In this document: positions 1-64,000 of the stretch, in pieces
How the letters are laid out: each line of letters opens with the position of its first letter
How positions within the stretch are numbered: the first letter of the stretch is position 1
Origin: an uncultured Acidobacteriota bacterium
Lineage (GTDB): Bacteria; Acidobacteriota; Polarisedimenticolia; J045
Direction: 5' to 3'
Assembly: GCA_963702425.1 (NCBI GenBank)
Contig: CAVPCQ010000006.1
Location: forward strand, 128,001-192,000
Length of the DNA stretch: 64,000 nucleotides
The notes under the pieces: generated by a model
Database searches by the model: none
Told to the model about the DNA's origin: nothing
What the model saw: only the letters and a program-made list of their open reading frames with translations
Position numbers and translations under genes: made by a program

Positions 1-2272
1 CGCCGGCCACGCGCTCCGCGAACACGCTTCGCGTGCCGGGGACCTGGCGCAGGACCTGCTCGAGGCGCCCGCCGAGCGTCTCCATTGCGGCCAGGTCCGA
101 GCCCTGGATCTTGATCCCGACCGGCGTGCGGAAACCGGTCGACTGCATGTCGATCCGGGCCTTGATCGGCATCGTCCAGGCATTGGTCACGCCGGGGATC
201 TTCAGTGAGCGGTCCATCTCGTCGACCAGCTCGTCCCAGGTGATCCGGTCGGGCCAGAAGGGGCGCATCAGCCCGGCCAGCCAGGCCGGGGCCCAGTCCG
301 AGTACCACGCCGCCCGGGCCCGCCACTCCGCTTCGGGCTTCAGGACGACGACCGTCTCCATCATCGAGAGCGGCGCCGGGTCGGTCGAGGTGTCGGCGCG
401 CCCCGCCTTCCCGAAGACGCGCTCGACCTCGGGGAACGAGGCCAGGACGCGGTCCTGCGTCGTCATCAGCTGCTGCGCTTCGCGCACGCCGATCCCGGGC
501 AGCGTCGTCGGCATGTAGAGGATCGTCCCCTCGTGCAGCGGCGGCATGAACTCCCGTCCGAGCTTGAAGTAGACGGGAAGGCTGACGGCCAGCAGGGCGA
601 CCGCGATCCCGACCGTCACCCAGGGCCGGCGCAGAGCCAGCCGGCAGGCCGGGGTATAGACCCGCTCGATCGCGCGCGAGACCGGGTGGCGCTCCTCCGA
701 GACGTAGCTCCCGACGAAGAGCTTCGTGGCGCACCACGCCAGCCAGCGCGGGCGGAAGGTAAAGGGATCGATCCGCGCGAACATCATCCGCAGCGCCGGG
801 TCGAGCGTGATCGCGAGCAGCGCCGCGATCGCCATCGTCAGGTTCTTCGAGGTCGCGAGCGGCTTGAACAGCCGGCCTTCCTGCTCGACCAGCGCGAAGA
901 CCGGCAGGAAGGCGACGGCGATCACCAGCAGCGAGAAGAAGACCGAGGGGCCGACCTCCTTCAACGCCGCCAGCCGGACCGCGTCGAAGCTCCCGGGCCG
1001 CCCCGCCTGCTGCCAGTGGTAGATCCGGTTGTAGGCGTTCTCGACCTCGACGATCGCCCCGTCGACCAGCACGCCGATCGAGATCGCGATCCCGGCCAGC
1101 GACATGATGTTGATCGTCAGCCCCGAGGTGTAGAAGGGAATGAAGGCCAGCAGCACCGCGATCGGGATCGTCAGGATCGGCACGATCGCCGAGGGGAGGT
1201 GCCAGAGGAAGACCAGGATCACGAGCGAGACGATGATCATCGCCAGCACGAGTTCGTGCCGGAGAGTATCCAGCGCCGAGAGGATCAGCTCGGAGCGGTC
1301 GTAGACCGGAACGGCCTCGACCCCCGCCGGGAGCGACGGGGCCAGTTCCGCGAGGCGGGCCTTCACGCGCCGGATGACGTTCAGCGCGTTCTCGCCGTGG
1401 CGCATCACGACGATTCCGCCAACGGTATCGCCGCGGCCGTCGAGGTCCGACACGCCGCGCCGCATCTCGGGCCCGATCTCGACTCGCGCGACATCCCCGA
1501 GCAGGACCGGGACACCGTTCGCACCGGTCTTCACGACGATCGACGCGAAGTCCCGCGCCCCTCGGGCGTAGCCTCGGCCGCGGACCATGAACTCGGCCCC
1601 GGCGATCTCCAGCAGCCGGCCGCCCGTCTCGTCGTTGGAGCGGCGGATCGCCGTCGCGATCTCGTCCAGGGAAAGGCCGTAGGAGAGCAGCCGATTGGGG
1701 TCGACGGTGACCTGGTACTGCTTGACGAAGCCGCCGATCGAGGCAACCTCCGCCACCCCGGGGACCGACTGCAGGGCGAAGCGCACGGTCCAGTCCTGCA
1801 GCGAGCGCAGTTCGTCGAGACCGAGGCGCTCGTTCCGGTCGACCAGCGCGTACTGGTAGACCCAGCCGAGACCGGTCGCGTCGGGGCCCAGCTCGGTCCG
1901 GACGCCGCCCGGAAGCTGCGGCGTGATCTTCGACAGGTACTCGAGCGTGCGCGAGCGCGCCCAGTAGATGTCGGTGCCGTCCTCGAAGATGACGTAGATG
2001 AACGAGAAGCCGAAGTCGGAGAAGCCGCGCACCGCCTTCACCCGCGGCGCTCCGAGCATCGCCGAAACGATCGGGTAGGTGACCTGATCTTCGATCACGT
2101 CGGGCGAACGGTCCCAGCGCGAGTAGATCGTGACCTGGGTGTCGGAGAGGTCGGGCAGCGCGTCGAGCCGGCTGGCGTCGAGCAGCCGCCAGGCGAGCAG
2201 GCAGAGTGCGAGCGTGGTCAGCAGCACCAGGAAACGGTGCCGGGCCGAGAACTCGATGATCCGCGCGATCAC
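1..2272 (-). CDS. cusA: CusA/CzcA family heavy-metal efflux RND permease (3' end runs off the window)
   Basis: Reverse strand reads (M)IARIIEFSARHRFLV...LDALPDLSDTQV..., GVLVDGAIVEVEN and EFMPPLHEG. The GTG start overlaps the cusB stop. Confidence 0.93.
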   Translation of the reverse strand, partial: MIARIIEFSARHRFLVLLTTLALCLLAWRLLDASRLDALPDLSDTQVTIYSRWDRSPDVIEDQVTYPIVSAMLGAPRVKAVRGFSDFGFSFIYVIFEDGTDIYWARSRTLEYLSKITPQLPGGVRTELGPDATGLGWVYQYALVDRNERLGLDELRSLQDWTVRFALQSVPGVAEVASIGGFVKQYQVTVDPNRLLSYGLSLDEIATAIRRSNDETGGRLLEIAGAEFMVRGRGYARGARDFASIVVKTGANGVPVLLGDVARVEIGPEMRRGVSDLDGRGDTVGGIVVMRHGENALNVIRRVKARLAELAPSLPAGVEAVPVYDRSELILSALDTLRHELVLAMIIVSLVILVFLWHLPSAIVPILTIPIAVLLAFIPFYTSGLTINIMSLAGIAISIGVLVDGAIVEVENAYNRIYHWQQAGRPGSFDAVRLAALKEVGPSVFFSLLVIAVAFLPVFALVEQEGRLFKPLATSKNLTMAIAALLAITLDPALRMMFARIDPFTFRPRWLAWCATKLFVGSYVSEERHPVSRAIERVYTPACRLALRRPWVTVGIAVALLAVSLPVYFKLGREFMPPLHEGTILYMPTTLPGIGVREAQQLMTTQDRVLASFPEVERVFGKAGRADTSTDPAPLSMMETVVVLKPEAEWRARAAWYSDWAPAWLAGLMRPFWPDRITWDELVDEMDRSLKIPGVTNAWTMPIKARIDMQSTGFRTPVGIKIQGSDLAAMETLGGRLEQVLRQVPGTRSVFAERVAG

Positions 2273-3573
2273 GGGGTGTGTCCCTCGTGGCCGCCGCCGG
2301 TCGGCCCCGGAGCGGGCGACCCGCCGGGTGCCGGCTGGGCCCCGGCGAACGCGGCGCGCAGCCGCGACTCCGAGTCGAGCAGGAAGTTGGCCTGGACGGC
2401 GACCTTCTCGCCTTCCCAGAGGCCCGCCAGGACCAGCACGTCGCCCTCGCCGCGCGCCCCGAGCGTCACGGTGCGCGGCACGAACGAGGAGTCGACCGAC
2501 TCGATGAAGACGACCTGCTCGCGCCCCGTGTCGAGCACCGCCGAGTCGGGGATGACGAGGCCCTCGGCCCTGGCGACGTCCAGCGTCACCTGCGCGAACA
2601 TCCCGGGCCGCAGGGCGAGCCCGGGGTTCGCGAACTCGATCCGGACGGGGAGGGTGCGGGTCGCCGGGTCGAGCGTCGGCGACAGAAAGACAACCCGCCC
2701 CTCCAGCGTCCGCGAGGGGTCGAACGGTAGCGTGACCTGCGCGCGCTGGCCGACGCGGAGCCGCGGGATGTCGGCTTCGAACAGGCTGGCGTCGATCCAG
2801 ACGCGCGAGAAGTCGGTGACCTGGAACAGCTCCGTGCCGGGCTCGACGCGGTGCCCCTCGACGACGTTCTTGACCGTCACGTAGCCCGAGACCGGCGCAG
2901 CGAGGGTGACCGTTCGCTGCGGTGGGCCGCCCGACTCCAGCGCCGCGATCGCCGCGGCCGGAACGTCGAGCAGTTGCAGCCGCCGCCGCGCCGCTGCGAG
3001 CAGTTCCTCCGACGCACGCCGGACCTCGGGGAGTGACGACGACGACAGGCGCGTCACGCTCTCGCGGGCGCGCAGATACTCCTCCTGGCTGGCGAGCAGT
3101 TCGGGCGAGTAGATCGTGAGCACGGGCGCGCCGGCCCGCACCTCCTGGCCGGTGAAATTGACGAACAGCCGCTCGACCCAGCCCTCGACCTTGGTGTGGA
3201 GGTGGCGGACCCGGGTCTCGTCGGGCACGACCGTGCCCGCGGTGCGCAGCGCGGTCGCGATCGTCCCCCGGCGCACCGGCACGGTGCGCACGCCGGCGAG
3301 CCGGACACCGCTCTCGCCGAGCTCGGCGGTGGCGCGGGGCTCGGCCACGCCGGCGTCGCCCGACGCCGCGGGAGCGCGCTCGACCGGCACGAGGCGCATC
3401 CCGCAGATCGGGCAGTCGCCGGGCTGGTCCTTCACGATCTGGGGGTGCATCGGGCAGGTATGGAGCACTCCCGAAGACGTGCTCTTCGCGTCGCGGGCGC
3501 CGCAGCCCGGGATCGAGGCGATCACCGCAAGGACCAGGCTCAGCACGACGAGCGCAGCGGGGCGGTGTCTCAT
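2269..3573 (-). CDS. cusB: CusB-type efflux RND periplasmic adaptor with N-terminal heavy-metal-binding domain
   Basis: HTCPMHPQI...CPICGMRL metal motif, IYSPELLASQEEYL, LRPGMF, NFLLDSESRL. ATG overlaps the TolC stop. Confidence 0.9.
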   Translation of the reverse strand: MRHRPAALVVLSLVLAVIASIPGCGARDAKSTSSGVLHTCPMHPQIVKDQPGDCPICGMRLVPVERAPAASGDAGVAEPRATAELGESGVRLAGVRTVPVRRGTIATALRTAGTVVPDETRVRHLHTKVEGWVERLFVNFTGQEVRAGAPVLTIYSPELLASQEEYLRARESVTRLSSSSLPEVRRASEELLAAARRRLQLLDVPAAAIAALESGGPPQRTVTLAAPVSGYVTVKNVVEGHRVEPGTELFQVTDFSRVWIDASLFEADIPRLRVGQRAQVTLPFDPSRTLEGRVVFLSPTLDPATRTLPVRIEFANPGLALRPGMFAQVTLDVARAEGLVIPDSAVLDTGREQVVFIESVDSSFVPRTVTLGARGEGDVLVLAGLWEGEKVAVQANFLLDSESRLRAAFAGAQPAPGGSPAPGPTGGGHEGHTP

Positions 3574-4841
3574 GGCGTCTCTCCGAGGAGCGCGCGGTCG
3601 TCGGCGCCCGGCACGAGAGCCTGGATGGCGGCCCAGGCGGTGTAGCGATCGGCTTCGCGGCGCGACAGCAGGATCCGCGCCTCCAGCCAGGCGTTGAGCT
3701 CCTCGACGACGACGGAGAACTCGCCGCGCCCCGCGACGTACGCGGCGCGCGCGGCATCGAGCGCGGCGGTGGCGAGCGGGAGGCTTCCCTCGCGGACCCG
3801 CACGAGCTGGCGTTCCGCCTGTCCGCGCAGCGCCTCGGCGCGCGCCGCAGCCGCGCGCGCTTCGGCCTCGGCGGCGCGCAGGTCGTGGCGTGCCGCCTCG
3901 CTCTCGGCTTCGGCGGCAACGACCCGGGGGCGCAGCGTGCTCTGCTTCCAGGCCGGCCACTCGACGCCGAAGCGCACGAGCACGACCGGATCGAGCGATC
4001 CGCGGTAGCCGGCCCCGCCGCCGACCGACAGGTCGGGCCGAAGCTCCTCGCGCGCCGCGACGGCGCGGCGCTCGGCCGCGTCGACCGCGGCCTGCGCGGC
4101 GGCCACCGCCGCGGCCTCGCGGACCGCGCCGGGAGGCCAGCCAGGAGCCGGGAAGGCGACTTCCGGCAGGGCCACCACCGGCGGGATCGCCAACCCCTCC
4201 GGGGCATCGACCAGCCGCTCGAGCCGGGACAGGACCAAGGCCCGGGCCGCGTCGAGATCGATCTCGCGCTCGACCAGGCGGGCGCTTTCGAGCCGCGCCC
4301 GGATCGCGCCGGCGAGATCGGTCCCACCGGTCGCGTAGCGCGAGGCGCTGACCTGGCCGAGCAACTCGAGCAGCTCGGCGGCCGAAGCGAGCGTGGATCG
4401 CTCAGCGTCGATCGCGTACAGCACGGCCCACGCCTCGCGGATCTCGGCCAGGATCTCGCGCCGCCGGACACGCGCCTCGGCGGCCACGAGCGCCTCCTCG
4501 GCCGTCGCCGCGTTGCGCCGCGCCGCGCGCTTGCGCGCGCTCGGCAGGCTCTGCCGCAGCTCGACCGCGAGCATCGACATCTCCTCGTCGCCGAGGGTCA
4601 GCCGGTCGGCTCCGACGTTCTGGAGCATCGATTCGAGCATCGGGCCGGGCAGCGCTCCGGCCGGTTCGGCGGCGGCACGGGCGGCGATCAGGCGCTGGTC
4701 GAGTGCGGCGAGGGCGGGGCTACCCGCCAGCGCCATGCGGGCCAGTTCGTCGGCGTCGTGCGGTGCGACCGGGTGCGGGCTCTCTTCGGCCGCGGCGGGC
4801 AGCGCCAGCGCGACGAAGAGCAGCACCCCAAGGGGAGTCAT
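3570..4841 (-). CDS. TolC family outer-membrane efflux protein
   Basis: Signal peptide and Ala-rich helical repeats; first structural gene of the cus operon. Start position uncertain. Confidence 0.8.
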   Translation of the reverse strand: MTPLGVLLFVALALPAAAEESPHPVAPHDADELARMALAGSPALAALDQRLIAARAAAEPAGALPGPMLESMLQNVGADRLTLGDEEMSMLAVELRQSLPSARKRAARRNAATAEEALVAAEARVRRREILAEIREAWAVLYAIDAERSTLASAAELLELLGQVSASRYATGGTDLAGAIRARLESARLVEREIDLDAARALVLSRLERLVDAPEGLAIPPVVALPEVAFPAPGWPPGAVREAAAVAAAQAAVDAAERRAVAAREELRPDLSVGGGAGYRGSLDPVVLVRFGVEWPAWKQSTLRPRVVAAEAESEAARHDLRAAEAEARAAAARAEALRGQAERQLVRVREGSLPLATAALDAARAAYVAGRGEFSVVVEELNAWLEARILLSRREADRYTAWAAIQALVPGADDRALLGETP

Positions 4842-4956
4842 CCTGTCCACTGTCGTTCCTCGTCCGCGGCGGCACGCGCGGCGCCGCCGCGTTTCGTGCA
4901 ACACGGCTCCACCCCGCGCTGGCGCGCGGAGTCGTCACGCGGTCACGAGGTCGAGG

Positions 4957-5340
4957 TCAACAGCGAAAAGTGCAGCAGACGAGGAACAGCGACGGCGCGG
5001 CGGCCGCCAGGGCGTTTGGCGCCGTCGCGAAGGACGGGACGCCGGCGGCCGCGTCCGGGACGGTCGCGGGGACGGGGACGGGTGCAGCTAGGGAATCGTG
5101 CGCGCCCGGCCCGGCGGGGGGGGTGGCGGGCTGGGGCCGCTCCGGCGCCTCCGGCGCCCGATCCCGGGCGCAACAGCAGCCCGACGGGCCGCAGGGGTCC
5201 GTTCCGGGTGCGTCGCCGTCGCCGCCGGAACAGCGGCAGGCTGCCGGGGCCGCCGTCGCGGCGCACCGCATCCCCGCTCCAGCCGGCACGGCCAGGGCGG
5301 CCAGCAGGAGGAGCAGGACGGCAGCCCGGAGGAATCTCAT
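4957..5340 (-). CDS. Small Cys-rich hypothetical protein upstream of the metal efflux operon
   Basis: Hydrophobic N-terminus, CRC and CGPSGCCC clusters, Pro/Ala linker, C-terminal LVCCTFRC. Confidence 0.55.
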   Translation of the reverse strand: MRFLRAAVLLLLLAALAVPAGAGMRCAATAAPAACRCSGGDGDAPGTDPCGPSGCCCARDRAPEAPERPQPATPPAGPGAHDSLAAPVPVPATVPDAAAGVPSFATAPNALAAAAPSLFLVCCTFRC

Positions 5341-5438
5341 CGAGGACTATCTTCGCCCCAAACGGCCGCGGGGGCACGGGGTTCGGCGAGGTTCGCTAGA
5401 ATGCCCGTCCGAAGCGCCGACTGGCGCGGGAGGCCCGG

Positions 5439-5723
5439 ATGCCGGCGAGGCGCTTCACGGTCCGCGGAAAGGTCCACGGAGTCGGCTTTCGGTCGTTCGC
5501 CAAGACCTGTGCCGACGCCCTCGGCGTGACCGGGTGGGTCTGCAACCGGCCGGACGGCACCGTGGTCGTCCACGCAGAGGGCACGGAGGAGCAGCTCAAC
5601 GAGCTGGCATTCGACCTCTCGCGCGGGTCCCGGTTCGCCCGTGTCCAGGGGATCGAGCCCTCGGAGGCTCCTCCCGAGACCCCCACCGCCTTCTCCATCC
5701 TCCGACAGGAACCGCCTCGATGA
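5439..5723 (+). CDS. acyP: Acylphosphatase
   Basis: VRGKVHGVGFR and GWVCNRPDGTV motifs; GGAGG RBS upstream. Confidence 0.9.
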   Translation: MPARRFTVRGKVHGVGFRSFAKTCADALGVTGWVCNRPDGTVVVHAEGTEEQLNELAFDLSRGSRFARVQGIEPSEAPPETPTAFSILRQEPPR

Positions 5724-6242
5724 GCAGCGCAGCGCTGAAGGCCCACATCCGCGACATCCCCGACTTCCCGAGCCCGGGAATCCTCTTCCGCGATCTCACC
5801 CCCCTGCTCGCCTCTCCGGAGGCGCTCGCGGCCGCTGTCGACCAGCTCGAAGCCTGGGCCCGCCCCCGCCGGCCGGACGCGATCGTGGGGGTCGAGTCCC
5901 GGGGCTTCCTGTTCGGCGCGCCGCTCGCGCTGCGGCTCGGCGTCGGGATCGTGCCGGTGCGCAAGCCGGGCAAGCTGCCCTGGAGAGACGCTCACCGAGA
6001 GCTACTCGCTGGAGTACGGCCAGGGCCAGCTCCAGATGCACGAGGACGCGATCGCCGCGGGTGCCCGCGTACTCGTGGTCGACGACCTGCTCGCGACCGG
6101 CGGGACGGCAGCGGCGACGATCCGGCTCGTGCAGCGGGCCGGCGGTCGGGTGGCCGGGGCACTTTTTGTGGTCGAGCTGAGCGCCCTGAAGGGCCGCTCG
6201 CTGTTGGACGGGGTCGAAGTGCACTCGCTCGTGACCTACTGA
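5720..6242 (+). CDS. apt: Adenine phosphoribosyltransferase (+1 frameshift near 5984, probably sequencing error)
   Basis: IRDIPDFPSPGILFRD and VRKPGKLP in one frame; YSLEYG and VLVVDDLLATGGT in the next. Confidence 0.9.
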
Positions 6243-6377
6243 GCCGAGGGGGAACCGTCCGGCGCGGCCACCGGAGCCGCCCCCCGCGGCGGCGAGGCTG
6301 CCGGGGCGCTGCGCGGGGGCGGGGCGACGATGTGCCCCCAGCCCCCGCCCGGGTTTAACATGGCCGGCTTTCCGGGC

Positions 6378-6454
<77 letters not shown>

Positions 6455-6523
6455 CGCCCGGCCGCGGACGGTTGTTGGCAATCGGGCGGCGCTGCGGCGC
6501 CGCAGGAAGTCGGAGAGAGAGCG

Positions 6524-7240
6524 ATGGACCGGATCGAGCGCAAGAAGATCAAGCAGGACGAATTCGTTTCCGAGGGGATGCGCATCTTCCAGTGGATCGA
6601 GGATCACCCGACGATGCTCCTCGCCGGCGCGGGGGCGTTCGTTGCGCTGGTGCTCGCGGCGTGGGGGGGCTCGGCGTACATGCGCTCGCGCGATCAGCGC
6701 TCGGCCGACCTTCTGGCCCGCGGCCAGGCGGCTTTGAACGCGCCGGTCATCCCGACCGGGGCCAAGCCGGATGATGCCTACGCGCCAAGCTTCGCGAGCG
6801 CCGCGGATCGGTCGCGCGCGGCGACGGAGCGGCTGGGCACGGCGGCGGCCGCAGGGGGCAAGCCGTCCGCCCTGGCGTCCTACCTGGAGGGTATCGCGCT
6901 GCTCGAGAAGGGCGACCCCGGTGGCGCGATCGCGACGCTCGAGAAGGCGGCCCCGGCGTTGAAGTCGGACGCGACGGTGCGGCCCTTGGCCGACGCCGTC
7001 CTGGCTTCCGCCTACGACCGGGCCGGACAGCGCGAGAAGGCGCTGGCCGCCTGGCGGCAACTCGGCGAGAAGGACTCCGGGTACCCCCGCGATCTCGCGC
7101 TCGTCGGTCTGGCGCGGACGCTGGAAGGAGCCGGGCAGAAGGAGGAGGCCGTGAGGGCCTGGCGAGAGATCGTCGATACCTTCCCGGATTCGCCGGTTCG
7201 CGAGACAGCGACCGCCGCGCTGGGTCGGCTCGGAGCGTAG
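6524..7240 (+). CDS. Membrane-anchored tetratricopeptide-repeat protein (YfgM-like)
   Basis: RKKIKQDEF N-terminus, one TM helix, TPR-like helices, C-terminal FPDSP. Confidence 0.7.
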   Translation: MDRIERKKIKQDEFVSEGMRIFQWIEDHPTMLLAGAGAFVALVLAAWGGSAYMRSRDQRSADLLARGQAALNAPVIPTGAKPDDAYAPSFASAADRSRAATERLGTAAAAGGKPSALASYLEGIALLEKGDPGGAIATLEKAAPALKSDATVRPLADAVLASAYDRAGQREKALAAWRQLGEKDSGYPRDLALVGLARTLEGAGQKEEAVRAWREIVDTFPDSPVRETATAALGRLGA

Positions 7241-7269
7241 CAAGCCGCGCCGCCGGCCGCGCTGCGGCG

Positions 7270-8151
7270 TCAGCGCGGGCGTTCGGACTGGTTCAGTCGC
7301 CGCAGGTAGTCGGGGTCGGTGAGTTCGTCGAGGTTCGGCGTCTCCACCGCCGACTCCGGGTCGCCGATCCGGAGCGGCCGGCGACGTCCTTCTTCGTTCC
7401 CCACCTGATCGACGGCGTTGACGAAGTAGAACACGATCCGCTCTGCGGCCACGTCCTCGGGGTTCGGGGGCGGCTCGAACGCGGCCTGGGTGTCGCTCGT
7501 TTCCTGGGCGATGTAGCGGGTCATCAGCGGGAAGCGCTTCAGCGTCTTGTCGAAGCGGTAGACGCGGTAGCCGGCCACCTGCTCCATGTCGTCGCTCATG
7601 TCCCGCATGACGGGGGTCCACCAGAGCTGGAGCGTGCCGTCCGGGAGCCGCCGCAGCCGCAACGAGTCGACGGGGGCGGGCGGACGGGTGTCGATCTCGA
7701 ACTGCTGGACGCCGTCGAGCGGCAACCAGCCGCCGTTGCCCCGGGCCTTCGCGGCGCGCCAGAAGTACGTGCCGTCGACCAGCTTGCCGTTGACGCGGTA
7801 GTGGATCCCCTGGTAGTTCGTCGGGAGGTACTTCGCCGGCACGTCTGCGACATTGTACGAGTCGCCGAGCAGCCAGCCGACCTTCTCCTTCTTCCCGTCG
7901 AACGTCGCCACGATCCGGTCGAAGTCCGAGTCGAGTGCGACCTCGATCCGGTAGTACTCCTCGGGAAGGGGACGCCCCGAAGCCTCGATGTAGAAGCTGA
8001 CGGTCGAGGAGACGATCTCGCCCCGGCCGGGCGCGGCCGGCCGCTCCCCCTCGAAGGCCCAGCTTGCCGGAGTGCCGGAGGCGGCGGCAAGCGCGAGCAC
8101 GGACAGACGCAGAACGACGGGACGCAGGGGCATCGGGGCTCCGGGTGGCAT
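7270..8151 (-). CDS. Secreted hypothetical protein with possible fibronectin type III-like domains
   Basis: Signal peptide; DGTYFWRA, DTRPPAPV, LWW, VAGYRVYR and YFVNAVDQVGNE resemble Fn3 strands. Confidence 0.6.
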   Translation of the reverse strand: MPPGAPMPLRPVVLRLSVLALAAASGTPASWAFEGERPAAPGRGEIVSSTVSFYIEASGRPLPEEYYRIEVALDSDFDRIVATFDGKKEKVGWLLGDSYNVADVPAKYLPTNYQGIHYRVNGKLVDGTYFWRAAKARGNGGWLPLDGVQQFEIDTRPPAPVDSLRLRRLPDGTLQLWWTPVMRDMSDDMEQVAGYRVYRFDKTLKRFPLMTRYIAQETSDTQAAFEPPPNPEDVAAERIVFYFVNAVDQVGNEEGRRRPLRIGDPESAVETPNLDELTDPDYLRRLNQSERPR

Positions 8152-8258
8152 TTCTCTTATACCGCCCACCCCGGGGCGCGGCAAACCAAACCGCCCCGGG
8201 CCGGCGGGGATTACCCACCGCGGTCGCGGGGCGCCGGGACTCGACCGCCCCGCGGCGG

Positions 8259-8675
8259 TCAGAACGGGATGTCGTCGTCCTGGATCGGGTCCTGGCCCTG
8301 CAGCTCCGGCGGCGGCCCGCCGGGTCCGCGGTCCATCCCCTCGCCGCGGCCTCCGAGGAGCTGGATCTGGTCGGCGCGCACCTCGAGGCTGGTCCGGTTC
8401 TTCCCGTCGCGGTCGGTGTATTCCCGCACCCGGAGGCGGCCGTCGACGTAGACCTGCTTCCCCTTCACCAGGTATTGCTTCAGGGACTCGGCCTGCTTGC
8501 CCCAGACATTGATGCGGAACCAGGTGGTCGTCTCCTGCCCGCCCGCGTTGCGGTCGCCCGAGCGCTCGTTGACGGCGAGCGTGAACTCGAGCACGGCGGC
8601 ACCCGAGGGCGTGTACTTCAGCTCGGCATCGCGACCGAGGTTTCCGACGAGGATGATCTTTGCGAGCGACGCCAT
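8259..8675 (-). CDS. ssb: Single-stranded DNA-binding protein
   Basis: KIILVGNLGRDAE, KGKQVYVDGRL, C-terminal DDDIPF. Confidence 0.96.
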   Translation of the reverse strand: MASLAKIILVGNLGRDAELKYTPSGAAVLEFTLAVNERSGDRNAGGQETTTWFRINVWGKQAESLKQYLVKGKQVYVDGRLRVREYTDRDGKNRTSLEVRADQIQLLGGRGEGMDRGPGGPPPELQGQDPIQDDDIPF

Positions 8676-8804
8676 CCGTTCTCCCTCCTCCGCGCAACCT
8701 GAACTCCCGCGGGCAGCGCGTGAGATTGTCACGCGCGGCGCAGGGGGTCAACCCGCCGCGACGAGGACCTGTCCCGGGCCCGGGAAGTGCGCATAATGCG
8801 CGGC

Positions 8805-9266
8805 GTGAAGGTCCTCGTACAGCGCGTGGCCCGGGCGTCGGTCGCGGTCGAAGGGGAGGCGCTCGGCGCGATCGGTGTCGGGGCGCTCGTGCTGCTCGGC
8901 GTCGAACGCGGTGACACCCCCGAGCTGGCGGGATGGTATGCGCGACGGCTCGCGTCGATGAGGCTCTTCCCCGGCGACGGGGCGCTCTGGAGCCGCACGC
9001 TGGCCGAGGTGGGCGGGGCCGTGCTCGTCGTCTCCCAATTCACCCTGGCCGCCCGGACGCGCAAGGGGCGGCGCCCGTCGTTCGACGCGGCTGCGCCCCC
9101 GGAACTGGCCGTCCCGCTTTGTGCGACCTTTGCCGAGACGCTGCGCGGCGAGGGGCTTCGCGTCGAAGAGGGGCGCTTCGGCGCGATGATGCAGGTCGAG
9201 TTGGTCAACGACGGGCCGGTGACCTTCCTGCTCGACGGGCCCCTCGCGCCCGGAAGCGCGCCGTGA
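8805..9266 (+). CDS. dtd: D-aminoacyl-tRNA deacylase
   Basis: [30 protein letters not shown]. Confidence 0.95.
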
Positions 9267-10156
9267 GCGACGCCGGCCCGTCCGTCGCGGCGTTTCTCCA
9301 GGACCTCGTCGCCGTGCGCGGGCTGTCGGCCCGGACCGTCGATGCCTACGGACGCGACCTGGCAGCCCTCTCCGACTTCCTCGCCGGGCGCGATGGCGCC
9401 GACCTCGTCGCGGTGGACGAGGACTCCCTGACAGCGTGGTTGAGAGCGCAGAAGGCGGCCGGGCTCTCGCCCGCCACGCGGGCTCGGCGGCTGGCGGCGG
9501 TCCGCGCGTACCTGCGCTATCTGCGCGAGGAGCGGGTGCGCGACGACGATCCCGGCCTCCGCCTCCCGGCCCCGCGGAAGCGGCGCCCGCTGCCGCGCGT
9601 GCTGAGCGAGTCCGATGTCGAGCGCCTGCTGGCCAGCCCGGAGACCGCCACGCCGCGCGGCCGGCGCGACCGCGCGATGCTCGAGCTGCTGTACGCCTCG
9701 GGGTTGCGCGTGTCGGAACTCTGCGCGCTGCGCACGGGGCAGCTCGACCTGCGCCGCGGGCTGGTGCGTGTGATGGGAAAGGGGAGCCGCGAGCGGATCG
9801 TTCCGGTCGGCGCGAAGGCGCTCGCCGCGCTGCGCGACTACCTCGAGCAGGGCCGGCCGGCATTCCGCCCGCGAGGGGACACGCTGTTCCCGGGGCGCGC
9901 CGGGCGGCCGATGACGCGCCAGAACTTCTGGGTCCAGCTCCGGCGGCTCGGGCAGGCTGCCGGGATCGACGCCTCGCGGCTCTCGCCGCACGTCGTGCGC
10001 CACTCGTTCGCCACCCACCTGGTCGAGCACGGAGCCGATCTGCGGACGGTGCAGCAGTTGCTGGGACACCGCGACATCTCGACCACCGAGATCTACACCC
10101 ACGTCGCACGCGAGCGGTTGCGCCGGCTATACGACGAGCACCACCCCCGGGCGTGA
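9263..10156 (+). CDS. xerD: Site-specific tyrosine recombinase XerD
   Basis: [53 protein letters not shown]. Confidence 0.9.
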
Positions 10157-10206
10157 CGGCCCCCGCGTCGGGCGGGTATGCTGAGGCCTGGCCCGGGAGA
10201 GACGCC

Positions 10207-11157
10207 GTGACCGACGACAGCTTCGAAAAGCCGATCCTCGAGCTCGAGCAGAAGATCGAGGAGCTCGCCGGGCTCGGCAATCCGGCGCTCGACGACGAGA
10301 TCGCGAGTCTGCGCGACAAGCTCGACGCGGTCCGGCGCGGGATCTACTCGCAGCTCGACCCGTGGCAGAAAACGCAGGTCGCGCGCCACGCGCGACGGCC
10401 GTACACGCTGGATTACGTCGGCGGCCTGCTCGAGGACTGGATCGAGCTGCACGGCGACCGGCGCTTCTCCGACGACCACGCGATCGTCGCCGGGCTCGGC
10501 CGGTTCCGCGGCCGGCCGGTGGCCGTGGTGGGGCACCAGAAGGGGCGCGCCACGCGCGAGAAGCTGCAGCGCAACTTCGGCATGCCGCGTCCGGACGGCT
10601 ACCGCAAGGCGCTGCGCGTGATGCAGATGGCGGAGAAGTTCGGCCGGCCGGTTCTGACCTTCATCGACACGCCGGGGGCCTATCCGGGGATCGACGCGGA
10701 GGAACGCGGACAGGCGGAGGCGATCGCCTTCAATCTGCGCGAAATGGCGCGGCTGCGGGTGCCGGTGATCTGCACCGTGACTGGCGAGGGCGGCTCGGGC
10801 GGCGCGCTGGCGATCGGCGTCGGGAACCGCGTCAACATGCTCGAGTACTCGATCTACTCGGTCATCAGCCCGGAGGGCTGTGCGTCGATCCTGTGGCGCG
10901 ACGCGTCGAAAGCGCCGGAGATGGCGCAGGCGCTGCGCCTCACCGCGCCCGATCTGAAGGAGCTCGAAGTGATCGACGAGATCATCCCCGAACCGGCCGG
11001 GGCGGCACACTCCGATCCGCAGGGGACGATCGACGCCGTCGGCCGCGTGCTCGAGCGCCAGCTCGACGAACTGGCGGCGCTCACTCCGGAGGAGTTGCTG
11101 GAAGACCGCTACCAGCGCTTCCGGCGGATCGGCAGGTTCACCGAGCTGCACGTCTGA
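10207..11157 (+). CDS. accA: Acetyl-CoA carboxylase carboxyltransferase alpha subunit
   Basis: [43 protein letters not shown]. Confidence 0.96.
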
Positions 11158-11161
11158 GCGG

Positions 11162-11956
11162 TCAGGCGAGGCGCTTGGCGGCGTTCCAGCGCCGGTCGAG
11201 CTCTGTCGCGTCGAGATCCTCCAGCCGCACTCCGTCTGCGGCCGCGCGCCCCTCGACCCGCCGGAAGCGCTCGGCGAACTTCGCGGTCGCGCGCGCGAGC
11301 GCCCCTTCGGGGTCGAGCTTCAGCTTTCGCGCGAGGCTGGCCGCCGCGAACAGGAGATCGCCGAGTTCCTCCTCGACCCCGGCCCGGTCGCCGTCGACAA
11401 GCGCGGCCCGCAACTCGGCGGCCTCCTCCATCAGCTTGTCGACGATCCCCTCCGGCCGCGGCCAGTCGAAACCGGCGCGGGACGCCTTGTCGGCGACAGC
11501 CGAGGCCCGGCCGAGGGCCGGCAGCCCGCGCGGAATACCGTCCAGCCGGGAGACCGGGGCGGTTCCGCCGCCGGCTGCCGGGCCCCCCGCCTTCTCGGCG
11601 CGCTTGATCTCGTCCCAGCGGCGCCAGACGTCCTCCACCCGGTGCGCCTCGGCGTCGCCGAAGACGTGGGGATGCCGCCGCTCGAGCTTGGCCGAGATCG
11701 CGTCGGCGACGTCCTCGAACCGGAAATGCCCCTCCTCCTCCGCGATCCTCGCCAGGAACGCCACCTGCAGCAGCAGGTCGCCCAACTCCTCCCGGAGCTC
11801 GTCCCAATCCCCGCCGTCGATCGCTTCCACGACCTCGTGGGCCTCTTCCAGCACATAGGGGCGCAGCGTGCGCAGCGTCTGCTCCCGGTCCCACGGGCAG
11901 CCGTTCTCGCCGCGAAGGCGGGCCATGATCGCGATCAACCGGTCGGTGGCGTCCAC
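11162..11956 (-). CDS. mazG: Nucleoside triphosphate pyrophosphohydrolase MazG
   Basis: GCPWDREQT, EELGDLL twice, RRHPHVF, GFDW. Confidence 0.95.
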   Translation of the reverse strand: MDATDRLIAIMARLRGENGCPWDREQTLRTLRPYVLEEAHEVVEAIDGGDWDELREELGDLLLQVAFLARIAEEEGHFRFEDVADAISAKLERRHPHVFGDAEAHRVEDVWRRWDEIKRAEKAGGPAAGGGTAPVSRLDGIPRGLPALGRASAVADKASRAGFDWPRPEGIVDKLMEEAAELRAALVDGDRAGVEEELGDLLFAAASLARKLKLDPEGALARATAKFAERFRRVEGRAAADGVRLEDLDATELDRRWNAAKRLA

Positions 11957-12092
11957 GTCGGCGTCTCCCTGGGGGGCTCGACCCCCGTGTCCTCGGTCGT
12001 TCGAGGCAATCCGCGGAGGTTTGGAACCGCGGAAAGGGCGGGTACTATTCTCGCCGAGGAACCACCTTCTCCAGAGCGGAGATCCCAGACCG

Positions 12093-12464
12093 ATGACCGA
12101 TGCCGACGACTGCCGGAGAGCCCCCGGAGCCGGCGGGGGAGAGGACGTGCCGCTCCCCGGCGGCGGCGTGATGCATCGCGAGCCCGCTTCCGCCGATCCG
12201 CGGCCCGAGCCGGACCTTCCTGTCACCCTCGAGACGATCGTCAAGCCGTTCTTCCTGATGGGGCTGGCCGCGTTGGGCGTGATCCCCCACCCCGATCACG
12301 GCGGGTCGCAGGTCGACCTCGCGGCCGCCCGCCTTGCGATCGCGGCGCTCGAGCTGCTCCGGGAGAAGACCTCGGGCAACGCCTCGGACGAGGAGCGACG
12401 CCTGATCGAACAGGCGCTGCTCGACTTGAAGATGCAGTACGTCGAGGTGCGGGGCAGCTTGTGA
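12093..12464 (+). CDS. DUF1844-like protein
   Basis: LGVIPHP...DLAAARLAI..LELLREKTSGN..DEE pattern. Confidence 0.75.
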   Translation: MTDADDCRRAPGAGGGEDVPLPGGGVMHREPASADPRPEPDLPVTLETIVKPFFLMGLAALGVIPHPDHGGSQVDLAAARLAIAALELLREKTSGNASDEERRLIEQALLDLKMQYVEVRGSL

Positions 12465-15400
12465 CGCGCGGACTGTCGAAGAGGGGCCTCGCGGCCGCTG
12501 CAATCGCGGCGGTGGGTTTCGCGATCTGGGCCGGGGGAACGGCCCGGGCGCAGCAGGCCCGGCCCGAGAGCACCTCCGCGCCGGCGCCCCCCGCGGCCAC
12601 CGCCACGCCCGAGAGCGACGCCAACTTCGCCACATCCCTCACCAACCGCGTCGAGGGACGCTGGCTGCGGCGCCGGGGCCTGCTGGCGCAGGGGAACGCC
12701 TCCGAGGTCGCGCAATCGTCGCAGGAGCTGCTCGATTTCCTGCGCGAGGAGGGGATCGGCCGTCTCGAACCGGTGGCAGACGCGGCCGTGCTCGAAGCGC
12801 GGCGCGAGCTGCAGGTCGGGAATCTCTCCGCGGCGCGCGAGACATTCGGGCTCGCGGCGCAGCTCGACCCCGAGCAGCCGGCGGCGATCTGGGGCGTCGC
12901 ACGGACGCGCTGGCAGACCGAAGGGGGGATCGGCGCGCTCGTCTCGGGCGGTTTCCAGGCTCTGCGCGCGGGGGCCCGCAACTTCTGGACCGTCTACCGC
13001 GACCTGGTCCAGTCCGGGACCTGGGTCTTCCTCGCCCTGCTCGCGACCGGCGCCGGTCTCGTCGTCGTCCTGCTGATCAAACACGGCGGCGAACTCGCCC
13101 ACGAGGTCGACGAGCGGTTGCCGCGCAGCTGGATCCCGGCCTGGCGCCGCGTCATCGCCTGGGCCGTCATCCTCTCGCCGATCGTGCTCGTCGTGCCTGG
13201 CCCGTGGGCGCTGCTGCTGTGGGCAGTCGCGCTGGCGATCGTCGCGGAGCGGCCCGCACGGTACGCGCTGCTCACCTGGCTGGCCGTGCTGGCGCTCGCG
13301 GTCCCGGCGTCGGCCGTCGTCGGGAACCTGGCCGGCGTGGCCGCGTCGCCGGCTGCTCGGGCGGCGGTGGCCTCGGCCGAGCGCTCGCTGCAGCCCGACC
13401 TGCTCGTCGAACTGACCTCGATGATCGAAGCGGAGCCGCGACAGGCCACCTGGAAGGTGCTCGCCGCACGCCACCTCGCCGCGCATTACCCCGACCGCGC
13501 GGTCGAACTGCTGCGCCAGGCCGCAGCCGAGGCACCGCGCGACGCGCGGACGCGAGTGCTGCTGGGGAACGTCTTCTACCGCGCGGCGCGCTACGAGACG
13601 GCCGGCGTGGAGTACCGAGCGGCGGCGCAGCTCGATCCGAAGGACCCGCTGGCCTGGTTCAACCTGGCGCGGGTCCGACTGGCCACCTTCCAGTTCCCGG
13701 GAGCCGAGGAGGCGATGCGGCAGGCCCGGACCCTTTCGAAGCGGACGGTCGCGCGGCTCGAGAGCGAGCTGCCGCAGGCCGAGGTAGCCGACCCCGAGTT
13801 CGGCGCCGTCGAGGTGGCCCGGCAGGTCCTGGCGGGCCGGAGCGTGCCCGGGACATGGACTGCCATTCGCTTCGGCAACCCGCTCACGCTGGCCGCCATC
13901 GCGGCCCTGCTGCTGGCGATCGCGCTGCGGATCCGCACAGGAGGCGCACGCTCGATCGCCTGCCCGCGCTGCGGTCACCCCACCTGTCCGCGCTGCGCCG
14001 CGCGGATCGGCGAAGACGGGACCTGTTTCCGCTGCGGCCAGCTGCTGTCGCGGCGCGAGGGGCTGGATCCCGACGCACGCCGGGAGCAGGCCCAACGGAT
14101 CGAGCGTCACCTCCGCCGGCGCAGCCGCCTGCTGACCGGGCTGCACCTGGCGTGGCCGGGCCTCTCATGGGTCTACGAGGGGCGGGTTTGGACGGGACTG
14201 GCGATCGCTGCGACGTGGGCGTTCCTCTTGCTCGGCGCCCTCTTCCCCGAGCGTCTGCTCCCGGTCGCCTCCGCCGCCCCACCCTGGCGGACCGGGATGC
14301 CGATGGCGCTCGCCGCGGCGGGCTTCTGGATCGTCATGCAACTCCCTTGGCTGCGCCCGCGCCGGGCGGGGGGAGGTAACGTGGCGCTGCGCGGCACGCT
14401 CGGCGACTTCTCGCTCGCCGACATCCTCCAGCTGATCGGGCTGCAGCGGAAGACCGGACTGCTCGTCCTGCAGCGCGACGAGGAGCAGGTGCGGGTCGGC
14501 TTCGAGAACGGGCGCGTCGTCGCCGCCGAGACCTCGTTGCGCCCACCCGAAGGCCGGATCGGGCAGTACCTGCTGCGCTCCGGGAAGCTCACCGAGCAGC
14601 GCCTCGAGGCCGCGCTGCGCGAGCAGGATGCGTCGCTCCAGCGGCTCGGGCACCTGCTGGTGGAGAAGCGCTGGGTCGATCGCGAGACGATCCGGCAGAT
14701 CCTGACGCTGCAGGTCAGTGAGACGGTCTACGACCTGTTCCGGTGGCGGGATGGCGAGTACGACTTCCAGCCCGGTGTGACCTCCGCCTGGGACCGGGAG
14801 TTCGTGGAGCCGATTGCCTGCGACACGCTGCTCATGCAGGGCGCGCAGATGGTCGACGAGTGGCCGCTGATCGAGCGCTACATCCCGTCGGGCGCGGTGG
14901 TGCTCCGCCCGACGCGCGAGGCGGCGAGTTTCCTCGCGACCGGCAGCGAGGCCCAGGAGGGGAAGGGTACGGTCTACGAGCAGGACCTCGACTTCGGCTT
15001 CATCCCGGCCGATCCGCTTCACGAGGGGGACGGCGGTCCCAGGCTCGGGGAGCGTGAGCGAGGCGTGCTGCGCTGGATCGATGGACAGCGCACCGCCGGC
15101 GAGGTCGCCGAACTGGCCGGGCTGGGGACCTTCGAGTCGTTCAAGACGCTCGCCCACCTGGTCGAGCTGAAGATGCTGGAGCCCGTGGCGACCGAGGCCG
15201 TCGCGCCAGAAGCGACGGCTCCGGCGCTGATGCGTTCCAAGCTGGCAGCGCGGGTGGCGGCCTTCGCGGTCGCGGCGCTCGCGGTGCTGGGCGCGCTCGC
15301 GGCCGGCCAGGCCCTGGTCCGGGCCTTCTTCCCCGGGACCCGCGCCCTGCCGCTGCCGGCGACCGCCGCTTCGGCGGCCTGGATCGGCCGGACCGCGGGC

Positions 15401-15691
15401 CTGGACGACGTCCGGCGCGCGGAGAGCGCGGTCCGCATGGCGCGCGTCGAGCGCGGCGTCCACGTCTACTACCTCGACACCGCGAATTGGCCGCGCACGC
15501 TGGCCGAGGTCGTCGAGCGCGGGCTTCTCCCGCGCTCCCTGGCGCGGGACCCGTGGGGCCGACCCTACCTCTACGAAGTGCTGCCAGAGAGCTTCCGGAT
15601 CGCCGAGGCCGGACCGACGGCCGGCCGGCCAGCCCAGGTGATCGAGCGCGCCCTCACCCCCCTCGAGAAGTCCGCGTCGGGCGGCCGCTGA
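12461..15691 (+). CDS. Polytopic membrane TPR protein with Cys4 motifs, read in frame into a DUF4388-like domain with a GspG-like C-terminus (possibly two genes; second start GTG 14381)
   Basis: TPR helices, TM segments, CPRCG..CPRC..C..C, then GGAGG-GTG ALRGTLGDFSLADILQLIG and C-terminal DPWGRPY. Confidence 0.65.
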   Translation: MTRGLSKRGLAAAAIAAVGFAIWAGGTARAQQARPESTSAPAPPAATATPESDANFATSLTNRVEGRWLRRRGLLAQGNASEVAQSSQELLDFLREEGIGRLEPVADAAVLEARRELQVGNLSAARETFGLAAQLDPEQPAAIWGVARTRWQTEGGIGALVSGGFQALRAGARNFWTVYRDLVQSGTWVFLALLATGAGLVVVLLIKHGGELAHEVDERLPRSWIPAWRRVIAWAVILSPIVLVVPGPWALLLWAVALAIVAERPARYALLTWLAVLALAVPASAVVGNLAGVAASPAARAAVASAERSLQPDLLVELTSMIEAEPRQATWKVLAARHLAAHYPDRAVELLRQAAAEAPRDARTRVLLGNVFYRAARYETAGVEYRAAAQLDPKDPLAWFNLARVRLATFQFPGAEEAMRQARTLSKRTVARLESELPQAEVADPEFGAVEVARQVLAGRSVPGTWTAIRFGNPLTLAAIAALLLAIALRIRTGGARSIACPRCGHPTCPRCAARIGEDGTCFRCGQLLSRREGLDPDARREQAQRIERHLRRRSRLLTGLHLAWPGLSWVYEGRVWTGLAIAATWAFLLLGALFPERLLPVASAAPPWRTGMPMALAAAGFWIVMQLPWLRPRRAGGGNVALRGTLGDFSLADILQLIGLQRKTGLLVLQRDEEQVRVGFENGRVVAAETSLRPPEGRIGQYLLRSGKLTEQRLEAALREQDASLQRLGHLLVEKRWVDRETIRQILTLQVSETVYDLFRWRDGEYDFQPGVTSAWDREFVEPIACDTLLMQGAQMVDEWPLIERYIPSGAVVLRPTREAASFLATGSEAQEGKGTVYEQDLDFGFIPADPLHEGDGGPRLGERERGVLRWIDGQRTAGEVAELAGLGTFESFKTLAHLVELKMLEPVATEAVAPEATAPALMRSKLAARVAAFAVAALAVLGALAAGQALVRAFFPGTRALPLPATAASAAWIGRTAGLDDVRRAESAVRMARVERGVHVYYLDTANWPRTLAEVVERGLLPRSLARDPWGRPYLYEVLPESFRIAEAGPTAGRPAQVIERALTPLEKSASGGR

Positions 15692-15730
15692 GCGGTTTCC
15701 CCGGGGTGGCCCATCGCCCGCGGCCCCCGA

Positions 15731-15759
15731 TTGACACGCTGCACACCCGGTCTTAGAAA
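15731..15759 (+). promoter_or_regulatory. Sigma-70-type promoter of dnaK
   Basis: TTGACA-17 nt-TAGAAA, about 95 bp before the dnaK ATG. Confidence 0.55.
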
Positions 15760-15854
15760 CGCGGCGCAACCGGGGCGACGTGTGTCCCCCGGCGGGCCCG
15801 AGGCCGGCCCGGCGCAGCGCGCCGGGGCGCGGCAGGCCCCTCGAGGAGAGCCAG

Positions 15855-17775
15855 ATGGCCAAGATGATCGGAATCGACCTCGGCACCACCAACTCGGTGG
15901 TGGCCGTGATGGAGGGCGGCAAGCCCGTCGTGATCGCCAACGCGGAGGGGACCCGCACCACCCCCTCCGTCGTGGCGTTCAAGGACAACAACGAACGGGT
16001 GGTCGGCGTGCAGGCCAAGCGCCAGGCGGTGACGAACCCCGAGCGGACCGTCTTCTCGATCAAGCGCTTCATGGGCTGGAAGCACCGCGACCTGAAGGGC
16101 GAGGAGAAGCGGGTCCCCTACAAGGTCGTCGAGGCCGAGAACGGGGACACCCGGATCCAGATCGACGGCCGCGTCTACTCGCCGCCCGAGATCTCGGCGA
16201 TGGTCCTGCAGAAGCTCAAGGCCGACGCCGAGGCCTACCTCGGCGAGAAGATCGACCGCGCCGTGATCACGGTGCCGGCCTACTTCAACGACGCCCAGCG
16301 CCAGGCGACGAAGGACGCCGGCCAGATCGCCGGCTTCAAGGTCGACCGGCTCGTGCCCGAGCCGACCGCGGCCGCGCTGGCCTACGGCCTCGAGCGGAAG
16401 AAGGACGAGAAGATCGCGGTCTACGACTTCGGCGGCGGCACCTTCGACATCTCGATCCTCGAGGTCGGGGACGGCGTGGTCGAGGTCAAGTCGACCTCCG
16501 GCGACACGCACCTCGGCGGCGACGACATCGACGCCCGGCTGATGGAGTGGATCGCCGACGAGTTCAAGAAGGAGTCGGGAATCGACCTGTCGAAGGACAA
16601 GATGGCGCTGCAGCGGCTCAAGGAGGCCGCCGAGAAGGCCAAGATCGAGCTCTCCACGATGATGGAGACCGACATCAACCTGCCCTTCATCACCGCCGAC
16701 GCCTCGGGCCCCAAGCACCTCACGATGCGCCTGACGCGCGCCAGGTTCGAGCAGCTCGTGGGCGACATCATCCGCCGCACGATGCCGCCGCTCGAGCAGG
16801 CGCTCAAGGACTCCGGGCTGTCCGCGAAGGAGATCCACGAGGTCATCCTGGTCGGCGGCTCGACCCGCATCCCGATGGTCCAGCAGCTGGTCACCGAGTT
16901 CTTCGGCAAGGAGCCGAACAAGAGCGTCAACCCCGACGAGGTCGTCGCGGTCGGCGCGGCGATCCAGGCCGGCATCCTGGGCGGCGAGGTCAAGGACGTC
17001 CTGCTGCTCGACGTGACCCCGCTCTCGCTGGGGATCGAGACCTACGGCGGCGTCATGACGACGCTGATCCCGCGCAACACGACGATCCCCTCGCGCAAGT
17101 CGGAGACCTTCTCGACCGCGTCCGACAACCAGACCCAGGTCGAGGTCCACGTGCTCCAGGGCGAACGCCCGATGGCGCGCGACAACAAGTCGATCGGGAA
17201 GTTCGTGCTCGACGGCATCCCGGTGGCGCCGCGCGGCATGCCGCAGATCGAGGTGACCTTCGACATCGACACCAACGGGATCCTGCACGTGACGGCGCGC
17301 GACAAGGCGACCGGCCGCGACCAGCGGATCACGATCCAGGCCTCTTCCGGCCTCTCCGACGAACAGATCAAGCAGATGGTCGACGAGGCGCAGCGCAACG
17401 CCGACTCGGACAAGGCCCGGCGCGAGACGGCCGAGAACAAGAACCGGCTCGAGCACATGGCCTGGCAGATGGAGAAGACGCTCAAGGACGCGGGCGAGAA
17501 GCTGACGCCGGCCGAGAAGGGCGAACTCGAGGCGGCGCTGGCGGAAGCGAAGGGCGCCACGGCGGGAGACGATGCCGGGCCGGATCACGGCGGCCTACGA
17601 TCGGCTCACCCGGGCCGGCCACGCCGTCGCCCAGCACCTCTACCAGGCCGGCGGCGCGGCGGACTCCGGGCCAGCTTCCGGCGGGGACGGGGCGGCGGGC
17701 GGCTCCGCGTCGGCGCCGCACGACGGCGTCGTCGATGCCGAGGTCGTGGACGACCCGGGCTCGGGCAACCGATAA
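15855..17775 (+). CDS. dnaK: Chaperone DnaK (+1 frameshift near 17577, probably sequencing error)
   Basis: [33 protein letters not shown]. The C-terminal VVDAEV tail lies in the shifted frame. Confidence 0.96.
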
Positions 17776-17816
17776 TCCCGCCGCCGGTGGGCGGCGAGGC
17801 ACGCGCCACGATGCGC

Positions 17817-17851
17817 GACGAGGCGGCGCCCCCCGGCGCCGCCTCGTCTTT
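17817..17851 (+). terminator. Hairpin or weak intrinsic terminator after dnaK
   Basis: 14-bp perfect stem GACGAGGCGGCGCC/GGCGCCGCCTCGTC, 4-nt loop, TTT tail. Confidence 0.6.
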
Positions 17852-17876
17852 CACCCGGCGGGCCGAGGGAGTGTCG

Positions 17877-18338
17877 ATGAAGAGCTGGGACCCGTTCCGC
17901 GACCTGCTGACGATCCAGGACCGGATGAACAAGCTGTTCGAGACGGTCCTGACGGGGCCGGTTCCGACTGGACAGGACGGGGAGGGGATCCACTTCTGGC
18001 GCCCGGTCTCGGAGGTTCTCGAAACGCCCGAGGCGCTCGTCGTCGAATGCGAACTCGCGGCGCTCGAGCGCGAGCAGATCGAGATCCGGGTCGACGAGCT
18101 GCTGCTCACCGTGCAGGGCGAGCGGGCGCGGCCCGAGGACCAGGAGGACTGGACCTTCCACCGCCTGGAGCGGCCTCGCGGCAAGTTCGTGCGGAAGTTC
18201 GAGTTGCCGCTGGGGCTCGACCTCGACCGGGTGTCCGCGCAGCTGGAGGGGGGCGTGCTGCGCGTCATCCTTCCGAAGCGGCCGGAAGCGCGGGCCCGCG
18301 CGGTCCCGGTGGCGCGAACCCCCGGGCGCGACAACTGA
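17877..18338 (+). CDS. Hsp20/alpha-crystallin small heat-shock protein
   Basis: [37 protein letters not shown]. Confidence 0.9.
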
Positions 18339-18439
18339 TCCGAGGGGTGGGCGGCGCGCGAAGCTGCCCCTATCATGTCGCGTCCCCGCCGGCCGATGAG
18401 TCGGCTCGCGGGGTCGGGGAGCGAGCCGCGGAGGGTCGG

Positions 18440-19318
18440 ATGCCGGCGGAGTTCGGGGAGGGGCGGTCGGAACAGCAGGGGCGGGGGCCGTCGTCTCCCG
18501 AGTCGCTGCGCAAGTACCTCAAGGAGATCGCGAAGCTCCCGCGGATCACCGTGGAGGAGGAGCGCGATCTCGGCCGCAAGATCCAGAAGGGCGACCGGGC
18601 GGCGATGCAGAAGCTCGTCGAGGCGAACCTCCGCTTCGTCGTCTCGTTCGCCAAGCGCTACCGCGGCTGCGGACTGTCGTTCCTCGACCTGATCAACGAG
18701 GGGAACGTCGGCCTGATCGAGGCGGCCAAGCGCTTCGATCCGACCAAGAACGTCAAGTTCATCACCTACGCGGTCTGGTGGATCCGACAGTCGATCATCC
18801 ACGCCCTGTCCGACCAGAGCGGGCCGTTCCGGCTGCCGCAGAAGCAGGCCAACCTGCTCTACCGGATCGGCAAGACCCAGTCGGCGCTGATGTCCGAGCT
18901 CCAGCGGCGACCCTCGGTCGAGGAGATCGCGGAAGCGATGGACGTCGATCCCGAGGACGTGACCACGCTGCTGCAGGTCTCCGACGAGAACATCTCGCTC
19001 TCCGAGGTGATCGACGAGGAGCACGAGTTCCACCTCTCCGACAAGCTCGAGCAGGAGGTCATCCCGTCGGCCGACGCGGTGATGCTGCGCGGGGCGCTGA
19101 AGACTCACATGCGGCAGGCGTTGACCGACCTCGATGACAAGGAGCGCCGGGTCATCCTGCTGCGCTACGGCCTGACGGGCGAGGAACCGAAGACGCTCAA
19201 GGAGATCGGCGAGGTGATGAACCTCTCGCGCGAGCGGATCCGGCAGATCGAGGCCCAGGCGCTGCGCAAGCTGCACCGTTCCTCGAAGTGCCAGCAGCTG
19301 AGGAGCTACCTGAACTGA
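18440..19318 (+). CDS. Sigma-70 family RNA polymerase sigma factor lacking region 1.1
   Basis: YLKEI, LVEANLRFVVS, DLINEGNVGL, YAVWWIRQSI, TLKEIG..MNLSRERIRQIE. Confidence 0.93.
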   Translation: MPAEFGEGRSEQQGRGPSSPESLRKYLKEIAKLPRITVEEERDLGRKIQKGDRAAMQKLVEANLRFVVSFAKRYRGCGLSFLDLINEGNVGLIEAAKRFDPTKNVKFITYAVWWIRQSIIHALSDQSGPFRLPQKQANLLYRIGKTQSALMSELQRRPSVEEIAEAMDVDPEDVTTLLQVSDENISLSEVIDEEHEFHLSDKLEQEVIPSADAVMLRGALKTHMRQALTDLDDKERRVILLRYGLTGEEPKTLKEIGEVMNLSRERIRQIEAQALRKLHRSSKCQQLRSYLN

Positions 19319-20074
19319 TGGCCGAGGAGGGGCGCGCGGCGGGCCGGTCACCGGAGCTCGAGGCGGCCTGCCCCCGCTGCGGCGGGACAGGGTTCGTCGT
19401 CGAGAGCCGGGAGGGCGCCAGCGGCGCCCGGCCGTGCGACTGCCGCACGGCCCGACGCGGCGAATTGCGCCGCAGCTCCGCCCAGGTCCCCGAGCGCTAC
19501 GCCCAGTGCTCGCTCGACAGTCTTTCCAGCACCTCAACAACCCCATCCCTGCAGCGCGCGATCGAGATGGCGCGCAAGGTCGTCGACCTCTACCCGTTCG
19601 AGCGAGCGCGGCCTGCTCCTGATGGGCCCCTGCGGGCTGGGCAAGACCCACCTCGCCGTGGCGGTGCTGCGCGAGCTGGTCGAACACAAGGGGGCCTGGG
19701 GGCTCTTCACCGAGTTCTCGTTCCTGTTGCGCCGGATCCAGGACACCTACGACCGCCGCTCGGAGACGCCGAGCTGGGCGGTGCTCCAGCCGGCGCTCGA
19801 AGCGGAAGTGCTGGTGCTGGACGACCTCGGCGCGACGCGCGCGACACCGTGGGTGCTCGAGACGCTCGGCCTGATCCTCAACGAGCGCTACAACAACCGC
19901 CGCCTGACGATCGTCACGACCAACCGGCTCGACGCACCGCCGCGCCCCGAGGAGTCGCTCGCGGACCGGATCGGGGAGCGGCTCTCCTCACGCCTGGCCG
20001 AGATGTGCTGGACGGTGCGCTTCGACGGGGCCGATTTCCGCAAGACCTACGGTTCCGCGATGTTTCACCTCTGA
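19318..20074 (+). CDS. DnaC/IstB/DnaI-like AAA+ ATPase with N-terminal Zn finger (+1 frameshift near 19600)
   Basis: CPRCGGTG...RPCDC, then [41 protein letters not shown]. Confidence 0.85.
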
Positions 20075-20154
20075 GCCTCCCGCGCCGCCGGCCGCGCTCG
20101 GCGGGGGTGGCTGCCCGTCTCCGGCTTCGATAACCTCCGGGCGAGGAGAATCCG

Positions 20155-20941
20155 ATGGCCGATGGCACGCTCGTCCTCCGGGAAGCGTCCGACGGGGTGA
20201 CCCGTCTCACCGTCAATCGCCCCGACAAGCTGAACGCCCTCAACGTCGAGGTGCTGGCCGCCCTGCGCGCGCGCTTCGCCGAGGCCGGCTCGGATCCCGA
20301 GGTCCGTGCGGTGGTCCTGACCGGCGCCGGCACCAAGGCCTTCGTCGCCGGCGCCGACATCGCCGAGATGGCCGCGACTCGCCCCCGAGGCGGCCCGGAC
20401 CTTCGCTCGCTCCGGCCAGGCCGTGGCCGACGCGATCGACGCCGCCGGCAAGCCGGTCGTCGCCGCCGTGAACGGCTGGGCGCTGGGCGGCGGGTGCGAG
20501 CTGGCCATGATGTGCCACCTGCGGGTGGCGGCACCGACGGCGCGGTTCGGGCAGCCGGAGGTCGGGCTCGGCCTGATCCCGGGGTTCGGCGGGACCCAGC
20601 GCCTGGCGCGGCTGGTCGGCGAGGGGCGGGCGCTCGAGATGATCCTCGGGGGGAAGCCGATCGACGCCGAGACGGCCCTCGCCTGGGGCCTCGTCAACCG
20701 GATCGCGCGCGAGCGGGACGCGGTGGAGGAGGCGACCCTCGTGGCGCGGGAGATCGCGTCCCAGGGCCCGGTCGCGGTCCGGCTCTCGATCGCCGCGGTG
20801 CGCAGCGGCCTCTCGATGCCGCTGGGCGAGGCGCTGGCGCACGAGGCCGCGTTGTTCGGGGTGGCCTTCGGCACCGAGGACATGCGCGAGGGGACCACGG
20901 CCTTCCTCGAGAAGCGGAAGCCAGCCTTCCGCGGGCGCTGA
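20155..20941 (+). CDS. Enoyl-CoA hydratase/crotonase (+1 frameshift near 20377)
   Basis: [50 protein letters not shown]. Confidence 0.92.
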
Positions 20942-20956
20942 GCCCCGGCGGGACGG

Positions 20957-22937
20957 ATGGCGCGGCTGCGGAAGTCGACGGTCTTCTCGCTGCTGGTCCT
21001 GGCCGCGCTGCTCGCGGCCGTGATCGCCGAGAGCCTGCGTCCGCGCCCGCCGGCCTCCGCGTCGATCAACAGCCAACCACCCGAGCGCCCCGACGAGGTC
21101 ACGCGGCTCGAAGGCGGCTTCTCGTGGTCCTCGTCCGACGGCAAGCGGCGGCTCTTCGAGCTGTTCGCCGAGAGCCTCGTCGGGACGGAAGGGGGGGCGC
21201 ACTTCCTCGAGAAGGTCTCGCCCCTCACCCTGCACCTCGAGGACGGGCGCAGCGTGACGGTGCACGCCCGGAACGGCCGACTGCAGGAGCGCGAGGGCGG
21301 AGCGCGGCGGGAGGCCGAGATCGGCCTCGCGGGCGAAGTGGTCGTGCAGGATCCCGACGGCGTCACGCTGCGTTCGGAGAGCCTGGCCTACGACACCGTG
21401 AGCCGGCTCGTCAGCTCCGAGAGCGGGGTCCGGCTCGAAGGGCAGGGGATCTCGGGCCACGCGGCCCGCGTGCGCTACTACCCCGACCGGCGCGTGATCG
21501 AGGTCGACGGGCGCCTCGAGGTCGATCTCGAGCGCGGCGCCCCGTGGCAGATCGACGCCGCGGGCGGGATCTATCGCCTCGATGCCCGCGAGATCGAGCT
21601 CACGACCCCGTTCGTGGCGCGCATGCCGGGGCAGACCGTCTTCTCCGGGCCCGGGATCGTCCGGCTCGCCACCGACGAGCGCCCGGTCTCTTTCACGGGG
21701 AACGCGCCGGTCCAGGTCTCCGGGCCGCGCCAGGGCGGGACGTGGCAGCTCGCCGCGTGGCGCGTCGAGGCGGTCGCGACCGCCGGCAGCGGCGCGCGGC
21801 TGGCCGGGATCGAGGCCTTCGGTCCGACGTCGTTCGTGATGCGGAGGGAGGCGGCAGGCGGCGGCGAGGAGCGCGGCGTCGTTCACGCGCCGCGCTGGAC
21901 GATGACGCCGCGGGGCAGCGGATGGCAGGCCGTGGGCGGGCCCGGCTTCGAGGCCGAGTTCACGGTGCCGCGCCAGCCGGCGGGGTGGAAGGTGACCGGC
22001 GGGACGATGGAGGTGCAGGGGGACGGCGGCGACCGGCCCGAGCATCTCGTCGGTCGCGGGGGCGTCGTCGCCCGCGGTCCGGACGACCTGGTGGCGGAGG
22101 CCGAGACGGTCGAATGGGAGTCGGCCGAACCGAACGTGCTGCGCCTCGAGGGGAACCCCCGCGCGCACCCGGCAGCGCGGCGACTCGATGGAAGCGCCGG
22201 TTCTCCGCCTGCTGCGCGAGCAGGCGACGCTGATCGCCGAGCGCGGGGTCGTGGCCGAGGTCGCGTCGGTCGCCTCGTCGTCCGATGCGATCTTCGGCGG
22301 CAAGGAGCCGGTTCACGTCAAGGCCTCGAGCGCGACGGTGCCGCGCGACGAGCGGCAGCCGATCGAGTTCTCGGGGCCGGTCCAGGCCTGGCAGGGCGGC
22401 ACGATCCTCCGCTCCGCGCGGCTCGAGCTGCTGCGTGCCGAGAGCCGGTTCGTCGCCGACGGCGAATTCGTGCTGCGGATCGAGAACGAACGCCCCGGCC
22501 AGCCCCGCCGGACGATGCGGCTCTCCGGCGTGCGGCTCGAGTACCGTTCGCGGGAGCGCACCGCGCGCGTCACCGGCGACGCGCGTTTCGTCGAGGGGCC
22601 GATGACGGTCGAGGCGCGCGAGCTGTGGATGCGCGGCGCGCCGGGCGGCGGCGTCGAGCACCTCGAGGGCGAGGGGGGCGTGGTCCTGTCGTCCGAGAAG
22701 GGGACCGCGACCGCCGACCGGCTGGTCTGGGAAGGGGGAGACAAGGGGACGATCCTGCTCGTCGGCGAGAAGGAACTCGTGACGCTGAAATCACCCGAGG
22801 GCGCGATCACCCGGAGCGAGCGCGTGCGCTACTATCTCGCCGACGGCCGGTTCCAGACCGAGGGCGAGTCGGGACGAGCCCTGATCGAAGGTAAGCCGAC
22901 GGCACGCCCGCGGCCCGCGAACGACGAGAAGAAATGA
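20957..22937 (+). CDS. Long LptC/LptA (OstA-like) periplasmic LPS transport protein (+1 frameshift near 22165)
   Basis: N-terminal TM anchor followed by repeated beta-strand segments ([25 protein letters not shown]); translationally coupled to lptB. Confidence 0.65.
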
Positions 22938-23689
22938 GCGCACCCGATTCGACCGAACCGAGCGCCGACGCACTGGAGGCGAGCCACCTGCTGAAGGTCA
23001 TCCGCGAGCACCGGATCGTGGACGACGTGAGCGTCCGCGTTCAGCCGGGTGAGATCGTCGGGCTGCTCGGCCCGAACGGTGCCGGAAAGACGACCACCTT
23101 CGCGATGATCGTCGGGCTGCTCGAACCGGATGCCGGGTCGATCCGGCTCGGCGCGCGCGCGTTGACGGAGGAGCCGCTCCATCGCCGCGCCCTGGCCGGG
23201 ATCGCCTACCTGCCGCAGGAACCGAGCGTCTTCCGCCGGCTCCCGGTGCGCGGGAACCTCCAGCTGGTGCTCGAAGCGCTGGGCTGCTCGGACGCCGAGA
23301 TCGACGCGCGCTGCACCCGGCTGCTCGAGGAGTTCGGCCTGACGGCGATCGCCGAGCGGCCGGCGTACCTGCTCTCCGGCGGGGAACGGCGGCGCTGCGA
23401 GATCGCGCGCGCGATGGCGATCGAACCAAAGTACCTGCTGCTGGACGAGCCCTTCGCCGGGATCGACCCGATCGCGGTCGCCGAGATGCAGCGGCTGGTC
23501 AAGTCGTTGGCCGGCAGCGGGATCGGCGTCCTGATCACCGACCACAACGTCCGGGAGACATTGCAGATCACCGACCGTGCCTATATCATTCGAACAGGGA
23601 GGATCTTCCGCAGCGGATCGCCGGAGCTCCTTGCGGCGGATCCGGAGGTGCGGGCGATCTACTTGGGCCAGGACTTCAAGCTCGACTGA
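22934..23689 (+). CDS. lptB: LPS export ABC transporter ATP-binding protein
   Basis: [47 protein letters not shown]. Confidence 0.96.
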
Positions 23690-23719
23690 ACATCACCTCG
23701 CAACGCGGACCGGCGGCCG

Positions 23720-25198
23720 ATGCCCCAGCTCGAACAGAGACTTCAAACGCGGCTGGTGCAGAAGCTGATCATCACGCCTCAGCTCCAGCAGGCGATCAAG
23801 CTGCTCCAACTGTCCAAGCTCGAGCTCCAGGAGGAGATCGCCCAGGAGCTCGTCGAGAATCCCGCGCTCGAGGAAGCCACCACCACGACGGAGAAGTTCG
23901 AGGAGAAGGAGCAGTCTCCAGCCAACACCGAACGCGAAGTCACCGTCGGCGAGAACGCCGAGCGCCACGACGAAGATTTCGACTACGGCGCTTTCTTTCG
24001 CGACCTCGAAGACAGCTACGAACCGGTACGCGGCACGCGGGAGTACCAGCCCGAGGACCAGCCGACATTCGAGCAGGTCGCGGCGACGCAGGCCCACCTC
24101 GCCGATCATCTCACCTGGCAGCTCGAGATGAGCGCGATCATCGGCCGTGCCCGGCGGATTGGCGAAGCGATCATCGGCAACCTCGACGAGCGCGGCTACC
24201 TCGAGGCGACGGGCGAAGAGCTCGCCGCGATGGCGCCCTCCGGCGAAACCTGGAGCGTGCACGAGATCGAGAAGGTCCGGACCCAGCTCCAGCTTTTCGA
24301 TCCGGTCGGCGTCGCCAGTCGCACGCTGCAGGAGTGTCTGCTCGTCCAGCTCGACTTCCAGGAGCTCGGCGACTCGCCCGCGGCCGTCGCGATCCGGGAC
24401 CATCTCCCCCTGCTCGAGGCGCGACGCCACACCGAACTGGCCGCGGCGCTCAAACTGTCACCCGAGGCGTGCGACGCCGTGATGGAGGTCATCCGGCACC
24501 TCGATCCGCAGCCCGGCGAGAAGTACAACCCGCGCGAGACGACGTACATCATTCCCGACGTTTTCGTGGTCAAGGACGGAGACGAGTACCGCCTGATGCT
24601 GAACGAGGAGGGCCTCCCCCGGCTGCGGGTCTCGCCGACCTACCGGCGCTTCTTCGAGGAGGCCGGGCGGGGCGCCACGAGCGACGCCTCGACCCGCGAG
24701 TTCGTGCGCGACCGCGTGCGGGCCGCGTTCCGGCTGATCCGCTCGCTCGAGGAGCGTCAGCGGACGATCTACAAGGTGGCCGCCAGCATCGTGAAATTCC
24801 AGCGCGCCTTCCTCGACGAGGGGATCAACGCGATTCGGCCGCTGGTGCTGCGAGACGTGGCCGAGGACATCGGGATGCACGAGTCCACGGTCAGCCGCGT
24901 GGTGAACAACAAGTACATGCACACCCACCGCGGCCTGTACGAGATGCGCTTCTTCTTCCACAGCGGCCTGGCCGTCGCGGACGGGGAAGCGATGTCGTCG
25001 CTGACGGTGAAGGAGAAGATCAAGCGCATGGTGGCGGACGAGGACCAGAAACACCCGCTCTCGGACCAGGCGATCGCCGAGAACCTGCGGCGCGACGGCT
25101 TGCAGATCGCGCGCCGCACGGTCGCCAAGTACCGCGAAGAGCTGCGGATCCCGCCGTCGACGCAGCGCCGGACGCACCACCGACCTGACGCCCGCTGA
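23720..25198 (+). CDS. rpoN: RNA polymerase sigma-54 factor
   Basis: TPQLQQAIKLLQL, HESTVSR, RpoN box ARRTVAKYRE. Confidence 0.97.
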   Translation: MPQLEQRLQTRLVQKLIITPQLQQAIKLLQLSKLELQEEIAQELVENPALEEATTTTEKFEEKEQSPANTEREVTVGENAERHDEDFDYGAFFRDLEDSYEPVRGTREYQPEDQPTFEQVAATQAHLADHLTWQLEMSAIIGRARRIGEAIIGNLDERGYLEATGEELAAMAPSGETWSVHEIEKVRTQLQLFDPVGVASRTLQECLLVQLDFQELGDSPAAVAIRDHLPLLEARRHTELAAALKLSPEACDAVMEVIRHLDPQPGEKYNPRETTYIIPDVFVVKDGDEYRLMLNEEGLPRLRVSPTYRRFFEEAGRGATSDASTREFVRDRVRAAFRLIRSLEERQRTIYKVAASIVKFQRAFLDEGINAIRPLVLRDVAEDIGMHESTVSRVVNNKYMHTHRGLYEMRFFFHSGLAVADGEAMSSLTVKEKIKRMVADEDQKHPLSDQAIAENLRRDGLQIARRTVAKYREELRIPPSTQRRTHHRPDAR

Positions 25199-25241
25199 GC
25201 GGTTGCCGCCGGCGCGCGTCTCTCACCCTGGGAGGGACAGG

Positions 25242-25574
25242 ATGACCATCGAGCTCACGGCGCGACACATCGACCTCTCGCCGGAAGACCGTGCATACGC
25301 GGAGGACAAGCTTCGCAAGCTCGGAAGGCTCGTGGACAGTCTCGACATGCACGTTACGATCGAGGCGGAAAAGCACCGCCAGACCTGCGCGATCTCGGCG
25401 TGGGGCAAGGGTGCGTCCTACTCGGTCGAGGTCACGGACGACGACCTGAAGGCCGCGATCAACGAAGCCGTCGACATCCTCGCCCGGCAGCTGCGGAAGG
25501 ACAAGACGAGCCGGCTGGCGGGCCGCCGGGAAGGGGCGGAGACGATCCGCCGTCCCAAGAAGGCCGGCGCCTGA
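25242..25574 (+). CDS. hpf: Ribosome hibernation promoting factor (short HPF/RaiA)
   Basis: IELTARHIDL, YAEDKL.KL, DL.AAIN..VD.L.RQLRK; canonical position after rpoN. Confidence 0.85.
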   Translation: MTIELTARHIDLSPEDRAYAEDKLRKLGRLVDSLDMHVTIEAEKHRQTCAISAWGKGASYSVEVTDDDLKAAINEAVDILARQLRKDKTSRLAGRREGAETIRRPKKAGA

Positions 25575-25729
25575 CCCGGGCCGGCGGGCCCGGTTGCCGG
25601 GCGCGCCGCCGGGATTCAAGGGCCCGCCGCCCCCCGCTCCCGGTGGAGCGGAGGGGGTCTCGCGGTATGCTTATCGGCCCTCTGCGAGGGTAACGCGCAG
25701 ACGGCCGTGGCAGGCGACGCGAGGAACCC

Positions 25730-27395
<1,666 letters not shown>

Positions 27396-27430
27396 TCCCC
27401 CGGGCGCGGAATGCAGGAGACGGACGGGCC

Positions 27431-27841
27431 ATGGACAAGGATTCCGGAAGGCGGCGCCTGTTGATCGGCAAGGTGGGCCTGGATGGGCACGATCGCGGGG
27501 CGAAGATCATCGCCCGGGCGCTGCGCGACGCCGGGCACGAGGTGATCTACACCGGCCTGCACAAGACCCCCGAGCAGGTCGTCGAGACCGCGATCCAGGA
27601 GGACGTCGACGCGATCGGGCTGTCGATCCTCTCCGGGGCGCACATGACGCTGTTCCCCAAGGTGATCCGACTGCTGCGCGAGCGCGGTGCGGGCGACGTG
27701 GTCGTCTTCGGCGGCGGGATCATCCCGGAGGAGGATCTCGCGCCGCTCCGCGAGGCCGGCCTGGCCGAGATCTTCCGCCCCGGAACGAGCACCGAGTCGC
27801 TGGTCGGCTGGGTCGCGGAGAAGATCCCGGCCCGGCGCTGA
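27431..27841 (+). CDS. Cobalamin-binding subunit of acyl-CoA mutase
   Basis: [29 protein letters not shown]. Confidence 0.94.
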
Positions 27842-27860
27842 GCCGCGTGCACCGTCACCT

Positions 27861-27890
27861 TTGACACCCCTCCGAGCGGGGTGTTACGGT
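27861..27890 (+). promoter_or_regulatory. Sigma-70-like promoter containing an inverted repeat
   Basis: TTGACA-18 nt-TACGGT; ACACCCC-N7-GGGGTGT spans the spacer. Confidence 0.45.
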
Positions 27891-27923
27891 TCCGTTCTTT
27901 TTCCGGCCGCGGGGGCCCACGCG

Positions 27924-28715
27924 ATGCCCACGATCCTCATCGCCGACGACAGCACGACGATCCGCAAGGTCGTGCAGAGCGTGCTCGGTGCGGCCGGACA
28001 CACCGTGCTCGGTGCCGTCCACGGGCGCGAGGCGCTCGAGCTGGCCCGCAGCCACCGTCCGCAGCTCGTGCTGTGCGACGTGCTCATGCCGGAGCTGACC
28101 GGCTACGAGGTGACGGAGGCGCTGAAACGCGACCCCGCCCTGCGGTCGATTCCGATCGTCCTGCTCTTCGGAGCCTTCGAGCCGTTCGACGAAGAGCGCG
28201 CCGCTCGCTGCGGCGCGGTGGGACACCTGGCCAAGCCCTTCGACCCGCGGCAGCTCCTGCGGCGCGTCGAGGAGGTCCTGGTCGCGTTCCCCGCCGGGGC
28301 CGCCGAGCCCCGGTCCGACACGCCGCACCTCCCGGGCGGGGACGCGATCGAGCGGGAGTCCGAGGGGGAGGGCCTCGAGGGTCTCCGCGCGGAGGCCGCT
28401 CCGTCCGGCCCGATCCAGGATTTCCCGCTCGAGCTTCCGCCCCCGCCCGCCGCGCCCTGGAACCAGCGCGTTCCGCTGCCTGGCGAGGAGGGCTTCGATC
28501 TCGCGCCGCCGCCGCTCGAGGATCTCCCCCCGGGGGTGGCACCCGACCTCGCGGTCCTGCTCCGAGAGGAGGTGCGCCGCCGGCTGGCGGAACTGGCGCC
28601 GGAGATCGTCCGCGAGGTGGCCTGGGAAGTGGTTCCCGACCTGCTCGAGCGCCTGCTGCGCGAGGGTCGACCTGCGACGCGCCAGGCCGAGCCGACCGGA
28701 GATCCGACGCGATGA
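27924..28715 (+). CDS. RomR-like response regulator (REC domain, Pro/Glu linker, conserved C-terminal helix)
   Basis: ILIADDS.TIRKVV, GAFEPFDE, KPFD, C-terminal EIVREVAWEVVPDL.E.L.RE; overlaps valS. Confidence 0.75.
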   Translation: MPTILIADDSTTIRKVVQSVLGAAGHTVLGAVHGREALELARSHRPQLVLCDVLMPELTGYEVTEALKRDPALRSIPIVLLFGAFEPFDEERAARCGAVGHLAKPFDPRQLLRRVEEVLVAFPAGAAEPRSDTPHLPGGDAIERESEGEGLEGLRAEAAPSGPIQDFPLELPPPPAAPWNQRVPLPGEEGFDLAPPPLEDLPPGVAPDLAVLLREEVRRRLAELAPEIVREVAWEVVPDLLERLLREGRPATRQAEPTGDPTR

Positions 28716-31394
28716 GCAGCCTGGAGAAGGCGTTCAACCCGGAGGCTTACGAAGCCCGGGTGGGGGCCGCGTGGCGCGAGGCCGAGCTGTTCCGCGGTCG
28801 CCCCGAAGCGGCGGCCGCACGCTTTTCGCTCGTCATCCCGCCGCCGAACGTGACCGGCTCGCTGCACATCGGGCACGCGCTGGACTACACGCTGCAGGAC
28901 ATCATCGTCCGCTGGCACCGGATGTGCGGGAAGGACGCGCTCTGGGTCCCTGGCTCGGACCACGCCGGGATCGCGACCCAGGCGGTCGTCGAAAAAGCGC
29001 TGCGCCGCGAGGGCAAGGACCGACACGCGATCGGCCGCGAGGCGTTCGTCGAAGAGGTCTGGAAGTGGAAAGAACTCTTCCACGGGAAGATCGTCGGGAC
29101 GCTCGACCGGCTCGGGTGCTCGTGCGACTGGTCGCGCGAGCGCTTCACCCTCGACCCCGGCCTTTCGCGTGCGGTGCGCGAGACCTTCGTGCGACTGCAC
29201 GAGGACGGTTTGATCTACCGCGGGATGCGGCTGATCAACTGGTGCCCGTCGTGCCGGACCGCGCTGTCGGACCTGGAGGTCGACCGCGACGATCCCGAGC
29301 CGGGCGAGCTCTGGTCGTTCGCCTACCCGATCGAGGGCGGGGGAGAGATCGTCGTCGCCACGACGCGGCCCGAGACGATGCTGGGGGACACGGCGATCGC
29401 GGTTCACCCGGACGATCCGCGCTGGCGGAGGGTGATCGGCAAGCGGGTGATCCACCCCTTCTTCCCGGATCGGGTGGTCCCGATCATCGCCGACCCCCTG
29501 CTCGCCGACCCCGAGACCGGCACGGGTGCGGTGAAGGTGACGCCGGCGCACGACCCGAACGACTTCGCCTGCGGCAAGCGCCACGGTCTCCCGGAGATCT
29601 CGATCCTGGCCGAGGACGGCACGGTGAACGAGGCCGGCGGCCCCTTCGCCGGGCTCGACCGTTTCGAGGCTCGCGAGCAGGTGAAGGCGGCGATCGCCGA
29701 GCGCGGTCTCGACCGCGGGCGGAAGGACCACTTCTACGCCCCGGGCCGCTGCCAGCGCTGCCGCACGATCGCCGAGCCGCTGATCTCCACGCAGTGGTTC
29801 CTGACGATGGAGCCGCTGGCGCGGCCGGCGCTCGAGGCGGTCCGCGACGGCCGGATCCGCTTCGTGCCCGACACCTGGGAGAAGACCTACTTCCACTGGC
29901 TCGAGAACATCCAGGACTGGTGCATCTCGCGCCAGCTCTGGTGGGGGCACCGGATCCCGGCCTGGTACTGCCCCGACGGGCACGTCACCGTCACCCGCCA
30001 GGATCCCGCGGCCTGCACCACCTGCGGCGCGACCGCGCTGACCCAGGACCCGGACGTCCTCGACACCTGGTTCAGCTCGCAGCTCTGGCCGTTTTCGGTC
30101 TTCGGCTGGCCCGACGAGACGCCCGACCTGAAGCGCTACTACCCGACCGACGTCCTCGTCACGGGCTTCGACATCATCTTCTTCTGGGTGGCCCGGATGA
30201 TCATGGCCGGGTTGCGCCTGACCGGCGAGGTCCCGTTCCGGACGGTCCTCTATCACGGCCTCGTGCGCGACGCGCACGGCCGCAAGATGTCGAAGTCGAG
30301 CGGCAACGCCCTCGAGCCCGAGGAGGCGATGGTCCGCCACGGCGTCGACGCGCTGCGCTTCACGCTGGCCGCGCAGGCCAGCCCCGGCTCCGACCTGTCG
30401 CTCTCGGAGGAGCGGCTCGCCGGCTACCGCGCGTTCATGAACAAACTCTGGAACGCGACCCGCTTCATGCTGATGCGGTTGCCGGAGGACCCGTCCACGG
30501 CCCGCACCGACTACGCGGCATCCGACTACGACGACGTCGATCGCTACCTCGCGGCGCGCTACCTCGATCTCGTCGACGACGTCGACCGCGCGATGCAGGG
30601 CTACCGCTACGACCACGCCGCGGAGGCGATCTACCACTTCCTGTGGGGCACCTACTGCGACTGGTGCATCGAGCTGGCCAAGCCGGACCTGGCCGAGGGA
30701 GCCGACCCGCACCGATCGGCCGTGCGCCGCGCCCTGCTCTTCGACGTGCTCGACGGCGCGCTGCGGCTGCTGCACCCGATCGCGCCGTTCATCACCGAGG
30801 AGCTCTGGCAGAACCTCCCGCGCCGCGCCGGGGACCCCGCGTTCCTGGCCGTCGCGGTCTACCCGGTCCCGAACCGGCCCGGGATCCCGGTGCCGGACGG
30901 CTTCGACCGCGCGGCCGCGGCGGCCCGGGTCGAGCGCTTCCTGATCGCGCCGGTTTCGGCGGCGCGCGCACTGCGCACCGGCGCCAACGTGCCGCCGTCG
31001 CGCAAGATCGTCCTCCAGTTGCGGCCCCGCACCGCCGACGCGGCGCGGCCGCTGGCCGAACTCTCCGCGCGGATCGGGCTCCTGACCAACGCCGAGGAGG
31101 TCACCGTGCTCGACGGCACGGCCGACCCGGGCCCGGCGCTGCGGCAGGTGCTCGACGACCTCGAAGTCGTGATCCCGCTCGCCGGCGCGGTCGACACCGT
31201 GGCGGAGCGGGCGCGCCTCGAGAAGGAGCAGGCGAAGCTGGCGAAGGACCTCGACGCGATGCGGACCAAGCTCGGGAACCCGTCGTTCGTCGAGCGCGCC
31301 CCGGCCGAGGTGGTGGAGAAGGAACGAGGGACGCATCGCCGCGCTGGAAGGGCGCCTCGCCGAGATCGCCGGGCTGCTGGACGGGCTGCGATGA
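28712..31394 (+). CDS. valS: Valine--tRNA ligase (+1 frameshift near 31329 creates an apparent fusion to nadC)
   Basis: PPPNVTGSLHIGH, DWCISRQLWWGHRIP, KMSKS, C-terminal coiled coil KLGNPSFVERAP. Confidence 0.96.
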
Positions 31395-32254
31395 GCGCCC
31401 CGGTCTTCCCGCTCGAGGCGGCGCGGGAGGCGGTGGCGCGCGCGCTCGACGAGGATCTCGGCCCGGGAGGGGACATCACGACGCGCGCCGTCGCCGGGAG
31501 CGGCGGGCACGCCGTGGCGGAGATCGTCGCGCGCGAGCCGCTCGTGGTCGCCGGGCTTCCGCTGGTCCCGCTGGTGTTCGAGGAGATGACTCGCCGCACG
31601 GGTCTCCCTTCGCGCGTCACGCTTCATATTCCCGATGGGACCGCGGTGGCTGCCGGCACGGCGCTCGCAACCGTCGAGGGGCCCCCGGCGGTCGTGCTCG
31701 GGGGGGAGCGCGTGGCGCTCAACTTCCTCGGCCGCCTCGCCGGGATCGCGACGCTGACCGCGGAGGCCGTCCGCGAGGTCGCGGGGACCGGCGCGCGCGT
31801 CTCCGATACCCGCAAGACGACTCCCGGGCTGCGCGCGCTCGAGAAGTACGCCGTGGCTGCCGGCGGCGGCGAGAACCACCGGCCGACGCTCGACGCGATG
31901 GTCCTCCTGAAGGACAACCACAAGCTGATCGCGGGGGGGATCCGGGAGGCGCTGCGGCGCACCGAGGCCGCCGGCTACCCCGCGCGGGAAGTCGAGGTGG
32001 AGGTCGAGACGTTGGAGGAACTCGACGAGGCGCTGGCCGGCGGCGCGGGCTGGATTCTGCTCGACAACATGCCGCTCGGCGCGATCCGCGAGGCGACGCG
32101 GCGGAGCGCCGGACGGGCCCGCCTCGAGGTCTCCGGCGGCCTGCGCCCCGGCCGGCTTCGCGCGCTCGCCGAGGCCGGCGTCGATCGCCTCTCGCTCGGG
32201 GCGCTGACTCACGGCGCACGCTCGATGGACGTCGCGCTCGACCTCCGGACGTGA
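31391..32254 (+). CDS. nadC: Quinolinate phosphoribosyltransferase
   Basis: EDLG..GDITT, ERVALNFL, DTRKTTPGLR, LLKDNH, EVEVE, LLDNM. Confidence 0.95.
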   Translation: MSAPVFPLEAAREAVARALDEDLGPGGDITTRAVAGSGGHAVAEIVAREPLVVAGLPLVPLVFEEMTRRTGLPSRVTLHIPDGTAVAAGTALATVEGPPAVVLGGERVALNFLGRLAGIATLTAEAVREVAGTGARVSDTRKTTPGLRALEKYAVAAGGGENHRPTLDAMVLLKDNHKLIAGGIREALRRTEAAGYPAREVEVEVETLEELDEALAGGAGWILLDNMPLGAIREATRRSAGRARLEVSGGLRPGRLRALAEAGVDRLSLGALTHGARSMDVALDLRT

Positions 32255-33063
32255 GCAGGGCGGAGGACCTCGAGCGGTCGATCGCCGGCGCGCTCGCGCC
32301 GGGCGGGATGGGCGGCCCGCTGGTCGTATTGGAAACCTGCCCGAGCACGATGGACGAGGCCCGGGAGCGGGTCGCGGCGGGCGCCGGGCCGGGCCTGGTC
32401 GTCATCGCGCTCGAGCAGACGGCCGGGCGCGGGCGCCACGGCCGGATCTTCGTCTCCCCACGCGGCGGCCTTTACCTGACCGCCGCCGTCCGGCCCCCGG
32501 CGGATCCCGCCCTCGCCTGGCGCCTGGGGTTCGCTGCGGCCCTCGCCGCGCGCGACGCGGTCGCGGCCGCGGGCGCCCCTCCACCCGGATTCGAGTGGCC
32601 CAACGACCTCGTCCTCGGGGGACGGAAAGTCGGCGGCGTTCTGGCCGAGTTGCTCGGCCGCGGCGGCCCCTCGGGGAGACCGATCGTGCTGCTCGGGATC
32701 GGCCTGAACCTCGGTCCCGACCCGCGCTTGTTCGACCCCGGGCGGGCCGGACCGGCCGGCCCGATCCCATTCCCGGAACCGGACCGCGCGCTTCCCGCCG
32801 TGGCGGTCGCCCTGCTCGAGGCTTTGCCCAGGTGGGCGGCGGCCGTCGGCGACGAAGCGGGCTGGACGGATGCGCTAGAATCAGTGCGTGCCGCGTCGGC
32901 GGCGTCGCGCGGGGCGCCGGTTCGTGTCCAGGAGCCGGACGGTCGCGTGGTCGAAGGGGTGGGAGAGGGGATCCGGGACGACGGGGCGCTGTTGGTCCGC
33001 ATCGCGCAGCGCGCGGGCGGAGGGATCGTGGCGGTCCGGTACGGAGAGCGCCTGTGGGGGTGA
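32251..33063 (+). CDS. birA: Biotin--[acetyl-CoA carboxylase] ligase
   Basis: STMD, EQTAGRGR.GR, WPNDL...RKVGGVL, GIGLN. Confidence 0.88.
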   Translation: MSRAEDLERSIAGALAPGGMGGPLVVLETCPSTMDEARERVAAGAGPGLVVIALEQTAGRGRHGRIFVSPRGGLYLTAAVRPPADPALAWRLGFAAALAARDAVAAAGAPPPGFEWPNDLVLGGRKVGGVLAELLGRGGPSGRPIVLLGIGLNLGPDPRLFDPGRAGPAGPIPFPEPDRALPAVAVALLEALPRWAAAVGDEAGWTDALESVRAASAASRGAPVRVQEPDGRVVEGVGEGIRDDGALLVRIAQRAGGGIVAVRYGERLWG

Positions 33064-33067
33064 AGGC

Positions 33068-33829
33068 GTGCTGCTCGCGGTCGACATCGGGAACACCAAC
33101 ATCGCGATCGGCTGCTTCGAGGGGGAGCGGCTGGCCCACTCCTGGCGGCTCTCCTCGCGCCGCGACCTGACCACGGACGAGGCCACCCTGACGCTGCGCG
33201 GGCTGCTCGGCGCAGCCCCGGTGCGCGTCCGTTCGGGCATCGTCGCCTCGGTCGTTCCGCCGCTGACCGGAGTGCTGCTCGAGGCGCTGCGCGGGCTCGG
33301 AGTCTCGGACCCGCTCGAGGTCGCTCCGGGGATCCGCACCGGGATCCGGATCCGCTTCGACAATCCGCAGGAAGTCGGCGCCGACCGGATCGTCAACGCG
33401 GTCGCGGCCCACGCGCGCTACGGCGGCCCGGCCGTGATCGTCGATCTCGGCACCGCCACCACGCTGGACGTGATCACCGCCGACGGCGAGTACATCGGCG
33501 GCGTGATCTGCCCCGGCCCCCTGCTGGGCGCGGAGGCGCTCGCCGCGCGCACCGCGCGCCTGCCGCGCGTCGACCTCGTGCTGCCGCCGCGGGTGATCGG
33601 CCGCAACACCGTCGACTCGATCCGCTCCGGCCTCGTGTTCGGCCACGCGGCGATGATCGAGGGGCTGGTCCGGCGGATCGAGGAGGAACTCGAGACCTCC
33701 GTGAAGTTGATCGCCACCGGCGGGCTCGGGCACGCGCTACACTCCGTGCTGCCGCGGATCGACAGCTTCGACCCGGATCTCACGTTGGATGGCCTGCGGT
33801 TGCTCTGGGAACGCAACGCACCCCGATGA
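33068..33829 (+). CDS. coaX: Type III pantothenate kinase
   Basis: VDIGNTN, ASVVP, VGADR, VDLGTATT, ATGG. Confidence 0.95.
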   Translation: MLLAVDIGNTNIAIGCFEGERLAHSWRLSSRRDLTTDEATLTLRGLLGAAPVRVRSGIVASVVPPLTGVLLEALRGLGVSDPLEVAPGIRTGIRIRFDNPQEVGADRIVNAVAAHARYGGPAVIVDLGTATTLDVITADGEYIGGVICPGPLLGAEALAARTARLPRVDLVLPPRVIGRNTVDSIRSGLVFGHAAMIEGLVRRIEEELETSVKLIATGGLGHALHSVLPRIDSFDPDLTLDGLRLLWERNAPR

Positions 33830-34284
33830 AGATCCTCTTCGTCTGCACGGCGAATGTCTGCCGCTCCCCCGTGGCCGAGCACTACCTGCGCCGACTCGTC
33901 GAGCGCCTGGGGCCGAGCGTGGTGGAAATCGCCTCCACCGGGACGCACGCGGTGAGCGGACTGCCGTCGGACGGGATCGCCGCGCGGCTCGCGGCCGACC
34001 GGGGTTGCGATCTTGCGCAGCACCGCAGCCAGCCGATGCTGCCGCAGGACGTCGCGGTCGCCGACCGGATCGTCGTGATGGAGCGCCGCCACCGGCAGTT
34101 CTTCGCCGAGTACTACCCCGACGCGTTACCCAAGGTCCAGCTGCTGCTCGCCGGGCCGGACGGAACGGGAGGGCGCGATCTCGCCGACCCGACCGGTGGC
34201 ACGATGGCGGACTACAGGCGCTGCTTCGACCAGCTGTTCGACGCGATCGAGCGCATGGCGCTCTCGTTCCGGTTCCCGCGGTGA
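33826..34284 (+). CDS. Low-molecular-weight protein tyrosine/arginine phosphatase family
   Basis: FVCTANVCRSP P-loop; DLADP. Confidence 0.88.
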   Translation: MKILFVCTANVCRSPVAEHYLRRLVERLGPSVVEIASTGTHAVSGLPSDGIAARLAADRGCDLAQHRSQPMLPQDVAVADRIVVMERRHRQFFAEYYPDALPKVQLLLAGPDGTGGRDLADPTGGTMADYRRCFDQLFDAIERMALSFRFPR

Positions 34285-35003
34285 TCGACGAGGAGGGCGA
34301 TCCGCCGCAAGTGCTCCCGCCCGGCACCGCCGAGGAGATCGAATACGTCCGCGCGGTGGAGGAGCGGTTCCGGGCGCTGCGCGAGCGACCGCTGATCCTC
34401 TCCCCTGAGGATCTGGCGCGGGTGGTGGCGTGGCATCGCCGCGGCCTGCCGCTGTTCCTCGTGATCGACACGCTGGAAGAGGTCTTTCGCGAGGCGGCCG
34501 CGAGGCGGCCGCCGCGACGGCCCCGCTCCCTCGCCTACTGCGAGCCGGCGATCGAGGAGGCGGAGCAGGCGTGGCGCGAAGCGGTCGTGGGTCGGCACAC
34601 CGACTCGGCAGCGGCCATCGACGCCGCGACGCTCGCGATGCGCGCGGGGTCCGCGCTGGCTACCTCCGCCGCGCCGGCCGGGCTCGTCGCGCAAGTCCTG
34701 GCGCAACTCGCGAGGAGCGGAGAGGGTGGTCTCCCGGCCGTGCGCGTCGCGGCCCTGCAGCGGGAGCTCGTCGACGGCTGCGCGGCAACGCTCGCAGCGA
34801 CGGAGCGTCAGGAACTCGAGGCCGAGGTCGAGCGGCTCGTCTCCCCCTACGCGGGTGGGATGCCCCCCGAGGTCCGGGAGCGCACCCGGGTCGCGCTGCG
34901 CGACCGCCTCCTGCGGCGGCGTTTCCGCCTGCCGGACCTGACCCTGCTGGCGCTGGTCGAGGCACCGTTCCCGGGCCCGGGAGACTCCCCTTCGGTGGAC
35001 TGA
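34281..35003 (+). CDS. Hypothetical protein with a possible DnaD-like N-terminal domain
   Basis: Coupled GTG start; ERF...RPLILSP.D.....W....P..LV...L.E...SL.Y. Confidence 0.55.
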   Translation: MIDEEGDPPQVLPPGTAEEIEYVRAVEERFRALRERPLILSPEDLARVVAWHRRGLPLFLVIDTLEEVFREAAARRPPRRPRSLAYCEPAIEEAEQAWREAVVGRHTDSAAAIDAATLAMRAGSALATSAAPAGLVAQVLAQLARSGEGGLPAVRVAALQRELVDGCAATLAATERQELEAEVERLVSPYAGGMPPEVRERTRVALRDRLLRRRFRLPDLTLLALVEAPFPGPGDSPSVD

Positions 35004-35036
35004 GCGGGCCGTCCCCTCCGGCCTCAGGCTGACCGG

Positions 35037-37283
35037 ATGGGACAAGCGACGGGTCTGCTCCTCCTGGCTGCCGCGGCGCTCTGGTCGGGAACGGCGTGCG
35101 GTCCCGCTGCGCCGGCGGCCGCGGCAGGGCCGCTGGCGCTCGCCGCCGGCCTGGCCGCCTGGTGCGCCGCGCGGCGGCGCGAGGGTGGCGCGATCGCGTG
35201 GGCACTGGCCGGGTTCGCGCTCGCGGGCGCAGCGCTCGGCGCCCTCGATGCCGGGGAACGGACCGTGTCCGAGACTGCCGGTCCCGCGCGCGGACGGTGG
35301 ATCGACGCGCGGCCGGTGCGCGGGGGGACCCTGGTCGTGCTCGACGGCCGGGGCCCGGAACGCGTGTTCGTTCCGCGCACGGGCCAGGACTGGCTCGACC
35401 GCCTTCCCGACGGTGCCGCACCCGGGGCGACGATCGAGATCCCGCTGCGCCGCGCGGAGGGAACGGGCACGCCGCGCGCACTCTCTGCGTCGTCGATCGT
35501 CGTCCGCACGCCGGCGCGCGGTCTCGCACGGCTCACCGCCCTCGCCGCGGCGGCCCGCGCCGGCTTCCTGCGTCGCGCGACCGAGCGCCTGGTCAGGGCC
35601 GCGGACGAGGAGCAGGGCGACCCGGCCGGAGCGCTCCTGCTGGCAATGGTCGCCGGCGAGCGCGATGCGCTCGCGGCGGGAGACTGGCGTGCGCTCCGTG
35701 CCTCGGGCCTGGCCCACCAGGCCGTCGTCTCCGGCGTCCAGGTCGGGCTGATGGTCCTGGCCGCGGCGTGGGCCCTGGCTCCGCTCGGCGGCCCCCACGG
35801 CGTCGGCCGGCGCGTCGTCGCGCTGGCCGCGGCGGCGGCGGCCCTGCTGCTGCTCCCGGCCGAGCCGCCGGTCCGGCGAGCCGGCGTCGCGGTGCTGGTC
35901 GCGCGCGCGGGGCGGCTCGCGGGCCGGGGCTCCTCGCCGGCGTCGGCGCTCGCCGGAGCGGCCGCGGTGCTTCTGGCGCTCGATCCGTCGCTCGCGCGCT
36001 CGCTCTCCTTCGCGCTGACCGTGGCCGCCACGGCGGCGATCGTGTGCGGGGCGCGCGGCACGGGCTGGGGTCCGCGGGTGAGGCTCTTCTTCGGCCCGAT
36101 CCTCGCGACCTGGCCGATCCTGGTCGCGATGACCGGCTGTGCCGGCGTCTGGTCTCCCGTGGCCAACCTGCTCGCCGGTCCGGCCGCCGCACCGGCGCTG
36201 CTCTTCGGCTGGCTCGCGGTCCTGCTCCCCGCCGGATCGACGCCGGCAGCGGCGGCCGAGGCGATCGCACGCCTGGGTGCCGAGTGGTTCCTGGTCGTCG
36301 CGCGGGCGGTCTCGGCATGGCCCGGCTCAGGGCAGATCGCCGCCCCCGCCGGCTTGGCGTGGCTCGTGCTCCACGAGGTGCTCTCGTTCGCCTGGCTCGC
36401 CGCCCGGGGACGCGCTGCGATCGCCCTCGGGCTGCTCGCCCTGGCCTCCTTCGGGTGGCCGCTGCGCCCGGCGGCCGCGCCCCCGCCCGGCGCGTCGCTC
36501 GAGGTGCTCAACGTCGGCCAGGGCCAGGCGGTGCTCGTGCGCTCGGGACCGCACGCGCTGCTGATCGACTCGGCCGACGACCGCGCTCGCGACGGGACCC
36601 GGGCCCTGGTCCACGCGCTGCGCGAGCGCGGCGTGTCGCGGCTCGATGCGCTCGTGCTGACGCAGAACGACCGCGACCACGCGGGGGGAGCGCTCGAGCT
36701 GCTGGCGGCGGCACCGCCCGAGCGCCTGCTTGTCGGTGAGAACCTGCTCGACGATCCGGAACTGCGGCCGCTCTACGCGGCGGCGGCGGGTCGCGCGGTT
36801 CCGGTCGTCCCGCTCGCCACCGGGGCGCGCTTCGAGCTCGGCCAGGTCGAGCTCGCGGTGCTCCATCCGCCGCCCGGCGTCTTCGTCCGCGACAACGAGC
36901 ACTCGCTCGTGGTGCGCCTCGCCGGCGAAGGGCTCGACGCGCTGGTGACCGGCGACGCGGGGCTGGCGGCCGAGCGCGTGATGCTCGCAAGCGGCCTGGT
37001 CCGACGCGCGCCGGTGCTCGTGGCGGGTCACCACGGCTCGAAGGGCTCGACCGGCGACGCGCTGCTCGAGGCGCTCGCCGCCCGGGTCGCGCTGATCTCC
37101 GCCGGCAGGGACAACAGCTTCGGTCACCCACACCGGGAGACGCTCGCCCGCCTGGCCGCGCGCCGCGTGCCGTGGCTGGTCACGGCCCGCGACGGCAGCC
37201 TCGCCGTGCGCGCCTGGGCCGGCACGACGACGGTCCGGGGCGCGAACGAAGCGCCAGGCGCGGAGCTCAGGGTACGAAAGTGA
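35037..37283 (+). CDS. comEC: ComEC/Rec2 family competence protein with metallo-beta-lactamase domain
   Basis: SGLAH..VVSG, multiple TM helices, VGQG.A, DRDHAGG, TGDA, GHHGS, NSFGHPH. Confidence 0.8.
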   Translation: MGQATGLLLLAAAALWSGTACGPAAPAAAAGPLALAAGLAAWCAARRREGGAIAWALAGFALAGAALGALDAGERTVSETAGPARGRWIDARPVRGGTLVVLDGRGPERVFVPRTGQDWLDRLPDGAAPGATIEIPLRRAEGTGTPRALSASSIVVRTPARGLARLTALAAAARAGFLRRATERLVRAADEEQGDPAGALLLAMVAGERDALAAGDWRALRASGLAHQAVVSGVQVGLMVLAAAWALAPLGGPHGVGRRVVALAAAAAALLLLPAEPPVRRAGVAVLVARAGRLAGRGSSPASALAGAAAVLLALDPSLARSLSFALTVAATAAIVCGARGTGWGPRVRLFFGPILATWPILVAMTGCAGVWSPVANLLAGPAAAPALLFGWLAVLLPAGSTPAAAAEAIARLGAEWFLVVARAVSAWPGSGQIAAPAGLAWLVLHEVLSFAWLAARGRAAIALGLLALASFGWPLRPAAAPPPGASLEVLNVGQGQAVLVRSGPHALLIDSADDRARDGTRALVHALRERGVSRLDALVLTQNDRDHAGGALELLAAAPPERLLVGENLLDDPELRPLYAAAAGRAVPVVPLATGARFELGQVELAVLHPPPGVFVRDNEHSLVVRLAGEGLDALVTGDAGLAAERVMLASGLVRRAPVLVAGHHGSKGSTGDALLEALAARVALISAGRDNSFGHPHRETLARLAARRVPWLVTARDGSLAVRAWAGTTTVRGANEAPGAELRVRK

Positions 37284-38259
37284 GCGGGACCGGCATGAAG
37301 CTCAGCACGAGGATCAGCAGCGCGACGAGCGCCAGCAGCGAACGGCCCGGCCCGAGTTCGCTCTCCCACGCGCCGGGCGGCGGGTGCCGGCGCCCGAACA
37401 GCAGGATCAGCGCCGACCAGGTCGCCCAGAGGATCACGGTCGTCCACTCGCCGTAGAGCAGGACCCGTGTTGCGGCGATCGACAGGAGGAACGCCGGAAC
37501 GAAGTAGGCTGCGCGCGCGTGAACCCGCGGCGATGCGGCGTAGAGGATGTGGCCACCGTCGAGCTGACCAGCGGGCAGCAGGTTGAGCGCCGTTGCAAAG
37601 AGCCCGACCCAGCCGGCGAGGTAGGTCGGGTTCAGGATCAGCACCGCGTCCCGGGCGTCGGGCCTGAGCATCCAGGCGAGGAGCCAGGTGAGCAGGGAAT
37701 CGCCGAAAAGGAGCGCACCGCGGGGGATCGGGGCCGCCGGCTCGGCGGGCGCCTGAAGGACACCGGCGATCACCAGCGGAACCGCCACCACGAACCCGGC
37801 CAGCGGTCCTGCGATCCCGATGTCGAACAGCGCACGGCGCGACGGGATCCGTCCCCGGATCCGGATCACGGCGCCGAAGGTCCCGATCAGCGAGATCGGG
37901 GACGGGGCCGGGATGAAGTAGGGGAGCGTGCAGTCGACGCCGTAGTGCCGGCAGGCCAGGTAGTGGCCCATCTCGTGGGCCATGAAGAACCCGAGCAGCG
38001 CGACGACGTACGGCAGGCCGCTGAGCACGAGCGGGAGGAGGATGTCAACCAGTCCCGTGCGACCGCGCATCCACTGGTCGATCAATTCCTGGCCGCGGAA
38101 CGACGTCTCCGCCCCGACTTCGAGGGTGGTCAGCACGGTCAGCCCGAACATCACGATCGCCAGCCACGGCAGGCGAGTTCGCGGGGCCGGTGCCGGCGAG
38201 GAGGTGGGAACCTCAGGCGGGACGGGACGGAACTGGGGGGGGGCGTACGGTCCGCTCAC
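37267..38259 (-). CDS. Site-2 protease (M50) family membrane metalloprotease
   Basis: AHEMGH, GTFGAVI, DIGIAGP, LNLLPAGQLDGGH. Confidence 0.92.
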   Translation of the reverse strand: MSGPYAPPQFRPVPPEVPTSSPAPAPRTRLPWLAIVMFGLTVLTTLEVGAETSFRGQELIDQWMRGRTGLVDILLPLVLSGLPYVVALLGFFMAHEMGHYLACRHYGVDCTLPYFIPAPSPISLIGTFGAVIRIRGRIPSRRALFDIGIAGPLAGFVVAVPLVIAGVLQAPAEPAAPIPRGALLFGDSLLTWLLAWMLRPDARDAVLILNPTYLAGWVGLFATALNLLPAGQLDGGHILYAASPRVHARAAYFVPAFLLSIAATRVLLYGEWTTVILWATWSALILLFGRRHPPPGAWESELGPGRSLLALVALLILVLSFMPVPLTFVP

Positions 38260-38266
38260 CAGTCCC

Positions 38267-38614
38267 TCACGGACCGATGTCGCGCAACTCTTTGCCCGGC
38301 TTGAATCGCACGGTGCGACCCGGCGGGATCTTGACCTCGCGCCCGGTCCGGGGGTTACGACCGACACCGCGTTTCCGGGGCTTGACCTGGAAGACCCCGA
38401 AGCCGCGGAACTCGATCCGTTCGCCGCGAGCCATCGCGTCCTTGAGCGACGCGAAGAGGGACTCGACCGCCTCGACCACGAGCCCATGTGAGACGCGACG
38501 TGCCCCCTCGGCAGGTTCCTCGCCAAGGGGAAGCTCGTGCCGGCCTTCGCGCTGGTGCTCCAGCAGGGCCTGATGGACGCGATGGATGAGGTCCGCCTTG
38601 ACCATCGAGGGCAT
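38267..38614 (-). CDS. HU/IHF family DNA-binding protein
   Basis: M.KADL, RIEFRGFGVF, GRNPRTG, VRFKPGKEL. Confidence 0.92.
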   Translation of the reverse strand: MPSMVKADLIHRVHQALLEHQREGRHELPLGEEPAEGARRVSHGLVVEAVESLFASLKDAMARGERIEFRGFGVFQVKPRKRGVGRNPRTGREVKIPPGRTVRFKPGKELRDIGP

Positions 38615-38773
38615 CTCCGCCGCCGGATCGGTCGCCGGGGCCGGGGAAGTCTAGGGGGAACGCTCCTCGTGGTCAAGGTAAAGTCTGGAAACAGAGGGGC
38701 TTGCGCGACCGGGCCTCGTGGCGCGGAGGCCCCCGGGGGATTAGGCTCCCCCGGCCTCACTTGGAGAACCCCG

Positions 38774-40156
38774 ATGTCCGACCGCGAAAGCCCCGGCCGC
38801 CCCCGCGCCCTGCCGCGCGTCGCGATCGTCGGTCGCCCGAACGTCGGGAAGTCGAGCCTGTTCAACCGCCTGCTGCGTCGGCGCGAGGCGATCGTGCTCG
38901 ACCGACCGGGCGTGACACGGGATCGGCTGGAGCGTGACGGGCGGCTGGCCACGCGCCGCGTCGTGTTCTTGGACACGGGCGGAATCGTGCCCGGGTCCGA
39001 GGACGACCTCTACAAACAGGTCTCGCGGCAGGCTGTGGCCGCGCTCGACGGAGCGGACGTGATCGCGCTGGTCGTCGACGCCCGGGCCGGTGTGACCCCG
39101 CTCGATGAACAGGTCGCCGAGGTCCTGCGCCGCGCGACGGTGCCGGTGGTCCTGCTCGCGAACAAGGTGGACAGCGAGCCGCAGGAGGCACTGGTCCACG
39201 ACGCCTGGCGCCTGGGGTTGGGCGAGCCGATCCCGGTCTCCGCCGAAACGGGCCGCGGGATCGAGGAGTTCGCGGAACTGGTCGAAGCGCTGCTGCCGCC
39301 GCTCGCAGAAGGAGAGACGGTGGCCCCGGAGGCCGATGACGAGAGACTTCCCGATCCGAGGGAGGAACTCTGCGTCTCGGTCGTGGGGCGGCCGAACGTC
39401 GGCAAGTCCTCGCTCGTCAACCGGCTCGCGGGCGAGGAGCGGGTCACCGTCAGCCCCGTTCCGGGGACGACGCGGGACGCGGTCGACGTGATCCTCCGGC
39501 GCGATGGCCATCGGATCCGGCTGGTCGATACCGCCGGGATCCGGCGCCGCGCCAAGGTCGATTCGCGGGACGAATCGGTCGGCATCCTGATGACGCGGCG
39601 GCGCCTGGCGCGCAGTCACGTCGCGGTTTTCGTCGTCGACGCGATCCAGGGGATCACGAGCGGCGACGTTGCGATCGCGGGAGAAATCCTCGAGACGGGC
39701 CGCCCGATGGTGCTGGCGCTGAACAAGTGGGACCTCGTCACGGACCCGGAAACCCGGGTGGGCGAGCTGGACGCGGAGCTGGAGCGGCGGCTGGCCTTCG
39801 CCCCGAAGATCCCCCGGGTGACGGTGTCGGCCACCTCCGGGCAACGCGCCTTCAAACTCCTCGACCTGGCCCGCGAGCAGGCCCTGGCGGCGACCCGGAG
39901 GATCCCCACCTCCGAGCTGAATCGTTTCCTCGAGCGCTCGCTTGCCGAGCTACTGGCCGGGGGCGGCTCCACGACGAAGATGCTCTACATCACCCAGACC
40001 GGGACTTTGCCGCCGCGTTTCGCGATCTTCTGCCGCGACCCGGAGGGGGTCGACCCCTCCGTCCGACGCTACCTCGAGAGCCGGATCCGCGAGGAGTTCG
40101 ACCTCGGCCCGATCCCGGTCGTGGTCGACCTCAGACTCTCGCCGCGCCGGCGCTGA
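38774..40156 (+). CDS. der: Ribosome biogenesis GTPase Der (EngA)
   Basis: Two GRPNVGKSSL motifs, PGVTRD and PGTTRD, DTGG and DTAG, NKVD and NKWD. Confidence 0.96.
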   Translation: MSDRESPGRPRALPRVAIVGRPNVGKSSLFNRLLRRREAIVLDRPGVTRDRLERDGRLATRRVVFLDTGGIVPGSEDDLYKQVSRQAVAALDGADVIALVVDARAGVTPLDEQVAEVLRRATVPVVLLANKVDSEPQEALVHDAWRLGLGEPIPVSAETGRGIEEFAELVEALLPPLAEGETVAPEADDERLPDPREELCVSVVGRPNVGKSSLVNRLAGEERVTVSPVPGTTRDAVDVILRRDGHRIRLVDTAGIRRRAKVDSRDESVGILMTRRRLARSHVAVFVVDAIQGITSGDVAIAGEILETGRPMVLALNKWDLVTDPETRVGELDAELERRLAFAPKIPRVTVSATSGQRAFKLLDLAREQALAATRRIPTSELNRFLERSLAELLAGGGSTTKMLYITQTGTLPPRFAIFCRDPEGVDPSVRRYLESRIREEFDLGPIPVVVDLRLSPRRR

Positions 40157-40234
40157 GGGTCCCCGGGACGGTCCGGAGGGGGTCCGGAAGGGCCGGGCCG
40201 GTCCCCGGGCCTTTCGATGCTGGTCGACCCCGTT

Positions 40235-40264
40235 TTGACACCGCCGCTCCGACAGCCCTATGTT
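40235..40264 (+). promoter_or_regulatory. Sigma-70-like promoter
   Basis: TTGACA-18 nt-TATGTT upstream of the MglA-like gene. Confidence 0.5.
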
Positions 40265-40334
40265 TGCCCCGCCGGCGGGAAGGCCCCCTCGACGGGAGCC
40301 GACCTGCGCGAGCCACTCCCGTGGAGCACCGGAC

Positions 40335-41789
40335 ATGGTGGTCTTCAACTATTCGACTCGCGAGCTGACGACGAAGGTCGTGTTCTACGGTCCCGGCCTG
40401 TGCGGGAAAACGACCAACCTGCAGTTCATCTACGACCACATGCCGCAGGGCGTGCGCGGCAAGATGCTGTCGCTCGCCACGAAGAGCGACCGCACGCTGT
40501 TCTTCGATTTCCTGCCGATCGACCTCGGGCAGATCCAGGGGATGAAGACCAAGGTCCAGCTCTACACGGTCCCGGGCCAGGTCTTCTACAACGAGACGCG
40601 GCGGCTCGTGCTCAAGGGAGCGGACGGCGTCGTCTTCGTCGCCGACACCCAGGAGAACATGGTCGAAGCGAACATGGATTCGTTCCGCAACCTCGAGGAG
40701 AACCTCGCGGCGCACGGGATGTCGCTCGAGGACACGCCGCACGTCATTCAATACAACAAGCGCGACCTGCCGAACGCGATGCCGATCGAGCCGATCAACG
40801 ATCGGCTCAACAAGTACAACGCGCCGTTCTACGAGGCGATCGCCACCACCGGCGTCGGGGTCCAGGAGACACTGCGTCACATCACGAAGCTGGTCCTGCT
40901 CAAGCTGAACGAGCGCTACGGCGCGGAGCGACCCGGCGCCGCCCGGCGCGAGCCGGCGAAGCCGCCCGCCGCCGCGGAGTTCGTGCCGGCCCCCGCGGCC
41001 GAGGTGTTCGCGCCTCCGGCGCCGCCGCTTGCGCCGACGATCGAGTCGCCCGTGGCTGCGGTCGCGGCCGGGGCGCCGTTGTTCGACGAACCGGTCGAGC
41101 GCTTCGAGGCGCCGGTGGCCGCCGAGCCGGCCGAGTCGTTCGCGATGCCGAGCGGGCAGGTCTTCGTCGCACCGGCGTTCGCCGGGCGACCGGCGATGCC
41201 GGTCCCTCCGGCTCCCGTTGCCGCACCGGCAAGACCGCCCATCGAAGCCTTCGCTTCGGCGGCGTCCCCGATGAGCGAGGCTCCTTCCGAGTTCGACTTC
41301 TCGATCCCCTCGGAGCGGGTCCGGACCGAGATGCCGACGCTCGCCACGCCGCAGGCCGTGATGCGCGCAACCGTTGAGACCACGGCGGCTCCCGCGCCCG
41401 CCGCTTCCCCGGCGCTCGAGTCCGAGCCGTTCAGCCTGCCCGCCCGTCCGGAGCGTCCCGGTACGGCAGCCGTGCTCGAGGAAGAGGACGTGCTCGGGCT
41501 CGCGCCGCCCGCCGCCGCGCCCACGTCGACCGTGAAGATCGACCGCGCCGTGCTGGATGCCGCCGTTCCGGCGGGAGCAGCGTCGAGGATGCCGGCCAGC
41601 CCGACGGCGCTCGCCTCCGCCCGGATGATCGAGGTCGGCGCCGCCGACGCGCTGTTCGCCGACGACTCGGTCGAGCTGACGCGGCTCGCGGTCGGCGATC
41701 CGCAGGAGATCCTGGTGCCGCTCGAGTTCGCCACGGCGACCGGGACGCGGCGCTACCGACTCGTCATCCGGCTGGAACTCGCCCCGTGA
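40335..41789 (+). CDS. MglA-family small GTPase with a long Pro/Ala-rich C-terminal extension
   Basis: KVVFYGPGLCGKTTNL, DRTLFFDFLP, YTVPGQVFY, LVLKGADGVVFVAD, QYNKRDL. Confidence 0.88.
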   Translation: MVVFNYSTRELTTKVVFYGPGLCGKTTNLQFIYDHMPQGVRGKMLSLATKSDRTLFFDFLPIDLGQIQGMKTKVQLYTVPGQVFYNETRRLVLKGADGVVFVADTQENMVEANMDSFRNLEENLAAHGMSLEDTPHVIQYNKRDLPNAMPIEPINDRLNKYNAPFYEAIATTGVGVQETLRHITKLVLLKLNERYGAERPGAARREPAKPPAAAEFVPAPAAEVFAPPAPPLAPTIESPVAAVAAGAPLFDEPVERFEAPVAAEPAESFAMPSGQVFVAPAFAGRPAMPVPPAPVAAPARPPIEAFASAASPMSEAPSEFDFSIPSERVRTEMPTLATPQAVMRATVETTAAPAPAASPALESEPFSLPARPERPGTAAVLEEEDVLGLAPPAAAPTSTVKIDRAVLDAAVPAGAASRMPASPTALASARMIEVGAADALFADDSVELTRLAVGDPQEILVPLEFATATGTRRYRLVIRLELAP

Positions 41790-42370
41790 GCGCGGGGTTC
41801 GCGCGCGGCTCGCGGCGGCGCTTCGTCTCGGTTCCGGCCGGGACCTACCCCGCACCCGCGCCGCCCTCCGCTGCACCGCGCCTCGAGGACGACCTCTTCG
41901 CCAGCCCGGCGAAGCGGGCATCGTTCGGCGACCCGCTATTCGACGACGAGGGCGGGATTTCCTTCTCGCCCGCCGTGGCGTCCGCCGTCGCGGTCCGCGG
42001 GGCCCCCCCGGCGGCTCCCCTGGAAGCCGAGCCGTACGAGGACTTCGCGTCGAGCGCCTTCTCCACGACCGAGCCGGATTCTCCCGCGGAGCCGGCGCCG
42101 CGCCGTGCTTGGGCCGCGGGGCCGACAGCGCGGGGAACACTCGGTATCCTCGTGGGGGCCGCGATCGGGGCGATCGTCGGACTGATCCTCAGTACGGCGA
42201 TGCTGGCGCTGTACGCTCCTTCCGACTTCGCCCAGGCGATCATGGACCCGGTGGCGCTGTGGACCGAAATCGACGACTGGAAGGTCTTGGCGGGCGCGCT
42301 CTTGATCGCCATCGGTTTCGCCGTGCTCGGAGCCGGGCAGGGAGCCCAGCAGCGCGCGGCGCGCGCCTGA
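41786..42370 (+). CDS. Hypothetical membrane protein (low-complexity N-terminus, two TM helices)
   Basis: GTG start overlaps the MglA-like stop; two hydrophobic segments. Confidence 0.6.
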   Translation: MSAGFARGSRRRFVSVPAGTYPAPAPPSAAPRLEDDLFASPAKRASFGDPLFDDEGGISFSPAVASAVAVRGAPPAAPLEAEPYEDFASSAFSTTEPDSPAEPAPRRAWAAGPTARGTLGILVGAAIGAIVGLILSTAMLALYAPSDFAQAIMDPVALWTEIDDWKVLAGALLIAIGFAVLGAGQGAQQRAARA

Positions 42371-43323
42371 GCCGCTCACAGCGCCCGCTCCGGGCGATCC
42401 TCGCCGTTCTCGTCGGGCTGGTGAGTGGCTTCTCGCTCATCGTAGTGGGTCCCGTGCGTGCTGCCGCGGACGACGACCAGCCGGCTCTTCCACGCGATGG
42501 TGCCGAACTCCTCACGCGGATCTCCGCCGGACCGATCGTCGTCCTGGCGACCGTCATCCGGGTGGAGACCAAGGCGGCATTGACGGTGCGCGAGGTCCTG
42601 CGCGGCGGGAGCCTCCCGCCGACGATCCGCCTCGCTTACCGCGGCAACAACCTGATGCGGCAGCCCGGCAGTGCGCCCTTCGCGACCCGCGACGGCGAGA
42701 CGGCGGTCTTCGTCCTCACCCCGTGGGTCGACTCCCGTGGCCGCCAGCCGAAAGCCGATCTCTTCATGCCGGCCGGCTTCGCGGGGGCCAGGATCCCGCT
42801 GCCTCCCGAGGGCGGGGACGCGCTGCTGGAAGCGGTGCGGGGGATCGTGGTCCACGAGGACGATGTGGAGGCGGGGCAGGAGGCCCGCGTGCTGCGCTGG
42901 ATCAGCGGGCCGAACCCGTGGCTGATCGACGCCGGACTGGTGATCGCGGGCCAGTTGGTCATGGCCGACGAGGACTGGGTCCCGGTGCTGCTCGAGCGGC
43001 TGCGGGACGTCCGGCCGGAGCGGCGCTTGCGGACCGTCGACGTGATGGCCGGGGCGATGGCCCGCGGGCGGATCGGGGACCCCGCCGGCGACCTGGAGAT
43101 CGACGAGCGGGTGGAGGCCTGCCAGGAGGCGATCGTCCGCCTGGCCCGGACCGACCCGGAGTTCGAGATCCGCGCCGCGGCGGTCAAGGGCCTCGCCAAG
43201 GCCGGGATCCCGGGGGCTCGCGAGATCCTGGCGACGATCGCCAAGGACGACCCCAGCCAGGACGTCCGCTACGAAGCCGCTGCGGCGCTGGTGAAGGGGG
43301 TCCGGGGCGATCCGTCCCGTTGA
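42367..43323 (+). CDS. Exported HEAT-repeat-like protein
   Basis: Signal-like N-terminus; DPEFEIRAAAVKGL and DPSQDVRYEAAAAL repeats. Start codon uncertain. Confidence 0.6.
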   Translation: MSRSQRPLRAILAVLVGLVSGFSLIVVGPVRAAADDDQPALPRDGAELLTRISAGPIVVLATVIRVETKAALTVREVLRGGSLPPTIRLAYRGNNLMRQPGSAPFATRDGETAVFVLTPWVDSRGRQPKADLFMPAGFAGARIPLPPEGGDALLEAVRGIVVHEDDVEAGQEARVLRWISGPNPWLIDAGLVIAGQLVMADEDWVPVLLERLRDVRPERRLRTVDVMAGAMARGRIGDPAGDLEIDERVEACQEAIVRLARTDPEFEIRAAAVKGLAKAGIPGAREILATIAKDDPSQDVRYEAAAALVKGVRGDPSR

Positions 43324-43349
43324 CCCTATTGCCGCGGAAAACCTATATT
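43320..43349 (+). promoter_or_regulatory. Sigma-70-like promoter
   Basis: TTGACC-18 nt-TATATT. Confidence 0.5.
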
Positions 43350-43434
43350 CGCCGTGACTTCGCGGTTTCTCCCGAGTCGGGCAGAAAGCCCGCTGTGGGG
43401 ACTGCGGCGTGCGCGCGAGCGTGACGGATCGAGC

Positions 43435-44205
43435 ATGGCGACCGATCCCCTGAAGGCTCTGGCCGTGAACTACCTGGCCGGCGAACGCATCGTCGCCGCG
43501 GCCGAGGCGGGGGCTTGCATGTTCCTCGTCCAGTCCGGGAGCGTGCGCCTCTCGCGTCCGGCGAGCGGCGGCAGCGCTCCGGTGGAGATTGCGACGCTCG
43601 AGAAAGGCGACTTCTTCGGGGAACGGACGCTGCTCGAGGGCGGGACCTACGGCGTCAACGCCGAGGCGCTCGACGCCTGCGAGATCATCGAGATCGGCCC
43701 CTCGACCTTCCACCGCCTGCTGCGCGCCCACCCCGAGATCTCGGTCCGTCTGCTGCGCAAGCTCGCGGCCCGGGTCGAGCGCCTCGAGCGCCGCCTGTCG
43801 ACCGAGGGGGGCGAAGAGACGCTGGTGGTCGCGCGGCCAGCGGTGGCCGCTCCGGTCCGGCCACACGCCGCTCCGGCGCGCGGTTCCCGTGCGTCGCTGA
43901 TCGTGGAGGGTGGGGGACCGGTCTTCCCCCTCGTCGGCGAGGAAGTGCTGCTCGGCCGGTACGACCCCGTCACCGAGATCCAGCCGGAAATCGACCTCAC
44001 GGACATCGATACGAAGCGCTCGGTGTCACGTCGTCACGCGCGGATGACGCTGCGCGACGGCGCCTGGTACGTGGCGGAAGAGGTCGGAGCGCTGAACGGG
44101 ACGTTCGTCAACGGGACCCGGCTGCTGCCAGGCCGCGGCGCCCCGCTCTCGCCGGGCGACATCGTCAGCGCCGGCATGGTGCGCCTGGTCTTCCGCCTGG
44201 AATAG
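43435..44205 (+). CDS. Cyclic-nucleotide-binding plus FHA domain protein
   Basis: MFLVQSGSV and GDFFGE (cNMP-binding); LGR, VSRRHA and NGTFVNG (FHA). Confidence 0.88.
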   Translation: MATDPLKALAVNYLAGERIVAAAEAGACMFLVQSGSVRLSRPASGGSAPVEIATLEKGDFFGERTLLEGGTYGVNAEALDACEIIEIGPSTFHRLLRAHPEISVRLLRKLAARVERLERRLSTEGGEETLVVARPAVAAPVRPHAAPARGSRASLIVEGGGPVFPLVGEEVLLGRYDPVTEIQPEIDLTDIDTKRSVSRRHARMTLRDGAWYVAEEVGALNGTFVNGTRLLPGRGAPLSPGDIVSAGMVRLVFRLE

Positions 44206-44214
44206 AGTAGCGGG

Positions 44215-44742
44215 GTGAAGCAGCTGCTCCTCGCGCTCGCGCTCGTCGCTTCCGGAGCGGTTCCAGCCGACGCCCCGGCCGCGGAGGAGCGTGTCCCTGC
44301 ACAGTTGACGGTCACCGCCGTCCGGGGCGTCCCGGATCTCGAGCGCCTGCTCCTCGAACGCGAGATCCTTCGGCGGGTCGAGGCCCGCAGGTGCGGCCTG
44401 CGCCTGCCACGGCCGGACGAGACCCCGGCGTGGCGGGTCGAGGTCGCGCTGCTCTACTGGCGCGAGAGCGAGAGCCCCGGCGGCGTGCCGGTCTTCGATC
44501 CGAGCCGCGGGACCTATCTTCCCGGCCGGCGGCGGGAGATCGAGACGGTCTACACGCTGCGCGTCTACCGCAGCGAGACGCCCCCGCCGCCCGACTCTCC
44601 GGTCAAGCAGCACACACTGCGGGTCCACGCGGAGAGCAAGCCGAACATCAGCTACGAGCCGCGCGAGCAGGCCTCGCGCATGCTCCGCGAACAGCTGGGC
44701 GAGGAGGTCAGCCGCGGCGTGTGCCGCGCCGTGCGCGACTGA
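44215..44742 (+). CDS. Secreted hypothetical protein
   Basis: Signal peptide; fills the gap between the FHA gene and scpA. Confidence 0.55.
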   Translation: MKQLLLALALVASGAVPADAPAAEERVPAQLTVTAVRGVPDLERLLLEREILRRVEARRCGLRLPRPDETPAWRVEVALLYWRESESPGGVPVFDPSRGTYLPGRRREIETVYTLRVYRSETPPPPDSPVKQHTLRVHAESKPNISYEPREQASRMLREQLGEEVSRGVCRAVRD

Positions 44743-44809
44743 ACCTTGCCGCGCGCGGGCCGCGGGTGCTAGGCTCGCTGGCTTTCTCGCCCCGGAGGGT
44801 CTGCGCACG

Positions 44810-45625
44810 ATGTCCGAGTCGGGGTTCGGCGACGAGTTCCTCGCCAACGGCGAGCCGCCGCCCGTGGTCAACACGGGGCGGGCACCCCTCACCCTGACGC
44901 TGCCGCAGTTCGAGGGGCCGCTCGACCTGCTCCTGCACCTCGTCCGTTCGAACGACATGGAGATCCTCGACATCGCGATCGTCGAGATCGCGCGGCAGTA
45001 CAACTTCTACCTCGACCAGATGCGGGAGCTCGACCTCGAGATCGCCTCCGAGTACCTGCTCATGGCCGCGACGCTCGCGCACATCAAGTCGCGCATGATG
45101 CTCCCGCCCGATCCGAGCGACGAGATCGAGGATCCGCGGGCCGAACTGGTTCGCCAGCTCCTCGACTACGAGCGCTACCGCAAGGCAGCCGAGGGGCTCG
45201 CAGCGCTCGAGAGCGGCCGGGACCTCGTCTTCTCGCGCCCCGGCCCGGCGCCTGCGGACCTGGCCGGCTACGAGACGATCAAGGCCGATCTCGGGGACCT
45301 GGTCAAGGCTTTCGAGCGCGTGCTCCGGCACCTCGAGATCGAGGAGCGGGTCGAGGTCATCCGGCGCGAAGACGTCAAGATCCAGGACATGATGCAGCGT
45401 CTGCTCGACGCGGTGGAGTCCGGCCGGTCGCTGTCGTTCCGCGAACTGCTGCTGGCCTGCCGCACGCGCCTCGAACGCGTGGTCCTCTTTCTCGCGCTGC
45501 TCGAGCTGATCCGCCTCGGGGCGATCGATGCCTGGCAGAGTGCGGCGCGGGAAGACATCACGCTCGAAGGGCGGGCGGGCGTTGCCATCGATCTGGCAGC
45601 GGAGGAGTCCGAGAGTGAGCACTGA
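44810..45625 (+). CDS. scpA: Segregation and condensation protein A
   Basis: FEGPLDLLLHL, EYLLMAATL..IKSRMMLP, EDPRAELV, FLALLEL. Confidence 0.95.
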   Translation: MSESGFGDEFLANGEPPPVVNTGRAPLTLTLPQFEGPLDLLLHLVRSNDMEILDIAIVEIARQYNFYLDQMRELDLEIASEYLLMAATLAHIKSRMMLPPDPSDEIEDPRAELVRQLLDYERYRKAAEGLAALESGRDLVFSRPGPAPADLAGYETIKADLGDLVKAFERVLRHLEIEERVEVIRREDVKIQDMMQRLLDAVESGRSLSFRELLLACRTRLERVVLFLALLELIRLGAIDAWQSAAREDITLEGRAGVAIDLAAEESESEH

Positions 45626-46334
45626 TCGCGCGACCCCGGGGTCGGAGTCAGAGCCCGAGCAGGAGGCCGAGGGCCTCCGCGTCCTGGCCGTGCTGGAAGC
45701 GATGCTCTTCGCCTCGCCGGAGCCGCTCAGCCCCGAGGAGATCCAGGCCGGTCTGCCGCAGATGCCGCGCGAGGAGATCGAACGCGGACTGGACGCCCTG
45801 GCGCGCGCGCTGGGGCACCCGGACCGCGGATTCCGGCTGGAACGCGTGGCGGGCGGCTTCCGGCTCGTGACCCGGCCCGACCTGGCGGAGCCGCTGCGGG
45901 CGCTCTTTCGCTTCCGCAACCAGCGCCGGCTCACTCCGGCTTCGCTCGACGTGCTGGCGATCATCGCCTACGCCCAGCCGATCACCGCTCCCGAGATCCA
46001 GGACATCCGCGGGACCGACCCGGCCCACTCGGTGCGGGTGCTGCTCGACCGCAAGTTGATCCGGATCGTCGGCCGCAAACGGGTGGTCGGTCGCCCGATC
46101 CTGTACGGCACGACGCGCGAGTTCCTGATCCACTTCGGGCTCGACAGCCTGGAGGACCTCCCGCCGGTCGAGGGGTATGGAACGCGCGTCGTCCCCGCGC
46201 AGGGTCGGCTCTTCCCGGTCACCGCGTTTCCGGCCGACGAGTTCGACCCCGAAGTGGGCCCGGAGATCGAGTTGTTCGAGGGGGAAGGGAACGGGTCGAG
46301 CGGTGCCGGAGAGGCCGCTCGGGGAGACGCCTGA
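45615..46334 (+). CDS. scpB: SMC-Scp complex subunit ScpB
   Basis: LEAMLF, LAIIAY.QPIT..EI..IRG, GRPILYGTT.EFL.HFGL.SL.DLP. Confidence 0.95.
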   Translation: MSTDRATPGSESEPEQEAEGLRVLAVLEAMLFASPEPLSPEEIQAGLPQMPREEIERGLDALARALGHPDRGFRLERVAGGFRLVTRPDLAEPLRALFRFRNQRRLTPASLDVLAIIAYAQPITAPEIQDIRGTDPAHSVRVLLDRKLIRIVGRKRVVGRPILYGTTREFLIHFGLDSLEDLPPVEGYGTRVVPAQGRLFPVTAFPADEFDPEVGPEIELFEGEGNGSSGAGEAARGDA

Positions 46335-46335
46335 G

Positions 46336-47196
46336 ATGCCGGAAGAGCGGTTGCAGAAGATCCTCGCCCGCGCCGGCATCGCGTCGCGGCGCGCGGCCGA
46401 GCAGTTGATGCGCGAGGGGCGGGTAACGGTCAACGGAAGCGTGGCCGACCGCCTCGGAATGCACGCCGACCCCGAGCGTGACCACATCAAGGTCGACGGA
46501 CGACGGCTGCGCCCGGCCAGTCCGGTGCGGCACTATCTCCTGGCGTTCAAGCCGCGCGAGATGATCACCTCGCTGTCCGATCCGGAGGGGCGCACCACGG
46601 TGGCCGATCTGCTCTCCGCCCACCGCGTGCGGGCCCGGGTCTTCCCGGTCGGGCGGCTCGACTGGGACGCCGATGGCCTGCTCCTCCTGACCGACGACGG
46701 CGACCTCGCCCACCGCGTGATGCATCCGCGGAGCCACCTGGCGAAGAGCTACCGCGTCAAAGTCCGGGGCCTGCCGGACGACCGGGCGATGGACCGAGTC
46801 CGGCGCGGGGTCGTCATCGACCGCGGGATCCGGACCCTGCCCGCCGAGGTCGCGATCGAGGAGGAGGGGGAGAACGCGAGCTGGCTCAAGGTGGTCCTGA
46901 CCGAAGGGCGCCAGAACCAGATCAAGCTGATGTTCGCCCGGGTCGGCCACCCGGTGCAGCGGATCCGGCGGACGGCGATCGGACCGCTCCGCCTCGGCCG
47001 GATGAAGGTCGGGGAGTTGCGCCAGCTCGCACCGGGCGAGTTGGACGCCCTGCGGCGCGCCCTCGACGCGGCGGAATCCCGGCCGGCCGGGGGCCGGGGG
47101 AGGGGCGCCGAGCCCCCCCGACCGGTTCGGGCCCCGGCCGGGCCCCGAACCGGGCCGGCCCGCGGGCGGCGAAGCGCCGGAAAAAGAACCACTTGA
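46336..47196 (+). CDS. rluB: RluB-like rRNA pseudouridine synthase
   Basis: ERLQKILA.AG.ASRR, PVGRLD.D..GLLLLTDDG, EGRQNQI. Confidence 0.88.
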   Translation: MPEERLQKILARAGIASRRAAEQLMREGRVTVNGSVADRLGMHADPERDHIKVDGRRLRPASPVRHYLLAFKPREMITSLSDPEGRTTVADLLSAHRVRARVFPVGRLDWDADGLLLLTDDGDLAHRVMHPRSHLAKSYRVKVRGLPDDRAMDRVRRGVVIDRGIRTLPAEVAIEEEGENASWLKVVLTEGRQNQIKLMFARVGHPVQRIRRTAIGPLRLGRMKVGELRQLAPGELDALRRALDAAESRPAGGRGRGAEPPRPVRAPAGPRTGPARGRRSAGKRTT

Positions 47197-47221
47197 CCGG
47201 CCTGCAGAGCACTCCTAACAT
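47193..47221 (+). promoter_or_regulatory. Sigma-70 promoter of rpsA
   Basis: TTGACC-17 nt-TAACAT. Confidence 0.6.
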
Positions 47222-47349
47222 GCGCGGTTCGCGGGTGTGCCATGGAATCGCTCGCTGAAGCCTCGACGAGGTGATGGGGGGGTGCGCCCCCCCGGACGGG
47301 TGGTCCGGCCAATCCAAGACCCGCAGTAGTTCGGAGGTAGCGCCTAGTC

Positions 47350-49152
47350 ATGGAGATCCAGACCGGTTCAGCGCAGCAGCAGCCAGTCAGTGTGCCCGAC
47401 GCGGAGCTCGACTTCGCCGCACTCCTCGACGCCTACAGCCCCTCGGCCGAGGTCCGCGAGGGAGCCGTCGTTCACGGCCGCATCGTCAAGGTGCTGGCCG
47501 AGATCGTCCTGATCGACATCGGCTACAAGAAGGAAGGCTCGATCGCGAAGAGCGAGTTCGTCGCAGCCGATGAGGCCGCGAAGCTCTTCGTCGGGAACAC
47601 CATCGAGGCGGTCATCGAGTCGCTCGACGAGGCGGACGACTACATCCATCTGTCGAAGGACAAGGCCGAACGCCTGAAGGTCTGGGAGAAGATCGAGAAC
47701 GCGTATCGCACGGGCGAGACCGTCGTCGGCCGGGTGATGGACCGCATCAAGGGCGGCCTTTCGATCGATATCGGCGTCCGCGCGTTCCTGCCTGGCTCGC
47801 TGGTCGACGTCCGGCCGGCCCGCAACCTCGAGAGCTACAAGGACCAGGATGTCCGGGTCCGCGTGATCAAGATGAACCGCCGGCGCGGCAACATCGTGGT
47901 CTCGCGCAAGCACGTGCTCGAGGAGGAGAACGCCGAGAAGAAGAAGGTCACGCTCGAGACAATCGAGGAAGGCCAGCGGATCCGCGGCACGGTGAAGAAC
48001 ATCACCGAGTACGGGGCATTCGTCGATCTCGGCGGAATCGACGGCCTGCTGCACGTGACCGACATGTCGTACCGCCGGGTGAATCACCCCTCCGAGGTGG
48101 TCAACATCGGCGACGAGGTCGACGTCACGGTGCTCAAGTTCGACCGCGACAAGGAGCGCGTCAGCCTCGGCATGAAGCAGCTCCAGACCGATCCGTGGGA
48201 GAACGCGGCCGAGAAGTACCCGATCCTCTCGCGCGTGCGCGGCAAGGTCGTCAGCCTCACCGACTACGGCGCCTTCGTCGAGCTGGAGGAGGGGATCGAG
48301 GGGCTGATCCACGTTTCCGAGATGTCCTGGACCAAGCGGATCAAGCACCCGTCGAAGATGCTCAACCCCGCCGACATGATCGAAGCCGTGGTACTCGAGG
48401 TCGACGAGGAGAACCGCCGGCTCTCCCTGGGCCTGAAGCAGACGACCCCGAACCCGTGGTCGGTGATCCAGGAGAAGTACCGCGTCGGCGACATCATCAA
48501 GGGCGTGGTCCGCAACATTGCTGACTTCGGCGCATTCATCGAGGTCGAGGAAGGGGTGGACGGCCTGGTCCACATCTCCGACCTGACCTGGAACCGCCGC
48601 GTCAAGCACCCGGCGGAGATCCTGAAGAAGGGACAGGAAGTCGAGGCCAAGATCCTGAAGATCGACACCGAGAACCAGCGGCTGTCGCTCTCGGTCAAGG
48701 ACCTGATGCCGGACGTCTGGCAGGAGTTCTCGCGCCGCTACCGCGTGGGCGACATCCTCGAGGGCAAGATCGTGCGGCTCGCCGACTTCGGCGCATTCGT
48801 CGAGCTGTCGGAGGGGGTCGAGGGCCTGGTCCACATCTCAGAGATGGCTCACGAACGGCTCGAGAAGCCCGGAGACAAGTTCCAGCCGGGGCAGTCGGTG
48901 CGGGTCAAGATCCTGCGCGTCGACCCTGAGGAGCGGAAGATCGGCCTCTCGGTCAAGGCGGCCCAGGACGAACTCGGCTCGGGCGACCTCAAACAGTACC
49001 AGAGCGCTCGCCAGGAAGAGGCGTCGCGCTCCTCGATCACGCTCGGCGACGTGGCCGGCGACCTGTCCGCGCTGCGCGAGCGCGCGGCCCAGCGCCAGGC
49101 CGACGGCGAGCCGGCAGGCGAGCCGGGCGACGAGAAGGGCTCGGAGGGCTGA
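47350..49152 (+). CDS. rpsA: 30S ribosomal protein S1
   Basis: Six S1 repeats (YGAFVDLGGIDGLLH, YGAFVELEEGIEGLIH and similar). Confidence 0.97.
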   Translation: MEIQTGSAQQQPVSVPDAELDFAALLDAYSPSAEVREGAVVHGRIVKVLAEIVLIDIGYKKEGSIAKSEFVAADEAAKLFVGNTIEAVIESLDEADDYIHLSKDKAERLKVWEKIENAYRTGETVVGRVMDRIKGGLSIDIGVRAFLPGSLVDVRPARNLESYKDQDVRVRVIKMNRRRGNIVVSRKHVLEEENAEKKKVTLETIEEGQRIRGTVKNITEYGAFVDLGGIDGLLHVTDMSYRRVNHPSEVVNIGDEVDVTVLKFDRDKERVSLGMKQLQTDPWENAAEKYPILSRVRGKVVSLTDYGAFVELEEGIEGLIHVSEMSWTKRIKHPSKMLNPADMIEAVVLEVDEENRRLSLGLKQTTPNPWSVIQEKYRVGDIIKGVVRNIADFGAFIEVEEGVDGLVHISDLTWNRRVKHPAEILKKGQEVEAKILKIDTENQRLSLSVKDLMPDVWQEFSRRYRVGDILEGKIVRLADFGAFVELSEGVEGLVHISEMAHERLEKPGDKFQPGQSVRVKILRVDPEERKIGLSVKAAQDELGSGDLKQYQSARQEEASRSSITLGDVAGDLSALRERAAQRQADGEPAGEPGDEKGSEG

Positions 49153-49544
49153 TGACCCGGGCCGAGCTCGTCGAGAGGCTGGCGGAGTCCGTCAACCGCT
49201 GGATGCTCGAGGAGAAGCAGCGCCGGGAAGGCATGGCCGGAGAGGCGAACGAGCTCGGACCGCGCGAGAAATTCACCCAGTCCGAGGCCGAGGTCGTGGT
49301 CAACACGGTGGTGGAGTCGATCATCGAAGCCCTGCGGCGTAGCGAGAAGATCGAGCTGCGGGGCTTCGGCTCCTTCCGCCTGCGAACGCGACGCCCGCGG
49401 CAGGGCCGGAACCCGAAGACGGGCACGAAGGTCGAGGTACCCGGGAAATCCGTGCCCTACTTCAAGCCGGGCAAGGAACTCCGCGAGCTGCTCAACCCGG
49501 CGGGCGCGGCGAACGGGCCGGACGACGAACCAGCCCGGGATTGA
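49152..49544 (+). CDS. ihfB: Integration host factor beta-like protein
   Basis: MTRAELV, KIELRGFGSF, GRNPKTG, PYFKPGKEL; located after rpsA. Confidence 0.88.
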   Translation: MTRAELVERLAESVNRWMLEEKQRREGMAGEANELGPREKFTQSEAEVVVNTVVESIIEALRRSEKIELRGFGSFRLRTRRPRQGRNPKTGTKVEVPGKSVPYFKPGKELRELLNPAGAANGPDDEPARD

Positions 49545-49545
49545 C

Positions 49546-50076
49546 GTGGACCACGTCTTCGCGCCCTGGCGCCGCGCGTGGGTCACGTCGGCCGCCGCGA
49601 CCGCGGTCGGAACGCCGATGCCGTGCCTTTTTTGCCGGGTCTGGGACGAGTCCGAGCGAGACGAGGAGAACCTCGTCGTCACGCGCGGCGAGCGGTGCCT
49701 CGTCATGCTCAACCGCTACCCCTACACCGGCGGCCACCTGCTCGTCGCGCCCCGCGAGCACGCGGCGTCGGTTTCGGCACTCGATCCCGACACCCTGGCG
49801 GAACTGATGCAGGCTTCCGCGCGCGCTGTGGCGGTGCTGGAGCGGGTGTTCGGCGCGCACGGGTTCAACCTCGGGATCAACCAGGGCCGCCCGGCCGGCG
49901 CGGGGATTCCCGACCACATCCACCTGCACGTGGTGCCCCGCTGGTCCGGCGATACGAACTTCATGACCACCGTCGGCGAGACGCGCGTCGTCTCCGAGGA
50001 CCTCGCGACGGCACGACGGGCGATCCGCGACGGATTCGATACCCTCGCGTCGCGTGCCGGAGACGGCCCTCGATGA
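49546..50076 (+). CDS. HIT domain hydrolase
   Basis: APWR, CLFC, LNRYPY..GH, HIHLHVVPRW.GD.NF. Confidence 0.92.
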   Translation: MDHVFAPWRRAWVTSAAATAVGTPMPCLFCRVWDESERDEENLVVTRGERCLVMLNRYPYTGGHLLVAPREHAASVSALDPDTLAELMQASARAVAVLERVFGAHGFNLGINQGRPAGAGIPDHIHLHVVPRWSGDTNFMTTVGETRVVSEDLATARRAIRDGFDTLASRAGDGPR

Positions 50077-51422
50077 GTCGTCTCTATTGGATCGAGACCT
50101 GGGGCTGCCAGATGAACGAGCACGACTCGGAGAAGCTCGCCGGGACCCTCGAGGGGCTCGGGTACGAGCCGGCTCCCAGCCTCGGCGCCTCGGACATCGT
50201 GCTCCTGAACACCTGCGCGATCCGCGAGAAGGCGGAAGAAAAGGTCTACAACCTGCTGGGGCAGCTCGCGCCGCTCAAGGCGAAGCGCCCCGGAATGGTC
50301 GTCGGGGTCTGCGGCTGCGTGGCCCAGATGACGGGGGAGGGGGTCCGCGAGCGCGCACCGCTCGTCGATCTCGTCTTCGGCCCGCGCGCCGCAAGCCGGC
50401 TTCCGGAACTGCTCGCGCGCCTCGAGGAAGAGAAGGGCGTCGTCGACACGACGCTCTACCAGGACAGTCTCGTCGAGGCGGCCAGGGCGGTGCGCGAGAC
50501 CCAGCGCGCCAAGGCCTGGGTCACCGTGATGGAGGGCTGCAACAAGACCTGCACCTACTGCGTGGTCCCGGCGACGCGGGGTCGTGAAACCAGCCGACGC
50601 CTCGCGGAACTGCTTGCCGAGGCCCGCGAACTGGCGGGGGCCGGATTCCTCGAAGTCGAGTTTCTCGGCCAGAACGTGAACGCTTACCGTTGCCCGGAGA
50701 CGAAGGCGGGACTTTCCGACCTGCTTCGCGCTGCGGGTCGCGTACCGGGGCTGCGGCGCCTGCGGTTCACGACCTCGCACCCGCTTCATCTGCGGAGCGA
50801 CATCATCCGCGCGATGGCGGAGGTCCCGGGCGTCTGCGATCACCTGCACCTGCCGGTCCAGAGCGGATCGTCGCGGGTCCTGCTCGCGATGCGCCGCGGC
50901 TACGACCGCGAGAAGTACCTCGCCAAGGTCGACGAATTGCGGCGCGAGGTCCCCGGGATCTCGCTCTCCACCGACGTGATCGTCGGCTTCCCCGGCGAAA
51001 CGGAAGACGACTTTCAGGAGACGCTGACCCTCGTCCGCGAGGTGCGGTTCGACCAGATGTTCTCGTTCGTCTTTTCCGCGCGTCCGGGAACGGTGGCCGG
51101 ATTGCTCGCCGATCGAACGCCCGGCGAGCGCAAGATCGAGCGCCTGATGGAGCTCCAGGCCCTGCAGAAAGCGATCCAGCTGGAGTCCAACGCGCGGTTC
51201 GTCGGCCGCGTCGAGGAGGTCCTGGTCGAGTCCCCAAGCCGTCGCGCCGCCCACGAGTGGGCCGGGCGCACGACGAGCAATCGCGTGGTCAACTTCGACG
51301 CACCGGGTGCCCGACCCGGGGAGTTCGTGCGAGTCCGGATCACGGCCTCGGGGGCCAACAGCCTGCGCGGCGTTCCGCTCGACGGCGCTGCCGAAGGGCC
51401 CTCGGTGGCCCTCGTGGGGTAG
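50073..51422 (+). CDS. miaB: tRNA methylthiotransferase MiaB
   Basis: TWGCQMN, NTCAIRE.AE, GCNKTCTYCVVP, HLPVQSGS, TDVIVGFPGET, TRAM domain. Confidence 0.95.
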   Translation: MSRLYWIETWGCQMNEHDSEKLAGTLEGLGYEPAPSLGASDIVLLNTCAIREKAEEKVYNLLGQLAPLKAKRPGMVVGVCGCVAQMTGEGVRERAPLVDLVFGPRAASRLPELLARLEEEKGVVDTTLYQDSLVEAARAVRETQRAKAWVTVMEGCNKTCTYCVVPATRGRETSRRLAELLAEARELAGAGFLEVEFLGQNVNAYRCPETKAGLSDLLRAAGRVPGLRRLRFTTSHPLHLRSDIIRAMAEVPGVCDHLHLPVQSGSSRVLLAMRRGYDREKYLAKVDELRREVPGISLSTDVIVGFPGETEDDFQETLTLVREVRFDQMFSFVFSARPGTVAGLLADRTPGERKIERLMELQALQKAIQLESNARFVGRVEEVLVESPSRRAAHEWAGRTTSNRVVNFDAPGARPGEFVRVRITASGANSLRGVPLDGAAEGPSVALVG

Positions 51423-51448
51423 CCTCCCGGCCGTTCGAGGCCGTTGTC

Positions 51449-51477
51449 TTGACTTGACTTCGGGCGGTCAGTATTGT
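51449..51477 (+). promoter_or_regulatory. Sigma-70-like promoter
   Basis: TTGACT-17 nt-TATTGT. Confidence 0.5.
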
Positions 51478-51524
51478 CGCACTTGGGTCGACGGAACGGA
51501 TCGTTCCTCGGGAGGCGGTGCGCC

Positions 51525-52010
51525 ATGCCGGTCGAAATGCGGATCCAGGGCCTCATGCTCGACCCCATCACGCAGGGTCCGCTCATCGTGCTGCGCGACC
51601 CCCGGACGGATGCCAAGCTCCCGATCTGGGTCGGCGCGTTCGAGGCCAACGCGATCGCCACCGAGATGGAGCGGATTCGCATGCCGCGGCCGTCGACGCA
51701 CGATCTCCTGCGCGACGTGATCCAGGAACTCGGTGCGCGGCTGACGAAGGTGGTCGTCACGGACCTGCAGGACAACGTGTTCTTCGCGAGCCTCTTCCTC
51801 GAGACCGCGACAGGGCCGAAGCAGATCGATGCGCGTCCCTCCGACGCGATCGCGCTCGCGCTGCGTTGGGACGCTCCGATCTTCGCGACGCCGGAAGTCA
51901 TCCAGGCGGCCCAGGACATCGACCTCACGCAGGGGTACAAGGACACCGAGCGCTTCCGGCAGTGGCTCGAGAGCCTGGACGAAAGCGACCTCGGCAAGTA
52001 TGAGATCTAG
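51525..52010 (+). CDS. Bifunctional nuclease (DUF151) family protein
   Basis: LPIWVG.FEA.AIA, RP.THDL, IDARPSDAIALALR. Confidence 0.92.
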   Translation: MPVEMRIQGLMLDPITQGPLIVLRDPRTDAKLPIWVGAFEANAIATEMERIRMPRPSTHDLLRDVIQELGARLTKVVVTDLQDNVFFASLFLETATGPKQIDARPSDAIALALRWDAPIFATPEVIQAAQDIDLTQGYKDTERFRQWLESLDESDLGKYEI

Positions 52011-52049
52011 GCGTCTGCCTGCTTCGTCGCGCGTCTCGCTGCACTGTCG

Positions 52050-52078
52050 TTGATTCGCCCCCTCAACTCGCCTACGAT
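52050..52078 (+). promoter_or_regulatory. Sigma-70-like promoter of parAB
   Basis: TTGATT-17 nt-TACGAT, followed by an AT-richer leader. Confidence 0.5.
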
Positions 52079-52205
52079 AGCCGCAACGCGGGGCTGTTTC
52101 GCTTTTTATTCGCTTCGGGGCTCCTTGAGAACAACATGACCGCGTTCAACTTCTCCGGTTACGCCCGTTCCGGGCCGACCGGATCACCTCCATGGGTGCC
52201 GCGGA

Positions 52206-52961
52206 ATGATCATCGCGATCACGAACCAGAAAGGCGGTGTCGGGAAGACGACCACCGCAATCAACCTCGCCGCCGCACTCGCTCAGAAGGGCTCGAGCAC
52301 GCTCCTGATCGACCTCGATCCGCAGGGCAACGCGACGCTTTCCTTCATTGATCTGAGCGCGATCGGGCGGTCGATGTACGAGGTCTTCGTCGATCCGGCG
52401 CTCGCCCTTCTGGACGTCGTCGTCCCAGCGCAGCAAGCGAATCTCTCGGTCGCCCCGGCGAGACTGTCCCTGGCGAAGGTCGAGCCGTCCCTGGCCGGGC
52501 AGCTCGATGCGCATTTCCGGCTGAAGGACAAGATCGGCCCGGCCCAGGCCGCCTACGATTTCATCGTCATCGATACGCCTCCGACACTCGGCATGCTGAC
52601 GGTCAACGCGATGATCGCGGCGACCCACCTTCTGGTCCCGATTCAGCCCTCCTACTTCGCGCTGGAAGGGACCGACGACCTGGTCGAGACGTACGAGCGG
52701 ATCCGGGTCCGAGCCAACCCCGACCTGCAGTTCCTGGGAGTCGTGCTGACGATGTACGACCGGCGTACGATCCTGGCGCGCGACATCGAGCGGCAGATCG
52801 GCGAGGTCTTCAAAGAGAAGTTGTTCCAGACCCGCATCAGCAAGAGCGTCCGGCTCGAGGAATCACCCGCCTACAAGGAGTCGATTTTCACGTTCGCGCC
52901 CTCGTCGAAGGGAGCGGAGGAGTACTATCGGCTTTCCGAGGAGGTACTGAAGCGTGGCTAA
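52206..52961 (+). CDS. parA: ParA/Soj family Walker-A ATPase
   Basis: NQKGGVGKTTT, IDLDPQGNAT, IDTPP.LG, VRLEESP. Confidence 0.93.
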   Translation: MIIAITNQKGGVGKTTTAINLAAALAQKGSSTLLIDLDPQGNATLSFIDLSAIGRSMYEVFVDPALALLDVVVPAQQANLSVAPARLSLAKVEPSLAGQLDAHFRLKDKIGPAQAAYDFIVIDTPPTLGMLTVNAMIAATHLLVPIQPSYFALEGTDDLVETYERIRVRANPDLQFLGVVLTMYDRRTILARDIERQIGEVFKEKLFQTRISKSVRLEESPAYKESIFTFAPSSKGAEEYYRLSEEVLKRG

Positions 52962-53916
52962 GGGAAGGGGACTGCCTCCCGACGTAAGAACCCGGGCGGA
53001 CGCGCACTACGTGGACGCGATCACGTCCGGGCGGATGGGCTCGGTCGGGCGAATGATCGACATCGAGCGCCTGGTGCCAAACCCGACCCAGCCTCGCAAG
53101 AGCCTGCGGGACATCGATGCGCTCGCCGAGTCGGTCCGGGAGCGTGGAATCCTCGAGCCGATCCTGGTCCGTCCTACGGAGGACGGCCGTTTCCAGATCA
53201 TCGCCGGCGAGCGGCGGTTTCATGCAGCCAAGCAGGTCGGCTTGACGATGGTGCCGTGCGTGGAGCTCGACGTCGACGAGCGGGGCTGCCTCGAGATCAG
53301 CCTGATTGAGAACCTCCAGCGGCGGGACCTGACGCCGTTCGAAGAAGCCGAGGCGATCGCGAGGCTCGTTGAGGACTTCCAGTACACACACGAGCAGATC
53401 GCCCGGAAGCTGGGGCGATCGCGCAGTTCGGTGACCGAGCTGCTGAGCCTCAACCGGATGCCCGAGTCGGTGAAAGAAGCATGTCGGCGCGCCGACATCA
53501 TGACGCGGACCGTCCTGATGGAGATCGTTCGCCAGGAGTCTGAGGAGGACATGCTGGCACTGGTGGACGCGGTCTTGTCCGGGAGCTTGACCCGGGATGA
53601 AGTGCGGGAGCTGAAGCGGAACCCGGGGGCCAGCGCGCCAGCCCGAGACGATGCGCGCGGACGTCCCTATGTGTTCCGCTACCGCCCGCCGAACCGCGAC
53701 TTTCAGTTGAGCCTCCGGTTTGAGCGCGAGGTCGTCGAGCCGAGGGAGCTGCTCGATATCCTGGAGCAGATCGTTTCTGACCTGAAGTCCCAGGTCGCCG
53801 ACGAGCGGCCCAGGGTCTCGACACCGCGTCCGGCCAGCATTTCCAACGAAGACGCGGGCGGGGCTGCGGCGAGCGGGAGAGGTCGCGTGTCGGTCGGTCC
53901 CGAGACCTCCCACTAG
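52954..53916 (+). CDS. parB: ParB/Spo0J family protein with an atypical DNA-binding region
   Basis: PNPTQPRK, GILEPILVR, IIAGERRF, ENLQRRDL, HTH THEQIARKLGRSRSSVTE. Confidence 0.92.
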   Translation: MAKGRGLPPDVRTRADAHYVDAITSGRMGSVGRMIDIERLVPNPTQPRKSLRDIDALAESVRERGILEPILVRPTEDGRFQIIAGERRFHAAKQVGLTMVPCVELDVDERGCLEISLIENLQRRDLTPFEEAEAIARLVEDFQYTHEQIARKLGRSRSSVTELLSLNRMPESVKEACRRADIMTRTVLMEIVRQESEEDMLALVDAVLSGSLTRDEVRELKRNPGASAPARDDARGRPYVFRYRPPNRDFQLSLRFEREVVEPRELLDILEQIVSDLKSQVADERPRVSTPRPASISNEDAGGAAASGRGRVSVGPETSH

Positions 53917-53925
53917 GATCGGTTC

Positions 53926-53960
53926 AGAAGGAGGGACGAAGCGTCGTCACCCTTCTCTTT
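53926..53960 (+). terminator. Putative intrinsic terminator of parAB
   Basis: Imperfect stem AGAAGGAGGGACGA/TCGTCACCCTTCT followed by CTTT. Confidence 0.5.
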
Positions 53961-53973
53961 GCTGGCTTTCATT

Positions 53974-54001
53974 ATTTGACATAATCATCATTATCGGACA
54001 T
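53974..54001 (-). other. dif: dif site (XerC/XerD chromosome dimer resolution site)
   Basis: Minus strand ATGTCCGATAA-TGATGA-TTATGTCAAAT in an 11-6-11 layout. The XerD arm is one mismatch from E. coli TTATGTTAAAT. It is intergenic and AT-rich, and gene orientation flips nearby. Confidence 0.85.
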
Positions 54002-54060
54002 TGTGGAAAACGGTGCAGGGCGGTGACCTGCGGTAGAATCCGGGTCCCCCGAGGCATGCG

Positions 54061-56499
54061 ATGAGGCTCTGGACGCGGCTCGACCGCTACGTGACCCGCG
54101 AACTCGGGCCGCCGCTCCTACTCGGCTTCGCCGGTTTTACCCTGGTCCTTCTGCTGCAGGCGCTCTTCATGATCGCCCGCCAGACGATCGAGAAACGCGT
54201 CCCGTTCAGCCTGCTTCTGGGCTTCGTCGTGGCCGAGTTGCCCCGGCTCTTCGCCTTCACGATCCCGATGGCGATCCTGCTGGCGGTCCTGGTGGGGATC
54301 GGCCGGATGGCATCCCAGGGCGAGATCACGGCCCTCCGGGCGGCGGGCGTCGGCCCGTCGCGGATCCTCCGCCCGGTCCTCGCCGTCGCTTCGCTCCTCG
54401 TGCTGCTCTCCCTCGCGAACGCCCACTATCTCGTGCCGATGGGCCAGATGAAGCGCCGCGCCCTCGTCCAGGAGATCGTCCGCGCCCGGGACCTCTCCCG
54501 CGAAACCGAACCGGGGGTCTTCTATCGCGGCCTCCCCGGGGCCGTGCTCTACGTCCGCTCCGTCTCCCAGTCGACCGAGGGGCCCGTCTTCGAAGGCGTC
54601 CTCCTCCAGCGACAGACCAACGAGTCGTCCGACTTGATCGTCGCCCGCCGGGGCCGGCCGATCTTCGACCGTGAATCCGGGCGGATCAGCTTCCTCCTCG
54701 ACGACGGCGAATGGCACATGTCCCGCCCCGACCGACCAACGACCTACAGCCGGGTGCGATTCGAACGTCACACGCTCACTTTCCCGCCCGACCCGGCTTT
54801 CCGCGCTTTCACCCGCTCGCGCTTCGAGGACCCGGGCACGCTCGCCGGGCCCCAGCTCTACGAGCAGGTGCGGGAGCTCGACGCCCGGGCCGCCGCGGCG
54901 ACCGAGACGGGCGCGCGGATCGCCGCAGAGCGCAAGGGACGGCTGACTCGGATCGAGTGGCAGCGTCGCTGGGCTATCCCGCTCGCGTGCCTCGCGCTGG
55001 CCTTCGCCGCTTTCCCCCTCGCGATGCGTCACCGCCGCGGCGGCATGTTCGCTGGACTTTCGCAGACCATGATCGTTATCTTCTTCTACTACCTCGTGTT
55101 ATCGACCGGACAGGGGTTCGCGGAACAAGGCACCTGGCCCCCGTGGCTCGCGGCCTGGATACCAGACATCGTTGCCGTCGGATTCGGACTTCTCGCGTGG
55201 CGTGTCGCGGCACGGCCGGAGCGGACCCGCTCACTGGCCGGAGCCCTTGCAGACCTATTCAGACGCCGCCCCAGGGAGACCCGTCTCCCGGGCGCCGTCG
55301 AGGCCACGAAGGCGGCCTCGGGGCCGCAGAGTCCTCCCCCGCCCGCCCCCGAACGGGCGACCGCTCCGCCCCGGCGTCGCCCGCGCTTCGGGCTTCAGAC
55401 CATCGACCTCTACCTCGCGGGCAGCTTCCTCCGCATGACCGCCGCGGTCCTGTTCGTGCTGCTCGTCCTGGCGCTGGCGATCGAGTTCAAGGGAGCGGTG
55501 GACAACGTGCCCGACGACGCCAAGGACTTCCCCTGGCGCTCCGTCCTGGCCTACGTCTTGCTCTCGATCCCCGGCCAGCTCCGCCTCATGGTCCCGATTG
55601 CGGCCCTCGTCGGGGTCTCGATCGCCCTCTCAGCCCTGGCGCGCGCCAACGAGCTGATCGCCATGAAGGCCTCGGGAATCGGTCCGGTCCGGATTGCGGT
55701 TCCGATGGTGGTTGCGGCGGCCGGGATCTCGCTGCTGCTGGTCGCGGTCCAGGAGCGCATCATCCCCGCCGCGGAACGCGAATCGCGCGCGGAACTCGAC
55801 CGGATCGCCGGCAAGTCGAGCGCCCGCGAGGCCGACGGAGGGCGGCGGTGGATCGTCGGCCATGACGATCGTCTGTGGGCGTATCTCGATGTCCCCGCGG
55901 GAAGCGCGGCCCTGGTCGAGCCCGGCGTGGTGGCCGTCGACTGGCCCAACGCGAGAATCCTCGAGCGAATTGAAGCCCGCGAGGCGAACTACGCCGACGG
56001 AACCTGGGACTTCCTCCAGGGCTGGCGCCGCTCGTTCGATGCTCAGGGCGCCGAGAGCTACGAAGCCTACCCGCGCTGGCGCTCCCGCGACACCGAGTCG
56101 CCCGAGCTCTTCGGAGCGGTTCGGAGCGGGATCGTCTTCGGACGCCGGATCGCCGACCAGATGAGCTTCCAGGAGCTTCGCAGCCATCTCCGCCGGATGG
56201 CCAACGCGGGCTACGACGCCGCACCGCTGCTCGTCGGCCTCAACGAGAAGCTCGTGATGCCGTTGCTCCCGATCGTCCTGGTGCTCGTCGCGATCCCGCT
56301 GACGGTATCCGGCTGGTCGCGGCGCGGCTCTCTGGCCGGGTTCGGCTACGCGCTCGTCATCGTCTTCGTCTTCTGGGTGATGTGGGCCGTTTCGACTTCG
56401 CTCGGGAGTGAATCGATCATCGACCCCGTGCTGGCGGTCTGGAGCCCCCCGATCCTGGTCGGCGTGTTCGGGATCTGGCTGCTCGGTCGCGCCCGTTGA
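54061..56499 (+). CDS. Fused LptF-LptG LPS export ABC transporter permease
   Basis: Two YjgP/YjgQ-type halves (LDRY...GEITALRAAGV; IDLY...NELIAMKASGI) joined by a Pro-rich linker. Confidence 0.88.
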   Translation: MRLWTRLDRYVTRELGPPLLLGFAGFTLVLLLQALFMIARQTIEKRVPFSLLLGFVVAELPRLFAFTIPMAILLAVLVGIGRMASQGEITALRAAGVGPSRILRPVLAVASLLVLLSLANAHYLVPMGQMKRRALVQEIVRARDLSRETEPGVFYRGLPGAVLYVRSVSQSTEGPVFEGVLLQRQTNESSDLIVARRGRPIFDRESGRISFLLDDGEWHMSRPDRPTTYSRVRFERHTLTFPPDPAFRAFTRSRFEDPGTLAGPQLYEQVRELDARAAAATETGARIAAERKGRLTRIEWQRRWAIPLACLALAFAAFPLAMRHRRGGMFAGLSQTMIVIFFYYLVLSTGQGFAEQGTWPPWLAAWIPDIVAVGFGLLAWRVAARPERTRSLAGALADLFRRRPRETRLPGAVEATKAASGPQSPPPPAPERATAPPRRRPRFGLQTIDLYLAGSFLRMTAAVLFVLLVLALAIEFKGAVDNVPDDAKDFPWRSVLAYVLLSIPGQLRLMVPIAALVGVSIALSALARANELIAMKASGIGPVRIAVPMVVAAAGISLLLVAVQERIIPAAERESRAELDRIAGKSSAREADGGRRWIVGHDDRLWAYLDVPAGSAALVEPGVVAVDWPNARILERIEAREANYADGTWDFLQGWRRSFDAQGAESYEAYPRWRSRDTESPELFGAVRSGIVFGRRIADQMSFQELRSHLRRMANAGYDAAPLLVGLNEKLVMPLLPIVLVLVAIPLTVSGWSRRGSLAGFGYALVIVFVFWVMWAVSTSLGSESIIDPVLAVWSPPILVGVFGIWLLGRAR

Positions 56500-56505
56500 A
56501 CGGAT

Positions 56506-59500
56506 CTAGGGCCGGCCGTAACGCGCCCCGTGGGGCCCGAGCAACTCCTCCAGTGCAGCGACCAGGGGGCGTCCGGCGCGGACCCGGCGGTGCTCGTCGG
56601 CCTGTAGCACGACGCGGTAGGCGCCCGGCCGGATGACTTCGAAGAAGACCGGCACCGGCCCCGGGTGGTCGGCCAGGATCTCGTTCACGCGCCGGAGCCG
56701 GTCGTCGCCGACGAGCGCGGCATCGATCCGGATCGTGAAGGCCTCGATCGGCCGCAGGGTCGCTGTGTCGAGCGGGACCACCCCCTCGGCGAGCAGCCGG
56801 ACGGGCCCCTCCTCCCCGTCCGCCCGCCCGCGCACCACCACCGCCCGTTCGTCGGCCAGGGCCTCGCTGACGTCGCGGTAGAGCTTCGGGAAGACGACGA
56901 CCTCCACGCTCCCCGTCATGTCCTCGAGGTGGAAGGTCGCCATCCAGTCGCCCTTGTTGGTGCGCTTGCGCTTGAGCCCGGCGATCAGGCCGCCGACGGT
57001 CACCTCGCCGCCGCCGCGCAGCGCGGAGACGGTGTGCGTCGCGACCTCCTCCAGCCGCTCGCGCAGCGCGTCGAGCGGGTGTCCCGAGAGGTAGAAGCCG
57101 AGCGCCTCCTTCTCCCCGGCAAGCCGGTCGCGGTCGGGCCACGGCGGCACCTCCGGCAGCCTCGAGGCCGACGTCGGCGCCAGCGGCTCGTCGCCGCCGA
57201 ACAGGGAGTGCTGCCCGGTCGACCGCGCGGCCGCGACCCGCGCGGCGCGCTCCATCGCGGCCTCGACGGCGGCGAAGAGCCGCGACCGCTCGCCGAGCGC
57301 GTCGAGCGCGCCCGACTTGATCAGCGCCTCGAGCGCGCGCCGGTTCAGCAGGCGCCGGTCGACCTCCAGGCCGAGCTCGTCCAGGCTGGAGAAGCTCCCC
57401 AGTCGCCCGCGGGCCTCGAGGATCGCGTCGACGGTTCCCTCCCCCACGCCCCGCAGCGCGGCCATCCCGAACCGCACCGCCTCCCCCTCGACCTCGAAGT
57501 AGCGCCCCGAGCGGTTGACGTCGGGCGGAAGGACCGGGATGCCCATCTCACGGCACTCGCCGAGGTACTCGACCAGCTTGTCGGTGTTGTCCTTCTCCGT
57601 GGTCAGGAGCGCCGCCATGAACGCCACCGGGTCATGGGCCTTCAGGTACGCCGTCTGGAAGGCAACCAGCGCGTAGGCTGCCGAGTGCGATTTGTTGAAG
57701 CCATAGCCCGCGAAGTGCTGCATCAGGTCGAAGACGTGCGCGGCGTCATCCGTCCGGACGCCCTTCCCCCCCGCCCCCTGGACGAACCCCTCGCGCTCCG
57801 ACGCCATCGCCTCGGCCTTCTTCTTGCCCATCGCGCGCCGCAGCTGGTCGGCCTGTCCCAGCGAATACCCGCCCAGGACCGAGGCGCACTGCATTACCTG
57901 TTCCTGGTAGACCATCACGCCGTAGGTCGGCTTCAGGATCGGCTCGAGCAACGGGTGCGGATAGGCCACCTTGACCCGGCCGTGACGCCGCTGGATGAAA
58001 TCGTCGATCATCCCGGCCCCGAGCGGCCCGGGGCGGTAGAGCGCGTTCAGCGCGATCAGGTCGTCGAAGCGCTCCGGCTGCATCCGGCGCAGGATGTCGC
58101 GCATCCCCGATGATTCGAACTGGAACACGCCCGCGGTGTGCGCCGCGCGAAACAGCGCGAAAGTCTTGGGGTCGTCGAGCGGCAGGTGGTCCACGTCGGG
58201 GGGCGTGCGGCCAGTCTTCGCGATCAGCGCCACGCAGTCGGCGATGAGCGTCAACGTCTTCAGGCCGAGGAAGTCCATCTTGAGCAGGCCGACGGCCTCG
58301 ATCTCGTCCTTCGCCCACTGGGTGGTGATCTCGTCGCGGTTCGACTGCGTCGACAGTGGTGCGAACTCCACGACCGGACGCGGCGTGATGACGACTCCGG
58401 CCGCGTGGGTGCTGGCGTGCCGCGACAGCCCCTCGATCCGCAGCGCAATGTCGAGCAGCTCCTTCTCCCGGCCTTCACCCTCCTGCAGCAGCTTGAGCCC
58501 CGGCACCTCGCGGATCGCGTCCTCGAGCCGCTTGCCGAGCTCGTCGGGCACCAGCTTCGCGATCCGGTCGGCGTCCGCGTACGGGAAGCCCAGCACGCGG
58601 GCCGCGTCGCGGATCGCGGCCTTGGCGGCCATCGTGCCGAAAGTGATGATCTGGGCCACGTTCTCGCGGCCGTACTTGCCGCGGACGTAGTCGATCACCT
58701 CCTCGCGGCGGCGGAAGCAGAAATCGATGTCGATGTCCGGCATCGACACGCGCTCGGGGTTCAGGAAGCGCTCGAACAGCAGGTCGTACTGCAGCGGATC
58801 GATGTCGGTGATTCGCAGGCAGAACGCCACCAGCGACCCGGCCGCCGAGCCGCGTCCGGGGCCGACCGGGATCCCCTGCTCGCGGGCATGCCGGATGAAG
58901 TCCCAGGTGACGAGGAAATAGCCGGCGAACCCCATCTGGACGATCGTGCCCATCTCCCAGGCCAGCCGCTTCTCGTACTCCTCGAGCGGGTGCCGCAGCA
59001 GCCCCGCCTGCTCCGCCGCGTGCCAGCCCGGCCGCCGCGCCTCGAACCCGCGCCGCACCTCGGCCCGGAAGGCGCTCTCGAGCGTCTCGCCGGGCGGGAC
59101 CGGGAAGTCCGGCACGAGCGTGCGTCCCAGATCGAGCTTGACGTCGCAGCGTTCGGCGACTTCCAGCGTGTTCTCCAGCGCGTCCGGCCGCCAGGCGAAG
59201 CACTCTCCCATCTCGTCGGCGGTCTTGAAGTAGTGCTCGGTCGTGTAGTGCATGCGGTCGGTATCGTCGCGCTTCTTGCCCGTGCCGATGCAGACCAGGA
59301 CGTCGTGCGCCGCGTGATCCTCGCGCTGCAGGAAGTGCGTGTCGTTGGTCGCGACCAGCGGGAGTCCGGTCTCCTCGTGCAGTCTGACCAGCCCCTCGTT
59401 GACGATCTTCTCCTCGGGGATCCCCTGGTCCTGCAGCTCGAGGTAGACGTTCTCGGGGCCGAAGATCCCCACCAGTTCGTCCAGCGCCTCGCGGGCGCGG

Positions 59501-59964
59501 GCGTGGTCGCGCTGCCGCAGGTAAGTCGGGACCTCGGCCGCCAGGCACCCCGAGAGCGCGATGATCCCCTCGGCGTGCTCGCGCAGCAGCTCCTTGTCGA
59601 CGCGCGGGCGGTAGTAGTACCCCTCGAGGTAGCCGAGCGTCGAGAGCCGGGTGAGGTTGGAGAAGCCGGTCGAGGTCGCGGCGAGCAGGGTGAGGTGGTA
59701 GTAGGGCTTGCGCCCCGGACCGCCCGGCGAGCGGTCGAAACGGCTGCCCGGCGCAACGTAGACCTCGCAGCCGAGGATCGGTTTGATTCCGGCCTTCAGC
59801 GCCGCCTGGTAGAACTTGATCGCGCCGTGCAGGTTGCCGTGATCCGTCATCGCGACGGCCGGCATGCCCAGTTCCTTGGCCCGTGCCACGAGCCGTCCGA
59901 CGGGCTGGGCCCCGTCGAGCAGGCTGAACTCGGTGTGGTTGTGCAGGTGGACGAAGGAACTCAC
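56506..59964 (-). CDS. dnaE: DNA polymerase III alpha subunit
   Basis: FVHLHNHTEFSLLDG, GPGRGSAAGS, FERFLNPERVSMPDIDIDF, LLKMDFLGL, YGFNKSH. Confidence 0.97.
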   Translation of the reverse strand: MSSFVHLHNHTEFSLLDGAQPVGRLVARAKELGMPAVAMTDHGNLHGAIKFYQAALKAGIKPILGCEVYVAPGSRFDRSPGGPGRKPYYHLTLLAATSTGFSNLTRLSTLGYLEGYYYRPRVDKELLREHAEGIIALSGCLAAEVPTYLRQRDHARAREALDELVGIFGPENVYLELQDQGIPEEKIVNEGLVRLHEETGLPLVATNDTHFLQREDHAAHDVLVCIGTGKKRDDTDRMHYTTEHYFKTADEMGECFAWRPDALENTLEVAERCDVKLDLGRTLVPDFPVPPGETLESAFRAEVRRGFEARRPGWHAAEQAGLLRHPLEEYEKRLAWEMGTIVQMGFAGYFLVTWDFIRHAREQGIPVGPGRGSAAGSLVAFCLRITDIDPLQYDLLFERFLNPERVSMPDIDIDFCFRRREEVIDYVRGKYGRENVAQIITFGTMAAKAAIRDAARVLGFPYADADRIAKLVPDELGKRLEDAIREVPGLKLLQEGEGREKELLDIALRIEGLSRHASTHAAGVVITPRPVVEFAPLSTQSNRDEITTQWAKDEIEAVGLLKMDFLGLKTLTLIADCVALIAKTGRTPPDVDHLPLDDPKTFALFRAAHTAGVFQFESSGMRDILRRMQPERFDDLIALNALYRPGPLGAGMIDDFIQRRHGRVKVAYPHPLLEPILKPTYGVMVYQEQVMQCASVLGGYSLGQADQLRRAMGKKKAEAMASEREGFVQGAGGKGVRTDDAAHVFDLMQHFAGYGFNKSHSAAYALVAFQTAYLKAHDPVAFMAALLTTEKDNTDKLVEYLGECREMGIPVLPPDVNRSGRYFEVEGEAVRFGMAALRGVGEGTVDAILEARGRLGSFSSLDELGLEVDRRLLNRRALEALIKSGALDALGERSRLFAAVEAAMERAARVAAARSTGQHSLFGGDEPLAPTSASRLPEVPPWPDRDRLAGEKEALGFYLSGHPLDALRERLEEVATHTVSALRGGGEVTVGGLIAGLKRKRTNKGDWMATFHLEDMTGSVEVVVFPKLYRDVSEALADERAVVVRGRADGEEGPVRLLAEGVVPLDTATLRPIEAFTIRIDAALVGDDRLRRVNEILADHPGPVPVFFEVIRPGAYRVVLQADEHRRVRAGRPLVAALEELLGPHGARYGRP

Positions 59965-59987
59965 GGCGCTCTTCCTGAAGTCTTGAC

Positions 59988-60168
59988 TGTAGGGCCGCCC
60001 TCTGTGCCGCCGCTCGGGCCGGCACGGAGGCCGGCCCCTACATCCGTCTGCCGCGGCGGCCGGCCTCGTGCACCTCGGGCGCAGGCCGCTACTCCGGGCC
60101 TCGGCACGGAGGCCGGCCCCTACATCCGTCTTGCACGACCGCGGGCCGGCACAGAGGCCGGCCCCTAC
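59988..60168. repeat. Cluster of GTAG-type REP-like palindromes (three minus-strand copies, one degenerate inverted copy)
   Basis: Unit GTAG-GGGCCGGC-CTCYGT-GCCGGCCC on the minus strand at about 60016-60041, 60096-60123 and 60143-60168; inverted degenerate copy at 59989-60011. Confidence 0.8.
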
Positions 60169-61712
60169 TCCCACTCGATTGTAGCAGGGGGCTTCGAGGT
60201 GATGTCGTAGACCACGCGGTTGACGCCGCGCACCTCTCCGACGATGCGTCCGGCCGCGCGCGCGAGCAGATCGTGCGGCAGCCGCGACCAATCGGCGGTC
60301 ATGAAGTCGTCGGTGTTGACCGAGCGCAGCGCGATCACGTGCTCGTAGGTCCGGCCGTCGCCCATCACGCCGACCGTCTTGAGCGGCAGGAAGACCGCGA
60401 AGGCCTGCGAGGTTCGGTCGATCCAGCCCGATTCCTGGAGTTCCTCGCGGAAGATCGCGTCGGCCTCGCGCAGCATCAGCAGCCGCTCCTCGTTCACCTC
60501 GCCGATGATCCGCACCGCGAGCCCCGGCCCGGGGAAGGGGTGCCGGTGGACGAAGGCGTGGTCCAGCCCCAGCCGCTCGCCCAGCTCGCGCACCTCGTCC
60601 TTGAAGAGCCACGCCAGGGGCTCGATCAGCCCGAGCTTCATCCGCTCCGGCAGGCCACCGACGTTGTGGTGCGTCTTGATCGTCGCCGAGGGGCCGCCGC
60701 TGACGGTCTTCGACTCGATCCGGTCGGGGTAGATCGTCCCCTGCGCCAACCACGTCGCGCCGCTCCGCGCGGCGTACTCCTCGAACACCGCGACGAACTC
60801 GCGGCCGATGATCCGGCGCTTCTGCTCGGGCTCGGCGACGCCGGCGAGTGCGTCGAGGAAGCGCTTCCGTGCGTCGGCCCGCTGGACGTGCAGCCCGTAG
60901 CGTCCGCGGAAGGTCGAGACGACCTGCTCGGCCTCCGCCTTGCGCAGGAGGCCGTTGTCGACGAACACCGCTTCGAGCCGCTCGCCGATCGCACGGTGGA
61001 CGAGCAGCGCCATCACGGACGAGTCGACGCCGCCGGACAGCGCGCAGACGACGCGCCCCTCGCCTCCGACCTTGCGCTGGATCTCCGAGATCGCCTCGCG
61101 CTCGTAGGCGGCCATCGACCAGTCGCCCGAACAGCCGCAGACGTCGAGCGCGAACCGCCGCAGGAACGCGCTGCCGTGTTCGGTGTGCCGCACCTCGGGG
61201 TGGAACTGCACGGCGTAGCGGTGGCGCCGGGGGTCTTCGGCCGCCGCGAACGGCGTGCTCGAGGTCCTGGCGACAGCGTGCATCCCGGGCGGGAGGGCGG
61301 TGATGCTGTCGCCGTGGCTCATCCAGACGACGCTCTCACGCGGCCAGTCGGAGAAGAGCACGGAGGGCGCCCCGTCGAGCTCCAGCGTGGCGCGGCCGAA
61401 CTCGCGCTCGGGAGCCGGCTCGACCCGTCCGCCGCAGCGGTGCGCCAGGATCTGCATTCCGTAGCAGATCCCCAGCACCGGCTTCCCGGTCGCCAAGACC
61501 TCGTCGGTGACGGTCGGGGCGGTCGGCTCGTACACCGATGCGGGGCCGCCGGAGAGCACGATGCCCCGCACTTCCGGCGCCGCGATGCGCGCCGCCGCCT
61601 CGGCCGGCGGAACGACGACCGCGAACACGCCTGCCTCGCGGATCCGGCGGGCGATCAGCTGCGTCACCTGGCTGCCGAAGTCGATCACCAGGATCGTTTC
61701 GTGGAGCGCCAC
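60165..61712 (-). CDS. guaA: GMP synthase (glutamine-hydrolysing)
   Basis: DFGSQ, GICYGMQ, QFHPEV, LSGGVDSSV, IKTHHNVGGLP, DITSKPPATIEWE. Confidence 0.97.
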   Translation of the reverse strand: MALHETILVIDFGSQVTQLIARRIREAGVFAVVVPPAEAAARIAAPEVRGIVLSGGPASVYEPTAPTVTDEVLATGKPVLGICYGMQILAHRCGGRVEPAPEREFGRATLELDGAPSVLFSDWPRESVVWMSHGDSITALPPGMHAVARTSSTPFAAAEDPRRHRYAVQFHPEVRHTEHGSAFLRRFALDVCGCSGDWSMAAYEREAISEIQRKVGGEGRVVCALSGGVDSSVMALLVHRAIGERLEAVFVDNGLLRKAEAEQVVSTFRGRYGLHVQRADARKRFLDALAGVAEPEQKRRIIGREFVAVFEEYAARSGATWLAQGTIYPDRIESKTVSGGPSATIKTHHNVGGLPERMKLGLIEPLAWLFKDEVRELGERLGLDHAFVHRHPFPGPGLAVRIIGEVNEERLLMLREADAIFREELQESGWIDRTSQAFAVFLPLKTVGVMGDGRTYEHVIALRSVNTDDFMTADWSRLPHDLLARAAGRIVGEVRGVNRVVYDITSKPPATIEWE

Positions 61713-61716
61713 GTCC

Positions 61717-62748
61717 TCACCTCCGCGGCAGCGCGAACGCCTGCACGACGCCCGCGAGCGCCTGCCAGGCGTCGCCGCCGGACTTGAGCCGCCCATCGGC
61801 GGCGACGCAGGCGGCCATCGCGTCGCCCGCCCGCGCGCCGACCTTGCGCGCCGCCTGCGCGTACTTGCCCGCCGTGAATGGGTGGCAGCCGAGCGCCTCC
61901 CGCACCTCGTCTGCGCCGCCGCCGCGCCCGACGACGTCGTACGCGGCGGCGAGCCGCCTCGAGATCGACGCCAACTGGCCGAGCAGGACGAGCGGCGCGC
62001 TGCTATCCGTCCCGACCAGGCGCCGCCCGAGGATCTCGACAGCCCCCGCGGCGTCTCCCCCCAGGAGAGCGTCCTCGAGGGCAAAGGCCCCGACCGCTCG
62101 CCCGGGGCCCAGCATCTCCTCGACCGTCTCGACGCCGATCCCCTTCCCCGCCGCCGAGCCGGAAGCGCCCGAGACGAGCGCAAGCTTGTCGAGCTCCCGC
62201 TCGGCGATCGCGGTGTTGGTTCCGACCGCCTCGGCCAGCGCGCGGGCCGCGGGTCCGGTCAGCTTGAGGCCGCGCTCCGACGCCTTCGCGGCGACCCAGG
62301 ACGCCATCTCGCGCTCCTTCGGGAGCGGGCAATCCACCACCAGACCGACCGCCTCGAGACGCTTGATCACCCTGAGGCGCCGGTCCGTCTTCTCGACGAC
62401 GAAGACCAGCGTGGCGTGCGGCGGCGGGCGCTCGAGGTACTGCTCGAGCGCCTCCTGGGGGTCGATTCCGCCGCCACCGCTCGCCGCCAGCCCCTGGGGC
62501 TCGACGGCGATCACGATCCGCCGGCCCCCCAGCAGCGTGCGGGTGCGCGCGGCATCGAGCGCCCGCGCCAGCGGCGCGTCGGTGAGACGGTCGACGCCGG
62601 TCAGCCGCTCGTCCTCGGGCAGCCCCGCGACCAGCGTGTCGACCACGTGCCGCGCGGCGACCTCGTCCTCGCCGACCACGAGCACCACGGGCGGCCAGCG
62701 GCCGGCCGCGAGTTCTCGTGCGAGCGGACTGCGCGGCGCTGCCGTCAC
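61717..62748 (-). CDS. holA: DNA polymerase III delta subunit
   Basis: PVVLVVGED, TLLGGRRIV, YLERPP...LVF, ELDKL, D..LKSG; follows lptE. Confidence 0.8.
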   Translation of the reverse strand: MTAAPRSPLARELAAGRWPPVVLVVGEDEVAARHVVDTLVAGLPEDERLTGVDRLTDAPLARALDAARTRTLLGGRRIVIAVEPQGLAASGGGGIDPQEALEQYLERPPPHATLVFVVEKTDRRLRVIKRLEAVGLVVDCPLPKEREMASWVAAKASERGLKLTGPAARALAEAVGTNTAIAERELDKLALVSGASGSAAGKGIGVETVEEMLGPGRAVGAFALEDALLGGDAAGAVEILGRRLVGTDSSAPLVLLGQLASISRRLAAAYDVVGRGGGADEVREALGCHPFTAGKYAQAARKVGARAGDAMAACVAADGRLKSGGDAWQALAGVVQAFALPRR

Positions 62749-62750
62749 GG

Positions 62751-63356
62751 TCAGAACCCCTCGAGGATCGCGGTCACGACCGACCGCGCGAAATCGCGTG
62801 CGATCTGGTCGGTGGCCACGATCACCTGATCGACCGGGGCGTCGGGAACGCTGGGAATGTCGTACTGCTGCGTGAAGACGAAGTTGTCGCGGCTCCAGAG
62901 GACCTTCTCCGGCACCGTCTGCACCAGCCGCATGCGGGCCGTAATGACCACCTCGGAGCGCTCCGACCGGCCGCCCTGCGAGAAACTGATCGGGTTGGTG
63001 CGGAAGGAGAGCACCACCCCCTCGAGGACGACCTGGGCGTCCTTCTCGTCGGGTACTGCGCGGTAGCGGCCGCGCACCACGAACTCGTTGATCAGCGCCT
63101 CGGTGACGCGCTGCGCGATCTCCGGGCGGGTCGTCTCGTTCTCGACCAACGGGATCGCGATCGTTTCGGTCCCCGGCGGGATCACCGACTGCACGCCGCC
63201 GGTCCCGGCGAGGCGATAGCCGCAGCCGGCGCCGGCCAGCGCGACGAGCCCGGCGACGGCGACCAGGCCGCGGCCCCGCCGCGCCTCCCGCGGCCGCGGG
63301 CTCGCGGTAGGCCGGTCCCGGCAGAGCGTGCTGGAGAACGCGTTCATGGGCGGCAT
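62751..63356 (-). CDS. lptE: LptE-like lipoprotein
   Basis: Lipobox AGAG-C followed by GYRL; TIAIP..EN.T..PEI; adjacent to holA and leuS. Start uncertain. Confidence 0.75.
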
Positions 63357-63462
63357 CGACCCCGAAGCCCCGACGGCGCGCGAGCGCCACGCGCGGCGGG
63401 AAAGGGTCACGATAGCCGCCCGGGAACGCCGTGCCAAGCCCCGCCGGGTATACTCCCGCGCC

Positions 63463-64000
63463 ATGAACCGATACGACTTCCAGGCGATCGAAGAGAGGTG
63501 GCAGGAGCGCTGGAAAGAGCGCGCGGCCTTCCGCACGCTCGCCCCCGGCGACCCCGGCTTCGATGGTTCGCGGCCCAAGTTCTACGTGCTCGACATGTTC
63601 CCCTACCCGTCCGGCGCCGGCCTGCACGTCGGCCACCCGCTGGGCTACATCGCGACCGACATCGTCGCCCGCTACAAGCGGATGACCGGGCACAACGTGC
63701 TCCACCCGATGGGCTTCGACGCTTTCGGCCTGCCGGCCGAGCAGTTCGCGGTCGAGCACGGGGTTCACCCGCGGATCACGACCCGGGCCAACATCGACAA
63801 CATGCTGCGCCAGCTCAAGCGGTTCGGGCTCTCGTACGACTGGGACCGCGAGCTGGCAACGATCGACCCGGAGTACGTCCGCTGGACCCAGTGGATCTTC
63901 CTGCAGCTGTTCGAGAGCTGGTTCGATCCAGGCCGGAACGCTGCACGGCCGATCGCGGAACTCGTCGCGCGGCTGGAGCAGGGAGCGCTGTCCGTCGGGC
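63463..64000 (+). CDS. leuS: Leucine--tRNA ligase (3' end runs off the window)
   Basis: [51 protein letters not shown]. Confidence 0.96.

Follow-up and report, generated by a model that had tools for sequence, protein, structure and literature searches.

A putative second ParABS system beside the dif site in Acidobacteriota

Chromosomal ParABS systems are the textbook machines of origin segregation. At the locus described here, however, a parA gene and a parB gene lie next to the chromosomal dif site. The window, i.e., the whole stretch of 64,000 nucleotides that was analysed, is part of the 445-kb contig C6 of an acidobacterial assembly (5.1 Mb, 42 contigs), and the features concerned are as follows.

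52206 to 52961, plus strand: parA2, 251 aa (ORF and Pfam)
52954 to 53916, plus strand: parB2, 320 aa (ORF and Pfam)
53482 to 53497, no strand: parS2 candidate, a perfect palindrome, TGTCGGCGCGCCGACA (7-2-7), at parB2 codons 177–182 (C-R-R-A-D-I)
53974 to 54001, minus strand: dif, a 28-bp XerC/XerD site, ATGTCCGATAA-TGATGA-TTATGTCAAAT
9290 to 10153, plus strand: xerD, 44 kb from dif (TIGR02225, 344.5 bits; cut-off 329.6)
about 44942 to 46166: scpA/scpB

The parA2 and parB2 reading frames overlap by 8 nt and are translationally coupled, and dif starts 58 bp downstream of parB2. The ORF list and the sequence itself reproduced the parB stop at 53916 and the start of a dif-like 28-mer at 53974, both given in a preliminary description of this DNA, which had also correctly placed xerD and scpAB in the same window. 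The neighbours of parAB2 and dif are housekeeping genes: rpsA, a miaB-like gene, bfn, lptFG, and dnaE. The assembly encodes XerD, the recombinase expected to act at dif, a XerC-like protein (C4:24709), and, beyond the window, FtsK with its gamma domain (C6:206726–209305).

The partition proteins and their origin-linked counterparts

The product of parA2 is a Soj-type (short, type Ib) Walker ATPase. It matches Pfam AAA_31 (E=2e-52)/CbiA, and its closest solved structures are the ParA/Soj chains 8RAY, 1WCV, and 6IUB (E 1e-64 to 1e-73). It has the deviant Walker A signature KGGxGKT of the type Ib proteins, a Soj-like length, and no N-terminal HTH; the motif itself, NQKGGVGKTT, is invariant among the ParA2 orthologues. 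In all loci reaching that far, parA2 is immediately 5' of parB2.

ParB2 matches ParB_N (PF02195, 91.2 bits against a cut-off of 26.3) and HTH_ParB (PF17762, 61.2 bits), and both gene identities are well supported. As in the ParB/Spo0J CTPase family, the N-terminal domain carries the nucleotide-binding boxes II and III (GERRxRA and ENxxR in the family), and a central HTH follows. The CTPase motifs (GERRF..A and ENLQR) and the ParA-contact-like KGRGL that had been read in this protein are all present: the sequence contains KGRGL, IIAGERRFHAA, and ENLQRRDL, of which GERRFHAA and ENLQRRDL are the CTP-binding boxes. IIAGERR and ENLQR are invariant in 42 ParB2 orthologues, and a basic motif, K-x-R-G-L-P, is conserved in the N-terminus. 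The absence of the GHAR segment was also seen correctly, as the genome's origin-type ParB has GHGRAL at the position taken by IMTRTVLMEI in ParB2. The recognition helix of the HTH, SRSSVTE, is family-specific; the pattern (K/R)(S/A)R(S/T)x(I/V)TE is invariant in all ParB2 proteins, whereas the origin-type ParB1 has SVAN instead. In the AlphaFold2 model of ParB2 (pLDDT 81.8), the C-terminal domain, which may serve in dimerisation, is predicted to be beta(239–243)-beta(252–256)-helix(263–283) with pLDDT >90, and its sequence pattern is the same as in ParB1. The best Foldseek match is the Caulobacter ParB-parS complex 6T1F (target TM 0.84–0.88), and the ParB2 profile matches the structures 6T1F, 1VZ0, and 6SDK with E values of 1e-43 to 1e-47. 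A modelled complex of two ParA2 molecules, ATP, and residues 1–32 of ParB2 scored 0.24 against a mark of 0.32 and is counted neither way.

The parAB pair beside dif is a second pair, as had been supposed. It is not the only parAB of the genome, and dnaA is on another contig. Canonical parA and parB genes are found on contig C24 (36.7–38.1 kb), together with dnaA at C24:58,952 and a skew minimum at ~24 kb. The ParB_N matches in the assembly score 123.5 bits on C24 and 93.5 bits on C6. Two classical parS sites (TGTTCCACGTGGAACA) lie at C24:38248 and C24:38295, just upstream of parA1, and there are none elsewhere in the assembly, which agrees with the earlier failure to see a classical parS in the window by eye. 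ParA2 and ParA1 are 42% identical, and ParB2 and ParB1 are 40% identical over residues 2–175 only.

The dif site and a conserved 16-bp palindrome

The dif-like 28-mer is a true dif, well beyond a chance match. It is built as 11-6-11, and 10 of the 11 bases of its right arm match the XerD arm of the E. coli dif and the Frankia alni arm (PMC3025954); on the minus strand, the XerD arm is the side nearest parB2. With a weight matrix made from 56 orthologous sites, dif scores 35.3 bits and the next-best site of the whole assembly 3.3 bits; in other words, dif is unique and has no second copy. In the consensus of the 56 sites, ACGTCCGATAA-TGTATA-TTATGTCAACT, the arms are conserved (XerD arm TTATGTnAAnT; 1.6–1.8 bits in the arm cores), and the 6-bp spacer is variable (0.1–0.9 bits). 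The GC skew was computed per contig, since an assembly in 42 contigs gives no whole-genome skew curve. On C6, the cumulative skew, which had been proposed as a check, reaches its maximum at 182,078, ~100 bp from dif at 181,974. On a Vicinamibacteria contig (G042), the skew peak (1,266,288) and dif (1,268,683) are 2.4 kb apart. A single dif at the skew switch opposite the origin is thus the arrangement found, although it is weaker in G041, where the local skew peak is 23 kb off dif and the right arm is noisy.

The palindrome TGTCGGC-NN-GCCGACA at 53482–53497, which the preliminary description had overlooked, occurs nowhere else in the 5.1-Mb assembly. Of 62 orthologous loci, 61 contain it, 57 of them with perfect arms and 4 with one mismatch, and even a locus with 31% G+C retains it with one mismatch; it was not found in L065, a locus cut upstream. 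The site can lie at any of three places, namely in parB2 itself, in the stretch from parB2 to dif, or 5' of parA2. In 38 of the 61 orthologues, it is intragenic, ~528 bp into the parB2 coding sequence, where it is spelled by the conserved codons TGT CGG Cnn GCC GAC A, with Arg, Gln, or Leu as the middle codon; this five-codon window ranks first of 260 for synonymous codon identity. Of the 23 orthologues lacking the intragenic site, 18 carry a perfect one in another part of the locus. Near-palindromic intragenic variants (L035, L045, and L048) were considered as compensatory changes and rejected, because a perfect consensus site exists elsewhere in each of these loci; the variants reflect site turnover rather than covariation.

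The distribution of the palindrome follows that of ParB2. Among the 35 class genomes with the palindrome, 33 carry exactly one copy. In a phylum sample of 151 genomes (the compared genomes are mostly MAGs), 90 encode ParB2, and 64 of the 65 palindrome-bearing genomes are among them; the palindrome is found in only 1 of the 61 genomes lacking ParB2. The reversed pattern, used as a control, matched 0 of 41 class genomes and 4 of 151 phylum-sample genomes, and none of the 48 canonical ParB loci examined from other phyla has the palindrome. The exact site is missing in 26 of the 90 ParB2-encoding genomes, and its position can also be remote: it is 44–51 kb from parAB2 in the f43 genomes and on a different contig in G056. 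As a separate observation, palindromes of another sequence, ACAGACT-NN-AGTCTGT, occur 3' of parB2 in two genomes of f41. They were considered as variant parS2 sites, a reading that was not upheld, as the recognition helix of ParB2 is unchanged there.

Judging from this co-occurrence, we read the palindrome as the putative centromere (parS2) of a ParABS2 system, to which ParB2 would bind. It might also be the operator of a CRP/FNR-type (CooA-like) or other transcription factor, with ParB2 binding some other site. According to the text of PMC545781, TGTCGGCNNGCCGACA, to which the 16-mer consensus is identical, is the CooA site of the coo operons of Desulfovibrio and R. rubrum, and in the Aminicenantes-type loci the palindrome has a promoter-like place, 80–165 bp upstream of parA2. 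Against this, the site is inside the parB2 coding sequence in most orthologues and downstream of parB2 in others. It is also the sole copy in most genomes and tracks ParB2, and parS is classically arranged in just this way, as a 16-bp palindrome with TGT...ACA ends that lies within parB or next to it. We regard the operator reading as very unlikely.

Linkage to dif, terminus position, and descent

The preliminary description expected the orthologues of a terminus system to be linked to dif, and this is what is seen. Of 59 non-truncated loci, 56 have dif no more than 1.4 kb downstream of parB2, and 52 of these share one orientation of dif with respect to parB2. The linkage is also seen where neither of the flanking genes bfn and lptFG is present, namely in 10 Aminicenantes-type loci. 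In the phylum sample, 60 of the 90 ParB2-encoding genomes match a strict dif pattern; of these 60, 48 have dif no farther than 3 kb from parB2, and 8 more have it at 4–23 kb. The other 30 genomes have no exact match, and in these dif may have diverged or the pattern may be too strict; in G108, an adjacent dif was found by the weight matrix. A further 16 parB2 loci of the phylum were picked for lacking an exact parS2 or having a distant one, and among them no dif was found within 3 kb of parB2 in f19, f26, f27, and two of the three f43 loci; in f26 and f43, pattern matches place dif 3.5–6.9 kb from parB2. The linkage is therefore not universal, and some families break it.

In six closed or near-closed chromosomes, parB2 and dnaA are separated by 41–54% of the chromosome: 47.5% in G126, 47% (short arc) in G108, 47.2% in G142, ~46% in G083, 48.6% in G044, and 40.7% in G041. 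Thus parAB2 is outside the origin-proximal part of the chromosome, in which the parS and parAB of origin-type systems are found. A distance of 580 kb between parB1 and parB2 on "one contig" of G006 was rejected as meaningless, because this record is a joined scaffold with N runs in nearly every 10-kb block.

The closeness of these elements allows a reading without transport, in which ParB2 loaded at parS2 would act mainly on recombination at dif, as a Xer accessory factor that pairs sister dif sites or gates the access or activation of XerCD until FtsK arrives, and ParA2 would be a timer, not a positioning motor. The very short distance between parS2 and dif (median 499 bp, range 41–1931 bp, 55 loci), the fixed orientation of dif, and the persistence of the linkage where both flanking genes differ speak for such a factor, and terminus placement alone would not require sub-kilobase linkage. 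Against it, dif-pattern matches are 3.5–23 kb from parB2 in f43, f26, G052, G058, and G084, parS2 can be as remote as in f43, and a full Soj-type ParA is retained throughout, which points to nucleoid movement. We consider this role rather unlikely.

ParB2 is present in one copy per genome, and 36 of the 37 class genomes with ParB2 also carry ParB1. Its identity falls with taxonomic distance, from 89–93% within the genus to 64–73% within the family, 46–55% within the class, and 37–50% to other classes. In the tree, 52 ParB2 orthologues form one branch (SH-aLRT 100), separate from the ParB1 proteins of Acidobacteriota, with a long stem (0.95 substitutions per site) and no clear sister. The "ParB2-like" genes of f21 have no adjacent parA2 and may be non-orthologous. 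This clade-wise distribution argues for vertical inheritance; the patchy spread of a mobile cassette, which would have spoken against a terminus system, is not seen.

The preliminary description also offered a domesticated plasmid or a Xer-integrated element (IMEX) as an alternative. Its remnant, long fixed beside dif, would make the linkage historical rather than functional. The gonococcal genetic island and other IMEX are mobile and strain-variable and have two flanking dif-like sites, whereas the ParABS2 module has one dif and is a core-genome locus with class-level conservation. That dif-integrating elements can bear parA and parB is known from the gonococcal island (text of PMC8716806). 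The long ParB2 stem with its unclear sister would also suit a foreign origin, as would the G+C content of parAB2 (0.63–0.65), slightly below that of the neighbours (~0.69–0.72), though the nearby rpsA is equally low. The rest of the evidence leaves this alternative unsupported. There is no flanking duplicate of dif, the neighbours are housekeeping genes, the single copy diverges congruently with taxonomy over several classes, and parS2 and all the protein motifs are strongly conserved. No close relative of ParB2 was found among 72,556 plasmids (best match 130 bits, <44% identity) or in IMG/VR (best match 36% identical), and parS2 was found in 0 of 80 viral loci. We judge a remnant of this kind very unlikely.

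Possible roles of a partition system at the terminus

A second ParA and ParB with their own centromere-like site beside dif suggest a partition machine for the end of the chromosome, not its start. We consider it probable that ParA2, ParB2, and parS2 together form a second ParABS that is inherited vertically and dedicated to the terminus of replication. A terminus-dedicated second ParAB had been proposed in the preliminary description: its anatomical part, linkage to dif and position at the terminus, is borne out by the comparisons above, and for its functional part, we infer that ParAB2 would position or pair the dif region for division and for the action of Xer and FtsK.

The mechanism that we propose uses four parts: a Soj-type ATPase, a ParB with intact CTP boxes, usually one 16-bp palindrome, and the single chromosomal dif. 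ParB2 dimers would load at parS2, close as CTP-dependent clamps, and slide across the adjacent few kilobases, so that dif would lie within a ParB2 nucleoprotein complex. Nucleoid-bound ParA2-ATP could then bring this cargo to mid-nucleoid, just as a type I system positions a single plasmid, and dif would come to lie beneath the septum as it closes, at the site of FtsK and XerCD action. Bridging between ParB2 molecules could also keep the sister dif sites paired up to their clearance by FtsK. Once the terminus is replicated and any dimer is resolved, ParA2 might part the two ParB2 complexes as the last step of segregation. In its full form, the proposal is that many Acidobacteriota may have two centromeres per chromosome, i.e., that of the origin ParABS and that of an orthogonal ParABS2, a single centromere within 2 kb of dif that actively moves dif to the division plane, pairs sister dif sites, and separates the termini. 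Such a system would be a motor-driven counterpart of MatP and ZapT and the first partition system known on a chromosome terminus. We offer this form tentatively, our doubts slightly outweighing our confidence.

ParB2 might alternatively mark the terminus for a regulator of the division site or of nucleoid occlusion, with a MipZ/PomZ-like ParA2 or a Noc-like ParB2. Division control has drawn on ParB paralogues and ParA-like ATPases before (Noc, text of PMC8429893; MipZ, text of PMC6315104), and ParA2 weakly matches Pfam MipZ (E=2e-12). Noc is, like ParB2, a ParB-family CTPase paralogue with altered DNA specificity, and ParB2 scores as well on the Noc model TIGR04285 as on the ParB model, yet its 153 bits are below the Noc cut-off of 315. 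Noc has no dedicated ParA, a scattered array of many sites, and membrane tethering; ParB2 has a single putative site, at the terminus, in most genomes and a ParA partner whose gene is always adjacent. Moreover, ParA2 is nearest to Soj structures, and we read the ParB2 N-terminus as the basic RGLP typical of ParA contact, with no amphipathic membrane helix. A role as a division regulator is improbable in our estimation.

The proposed terminus ParABS has much in common with the origin systems of Caulobacter, B. subtilis, and Thermus: the protein families, the parA-parB order with an overlap, the ParB fold (as in 6T1F) with box II/III, and a 16-bp palindrome in or beside parB. It differs from them in its location at the terminus and not near oriC, in usually having one site, in its physical linkage to dif, and in sharing its chromosome with a classical system. 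The reviews PMC7333895 and PMC7022226 locate parS near the origin. Supplementary tables with per-genome dif predictions (PMC3025954, with 3 Acidobacteria) or a ParB-fold survey (PMC12704722) may be relevant here; outside such tables, no terminus- or dif-linked ParABS was found in the literature, including PMC12704722 and PMC7022226.

Secondary replicons (ParAB2/parS2 of Vibrio cholerae chromosome 2) and type Ib plasmids give the cell an additional ParABS that is orthogonal and recognises a parS of its own, and a single cargo is expected at mid-nucleoid, as proposed for ParABS2. However, these systems serve a separate replicon and lie near its origin, whereas ParABS2 would serve the terminus of the main chromosome, and no close relative of ParB2 was found among the plasmids searched. 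To our knowledge, the placement of the terminus and dif under the septum is a largely open matter outside enterobacteria and Caulobacter. MatP acts through about 23 matS sites across the macrodomain, whereas ParABS2 would act through one site and an ATPase motor. MatP (E. coli) and ZapT (Caulobacter) are unrelated proteins with the role proposed for ParABS2, and keep the terminus at mid-cell in coordination with division and FtsK/XerCD (text of PMC4177673 and PMC7858052). A precedent for a gene retained beside dif is given by xerS-difSL and xerH-difH (text of PMC2731167); the linked gene is a recombinase there and a partition system here, with xerD 44 kb off.

A conserved ParABS at dif with its own parS would be a defined and portable handle on the terminus, consisting of two proteins and one 16-bp site, and the conserved palindrome makes the terminus-partition hypothesis directly testable. 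A cell with both systems would also have two naturally orthogonal ParB/parS specificities, of use for studying the evolution of ParB specificity and for labelling loci: parS2 is TGTCGGC-NN-GCCGACA and the origin parS is TGTTCCACGTGGAACA, the recognition helix has TE in ParB2 and AN in origin ParB, and the GHAR segment is replaced in ParB2.

The terminus locus and the origin-linked pair

Features of the terminus region (window coordinates unless a contig is named)
Upstream of parA2: bfn, bifunctional-nuclease-domain gene, housekeeping flank
52206-52961: parA2, 251-aa ParA (ORF; Pfam/NCBIfam AAA_31/ParA)
52954-53916: parB2, 320-aa ParB (ORF; Pfam/NCBIfam ParB_N and HTH_ParB)
53482-53497: candidate parS2 inside parB2, perfect 16-bp palindrome TGTCGGCGCGCCGACA (codons C-R-R-A-D-I)
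53974-54001: dif, 58 bp past the parB2 stop, ATTTGACATAATCATCATTATCGGACAT
54061-56499: lptFG, lptF-lptG fusion downstream of dif, single 812-aa ORF (TIGR04407 and TIGR04408 both above cut-off)
9290-10153 (C6:137290): XerD, above the equivalog cut-off
44942-46166: scpA and scpB
C6:206726-209305, outside the window: FtsK with gamma domain, the only one in the genome
C4:24709: XerC-like protein

The assembly comprises 42 contigs, and the window is positions 128001-192000 of contig C6 (445 kb). The cumulative GC skew of C6 climbs as far as 182,078, its maximum, and drops beyond it; dif, at 181,974, lies where this skew places the terminus. Its minus-strand reading is ATGTCCGATAA-TGATGA-TTATGTCAAAT. 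According to PMC3025954, the dif seeds of E. coli and Frankia alni are GGTGCGCATAA-TGTATA-TTATGTTAAAT and CACGCCGATAA-TGCACA-TTATGTCAAGT, and that of B. subtilis ends with TTATGTAAACT; the right arm of the window site agrees at 10 of 11 bases with those of E. coli and F. alni. Fifty-six orthologous sites yield the consensus ACGTCCGATAA-TGTATA-TTATGTCAACT, with nearly invariant arm cores and a variable 6-bp spacer, as is characteristic of tyrosine-recombinase core sites. Scored with a matrix of these 56 sites, the window 28-mer reaches 35.3 bits, against 3.3 bits for the runner-up anywhere in the 5.1-Mb assembly; it is a genuine dif, located at the terminus. The runner-up occurs as identical copies on three contigs (C38:60679, C32:200115, and C15:107514); it probably belongs to a dispersed repeat and is no dif.

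The preliminary description, made from the sequence alone, had placed a parB stop at 53916 and the start of a dif-like 28-mer at 53974, with xerD and scpAB in the same window, and all of these hold, the gap being 58 bp. Its reading of the ParB protein was also correct: the ORF, which overlaps that of parA2, begins with MAKGRGLPP (the KGRGL N-terminus), has the CTPase motifs as GERRFHAA and ENLQRRDL, and in place of the GHAR segment carries IMTRTVLMEI, at the position of GHGRAL in the other ParB of the genome. This other protein, ParB1 on contig C24, has an ORF of 337 aa, follows a 275-aa ParA1, and is the stronger match of the two ParB_N genes in the genome. ParB2 is 40% identical to ParB1, confined to residues 2-175, and ParA2 is 42% identical to ParA1. 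The recognition helix (K/R)(S/A)R(S/T)x(I/V)TE is invariant in every ParB2 protein examined, whereas ParB1 has SVAN.

Two classical parS sites, TGTTCCACGTGGAACA, lie at C24:38248 and 38295, just upstream of parA1, and no other site within two mismatches of the classical 16-mer was found in the whole genome, in agreement with the earlier failure to see one in the window. With dnaA at C24:58952 and the skew minimum of C24 at about 24 kb, the separate origin-linked pair that had been called for is present on C24, and parAB2, on C6, is neither the only pair nor the one that shares a contig with dnaA. The C24 operon, 22 kb from dnaA, has the order two parS, parA1, parB1, and then a bactofilin-like ORF (C24:35444-38719, locus L001; the last ORF at L001:611-1237, minus strand), an order that resembles the parAB-bactofilin arrangement of Myxococcus.

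In the AlphaFold2 model of ParB2 (42-row alignment; pLDDT 81.8), a ParB N-domain precedes a helical DNA-binding domain and, at the C-terminus, a beta-beta-alpha module predicted with confidence. The first Foldseek match of the model is the Caulobacter ParB-parS complex 6T1F (rmsd 2.1-2.3 A, target TM 0.84-0.88); Noc, Myxococcus ParB, B. subtilis ParB, and KorB rank next. The alignment of ParA2 to solved Soj/ParA proteins spans end to end.

A palindrome as candidate centromere

The palindrome inside parB2 is the sole copy in the genome, and allowing one mismatch adds a single match, equal to the level in the reversed-genome control. Written as codons, TGT CGG Cnn GCC GAC A is exact in 38 of 61 aligned ParB2 orthologues, and the middle codon may be Arg, Gln, or Leu; because this codon varies while the arms are fixed, it is the DNA of the arms, rather than the protein, that is constrained. 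Among 55 sequences, left after removal of six rows that were near-duplicate or truncated, this five-codon window ranks first of 260 in codon identity among same-residue pairs (0.74 versus a median of 0.46). Of the other 23 orthologues, 18 carry a perfect site at another place in the locus, 5 between parB2 and dif and 13 at 80-510 bp upstream of parA2 (9 of these in Aminicenantes-type loci); four more have one-mismatch copies only, and one (L065) is truncated on its upstream side. Taken together, the 62 ParB2-type loci have perfect arms in 57 cases, one mismatch in 4, and no site in 1. The palindrome is absent from all 48 canonical ParB loci of other phyla and from all 80 viral ones.

Whole-genome scans of the class found the exact site in 35 of 41 genomes and the reversed pattern in none of the 41. 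Thirty-three of the 35 have a single copy, one has three, all in the locus, and one has an extra copy elsewhere; the six genomes lacking it include four without a ParB2 gene (assemblies 77-87% complete) and one with a one-mismatch site. A sample of the phylum, comprising 151 genomes with a completeness of 90% or more, was scored for ParB2 at E of at most 1e-45 (90 positive, always one copy); the exact site occurs in 65 of the 151 genomes and the control pattern in 4. Sixty-four of the 65 are ParB2-positive, the site is present in 1 of 61 ParB2-negative genomes, and 26 of the 90 positive genomes lack it. From conservation, single copy, co-occurrence with ParB2, and the distinct recognition helix, we infer that the palindrome is parS2, a candidate centromere that ParB2 would bind. 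It should be mentioned that its consensus is, letter for letter, that of the CooA operator of the Desulfovibrio and R. rubrum coo operons (PMC545781). Intragenic and downstream placement, single occurrence, and co-occurrence with ParB2 speak against an operator of the CRP type, and a role as operator of another factor is highly improbable; the identity with the CooA consensus is probably convergence between palindromes of HTH proteins.

Linkage to dif and its exceptions

A ParB2 orthologue (46-93% identity) is present in 37 of the 41 class genomes, and 36 of these carry a ParB1-type gene as well. The gene order bfn-parA2-parB2-(dif)-lptFG is widespread (bfn in 27 and lptFG in 24 of 30 loci, most misses at contig ends). 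In the window, rpsA, a miaB-like gene, and dnaE also lie near parAB2, the flanks being housekeeping genes. Named records with the module include MAGs labelled Vicinamibacteria, Polarisedimenticolia, Aminicenantes, and 'Acidobacteriota', and a few bins with obviously foreign labels carry it in the same synteny. The fused lptF-lptG form was seen again downstream of dif in many relatives.

The distances from orthologues to dif bear out the proposed linkage. Among 62 loci, 59 are uncut, and 56 of these have dif within 1.4 kb downstream of parB2, with the XerD arm nearest parB2 in 52 and inverted in 4; for L027, L049, and L068, the flanking sequence available contains none. In L027 (G033:C6) the parB2 frame runs on to 535 aa, which may reflect a gene fusion or loss of the stop codon, and the 753 bp after the stop contain no dif. 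Ten Aminicenantes-type loci without bfn and lptFG still have parS2-parA2-parB2-dif, with dif 24-78 bp past the stop; because the module is kept where both flanks differ, the linkage is not just frozen synteny. The nearest parS2 lies a median of 499 bp from dif (range 41-1931 bp, 55 loci). The phylum sample gives an unbiased count: a strict pattern (ACATAA-N6-TTATVVRAC, exact match) occurs in 60 of the 90 ParB2-positive genomes (30 have no exact match), less than 3 kb from parB2 in 48, at 4-23 kb on the same contig in 8, and only on other contigs in 4. Since 36 ParB2-negative genomes also match, dif extends across the phylum, with ParABS2 added to it in about 60% of the sample. Three unpublished genomes, G034 (locus L036), G064, and G088, are counted in these tallies, and none of the claims rests on them alone.

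Sixteen extra loci of the phylum were fetched because the exact parS2 was missing or distant. Seven have a strong adjacent dif, and five, one of them at 31% G+C, have a one-mismatch parS2 at the usual places. Dif was not found within 3 kb of parB2 in families f19, f26, and f27 and two of three f43 loci; f26 and f43 have matches to the dif pattern 3.5-6.9 kb away. Family f43 (L261, L263, and L265 from G079, G105, and G116) has the consensus parS2 on the same contig, 44-51 kb from parAB2, with no par genes or dif found near it, and offers a natural test of which linkage matters. In G056 the consensus parS2 is on a different contig from parAB2. Two f21 ParB2 genes have no adjoining parA2 and may not be orthologues. 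Family f41 (G074, G100) lacks the consensus parS2 and has a 7-2-7 palindrome, ACAGACT-NN-AGTCTGT, right after parB2 (L254:2962 and 3019; L256:3907), with the ParB2 recognition helix unchanged.

The terminal position recurs in other genomes. On a 3.15-Mb Vicinamibacteria contig (G042), the skew of a 400-kb stretch peaks at 1,266,288, with dif at 1,268,683; on an Aminicenantes chromosome (G041, CP070750.1), a local peak lies 23 kb from dif, the right arm being noisy. The separation of dnaA and parB2 is 47.5% in G126, 47% by the short arc in G108 (3,949,503 bp), 47.2% in G142, about 46% in G083, 48.6% in G044, and 40.7% in G041, genome sizes being rounded except for G041 and G108. The single 4.11-Mb record of G006 was excluded: over the 400 kb inspected, almost all 10-kb blocks contain runs of N, which mark it as a joined scaffold, so its gene distances are not usable.

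Descent and possible function

A fast maximum-likelihood tree of 113 rows and 291 columns, with SH-aLRT as the sole support measure and nine rows omitted as near-identical or truncated, places all 52 ParB2 rows on one branch (support 100, stem 0.95) and 13 Acidobacteriota ParB1 rows on another (support 99), clear support being limited to these branches. The preliminary description had allowed for a plasmid or Xer-integrating element remnant and for a patchy, cassette-like distribution. Whole families have or lack ParB2 (0/8 in f30, 0/11 in f32, and 8/8 in f33), and the closest plasmid (PLSDB; 130 bits, <44% identity) and viral (IMG/VR; 36% identity) relatives are distant, leaving a domesticated mobile cassette very unlikely; the distribution is in keeping with vertical inheritance, the gene being gained or lost by whole clades.

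The anatomy of the parAB2 locus is that of a complete, orthogonal ParABS with its centromere at the terminus and dif within sliding range. The second ParAB at ter/dif proposed earlier is thus upheld in genomic position, by the C6 skew maximum, the dif linkage, and the separate C24 pair. Two reviews (PMC7333895, PMC7022226) place parS near the origin, and in the literature searched, together with passages from a review on ParB and from a 2025 survey of its fold, no terminus- or dif-linked ParABS came up. By analogy with type I partition systems, a single ParB2-parS2-dif complex would most likely be placed at mid-nucleoid before division, and its two copies would be separated afterwards; the system may also pair sister dif sites, the complex being cleared by FtsK. 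A role as Xer accessory factor seems to us unlikely, and one as division regulator rather more so.

The xerD, scpAB, and ftsK genes each lie within 45 kb of dif, and homologues of XerD and FtsK lie 6.6 kb and 52 kb from dif in G042 and G041, respectively; this may be a loose cluster of terminus-handling genes, or chance. Contig C17 of the genome under study has three IstB/DnaA-like AAA matches and four clustered Xer-like recombinase genes (C17:1794-14766, about 50-81 kb, and 73199), together with two 16-bp palindromes, each present three times (50349/71269/81099 and 50625/71545/81375); the arrangement suggests repeated mobile elements.
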